From an uncultured Gammaproteobacteria bacterium (lineage in GTDB: Bacteria; Patescibacteriota; Microgenomatia; UBA12405), in NCBI GenBank assembly GCA_964516665.1, contig CAZEXG010000001.1, positions 1 to 24,000 on the forward strand: DNA of 24,000 nucleotides. The letters are read 5' to 3'. Positions 1 through 24,000 of the stretch are shown piece after piece (positions within the stretch are counted from its first letter, which is position 1; each line of letters opens with the position of its first letter). A model generated the notes under the pieces. That model saw nothing but the letters and a program-made list of their open reading frames with translations, ran no database searches and was not told the DNA's origin. A program made the translations under genes and the position numbers.

Positions 1-47
1 CCAGTTTTGTAAACTGGGCGTCGCGAGTCCGAATCTCGCCTCAGGCT
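1..47 (+). tRNA. tRNA-Thr(UGU), 3' portion only (5' half lies outside the window)
   Basis: Anticodon stem CCAGT/ACTGG (1-5/13-17) with loop TTTGTAA (U33, anticodon TGT, A37). Variable loop GCGTC. T arm GCGAG-TCCGAAT-CTCGC (23-39). Acceptor 3' strand CTCAGGC (40-46), discriminator T47. The T loop has C where U55 is expected. The reverse strand gives a poor tRNA (anticodon ACA, 5-bp D stem). Confidence 0.6.
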
Positions 48-409
48 CATTTAATCTTTTTTAGTATTTCTAAACCCAAATAAGCGCACCTCTTTCTGCT
101 CGAGGTCAACTCCACTCCCATTTTCTTTTCAATTTCATGACCGCTCATCTTCTGTACCTCGCTCAATTTTTTACCTTTAACCATTCCCAATAAAATATCT
201 GCCGCCGCCATTGAAATGGCACAACCGCCACCTTCAAACTTTGCTTCTTCGATAATTCCTTTTTTAATTTTTACGCCTATCTTCAATCTATCACCGCACA
301 AAGAATTCTTATCTTCTATCTCTAATCCACCATCAACTTTACCCATATTCTCCGGATTTTTATAATGTTCTAAAATTATTTCTCGATACAAATCGTCTTC
401 CATTTTCAT
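47..409 (-). CDS. sufU: SufU/IscU-type Fe-S cluster scaffold protein
   Basis: 120-aa ORF with three Cys in the contexts typical of U-type scaffolds (NSLCGD, EGGGCAIS, RKRCAYLG). ATGA start/stop overlap with sufS (406-409). Last gene of the suf operon. Confidence 0.85.
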   Translation of the reverse strand: MKMEDDLYREIILEHYKNPENMGKVDGGLEIEDKNSLCGDRLKIGVKIKKGIIEEAKFEGGGCAISMAAADILLGMVKGKKLSEVQKMSGHEIEKKMGVELTSSRKRCAYLGLEILKKIK

Positions 410-1638
410 CCCTCTTTAAATATATCTAATGCATAATTTATTGCTTCTATTAATTTATCAACATCTTCCTTTTCATTATAAAGTCCAAGACTGATTCGAC
501 TTGTTCCTTCTTCTAAATCAAATTTATGATGTAATGGCATGGTACAGTGATGACCGGATCTGACACAAACATTAAACTTTCTTCCCAAAATATCACCCAA
601 ATCATGGCTTCCCGGCACATATTTCCCCACTAACGATACGGAAATCACCCCTTTTCGTTCATCTTCTGGTCCAAAAATCCTTACTTCCGGAATTTTTTTT
701 AACTTTTCTAAGGCATATTTCGTCAATTCTTCTTCCTTTCCTTCGATTGCTTCCCATCCAATACTATTAATAAAATCTACTACCGCCCCCAAAGCAATCG
801 CTTCTGCCACTGCTGGTGTTCCCGCTTCATAAGCTTCCGGACCTGAAGTATAAGTACTGCCTTCCTTTTTTACCTCTTTGATCATCCCGCCTCCAAACAC
901 CGACGGTCTCATCTCCAATTGTCTTTCATTTTTTACCCACAACACTCCCACTCCTGTTGGTCCATACATTTTGTGTCCTGAAAAAACATAAAAATCCGCA
1001 CCCAAATTCATCACATCGACTGGCATGTGTGCCACCGCTTGCGCCCCATCAACTAATACTACAATTTTTGGATTTATTCTCTTTGCTTCTTTAATTATTT
1101 CTTTAATTGGGTTAACTGTTCCTAATACATTACTTACCTGTGTTAAGGCTAAAATTTTACTTTTTGAGGTAATTATTTTTTCTAAATTTTCCCATTCCAA
1201 CTTATAATCCTCACCCACCTCAAGATACTTTAAAACCGCCTTTTTTCTTTTGGCCAATTCCTGCCACGGCACCATATTCGAATGGTGCTCCATTTCCGTC
1301 ACCACTATCTCTTCACCCTCAAAAATATTTTCCTCACCCCACGATCTCGCCACTAAATTAATTCCGGCCGTGGCACCACTAGTAAAAATTATTTCCGATT
1401 CTTGCGCCGCTCCGATAAATTTTGCCACTTTTTTCCTCGCCTCCTCATATTCTTCGGTCGCCTTTTCTGAAATCGGATACAAAGCACGATTAATATTGCC
1501 ACTAAATTCAGTGTAATATTCCATCATTTTATCTAAAACTATTTCTGCTTTTAAAGTTGTTGCTCCACTATCCAAATACACTAAATCGGGGTTTTTCTTA
1601 AAAATCGGAAAATATTTTTTATAATTTTTTACTGTCAT
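406..1638 (-). CDS. sufS: Cysteine desulfurase SufS (class V aminotransferase fold)
   Basis: 410 aa. PLP-lysine context FSGHKMYGPTGVG, catalytic Cys loop RSGHHCTMPL, and suf operon context. Confidence 0.9.
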   Translation of the reverse strand: MTVKNYKKYFPIFKKNPDLVYLDSGATTLKAEIVLDKMMEYYTEFSGNINRALYPISEKATEEYEEARKKVAKFIGAAQESEIIFTSGATAGINLVARSWGEENIFEGEEIVVTEMEHHSNMVPWQELAKRKKAVLKYLEVGEDYKLEWENLEKIITSKSKILALTQVSNVLGTVNPIKEIIKEAKRINPKIVVLVDGAQAVAHMPVDVMNLGADFYVFSGHKMYGPTGVGVLWVKNERQLEMRPSVFGGGMIKEVKKEGSTYTSGPEAYEAGTPAVAEAIALGAVVDFINSIGWEAIEGKEEELTKYALEKLKKIPEVRIFGPEDERKGVISVSLVGKYVPGSHDLGDILGRKFNVCVRSGHHCTMPLHHKFDLEEGTSRISLGLYNEKEDVDKLIEAINYALDIFKEG

Positions 1639-2063
1639 TTTTCTAAAAATGCTTTGATAATTAATTTTATGGCTTCCTCTCTTTTTAATCCTCGGGACAT
1701 CAAATAAAACAATTGCTCCTCATCAATTCTGCCAATTGCCACCGCGTGCGAAGCTTTTACTTCATTTGATTCAATTTCTAGTTCCGGCATTGCCGTCGCC
1801 ATTGAATTTTCTCCTATCAGCAATACCGCCTGTCGCAAAAATGCCTCCACTTCAGATAGACCTTTATCAATTTTTATCATCCCTTTCAAACTCAATTTGC
1901 CTCCCGGCATTACCACTGCCTTAATTAAAGTGTTTCCTTGTGTCTGAGATTCTTTGAATTCCATTACTGTTTCCACCTCAACTTCCTGATCTTTTTTTAT
2001 TACCAAAAATTTTTTGATCTCTTTACTCTCTCCTCTTTTGTCTAAGACATCAAAATATTTCAT
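1635..2063 (-). CDS. sufD: Miniature SufD-like Fe-S assembly protein (SufBD C-terminal domain only)
   Basis: 142 aa. The C-terminal [26 protein letters not shown] parallels the SufB C-terminus in this window ([26 protein letters not shown]). It sits between sufB and sufS with 4-nt overlaps on both sides. Confidence 0.7.
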
Positions 2064-3487
2064 CCGATACTCCCTTCCATTTGTAAACCAATTAAACGAT
2101 TAAGTTCAATACTATATTCCATTGGCAATTCTTTAACGATTGGTTCAATAAAACCATTTACTATCATTGTTTCCGCTTCGTGTTCCTCAAAACCTCTCGA
2201 CATCAAATAAAATAATTGCTCCTCGCCAATCTTACTTACCGTTGCCTCGTGTTCTAAACTCGTCTCTGTTTCAAATATTTTATTTGTTGGGTATGTGTCC
2301 GATCTCGATTCATTATCCAAAATCAAAGCATCACAAAGTACCTTAGAACGGGCATTTTTTGCCCCTTTGTTCATTTGAATTAAGCCCCGGTAACTGCTTC
2401 TTCCCCCCCTTAAACTGATCGATTTAGAAATGATTCTACTGGTCGTGTTTTTAGCCAAATGGATACATTTTCCTCCAGCATCCTGATCTTGTCCTTTTCC
2501 TGCCACCGCCACTGACAAAATTTCTCCATGTGCCCCTTCTCCCGCTAAAATCACACTCGGATATTTCATTGTTGTTTTGCTTCCCAAATTTCCGTCTACC
2601 CATTCCATTACTCCCTTTTCCTCGACCCAGGCTCTTTTTGTGACCAAATTATAAACATTTGTTGACCAATTTTGGATTGTGGTATAACGACATCTTGCTC
2701 CTTTCCCTACCCAAATTTCCACCACCGCTGTGTGTAATGAGTCAGTTTTGTAAATTGGTGCAGTGCAACCTTCCACATAATGGACGAATGCCCCTTCATC
2801 TACCAAAATCAGTGTTCTTTCAAATTGTCCCATATTTTGGGTATTAATTCTAAAATAAGCCTGTAAGGGTAAATCTACCTTTACCCCTTTTGGCACATAG
2901 ATAAAGGATCCTCCCGACCATACCGCACTATTCAAAGCTGCAAATTTATTGTCTCCCATTGGCACAATTTTGCCAAAATGCGACCAAACCAACTCCGGAT
3001 ATTTGGCCAACGCTTCATCCATTCCGCAAAAAATAATCCCCTTATCTCTTAATTTTTTTAACAAAGATCCATAAATTACCTCTGATTCATACTGGGCTTT
3101 TACCCCTCCTAAATATTCTTTTTCTGCCTGAGGAATACCCAACTTATCATAAGTCTCTTTTATTTCTTTCGGCACTTCTTCCCACTTTTTTTTCTCGCCT
3201 TTACTTGCCTTTACATAGTAAAAAATATTATCAAAATCTATTTTTGACAAATCGGCTCCCCAGGTTGGCATTACTTTATCTTGAAAAATCTTATATGCTG
3301 CCAATCTAAAATTCGTCATTCTTTCCTCTTCCCCTTTCATCCTCGAAATAGTTCTCACAATTTCCTCATTCAAGCCTCTTTTGGCCTTATACACGTAATT
3401 TTCAGGACTGGAAAAACCATATCTATAAGGTTCTTTCTCCCATTTTTGTTTTTTGTTTTCTACTTTTATCGGGGCAAAACGACTCAT
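2060..3487 (-). CDS. sufB: Fe-S cluster assembly protein SufB
   Basis: 475 aa of typical SufB sequence ([48 protein letters not shown]). Overlaps sufC and sufD by 4 nt. Confidence 0.9.
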
Positions 3488-4215
3488 TTTTTCTCTTCAA
3501 AACCTTTATCTTCAATTTTCCTTACCAGTTCCATTCCCCCTTTTTCTTTTACTTTTCCTTTTTCCATTATGATTACCTGATCAGCCTTTAGATAATTTAA
3601 AATCCGGCTGTAATGAGTAATCACCAGCACTCCCACATTATTTTCTTTCACCATTTTCTTCACTCTCAACGCAATTGTTTTTAAAGCATCTACATCTAAA
3701 CCCGAATCAATTTCGTCTAAAATGATATATTTTGGCCTGGAAAGTACCATTTGCAACACTTCCATCTTTTTTCTTTCTCCACCTGAAAAACCATCATTCA
3801 GCCCTCTTTCCAACAAATCTTTTTTTAACTGTAATTTATCCGCTTCTTCATCCAACCATTCCCGAAACTCCATTAAGTCCATTCTTTTTTCTCCGGCAAA
3901 TTTTTTATAAATCTGCCACAAAAAACTTTTTACTCCTAAGCCGGGAATCGCCACCGGCGCCTGATTAGCTAAAAATAGACCGCTCATTGCCCTCTCATTT
4001 GGACTTAATTCATTAATTTCTTCCTTATCCAAGGTGATTTTTCCCTCATCCAAAATATATTTTGGATGTCCAGCCAAAGTGTAAGCCAAACTTGATTTAC
4101 CGCTTCCATTAGGACCCATCAAGGCCACCACTTCTCCACCTTTTATCTCCAAATCAACATCCGTTAAAATCGCTTTACCTTCAACCGAAACCTTTATTTT
4201 TTTGCTTTGCAACAT
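3484..4215 (-). CDS. sufC: Fe-S cluster assembly ATPase SufC (ABC-type)
   Basis: 243 aa. Walker [13 protein letters not shown] signature FSGGERKK, Walker [14 protein letters not shown]-loop ITHY. Confidence 0.92.
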
Positions 4216-4239
4216 ACTCGTACTATTTTAGTAGGAGTA
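4215..4239. promoter_or_regulatory. 11-bp imperfect inverted repeat abutting the sufC start codon (candidate operator or 5'-UTR hairpin)
   Basis: TACTCGTACTA (4215-4225) TTT TAGTAGGAGTA (4229-4239). The arms match 10 of 11 as reverse complements. It lies directly upstream of the sufC ATG (4213-4215 on the minus strand). Confidence 0.25.
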
Positions 4240-4494
4240 AAGCTAAAACACAATAGCCAATTATCCTATAATCACTCTCTCTTTAAAAAATCTGGAATTC
4301 CTGCCACGATTCTTCTTTTTGGCACTCCATATATCAAACAATTCACCATTGCTTCCGCTATCTCCTTTTCACTCATGTCGTCAAAAATTAAGCGAAATCT
4401 CTCCCCTGTCTTTGAATCAAAAATTTCTACACTCGGTCCTTTTACTGTCTCATCTCCTATATTCGCATTATAACAATTTCTTTAAACAAAAATG

Positions 4495-4567
4495 AGCCCG
4501 GAATGAAACTTGAATTCATGACCTTCCCCTTACCAAGGGGATGCTCTACCAACTGAGCTATCCGGGC
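4495..4567 (-). tRNA. tRNA-Thr(GGU)
   Basis: The minus strand reads GCCCGGA TA GCTC AGTTGGTA GAGC A TCCCC TTGGTAA GGGGA AGGTC ATGAA TTCAAGT TTCAT TCCGGGC T. This is a full cloverleaf of 73 nt with anticodon GGT. CCA is not encoded. Confidence 0.9.
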
Positions 4568-4595
4568 ATTACGGATATATTTTACACTATCAGAG

Positions 4596-4677
4596 CGGAG
4601 GGTACAGGGGTCGAACCTGTTAGCCCTTGCGGACACTAGTTTTCAAGACTAGCGCATTACCGTCCTGCCCACCCTCC
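4596..4677 (-). tRNA. tRNA-Ser(UGA), class II with long variable arm
   Basis: On the minus strand: acceptor GGAGGGT/ACCCTCC, anticodon arm CTAGT-CTTGAAA-ACTAG (anticodon TGA), long variable arm TGTCCGCAAGGGCTA, T arm ACAGG-TTCGACC-CCTGT, discriminator G. Confidence 0.85.
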
Positions 4678-4723
4678 TTGATACATTCTGATTATACCAA
4701 CAAAATGTTATCCTTAATTACCT

Positions 4724-5020
4724 ATGAACATCCAAATCACTGGTGATAACTTTGAACTGTCCGAAAATACTAAAAAGCTCGTTGACGAAAAGATAGGCCA
4801 AAAATTAGAAAAACTCCTCTCTACTTTTGCCCCGGAAATGAAAACAGCTGATCTTCGCATCGAAAAAGACAAACTCGACAACTTTCACCTTCATTTTGCC
4901 ATGAATCTTCCCGGCAAGGAACAAATTTTCTCCGAAACCACCCATAAATTTCTCGAAGCCGCTCTAATCGATCTCGAAGAACAAGTTGAAAGACAAATCA
5001 ATAAATACCGTCTCCATTGA
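4724..5020 (+). CDS. hpf: Ribosome hibernation promoting factor / RaiA family (short form)
   Basis: 98 aa. The N-terminus MNIQITGDNFELSENTKKLVDEKI and the overall size match the sigma-54 modulation protein/HPF/YfiA family. Confidence 0.8.
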   Translation: MNIQITGDNFELSENTKKLVDEKIGQKLEKLLSTFAPEMKTADLRIEKDKLDNFHLHFAMNLPGKEQIFSETTHKFLEAALIDLEEQVERQINKYRLH

Positions 5021-5052
5021 TAATTTTCGCTTAATCCACTACAATACAGCCT

Positions 5053-5232
5053 ATGGCAAAAGCAAAAAAATCACCTCGTATTTTAATCGCCCTCTGTTGC
5101 TCAGTTTGTGGCGCTCAAAATTACCTGACCGAAAAAAATAAAACTAATACTCCGGATAAACTTAAGTTCAATAAATACTGCCGTTGGTGCAAAAAGAATA
5201 CCGAACACAAAGAAAGTACCAAGCTCAAATAA
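5053..5232 (+). CDS. rpmG: 50S ribosomal protein L33
   Basis: Not in the ORF track (59 aa). Hand translation: MAKAKKSPRILIALCCSVCGAQNYLTEKNKTNTPDKLKFNKYCRWCKKNTEHKESTKLK. It has the CxxC...CxxC zinc-ribbon form of L33 and the typical KNK.N.P.KL.. and HKE motifs. Confidence 0.85.
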   Translation: MAKAKKSPRILIALCCSVCGAQNYLTEKNKTNTPDKLKFNKYCRWCKKNTEHKESTKLK

Positions 5233-5993
5233 CTTGGGCTTTGGAAAACATCTACATTTCCCCGCTTGAACTCTGCAATCTCAAGTGCCAGTATTGCTAT
5301 ACCCATAAAACAAAAAATATCCTATCTAACAGGCAAATTTTGTCATTCATCCGCCGATATCAAAAGCACGTTAAATTAAAATCTATTATTTTTTGCGGCG
5401 GTGAAGTTTTCACCCTCAAAAATTTTCCTCGTCTAGTTAACAAACTCATTTCCCAGGGCATTTTTATTTCTATCATCACTAACGGCACCATTGATGTTCT
5501 TAAAAAAATTAAAGATCCACGTAACTGTCAACTCATTGTCTCCTTCGACGGCCCGGAAAAAATTCACGACCAAAACCGTGGTCAAGGTAATTTCGCTAAA
5601 TCGAAAAAATTTGTTGACCACGCTCTAAAACTAGCTTTTCCTGTCGAAATTTTTTATTTAGTCACCAAGGATTCCTACCCTCACATAGATTCCCTGCCTA
5701 CCCTTTTTCCCCAAAACATTCATTTTACCTATCTCACCGACCGTCTTGGCTCTCTAAATTTTGATCAAATTAAAAACATTCGGGAAAATTATTCTGTTTT
5801 CCCTCCCAAAAATTTCCACTGCTCCCAACTTTCTCTTGAATCCGACGGTCAATTTTACCCCTGCTGCGAGTCTCAAAAGTCCTTCGCCTCCCTTCACGAT
5901 CCTGTCTCTAAAATAGTATCTCGCTATCTCGCCCTCTATTCTGCCAATCCCACTTGTCCCGACCCCGATTATTTTTGTGATTTAAAAAAATGA
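5184..5993 (+). CDS. Radical SAM enzyme with C-terminal SPASM/twitch-like Cys cluster
   Basis: CNLKCQYCY gives the CX3CX2C motif near the N-terminus. Also a GGE-like FCGGEVF, SFDGPEKIHDQNRG, and C-terminal CSQLSLESDGQFYPCCES plus CPDPDYFC. The track start is TTG 5184, which overlaps rpmG by 49 nt. An in-frame TTG at 5241, just after the rpmG stop, is an equally plausible start. Confidence 0.8.
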   Translation: MVQKEYRTQRKYQAQITWALENIYISPLELCNLKCQYCYTHKTKNILSNRQILSFIRRYQKHVKLKSIIFCGGEVFTLKNFPRLVNKLISQGIFISIITNGTIDVLKKIKDPRNCQLIVSFDGPEKIHDQNRGQGNFAKSKKFVDHALKLAFPVEIFYLVTKDSYPHIDSLPTLFPQNIHFTYLTDRLGSLNFDQIKNIRENYSVFPPKNFHCSQLSLESDGQFYPCCESQKSFASLHDPVSKIVSRYLALYSANPTCPDPDYFCDLKK

Positions 5994-6757
5994 CACAATC
6001 TGATCTATTAAAATCTATTCGCCAATATTTCTGGAATCTAAATTTCACTGAAGTTGAAACTCCCTATCTTAATTCTTCCCTCCCTTTAGAACCCAATCTT
6101 TACACTTTTAAAACTACTTGGACTCATCGTCATCAGGATTTTTATCTTCCTTGCTCCCCCGAGTTTTCTCTCAAAAAATTTTTAGCCGAAAATAAACAAA
6201 ATTGTTTTGCCATCTCCCATTGTTTTCGCGATCTTGAAAATGAAGGTCCGGATCATACACCTGAATTTCTAATGCTCGAATGGTACGAAATTGGTAAAAA
6301 CTATCGGGACCTGATACTCTCGACCCAAAACTTTATTAATAATTTTTTAGATATCGAATTTACTGAATATACCCTCCCTTTAAATCTTCCCGACAACGAA
6401 GCGGATTTCAACCAATTTTTTCTCAATGAAATTGAACCTAATTTACCCAAAAATAAGGCTGTTTTCGTCACCGGTTATCCGACTTTTCTCTCCCCCCTAG
6501 CTAAAGCTGGTGAACGTTTTGAACTTTATCTAAACGGTACTGAAATTGCCAACGCCTGCACTGAAAACACCGACTCGGACTCTATTGTTAAAGCCTTTGA
6601 AAGCGAAAAACAATTTCGTCTTCAAAATAATCTCCCTCTTCACCCCTTCAACGTAACTTTTGCTGCAAATTCTGCTAAACTAGAATTAAGTTCAGGTATT
6701 GGACTTGGCATTGACCGTTTATTGAAAATAATTAATCAAAATGACCGTATCAGATAG
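5990..6757 (+). CDS. EpmA/GenX/PoxA-like truncated class II (IIb) aminoacyl-tRNA synthetase paralog (no anticodon-binding domain)
   Basis: 255 aa. Motif 1 region FTEVETPYL, SPEFSLKKFL, motif 2 CFRDLENEGPDHTPEFLMLEWY, ERFELYLNGTEIANA, motif 3 SGIGLGIDRLL. The colinear pattern matches E. coli EpmA as I recall it (EVETP, SPEYHMKRLL, FRNEE..HNPEFTMLEWY, ERFEVYYKGIELANG, GVALGVDRL). ATGA overlap with the radical SAM gene. Confidence 0.75.
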   Translation: MTQSDLLKSIRQYFWNLNFTEVETPYLNSSLPLEPNLYTFKTTWTHRHQDFYLPCSPEFSLKKFLAENKQNCFAISHCFRDLENEGPDHTPEFLMLEWYEIGKNYRDLILSTQNFINNFLDIEFTEYTLPLNLPDNEADFNQFFLNEIEPNLPKNKAVFVTGYPTFLSPLAKAGERFELYLNGTEIANACTENTDSDSIVKAFESEKQFRLQNNLPLHPFNVTFAANSAKLELSSGIGLGIDRLLKIINQNDRIR

Positions 6758-7310
6758 AGGCGAGTTACCTTCAAGGCATCCCAAAAAAAAATCAACCTAT
6801 CACATCATAAAACAATTCCAAATCGCCAACAAAGAAAAAGAATATGCTGTCAACCATGACGAACTTACCGGCCTATATAACCAAAGATTTTGGCTAACCG
6901 AAGTTGATCGTCTCACTAATAGTCGAAATCGTTTTACCGTCGCCGTCGTTGATCTTGACGGTTTCAAACAAGTCAACGACTCAGAAGGACATTCTGCTGG
7001 TAATCAAACTTTGGTCAACACAGCCGAATTTCTTAAATCCGCTTTTCGTGGTAGCGACATCATTGCCAGAACCGGCGGCGATGAGTTTGCAATTCTATTG
7101 GAACTATCCCCTGAAATCGACCAAGAAGAATTACTAAATACTATTAGCCATCGCTTGAGTGCTGGTCAACAAGCACTAAATTTCTCTTATGGAATTTCCC
7201 AATGTAGTAGTGGTGAGGGACTTAAACAGTGTATTGAAGAATCAGATCAACTTATGTACGACAATAAAAAACAAAGAAAAAAAGTAGAAACTAGTATAGA
7301 ATATACTTGA
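6741..7310 (+). CDS. Stand-alone GGDEF-domain diguanylate cyclase (no sensor domain)
   Basis: 189 aa. HDELTGLYNQRFW, VAVVDLDGFKQVND, active site RTGGDEFAILL, and an RxxD I-site (RGSD) exactly 5 residues upstream of GGDEF. Overlaps the preceding gene by 17 nt. Confidence 0.85.
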   Translation: MTVSDRGELPSRHPKKKSTYHIIKQFQIANKEKEYAVNHDELTGLYNQRFWLTEVDRLTNSRNRFTVAVVDLDGFKQVNDSEGHSAGNQTLVNTAEFLKSAFRGSDIIARTGGDEFAILLELSPEIDQEELLNTISHRLSAGQQALNFSYGISQCSSGEGLKQCIEESDQLMYDNKKQRKKVETSIEYT

Positions 7311-7311
7311 T

Positions 7312-7482
7312 ATGGCTAAAGACATTAAAAATACTCTCAAAACTCCTCAAAGCACCAAACCTTTTTCGGAAAGAGTTCCTTTTAAAAATCCTTTTTTTCA
7401 ACAAAAATCACTCATCCCCAAGGGTGGAAAATCTTTCAACACTTCTTTTCGAAATCAAAATCGCGGTAGCGGCGGCAAATAA
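7312..7482 (+). CDS. Hypothetical small basic protein (56 aa), not in the ORF track
   Basis: Hand translation: MAKDIKNTLKTPQSTKPFSERVPFKNPFFQQKSLIPKGGKSFNTSFRNQNRGSGGK. The ATG starts 1 nt after the GGDEF stop (TGAtATG). The ORF exactly fills the gap to the convergent dCMP deaminase gene. No homolog recognised. Confidence 0.35.
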   Translation: MAKDIKNTLKTPQSTKPFSERVPFKNPFFQQKSLIPKGGKSFNTSFRNQNRGSGGK

Positions 7483-7493
7483 TCAATCCCTAA

Positions 7494-7982
7494 TTATTTC
7501 GAATATTGCAGTACTTCATCAAATTTATATTCGATTTTTATCCCCGCTTTCTTCAACATTTCTTCAGATTCCAAACCGGCATGGTACTTCCTTTCGCAGT
7601 AAATTCTTTTTATGCCACAGTTTATTAGTAGCATGGCACAGGTTCGACACGGTGTCATTCTAATATAAATTGTTGCCCCTTCAATTGAAATTCCCTTCTT
7701 TGCTGCCTGGCAGATCGCATTTTGCTCCGCATGCACCGTTCGCATACAATGTTCGCTTTTTGTTCCATCTTCATCAATTACCGTTTTCATCAAATGTCCC
7801 ACCTCGTCACAATGAGCTATACCTGAAGGCGATCCGGAATAACCTGTCGCCAAAATTTGTTTATCTTTCACAATTACGCAAGCAGTTCTACCCCTATCAC
7901 AGGTTGATCTTTTTCCCACCACATCCATAATTTCTAAAAAATAATCGTCCCAACTCGGTCGGACATATTTGTTATCTGTCAT
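7494..7982 (-). CDS. comEB: dCMP deaminase (ComEB/Dcd-type cytidine/deoxycytidylate deaminase)
   Basis: 162 aa. Zinc-binding motifs HAEQNAI and PCRTCAMLL at the spacing typical of dCMP deaminases. Confidence 0.88.
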   Translation of the reverse strand: MTDNKYVRPSWDDYFLEIMDVVGKRSTCDRGRTACVIVKDKQILATGYSGSPSGIAHCDEVGHLMKTVIDEDGTKSEHCMRTVHAEQNAICQAAKKGISIEGATIYIRMTPCRTCAMLLINCGIKRIYCERKYHAGLESEEMLKKAGIKIEYKFDEVLQYSK

Positions 7983-8541
7983 TATTTTGAATAATTTTTA
8001 ATATTTTTTCTATTTGTTTTTCCAATTCTTCTATTTTTCCGTCATTTTTAACCACAAAATCTGCCAACTGCCGGCAAGCGTTTAAATTCTGTTTATTCGG
8101 ATCATCTGATTCACTTTCCTTCTTCTCCTGCACCGCAAATTCCTCAAAACTTACATTGTCCTTTTCACTGCCTCTTGTCGAAATTCTTTCATACCTTGTT
8201 CTCTGATCCGCATCTACTGCCAGCAATATTCCTCCAACTTTTTTTAATTTATTTACCTCTCCGACAGTCCTAATACTTTCCACTATTGTATTCTCTTTAC
8301 TCCCTCCAGCCCTTCTCAACAATTCTTCCACAATATAGCCTGACCCATATCTTGCTCTTAAATCATTTGCCACCACAATCATACTATCCCTATTTACCGG
8401 CATATTTCTTTTCACAATCTCTTCTGTTATTAGTCCACTAGCACTAAAATGTTCAAAATTTTTTTGCTTTTTCAAATATTCAACTATCGTTCCTTTACCC
8501 GCTCCATTCGTTCCAGTAATTCCTATAATTATCCTTTCCAT
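7972..8541 (-). CDS. P-loop nucleotide/nucleoside kinase (dephospho-CoA kinase / NMP kinase-like fold), specificity unknown
   Basis: 189 aa. N-terminal Walker A IGITGTNGAGKGT, with size and layout of small nucleotide kinases. Overlaps the dCMP deaminase gene by 11 nt. Confidence 0.55.
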   Translation of the reverse strand: MERIIIGITGTNGAGKGTIVEYLKKQKNFEHFSASGLITEEIVKRNMPVNRDSMIVVANDLRARYGSGYIVEELLRRAGGSKENTIVESIRTVGEVNKLKKVGGILLAVDADQRTRYERISTRGSEKDNVSFEEFAVQEKKESESDDPNKQNLNACRQLADFVVKNDGKIEELEKQIEKILKIIQNNDR

Positions 8542-8557
8542 TTTCTTAATATAGCAT

Positions 8558-15523: not shown

Positions 15524-15792
15524 TCTTTCAGTTTAGCACGCAACTTGTCAAAATATTTTTTTGTATTTTCCACTTTTATAAATTTTCCCTTCCCGCTCTT
15601 AGCCTCCCTAATATTTTTCCAAGTCTCTGTAGAAAAATCTAAATCTTCACTTTCCTCTAAATCCTTTACAAAAAGGTACTTAGCAAAACCAGCCAAAGTC
15701 AAGCCATATTTACTAGCTCTTTTTTCAATCATTTTCTTCAAATTAATTGATAGATTTATTTTTATCTGACTTTGTTTTGCTTCCATAGCCAA
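15520..15792 (-). CDS. Type II antitoxin, ribbon-helix-helix (CopG/RelB/ParD-like)
   Basis: 90 aa. The N-terminal IKINLSINLKKMIEKRASKYGLTLAGFAKYLFV fits a beta-strand/helix/helix RHH layout, followed by an acidic middle segment. Position and overlap with the toxin gene are typical of such pairs. Confidence 0.65.
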   Translation of the reverse strand: MAMEAKQSQIKINLSINLKKMIEKRASKYGLTLAGFAKYLFVKDLEESEDLDFSTETWKNIREAKSGKGKFIKVENTKKYFDKLRAKLKE

Positions 15793-15829
15793 TTATAGTC
15801 CCTATTTCAGTACTTTTCCAGTACCCATT

Positions 15830-17017
15830 TTATTTCAAAATTATTTTTGCTATCTTTTTTCCCACTTCCTCAAATTCCTTTTCCTTCCATCCCCTTGTTG
15901 TCATCGCCGGCGTCCCGATTCTAATTCCCGATGGCTTAAATGGCCCAGCTTCATCATGCGGAATTGTATTAGCATTAACAATAATCCCGTTTTCTTCCAA
16001 TTTTACGGCTATTTCTTTTCCCCGTTCAAAACCACAATCAACCACCATTAAATGATTTTCCGTCCCAAAAACTTTTAATCCCTCTCTTTTCAAGCTCTCA
16101 GCCAACACTTTAGTATTCTTAACTACTTGCTCTGCATATTTTTTAAATTCTGAACTTTCTGCTTCCTCAAAAGCCACTACCATGGCCGCAATATTATTCA
16201 CATGTGGTCCACCCTGTAATCCTGGAAATACTGCCTTGTCTATTTTTTTATTTAATTCCGGATCCTTATTTAATCCCAGTTTTGTTACCCCAATAATTGC
16301 CCCTCTCGGCCCTCTAAGACTCTTATGTGTTGTTGATGTAATAACATGGACATAATCCACCGGACTCGGGTGCACCCCGCCCACTACCAATCCAGCAATA
16401 TGGGAAATATCTGCCACCAACCACGCCCCCACACTCTCGGCAATTTTGCCAAACTTCTCCCAATCAATTATCCATGGGTATGCCGTTGTCCCCGCAAATA
16501 TTAATTTTGGTTTTTCTTCCTTTACTAATTCTGCTAATTTTTCATAATCAATCCGTCCCTCCTCGTCCACATCATACTGAGCAGAGTCGAAGTACTTTCC
16601 CGAAAAAGTAATTTTCGGATGACCATGGGTTAAATGTCCTCCGGCCGATAATTTCATTCCACAAATCTTTTCACCTGGCTCCACCAAGGCCATCAACACC
16701 GCACTGTTGGCCGGACTGCCAGAATAAGGTTGAACATTAATGTGTTCCACTCCAAACAATTTCCTGCCTCTTTCCATCGCTAAATTTTCTATTTCATCCA
16801 CAATTTTATTGCCCTGATAATATCTTTTTCCCGGATATCCCTCGGCATACTTATTAGTTAATACCGATCCTAAAGCCTTTTTAACATTCTCCGATACAAA
16901 ATTTTCACTCGGAATTAACCTAATTGTTTCCGCCTGATATTTTTCTTCCTCTAAAATCAAGTCAAAGATTTTATCCATGTTGTAGTATTCTACCTCGGGA
17001 CTCGGCATCATTTCCAA
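15830..17017 (-). CDS. glyA: Serine hydroxymethyltransferase
   Basis: LIPSENFVSENVKKALGSVLTNKYAEGYPGKRYYQG and the PLP-lysine motif TSTTHKSLRGPRG. The start could instead be ATG 16978 (MDKIFDLILEEE...), which would abut the stop of the small upstream ORF. Confidence 0.92.
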   Translation of the reverse strand: MEMMPSPEVEYYNMDKIFDLILEEEKYQAETIRLIPSENFVSENVKKALGSVLTNKYAEGYPGKRYYQGNKIVDEIENLAMERGRKLFGVEHINVQPYSGSPANSAVLMALVEPGEKICGMKLSAGGHLTHGHPKITFSGKYFDSAQYDVDEEGRIDYEKLAELVKEEKPKLIFAGTTAYPWIIDWEKFGKIAESVGAWLVADISHIAGLVVGGVHPSPVDYVHVITSTTHKSLRGPRGAIIGVTKLGLNKDPELNKKIDKAVFPGLQGGPHVNNIAAMVVAFEEAESSEFKKYAEQVVKNTKVLAESLKREGLKVFGTENHLMVVDCGFERGKEIAVKLEENGIIVNANTIPHDEAGPFKPSGIRIGTPAMTTRGWKEKEFEEVGKKIAKIILK

Positions 17018-17150
17018 GATGTTGTGGCACCTCTTTTATTTTCCAAATACATTCACTGGCAAAACGGCACTCCGGCATCTGACACAAAGCTTTTGGATCC
17101 GCCTTGTCCCCTTCAAAACATCCAGCTCTTTTTATCTCTTTTTTTTCCAT
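16971..17150 (-). CDS. Hypothetical 59-aa Cys-rich protein (not in the ORF track)
   Basis: Hand translation: MEKKEIKRAGCFEGDKADPKALCQMPECRFASECIWKIKEVPQHLGNDAESRGRILQHG. It starts 7 nt after the tmk-like stop. Its TAA (16971-16973) sits against the alternative glyA ATG (16976-16978). Four Cys residues. CFEGDK echoes CWEGDK in the ThyX C-terminal extension. Confidence 0.35.
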   Translation of the reverse strand: MEKKEIKRAGCFEGDKADPKALCQMPECRFASECIWKIKEVPQHLGNDAESRGRILQHG

Positions 17151-17156
17151 ATACTT

Positions 17157-17765
17157 TTATACAATATTTCTTCTTTTAATTTCCACTTCTATTAATTTCA
17201 CACTTTCATCAATTTCCCTCCCTAACTCTCCGTATTTGGCCGTCACCATCTTCCATCCATATCTTTTAGCCAAATCCAGGTGTATTCTCCTGCCTCTTTG
17301 CCAACCTTCATCACCTATTGCTTCGTGCTTGTGGTTAACCTCAATTCCATTTTTAAACCTTTCTCCATCTAACAAAATACTTAAGTCGGGCTCTAATTGC
17401 CCATTATTTATCTCTTCCATTTCTTCAATTGTTGCCCCGGATATTATTCCCCAAGCCTTTCCAGTTCCGTGGTAATCCTCCAACACCGCAATTCTTCCCT
17501 GACTCATTCTTATTAACTCCGGCTCAAAATCAAGCCGATTTTGGGCAAATATTCTCTGTGCCTCCATCGCCGTCAATCCCTCAGGATTTCCTTCTCGCAA
17601 ATAAGCATTTATTTTCCGTCCACTCGGAATATCATAAATTGGATATTTCAAACAAAAGGCTCTATCCCCCAATTTTTCTACCATACCAGCCACCACCGCA
17701 CTCTTGCCAATATTATTCATCCCGTACACCGCCACAATCAACCCCTTCTCACTCATTTTTTTCAT
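17157..17765 (-). CDS. tmk: Thymidylate kinase-like P-loop kinase
   Basis: 202 aa. Walker A GMNNIGKS, YP....SGRKINAYL, FAQNR, a DRY-like EDYHGTG, and PDLSILLD. This pattern matches archaeal/eukaryotic-type dTMP kinases. Overlaps thyX by 17 nt. Confidence 0.7.
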   Translation of the reverse strand: MKKMSEKGLIVAVYGMNNIGKSAVVAGMVEKLGDRAFCLKYPIYDIPSGRKINAYLREGNPEGLTAMEAQRIFAQNRLDFEPELIRMSQGRIAVLEDYHGTGKAWGIISGATIEEMEEINNGQLEPDLSILLDGERFKNGIEVNHKHEAIGDEGWQRGRRIHLDLAKRYGWKMVTAKYGELGREIDESVKLIEVEIKRRNIV

Positions 17766-18531
17766 CTAAAAAACTTAAATCATTTCTAATCCCTGGCTTA
17801 AACCGATGCCCTTCTCTTTTTCTCAGCTCCGCCCCTTCAATCGCCTTCCATAAACCACAACTTTTATCACCCTCCCAACAAATTCCTTCTCTTTTACATG
17901 ATGGACCAATATTACCAAATAAGGCAGGTGCTTCTTTTCTCACTAATTTTGCCATGCCAATGGCCATATTTCTTATTTCTCCTTGAGCTCGTCTACATAA
18001 TCTTTCTGTAAAAAAAGGTCCAGCCAATTCTCTCGCATTCATAGTAAATACTAATTTACATTCGGTATCCAAGCCCAACCTCCCTCTGGCATCCTCTGCT
18101 TTTATCCCCAACTGTAACAATTTTCGATAAATTTCCTCTGCCTGATTCGCGCTCTCCATATAAAGTTTTAGTGCTTCCGGGTTTCTTCTAACCGCCTCTG
18201 GGACAATTATTTGCAGTTCCTCTCTAGACAAATCTACATATCTCATCGATTCCATCGAATAGCTAGCCAATCGGTGACGAGTTAATTGTTGAGCCGCTGC
18301 TCGGGAAATTCCTTCCACCGCAAAGGTAAAACCAGCATGCTCCGTCGTTGATGTATGTCCCACGGATTCAACCATCTCAATCAACTCTCTTTTTTTTTGA
18401 GGAGAAATTTTCTCCATCAAACCCACCGCTGACAAATTACTGTAACATCTCCTAATTGCCACCCCAACTATCTGTTCCGGATCTGTAGTTGCTCCAAGAA
18501 GGTAAACATTCATTATCGCCTCTTTTGCCAT
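17749..18531 (-). CDS. thyX: Flavin-dependent thymidylate synthase ThyX with Cys-rich C-terminal extension
   Basis: ThyX signature RHRLASYSMESMRYV (RHR-x7-S-x-R). The C-terminal ~50 aa contain GPSCKREGICWEGDKSCGLW. Confidence 0.9.
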   Translation of the reverse strand: MAKEAIMNVYLLGATTDPEQIVGVAIRRCYSNLSAVGLMEKISPQKKRELIEMVESVGHTSTTEHAGFTFAVEGISRAAAQQLTRHRLASYSMESMRYVDLSREELQIIVPEAVRRNPEALKLYMESANQAEEIYRKLLQLGIKAEDARGRLGLDTECKLVFTMNARELAGPFFTERLCRRAQGEIRNMAIGMAKLVRKEAPALFGNIGPSCKREGICWEGDKSCGLWKAIEGAELRKREGHRFKPGIRNDLSFLDEKNE

Positions 18532-18620
18532 TTATCCATTTTTACTCCCCCAACAAATCCCCAACAATCATCTTATCTGTATCAAATTTTCTTTCTGCGG
18601 TTAATTTTCAGAAATGACTC

Positions 18621-19322
18621 TTATTTCAATTCAAACACTACCGTCAAATTCTTATAAACAGTGCTGCTTCCCGCTTCACTTACCGCTCCGCCACCCATAC
18701 CGGAATCAGCTCTCATACTATACACCGGATAATTTACTGAAGTTCCGCTATCATTAACGCTCAAAACTTCACCCAACTTTCTTCCCGAAGCTTTGGCAAT
18801 ACTTTCCGCTTTTTCTTTGGCATCCTTTATTGCCGCATCATATAAACCTTTCTCCACCTGATTAGTATCATCCATTCTAAAATTGGGACCGTAGACATTA
18901 TTTGCCCCACTCTTTGCTAATAAATCTGCAAATTGATTCGCTTTATCTACTTCCCTTAACGTCACTTCAATCGTATTATTTACCTGCCATTGTCCTGGAT
19001 TCATTCCCCCTTTTGGTTCCTGATAATAACTCATATTTTGTGTTTTTATGTCCGTTTCAGCAATTCCAAAATCCTTCACTGATTTAACCAGTTCACCCAT
19101 CTTACTATTCATCTCCTCAATCGCCTTATTTTTATCCATATTCTGCGCCATTACCCCTGCTGAAAAAGACGCCACCTGATTCTTTTCCTGGCTCCTTGCC
19201 TCACCATTGACCGTTACAGTCTCTGCTGGCTGCCAGCTAATCTTTCCCCAATTTACCCTGTTCCAGGGTACTATCCAAACTAAAGCTAAAACCAAGACTA
19301 TGGTACTGATTATTTTTTTCAT
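18621..19322 (-). CDS. SIMPL/DUF541-family secreted or periplasmic protein
   Basis: 233 aa. N-terminal signal/anchor KKIISTIVLVLALVWIV, with body sequence typical of the 26-kDa periplasmic immunogenic protein family (FSAGV..., DIKTQNMSYYQ, NNVYGPNFRMDD). Confidence 0.7.
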   Translation of the reverse strand: MKKIISTIVLVLALVWIVPWNRVNWGKISWQPAETVTVNGEARSQEKNQVASFSAGVMAQNMDKNKAIEEMNSKMGELVKSVKDFGIAETDIKTQNMSYYQEPKGGMNPGQWQVNNTIEVTLREVDKANQFADLLAKSGANNVYGPNFRMDDTNQVEKGLYDAAIKDAKEKAESIAKASGRKLGEVLSVNDSGTSVNYPVYSMRADSGMGGGAVSEAGSSTVYKNLTVVFELK

Positions 19323-19348
19323 TAATTAATTATAGAGTATAATTAATT

Positions 19349-20092
19349 ATGTTTACCATCCCCATAATTGTCTTAATTCTCTTTCTCCTGCTTAAATCAA
19401 TTGTTATTGTTAATCAATACGAACGCGGTATCATCCTAACTTTAGGCACTTATTCTTATACTCTCGGACCTGGTCTCCGTTTGGTTATTCCTCTTATTCA
19501 ACGAGTCATCAAAGTCGATATTCGTATCAATACTCTTGACATTCCCAAACAAGAAATTATTACCAAAGACAATGTGGCTGTTTCCATCAATGCCGTCGTT
19601 TATTTTCAAGTCACCAAGCCTGAAGATGCTATCCTCAAAGTTCGCGACTTTACCTATGCCGTTTCCCAATATGCCCAAACCGCCCTTCGCGATGTCATTG
19701 GCGGCATTGATCTCGATTCCCTTCTTTCCGATCGCCAAAAAATCAGTGACGAAATCAAAACTATTGTCGACCAGGAGACTGCTGAATGGGGTCTCGATGT
19801 TACCTCTATTAAACTTCAAGATGTAGCTGTTCCCGACAACATGAAACGGGTCATGGCTAAACAGGCCGAAGCCGAAAGAGAGCGGCGGGCAACCATTATT
19901 CGCGCTGATGGAGAATTAACCGCTTCTGAAAATTTACAAAAGGCCATGGAAAAACTCAGTGCCAGTGGTGCCATTAGTCTCCGTTCTTTACAAACCATTG
20001 AAAACGCCACCAACGGTCCCAACAACACCGTTATCTTTGGCATTCCCTTAGACATACTAGACGGTTTAAAAAATCTCTCTAAGTCAAAATAA
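19349..20092 (+). CDS. SPFH/band-7 (stomatin/slipin-like) membrane protein
   Basis: 247 aa. N-terminal TM helix, then VNQYERGIILTLG, PKQEIITKDNVAVSINAVVYFQV, and a coiled AEAERERRA segment. Confidence 0.88.
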   Translation: MFTIPIIVLILFLLLKSIVIVNQYERGIILTLGTYSYTLGPGLRLVIPLIQRVIKVDIRINTLDIPKQEIITKDNVAVSINAVVYFQVTKPEDAILKVRDFTYAVSQYAQTALRDVIGGIDLDSLLSDRQKISDEIKTIVDQETAEWGLDVTSIKLQDVAVPDNMKRVMAKQAEAERERRATIIRADGELTASENLQKAMEKLSASGAISLRSLQTIENATNGPNNTVIFGIPLDILDGLKNLSKSK

Positions 20093-20094
20093 TA

Positions 20095-20140
20095 TATCAA
20101 AAGATATCATTGTATAGATCTGAAGCTATCAAAAGATATC
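20095..20140. repeat. Two exact copies of a 14-nt near-palindromic motif TATCAAAAGATATC
   Basis: Copy 1 is at 20095-20108, in the 14-nt gap between the convergent SPFH and 130-aa genes. Copy 2 is at 20127-20140, inside the 3' end of the 130-aa gene. Each copy can form a TATC-AAAA-GATA hairpin. Confidence 0.5.
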
Positions 20141-20499
20141 GATTGATCTTTTATCTTGGCCTCTACTATTGCTCCTATTACTTCTCCCCCTTCTGTTTTT
20201 CTGGCTAGAAAAATATGAGCGTATTCTAAAGTCTCCCCTCTATTTTCAATATCGATTTTATTAATTTCCACCCCGTCAACACATTGTTTTTCATATTCAC
20301 CCATCCATTTTTCTCCCGCCTCACTCTCGCCTCGCAGCTGTCTTCCTTCAAGATACCATTCTCCCGCCATTTTACTCCATAAATCCTGCCAGGACAATGA
20401 ATTATCACCTCTTTCTTCACCTATTGATTTCACTGTCGCCATTATTTTTAAAATCTCTTCATCTACTCTTTTTTTGCCAAATTCATTACCTACTTCCAT
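20107..20499 (-). CDS. Hypothetical protein (130 aa), no recognisable domain
   Basis: ORF with SD-like GAGGT about 9 nt upstream of the ATG, 14 nt after the stop of the 281-aa gene. Likely co-transcribed with it. Confidence 0.55.
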   Translation of the reverse strand: MEVGNEFGKKRVDEEILKIMATVKSIGEERGDNSLSWQDLWSKMAGEWYLEGRQLRGESEAGEKWMGEYEKQCVDGVEINKIDIENRGETLEYAHIFLARKTEGGEVIGAIVEAKIKDQSISFDSFRSIQ

Positions 20500-20513
20500 T
20501 GTCTAATTTTACC

Positions 20514-21359
20514 TCATTTTTTGTCACATATCGGACATTTATCTCCTGAATACCAGCAACCGCACTTTTTACAATAATTTAACCCTTCTGTGTTCCCTAC
20601 CAGAAATCTAATTCCCTCAACTCCCCTCATCGCTATTGTCCCAATTCCTCTGCCTATTTCTTGGCTCAGCCAGGATCCGCCATGATCCCCCGCCACATTC
20701 AATCTATACCCCATTCTTGCCATTTCCTTTTCAAATAAGACATTATTTCCTCTCATTTTTACTTTTATCTCCTCCACTTTATCCGCAATCCTCCTCATGT
20801 TTTTATCCACCCGACCACTTTCAATTTCGTCCCAAATTACCATAAATTCTGGCATCAATTCCCGACATTTGTCAATCCATTTTTGCCCTTCATTGACCTT
20901 ATAACCTATTGGTTGCCTTCTTAATGATTCGACTCCTACTATTGGATCCATTGATACCCCCTCAAACTCAAGTAATCTTTCTCCTAGCTCTATTGATTTA
21001 TTTTCGTCAAGTAATAATGGTACCGCCCAGGAATCAAAACTCATTGCCTCTCCGTCAGGCAAAATAATATTTAGCCTTCCCTCCTCGTATATTTCACTTT
21101 TTGGACTTACCCAAACAATTAAATTAAACCCATCTCTAGCCAACTCAAAACAATTTTGGGTTGCTTCCTTCTCCGCCTCTGCATGTTTGTTATAGCTCCA
21201 ATTATCCTTCTCTATTCTATTTTTACAGTATTTTTCCGCGTGAACAATCCTTTCACTCACTTTTACTCCATTTCTTTCTTCCTGATACACCCGAGCTATC
21301 ACTTCAGCACCAGTCTTCCGAATATCAAAATATGCTTTAAAAGATTCTTTATTATTCAT
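20514..21359 (-). CDS. Hypothetical protein (281 aa) with C-terminal zinc ribbon
   Basis: The C-terminus CKKCGCWYSGDKCPICDKK has two CxxC pairs. I do not recognise the rest. It lies directly downstream of the G+C-rich RNA element at 21360-21425. Confidence 0.65.
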   Translation of the reverse strand: MNNKESFKAYFDIRKTGAEVIARVYQEERNGVKVSERIVHAEKYCKNRIEKDNWSYNKHAEAEKEATQNCFELARDGFNLIVWVSPKSEIYEEGRLNIILPDGEAMSFDSWAVPLLLDENKSIELGERLLEFEGVSMDPIVGVESLRRQPIGYKVNEGQKWIDKCRELMPEFMVIWDEIESGRVDKNMRRIADKVEEIKVKMRGNNVLFEKEMARMGYRLNVAGDHGGSWLSQEIGRGIGTIAMRGVEGIRFLVGNTEGLNYCKKCGCWYSGDKCPICDKK

Positions 21360-21425
21360 GCTCGTGAATTAGGCTCGGGCTATTACCGTAGCGGCACTGC
21401 GAGGGAATCCCACCCTACTTCTGTT
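21360..21425 (-). promoter_or_regulatory. G+C-rich structured element resembling the cobalamin riboswitch core (candidate, incomplete)
   Basis: The minus strand reads ACAGAAGTAGGGTGGGATTCCCTCGCAGTGCCGCTACGGTAATAGCCCGAGCCTAATTCACGAGC, then ATG. The hairpin AGGG-TGGGATT-CCCT plus GCAGTGCCGCTACGGTAA follows the conserved cobalamin-aptamer string as I recall it (GGUG..AAUCC ... GC.G..C.GC.(A)C.GUAA). I could not find a convincing B12 box, and the 73-nt intergenic gap is short for a full aptamer. The context, directly after nrdJ-pduO, raises the prior. Confidence 0.35.
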
Positions 21426-21432
21426 GTAAATT

Positions 21433-21855
21433 TTATCTTTCTGCTTTTAATGCCAATAAATAAATAAAATCAGACAACCTGTTTAAATAAATCACACTAT
21501 TTTTATCAAAAACTTTTGCTGCCACTACTTTTCTTTCCGCCCGCCTCGCTATCGTCCTCGCCCAGTTTAATTTTAAAGCCTTTTCCTTTTTAAAAATTAC
21601 AAATTTATTCCCCACCACCACTTCCTCTTCTAAATTAATTATTTCCTCCTCTAATTCTTTTATTCTCTCCCCCATCTCTTTTCTTCCCATAATTTCATAA
21701 ATATCATTCTGTGATTTTTCTAACCCAACTAATCCAAGCACTGCCTGCAACTCGTCCAAAGTCCCCACTGCCTCTAATATTTTTCCACCTTTACTCACCC
21801 TCTTTTCAAAGTAATTACTTCTCCCCCCATCCCCTTTTTTAGTTGTTATCGACAT
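21433..21855 (-). CDS. pduO: PduO-type ATP:cob(I)alamin adenosyltransferase
   Basis: From ATG 21855: MSITTKKGDGGRSNYFEKRVSKGGKILEAVGTLDELQAVLGLVG. This matches the PduO-type N-terminus pattern (T..GD.G.T.L..G.RV.K....IEA.GT.DEL). The ATG lies 1 nt after the nrdJ stop. The track's longer ORF (to 21963) would overlap nrdJ by 107 nt and is not preferred. Confidence 0.8.
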   Translation of the reverse strand: MSITTKKGDGGRSNYFEKRVSKGGKILEAVGTLDELQAVLGLVGLEKSQNDIYEIMGRKEMGERIKELEEEIINLEEEVVVGNKFVIFKKEKALKLNWARTIARRAERKVVAAKVFDKNSVIYLNRLSDFIYLLALKAER

Positions 21856-21856
21856 C

Positions 21857-24000
21857 TTAGCTGCATTTAGAATAACCACAAAACGCATTAGAACATTTAA
21901 AACAACCTTCTTCGGCATAAAGTGGACTACCGCAATCTGGACAGGACGCAAATTTACTCTCACTGTCGGCTAATTTAGTCCTTATTTCCGACAATATTTG
22001 CTGTTTTATTTCCGTTTTGACTTCCGGCATTTCGATTTTGTTCTTCTCTCCTTCAAACAACTCTAGTTGTTCTCCTTTAGCAATTTCCAATAAAGACTTC
22101 CCCACCGCATCGAACATCGACAATACCGTTCTGTCTCCGAAACCCACTCTCTGACCACAGGAAATTCCTACCATTTCTTCCGCTACCTCATCCAAACCTG
22201 CTCCATATTTCAATGCCAGTGAAGCCAATCTGCCCGTCACCTCTGCCGACCCGGCCAAATAGCCACCTGATTTTCCCAAAGTGACAAAGACCTCCACCGG
22301 ACCATCTCCTTCTTCAAAAAATACCGAAGTGTACACTTTACCCACATCACAGGCCTTTCTTAATCTAATTCCTCTGGCTGCCTCTGGTGTTTTCTTCTTT
22401 TGTTTTATTTCTTCCACCTTCTTCTCTTCTTTTTCTTCCTTTACTTCCTGTATCACTTCTTTTTCTCTTGATCCGCTTCGGTAAATTGTTATCCCTTTAG
22501 TTCCCAAGTAATATGCCAACATATAGGCCTTTCTAACTTCTTCTACCTCTGCTGACTTTGGAAAATTGATCGTCTTACTAACTGCGTTATCCGTATATTT
22601 TTGAAAAGCCGCCTGAATTTTAATATGCCATTCAGGTTCAATTTCCAAGGCTGTTATAAACACTTTTTTCAAATCTTCCGGAATTCCCTCCACTCCATCA
22701 AGCTTTCCTCCATTCTTGACTATTTTATCCATCAATTCTTCACTATAAATATTTCTTTTCTTCAACTCCTCGACAAAAATTGGATTCATCAAATATAAAG
22801 TTTTTCCTTCTATTGTATTTTTTTGATATCCCAAAGAAAATACCGGCTCAATTCCCGAACTGGTATCCGCCAGCATTGATATTGTTCCTGTCGGTGCGAT
22901 TGTGGTTAAGGCCATGTTTCTGGGTCGATATTCGCTTCCCGCAAATACGCTTTCCTCCCAGGCTGGAAACACTCCCCTTTCTTTAGCTAAATTTACTGTT
23001 GCTTCCTTGGCTTTGTCAGACACAAATTTCATCACTTTCTCTGCCCACGCCACTCCTTCTTCTGAATCATATGCCACTCCCAACTTAAACAACATATCCG
23101 CAAAACCCATTACCCCCAACCCAATCCTCCTCGTTTTACTCACCATTTCTCTAATTTTTTCTACCGGAAATTCATTTACCTCCACCACATTATCCAAAAA
23201 ATGTACCGCCTCTTTTATCACTCTTTCCAGCTCCTCCCAATCTAAATCCTTCCCCTTTACAAATTTATTTAAATTAATACTTCCTAAATTACATGCATCA
23301 TAAGGCAATAATGGCTGTTCTCCGCAGGGATTAGTCGCTTCAATTTTACCCAGCTTTGGTACTGGATTAGAGCTACTCTCGTTCATTCGGTCAATAAATA
23401 CCAAACCCGGATCACCATACTGCCACGCCAATCTGGTTACCAAATTAAACACTTTATAAGCGTTTAATTTCATCATCGCTTCACCGCTTCTTGGGTTAAT
23501 TAGCTCGTAACCCTCACCTTCCTTTGTCGCCTTCGCCCATTCATACAATTTTTTCGTTTCTTCTTCAATTTCCCTCAATCTGGCATCCGCATCACGATTT
23601 CCTTCAGCAATTCTTATCTTTTCTACTACCTCTTCCGGTATCGAATCATCCTTAACAAAACTTTTATCCTCCTCCACTTTTTTCATAAAGGCGTTTGTTA
23701 CCGCCAAAGAAATGTTGAAATTTGTTAAAGAGTACTCATCCAATTTCACCACTGCAAATCTCAACACATCCGGATGATCAATCGACAACATCCCCATGTT
23801 TGCTCCCCGCCTGACCCCACCTTGTTTGATCTGTGAAGTTACATCGTTATAAGCCTGCATAAAACTCACTGGACCAACTGTTGTTCCTCCACTGCTTTTA
23901 ATGTAATCGCCATAAGGTCTCAATCTGGAAAAAGAAAAACCGGTGCCACCGCCACTCTTATGAATCTTGGCCATATTACTCATTGTTTCCAAAATAGAAT
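21857..24000 (-). CDS. nrdJ: Class II (adenosylcobalamin-dependent) ribonucleotide reductase NrdJ, N-terminus off the window
   Basis: Active-site region [23 protein letters not shown]. Also TIAPTGTIS and SKTINFP, plus the C-terminal zinc ribbon [28 protein letters not shown]. The reading frame stays open to the window edge. Confidence 0.92.

Follow-up and report, generated by a model that had tools for sequence, protein, structure and literature searches.

A radical SAM enzyme of apparent SPASM ancestry paired with a miniaturized EpmA-like ligase: a possible lysylation module in Microgenomates

Introduction

In the EpmA-EpmB-EpmC system of E. coli and Salmonella, which β-lysylates EF-P at Lys34, the partner of the EpmA ligase is EpmB, a PLP-dependent aminomutase of the KamA type. 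What, then, would an EpmA-like ligase do beside a different class of radical SAM (rSAM) enzyme? This question is raised by a gene cluster in the 24,000-nt stretch of DNA analyzed here, which we call the window. A 2026 review (PMC12856214) gives the routes of EF-P activation as β-lysylation, rhamnosylation, 5-aminopentanolylation, unmodified PGKGP-type loops, and EfpL. A SPASM/twitch rSAM enzyme is found in none of them. Also, no aaRS paralog has been described as the partner of a SPASM/twitch family in the literature searched. The initial annotation of the window proposed a non-canonical modification pathway with a different amino acid or a different protein target, and we asked how far the sequences, predicted structures, and related loci bear this out.

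Results

Layout of the locus

Five genes follow one another on the + strand: rpmG, the rSAM gene, the EpmA-like ligase gene, a GGDEF cyclase gene, and a 56-aa ORF. The last four had been annotated as one locus spanning 5184-7482, and all four ORFs were found at those positions. The features are as follows:

5017..5045, + strand: promoter-like site TTGATA-17-TACAAT, 5′ of rpmG, from a consensus scan alone
5053..5232, + strand: rpmG, ribosomal protein L33, Zn-ribbon form (PF00471, 65.6 bits; TIGR01023)
5184..5993, + strand: radical SAM enzyme, 269 aa when started at TTG (PF04055, 63 bits)
5990..6757, + strand: EpmA/GenX-like ligase, 255 aa (PF00152, 104 bits; TIGR00462, 192 bits)
6741..7310, + strand: stand-alone GGDEF diguanylate cyclase, 189 aa (PF00990, 105 bits)
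7312..7482, + strand: 56-aa basic ORF, conserved 3′ of the ligase gene in relatives

The transcription unit is likely to start at the promoter-like site, and the rSAM, ligase, GGDEF, and 56-aa ORFs are probably cotranscribed with rpmG. As the first gene of the cluster, rpmG adjoins the rSAM gene on its 5′ side. The cluster is set among translation genes, namely HPF, rpmG, and tRNA genes. The start of the rSAM gene is ambiguous. A TTG at 5184 gives 269 aa and a 49-nt overlap with rpmG, versus 250 aa from a TTG at 5241, which lies 9 nt past the rpmG stop and agrees with the shortest homologs. The junction between the rSAM and ligase genes was read as aaaaaaATGAcac, confirming the ATGA overlap that had been annotated. 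The further claim that the operon continues by overlaps is correct for the GGDEF gene, whose start overlaps the end of the ligase gene by 17 nt, but not for the 56-aa ORF, which begins 1 nt past the GGDEF stop and abuts it without overlap.

The GGDEF cyclase has an intact GGDEF motif and an RxxD I-site (sequence RGSDIIARTGGDEF). Only about 10 of some 55 related loci have its gene, and in some of these a PAS domain is added (e.g., at locus L005). Inserted variably between the ligase gene and the small ORF, it is a passenger rather than a core member. The initial annotation had counted both the GGDEF gene and the 56-aa ORF as members of the operon; of the two, the 56-aa ORF belongs to the core.

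The ligase resembles EpmA

Profile and structure searches placed the ligase nearer to EpmA/GenX than to LysRS or AspRS. The best NCBIfam match was TIGR00462 EpmA at 192.1 bits, compared to 106 bits for LysRS. The scores fall under both EpmA equivalog cutoffs (192.1 versus 286.9 and 171.1 versus 264), and full-length relatives also score under the cutoff (269.7 bits at locus L051 and 210.8 at L074), with EpmA always the top match. In the AF2 model (pLDDT 87), Foldseek ranks 1-9 were all GenX structures (3A5Y, 3G1Z, and 3A5Z; TMq 0.79-0.81), and LysRS structures came next. PF00152 spans residues 2-255 of 255, alignment to LysS begins at about LysS residue 170, and a PDB sequence search aligned the protein to GenX residues 22-143 and 195-310. 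Like EpmA, the ligase therefore has a LysRS-derived catalytic domain with no anticodon-binding domain. It is about 70 aa shorter than EpmA (255 versus 325 aa), since it is missing an insertion of about 55 aa between motifs 2 and 3 as well as the C-terminal tail. Judged by sequence and predicted fold, the ligase is a miniaturized EpmA/GenX-like paralog of the class II aaRSs.

The class II LysRSs LysS and LysU share with it the core fold, motifs 1-3, the gate Gly, and the lysine-binding Glu and Tyr. A housekeeping LysRS was nevertheless rejected as an identity for the ligase, as 106 bits is far below the LysRS cutoffs of 428-468 and the N-terminal OB-fold anticodon-binding domain is missing.

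The adenylate-forming and lysine-binding residues of EpmA are kept. Conserved residues of the ligase are E58, R80, H89, E97, Y99, R176, E178, E185, N188, E192, and R243. EpmA Arg100, His108, Glu116, Tyr118, Arg235, Glu244, Asn247, Glu251, and Arg303 are identical in the window ligase, as is Ser76-Pro-Glu78, and the ATP- and lysine-binding positions of EpmA are at least 85-100% conserved across 73 relatives. In place of the lysine-pocket Phe of EpmA stands Cys, Asn, or Tyr. The gate residue also differs. In EpmA, Ala298 selects (R)-β-lysine, and the A298G change switches the enzyme to α-lysine (bioRxiv 10.64898/2026.07.07.736966). The ligase has a Gly, G238, aligned with E. coli EpmA Ala298; this Gly is present in 97-100% of relatives and in all 33 distant (set-2) ligases, with Ala at locus L048 only.

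On the acceptor side, Glu103, His108, and Arg235 of PoxA are essential for EF-P aminoacylation (PMC3950694). His108 and Arg235 are kept in the ligase. The equivalent of Glu103 is Asn, with Glu83 and Glu85 on either side, and it is Asn or Asp across the relatives. On the EF-P side, the partner residue Lys31 is replaced by Asn or Ser in CPR EF-Ps. Beside the position of the EF-P-contacting His52 is a P-x-E-P loop, which is kept in the efp-linked group as well as in that of the window.

The radical SAM enzyme is not of the KamA type

The rSAM enzyme has the features of its superfamily: a CX3CX2C motif at C31, C35, and C38 (269-aa numbering), a GGE SAM-binding motif, and, in the predicted model (AF2, pLDDT 86), an rSAM fold with a partial TIM barrel. 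The three Cys and an FCGGE segment are invariant among relatives. The KamA-type aminomutase identity of EpmB was ruled out for this enzyme by sequence, by NCBIfam profiles, and by fold. No KamA/LAM structure was among the top 50 fold matches, and no KamA/EpmB family was among the best 25 of 76 NCBIfam matches. A tblastn search with E. coli EpmB gave a match confined to the Cys-triad segment (EpmB residues 119-172). As had been annotated, that triad lies well inside EpmB, at about residue 120 of 342.

The closest folds by Foldseek were SkfB, anSME, MoaA, SuiB, and EpeE. With SPASM/twitch enzymes (SkfB, anSME, SuiB, and EpeE; MoaA and BtrN types), the window enzyme shares an N-terminal CX3CX2C core with no preceding domain and a β-hairpin CX8GX4C followed by further Cys. 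It differs from these families in scoring below their cutoffs, in having no RRE, and in its length of only 250-269 aa. The invariant Cys of the C-terminal part are C213, C227, C228, C258, and C265 (269-aa numbering). The seven-Cys SPASM motif CX9-15GX4C...CX2CX5CX3C...C is absent from the window enzyme, which retains CX8GX4CC and CX6C alone, five Cys in total, having lost the second Cys set of SPASM enzymes. The rSAM enzymes of clade B, L048, and L051 carry CX2CX3-5CX2CC...C...C, and the fuller relatives align across the SPASM region of SbtM and PapB.

The call of a SPASM/twitch-like C-terminal Cys cluster is thus supported by the CX8GX4CC...CX6C motif, by relatives with full Cys sets (CX2CX5CX2CC), and by the fold matches, but not by the Pfam SPASM model, which gave no match. 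Since relatives have the full Cys set where the window enzyme has five Cys, the window enzyme appears to be a reduced, twitch-like derivative. Twitch enzymes have a shortened SPASM region, with about four Cys past the β-hairpin for one auxiliary cluster, where SPASM enzymes have two clusters. The Cys count and the SkfB and MoaA folds fit a twitch enzyme, and the twitch profile NF033640 (N_Twi_rSAM) scored just 44 bits against a cutoff of 170. None of the named families among the NCBIfam profiles reached its cutoff. From its sequence and model, we place the enzyme as SPASM-derived, twitch-like, and outside every named housekeeping family.

The pair is conserved and is linked to efp in sister lineages

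About 130 loci of the Microgenomates, ultra-small bacteria of the CPR, keep the rSAM-ligase pair, which occurs in two orientations. Adjacency recurs in about 100 evaluable related loci, far beyond chance. It holds at every evaluable locus of 51 GTDB species and, in a more distant group, at 49 of the 58 loci that could be evaluated. Two of the loci from the 51 species have the genes in divergent orientation and no rpmG. rpmG adjoins the pair in about 49 of 51 genome loci and is missing at L048, L051, and the P0493 locus. The initial annotation had claimed a SPASM-type rather than a KamA-type rSAM partner for an EpmA-like ligase. This claim stands because the ligase groups with EpmA and the linkage to the rSAM gene, which belongs to no housekeeping family, is strongly conserved across genomes.

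No efp gene was found in the window, as annotated, or in about 60 loci of the window's own branch. Among more distant relatives, 7 of 42 loci have an efp gene 45-2300 nt 3′ of the ligase gene. These ligase-linked efp genes represent at least three EF-P lineages and all encode PGKG Lys-type loops; one comes from Gottesmanbacteria. The epmB gene of E. coli likewise adjoins efp. The enzyme pair is older than the small protein and also occurs without it. Where some sister lineages have efp, the window's branch always has the small-protein gene, and this could reflect a change of target.

The 56-aa ORF encodes a conserved orphan protein

With a pI of about 11.3, the 56-aa protein is very basic. Pro, Lys, Asn, and Phe abound in it, Cys is absent, and it is predicted to be disordered. 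It has two conserved segments, KNTL..QSTKP at the N-terminus and FR(N/T)Q(N/S)RG(S/G)GGK at the C-terminus. Its gene follows the ligase gene in about 40 loci, and always does so in the Shapirobacteria/Woesebacteria branch. The family comprises 109 clusters, all of 47-67 aa and every one annotated as "hypothetical"; in three distant members the gene starts 8-24 nt past the ligase gene. Substitutions by codon position (1394/1020/2505) show an excess at the third position. Pfam, NCBIfam, and the PDB held no match to the protein, and hhalign found no homology to EF-P. The ORF is a real, conserved orphan protein gene and a core member of the module in the Shapirobacteria/Woesebacteria branch.

Discussion

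Proposed lysylation of EF-P with α-lysine

The reading that we put forward, at about even chances, is an undescribed pathway in which EF-P-type lysylation with α-lysine is combined with radical tailoring and a lineage-specific small protein. Its core would be a pair of protein-modifying enzymes, widespread among the Microgenomates (CPR). As in EpmA, the ligase would adenylate lysine and transfer it without tRNA to a protein amino group. In this genome, the acceptor would most probably be the ε-amine of the Lys at the tip of the EF-P loop (PGKG). The donor is probably ordinary L-α-lysine, since the gate Gly replaces Ala298, and with α-lysine as the donor a lysine 2,3-aminomutase would be unneeded. 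The SPASM-derived twitch rSAM enzyme would then stand in for EpmB and for EpmC, which the module lacks. Its role may be the radical tailoring, by H-abstraction, of the protein-bound lysyl-lysine side chain or of the acceptor loop; we infer this role and the order of the steps.

Within the Shapirobacteria/Woesebacteria branch, which includes the window, the pair would have moved beside rpmG and undergone reduction, the ligase losing its insertion and tail and the rSAM enzyme its second set of auxiliary-cluster Cys. The same branch would have gained the gene for the basic, disordered protein of 47-67 aa directly 3′ of the ligase gene, an addition relative to the EpmA system that may serve as a lineage-specific accessory factor or second substrate.

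Points in favor of EF-P as the target are the closeness of the ligase to EpmA, the invariance of the ATP- and lysine-binding residues common to LysRS and EpmA, the Gly gate, the conserved adjacency, the efp linkage, the P-x-E-P loop, and an rSAM fold like those of peptide and protein modifiers. Points against it are the lack of efp in the window's own branch, the small protein in the efp slot, a ligase that is about 70 aa short and below the EpmA cutoffs, and the Asn or Asp at the Glu103 equivalent. A further point against it is that some SPASM/twitch enzymes act on small molecules, as do MoaA and BlsE among the fold matches. The proposal of a non-canonical pathway with a different amino acid or target is borne out in part. 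A change from β- to α-lysine is probable and another amino acid is improbable. A different protein target is not required, because the pairs of sister lineages sit directly upstream of PGKG efp genes.

Alternative explanations

Another possible explanation, which we consider doubtful, is that the target has switched to the 56-aa protein, which would be lysylated on an amine (a Lys side chain, a C-terminal Lys, or the N-terminus) and tailored by the rSAM enzyme in its FRTQNRG segment to give a RiPP-like product or a ribosome-associated factor. The small gene lies 8-40 nt past the ligase gene or past the inserted GGDEF gene while the genes beyond vary, the small protein is confined to the same narrow set of lineages as the rSAM enzyme, and the nearest rSAM folds include the peptide maturases SkfB, SuiB, and EpeE. 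PoxA contacts EF-P via a short acceptor loop only (PMC3950694), so a peptide acceptor is conceivable, and the small protein has a loose K-G-x-x-F likeness to the KGxAF of the EF-P loop. However, only M1, P17, and about G52 are invariant in the small-protein family, with no Lys among them, and the last residue varies, with K in one clade, R in another, and N in a single member. The absence of Cys from the protein, the hhalign result, and the greater age of the enzyme pair also count against it as the substrate. In MftA/MftC and PqqA/PqqE, a small peptide with a conserved C-terminal segment likewise shares an operon with a SPASM-type rSAM enzyme. The window operon differs from mycofactocin and PQQ operons in having no RRE, no MftB/PqqD-type chaperone, and no peptidase. 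Its peptide is very basic, disordered, and missing from the older part of the family, and the peptide gene is linked most tightly to the ligase gene, not the rSAM gene. Of what a RiPP precursor and maturase would call for, the small peptide is present, and a protease gene, a transporter or exporter gene, and an N-terminal RRE are not; the RRE is absent because the rSAM core begins at residue 10-30 or so. It is unlikely that the 56-aa protein is the center of the system, a new kind of modified small protein aminoacylated on an amine independently of tRNA and tailored by the rSAM enzyme. Such a modified protein might be a minimal analogue or partner of EF-P at the ribosome, or a scaffold for EF-P modification. 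Quite improbable is a scheme in which the peptide supplies the donor: the rSAM enzyme would modify its C-terminal Lys or Arg, and the released residue would be ligated to EF-P, by a logic like that of mycofactocin, PQQ, and pearlin biosynthesis. The conserved tail with a basic last residue after a Gly-rich spacer would fit this scheme, as would the pairing of an amino-acid ligase with a SPASM-type enzyme instead of an aminomutase, and the ligase pocket residue is C or Y according to whether the peptide clade ends in K or R. This covariation is loose, since an Asn pocket goes with a K terminus at L030, L038, and L043, and it involves only about two evolutionary transitions. The operon has no peptidase gene to release the residue, a peptide gene of this kind is missing from the vicinity in efp-linked relatives, and the conserved Glu that binds the α-amine, together with the Gly gate, suits plain lysine.

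Truncated aaRS paralogs that modify RNA have precedent, such as the GluRS paralog GluQ-RS (YadB). The ligase could in the same way aminoacylate a modified nucleoside of tRNA or rRNA, on which the rSAM enzyme would also act, and the operon does lie amid HPF, rpmG, and tRNA genes. We regard this as very improbable given that the top match in both homology and fold is the protein ligase EpmA, that the adjacency of efp in sister lineages favors a protein target, and that no RNA-binding domain is present. Least credible of all is an anti-phage or second-messenger module made of a viperin-like rSAM enzyme and the GGDEF protein, with the ligase unrelated. The rSAM enzyme does match PADLOC pVip (50.9 bits) and NCBIfam viperin (45.8 bits), and the GGDEF gene is inside the operon. 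These matches, however, cover only the generic rSAM core (residues 9-118, positions 7-116 of a profile of 257) and fall far below the cutoff of 180, viperins have no auxiliary Cys cluster, most loci have no GGDEF gene, and the ligase, GGDEF protein, and small protein have no PADLOC match. The module is chromosomal, syntenic, and vertically conserved, and a role in defense or signaling is close to excluded.

Implications

If EF-P lysylation with α-lysine is the correct reading, a SPASM rSAM enzyme and an EpmA-like ligase with an α-gate beside efp in CPR would constitute a further route of EF-P activation. This would bear on why EF-P needs β- and not α-lysine and on whether a radical enzyme can remodel a protein-bound lysyl group. 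The ligase would offer a lysine-activating class II core that is naturally minimized to about 250 aa, of relevance to current EpmA engineering, and the two partner enzymes an example of coordinated reductive evolution. An orphan small protein also appears to be tightly coupled to a translation-related modification module. The host genomes are about 1 Mb, and genes retained in such genomes are rarely dispensable.

Organization of the gene cluster

Five tightly packed plus-strand genes were found within 5053-7482 of the window, as follows.

Genes of the cluster
5053-5232, +, rpmG (L33)
5184-5993, +, radical SAM (rSAM) gene, 269 aa from a TTG start
5990-6757, +, tRNA-synt_2 gene (the ligase), 255 aa
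6741-7310, +, GGDEF gene, 189 aa
7312-7482, +, 56-aa ORF

The initial annotation had described the last four genes as joined by overlaps. The ATGA overlap at the rSAM/ligase junction was confirmed in the sequence. Further on, the ligase and GGDEF genes do overlap, by 17 nt, but the 56-aa ORF only abuts the GGDEF gene after a 1-nt gap. Consensus matches, the only evidence used here, gave a promoter-like site 5' of rpmG and no convincing plus-strand terminator inside the cluster. The start of the rSAM gene is ambiguous. The TTG at 5184 overlaps rpmG by 49 nt, and a second TTG at 5241, just 3' of the rpmG stop, fits the shortest homologs. The optional N-terminal extension (5184-5240; M.QK.YRTQR..QAQI) is kept in several homologs (proteins P0133 and P0202 and locus L047). 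It is also an alternative frame of the conserved rpmG 3' end, so that L33 coding may account for its conservation, and the true start codon is uncertain. L33 was rejected as an obligate partner or target because rpmG adjoins most related loci but is missing in L048, L051 and the P0493 locus; its adjacency was treated as synteny.

Elsewhere, the window carries Suf Fe-S assembly genes, tRNAs, HPF, nucleotide-metabolism genes and others, and the reported lack of an efp gene in the window was confirmed. The Suf-type cluster is complete (NifU-like, SufS, SufD-like, SufB and SufC; 47-4215, minus strand). It lies directly upstream of the rSAM operon in divergent orientation, with only two tRNA genes and HPF between them, and the same arrangement was seen in loci L001, L003 and L005. 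This proximity may simply be synteny, yet it puts an Fe-S supply beside an Fe-S enzyme.

Conservation of the rSAM-ligase pair

In a genome scan that took one genome per GTDB species, the rSAM gene turned up in 51. Apart from some records with evidently generic titles, these are all Shapirobacteria, Woesebacteria or other Patescibacteria-labelled MAGs. Many GTDB records bearing this Microgenomates-type locus carry the title "uncultured Gammaproteobacteria bacterium" (TPA assemblies), and "Candidatus Methanoperedens" is the title of one; the records concerned are L012, L014, L019, L028, L030, L034, L035, L040-L042, L044, L049, L050, L054, L056 and L057. These titles look generic or mis-binned and unfit as taxonomy.

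In the 51-species scan, the ligase gene adjoined the rSAM gene at every locus with room for it, mostly immediately 3' and after a 1-3 kb insert in three loci. At L048 and L051, the ligase gene is divergently transcribed from the rSAM gene and there is no rpmG nearby. Also, a metagenome scan was queried with more distant rSAM relatives, about 40% identical, and in this distant group the ligase gene lay directly 3' of the rSAM gene in 49 of 58 evaluable loci. The linkage therefore outlasts both rearrangement and deep divergence and is not mere inherited synteny. The pairing pointed out in the initial annotation is thus conserved across genomes in both scans.

Some loci depart from this layout. 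Seven (L063, L094, L095, L101, L102, L111 and L125) hold an rSAM ortholog alone, with no ligase gene within ~6 kb; in L095 its neighbours are an undecaprenyl-phosphatase-like gene on one side and a gene for an MFS-like membrane protein on the other. Such lineages may have the ligase gene at another site, or their rSAM enzyme may act on its own. L051 has a 65-aa 4Fe-4S ferredoxin-like ORF (3684-3881, minus strand; CIGCNTC...C) directly 3' of its divergent ligase gene, a possible electron donor for the rSAM enzyme.

The ligase is related to EpmA/GenX

The identification of the ligase as EpmA/GenX-like was borne out by three kinds of match. Its top NCBIfam match was EpmA (TIGR00462, 192 bits, compared with 106 bits for LysRS), its best PDB-sequence matches were Salmonella and E. 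coli GenX, and the nine best Foldseek matches to its AlphaFold model (pLDDT 87) were all GenX, with a TM of 0.81. PF00152 spans the entire protein. The alignment falls into two blocks, residues 5-123 to GenX 22-143 and residues 140-247 to GenX 195-310, so the ligase lacks ~50 residues in the interval from motif 2 to motif 3. It also has no C-terminal tail beyond motif 3. Reduction goes further still in orthologs of 240-275 aa in L030 (2882-3604) and L040 (5921-6748), where the helical segment linking lysine pocket and motif 3 is gone as well; this suggests continuing reduction or decay in some lineages.

The ATP- and lysine-binding residues of LysRS/EpmA are all present and are kept across 73 non-identical relatives. 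Where EpmA stacks a Phe on the lysine side chain, the window ligase has Cys and relatives have Asn or Tyr. The ligase is predicted to work like EpmA. However, it departs from EpmA in two membership features, since its TIGR00462 score of 192 bits is below the equivalog cutoff of 286.9 and it does not have the Ala298 gate; in addition, its partner enzyme belongs to another class than that of the EpmA system. At the position of E. coli Ala298, the window ligase and essentially the whole family have Gly. This residue has been described as a binary gate, with Ala giving (R)-β-lysine and A298G giving (S)-α-lysine (2026 preprint, bioRxiv 10.64898/2026.07.07.736966). The Gly at the gate therefore predicts a donor lysine that has an α backbone.

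The rSAM enzyme is a reduced, twitch-like SPASM derivative

The only Pfam match of the rSAM enzyme was the generic PF04055, and its NCBIfam matches, all to SPASM/twitch maturases, covered just the N-terminal core and scored far under the cutoffs. The family is highly conserved and narrow, with 649 clusters at 90% identity and ~20 representatives at 50% identity with E < 1e-30. Its invariant cysteines are the CX3CX2C triad and C213, C227, C228, C258 and C265 (269-aa numbering), the latter set forming CX8GX4CC...CX6C. Relatives with longer C-termini have the full CX2CX3-5CX2CC...C...C set and align across the SPASM region of SbtM and PapB. The window enzyme is therefore a reduced, twitch-like SPASM derivative, and the fuller relatives uphold the SPASM/twitch-like C-terminal Cys cluster reported from the sequence.

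The view that this enzyme differs in kind from EpmB also stood. The nearest folds to its AlphaFold model (pLDDT 86) were SkfB, anSME, MoaA, SuiB and EpeE, no lysine aminomutase fold was among the best 50 structure matches, and the likeness of E. coli EpmB is confined to the surroundings of the Cys triad. An EpmB/KamA-type aminomutase was rejected on these grounds. Within the small-protein branch, clade A, which includes the window, combines a mini ligase of 232-290 aa with a twitch-like rSAM enzyme, and clade B combines a full-length ligase of 312-354 aa with a Cys-rich SPASM rSAM enzyme. A second tier of rSAM proteins (P0260-P0275, ~290 aa), alike in layout (N-terminal CX3CX2C, WCG(T/S)GE, CCE and C-terminal CX2C), scored 80-135 bits against the rSAM family profile and may represent a wider uncharacterised rSAM family.

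Link to EF-P

Of 42 evaluable loci in the distant group, 7 have efp 3' of the ligase gene. The distance was 45-123 nt in L074, L077, L112/L113 and L132, 1.3 kb in L079 and 2.3 kb in L066. These ligase-linked EF-Ps are 39-81% identical among themselves, and all have PGKG with the Lys34-equivalent residue; that of L074 is annotated as a Candidatus Gottesmanbacteria EF-P. The adjacency mirrors E. coli, where epmB adjoins efp, and is the strongest evidence that EF-P was the ancestral target of the rSAM-ligase pair. In the window's own branch, no efp was found within ±5-6 kb of the operon at ~60 loci. His52 of PoxA contacts the EF-P acceptor loop (PMC3950694). Beside this position the ligase carries a P-x-E-P loop signature that is 91-100% kept among the efp-linked ligases and also in the group of the window, suggesting that recognition of the acceptor is unchanged.

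The small protein and the proposed pathway

The 56-aa ORF is a real gene. Homologs, 47-67 aa long, lie 3' of the ligase gene in ~40 loci, or after the GGDEF gene where one is inserted, and substitutions are concentrated at third codon positions. A profile search found 109 clusters, all "hypothetical" and all in one lineage; the three distant members checked start 8-24 nt past the ligase gene. The protein has a pI of ~11-12, is rich in Pro, Lys, Asn, Thr, Phe and Gln, and has no Cys. Its only invariant or near-invariant positions are M1, P17 and ~G52. One clade has the C-terminus ...FRTQ(N/S)(R/K)G(G/S)GGK, and a second has ...NRGRR or ...GVR. The possibility that the small protein is a ribosomal protein or belongs to another known family was rejected, as Pfam, NCBIfam and PDB gave no match, even at E = 10. 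A degenerate EF-P fragment was likewise rejected (hhalign probability against EF-P, 0.07%), as a loose K-G-x-x-F resemblance is all that the two share. The residue in the ligase pocket and the last residue of the small protein (C paired with K, Y paired with R) did not covary strictly, with L030, L038 and L043 combining an Asn pocket and a K terminus. The pattern is also confounded with phylogeny and was set aside as evidence. Since the small protein is missing from L048, L051 and the efp-linked group, it joined the older module of two enzymes at a later stage.

The best-supported model, which we hold with roughly even confidence, is an EF-P-type lysylation pathway. The EpmA-like ligase would lysylate with α-lysine as donor, the SPASM/twitch rSAM enzyme would provide a radical tailoring step, standing in for EpmB and EpmC, and the small protein would be a lineage-specific accessory factor or second substrate. 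The main rival, that the small protein has itself become the substrate, could draw on its strict adjacency and on the finding that PoxA needs no more than a short acceptor loop (PMC3950694). However, the protein has no invariant Lys and the enzyme pair is older, and we consider this reading rather unlikely. A peptide-derived donor and an RNA target are less likely, as is a viperin-like defence function; the rSAM enzyme was rejected as a prokaryotic viperin or defence gene because such matches lie in the core only. Our searches of the literature on EpmA/EF-P with SPASM, radical SAM, CPR or Patescibacteria found no earlier description of the pairing, and neither the pairing nor the small protein is described in a 2026 review of EF-P modifications (PMC12856214) or the other literature searched.

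The GGDEF gene and other features of the window

The GGDEF cyclase has an intact GGDEF motif and I-site and no sensor domain. Such a gene occurs in only ~10 loci, with divergent sequences and a PAS domain in some, and was treated as a passenger. GGDEF genes are recurrently seen as inserts in the interval from the ligase gene to the small ORF, with a PAS-GGDEF form in L005 (6862-7869). Diguanylate cyclases with an intact GGDEF/I-site are found in these CPR genomes of roughly 1 Mb.

A GC-rich island at 10,750-11,700 has 52-60% GC compared to a background of ~38%. It holds a 301-aa ORF (10722-11627, plus strand) for which a transmembrane helix is predicted and Pfam gave no match, and terminates with a strong GC hairpin (RNA fold z-score of -7.2 from only 20 shuffles). 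A Hammerhead_3 match at 11703-11751 was weak and sub-threshold, at 28 bits against a gathering cutoff of 48.5. A GC-rich gene of foreign origin seems likelier here than an ncRNA. Also, an 872-aa ORF without a Pfam match (12636-15254, plus strand) lies 3' of a GT2 glycosyltransferase gene.
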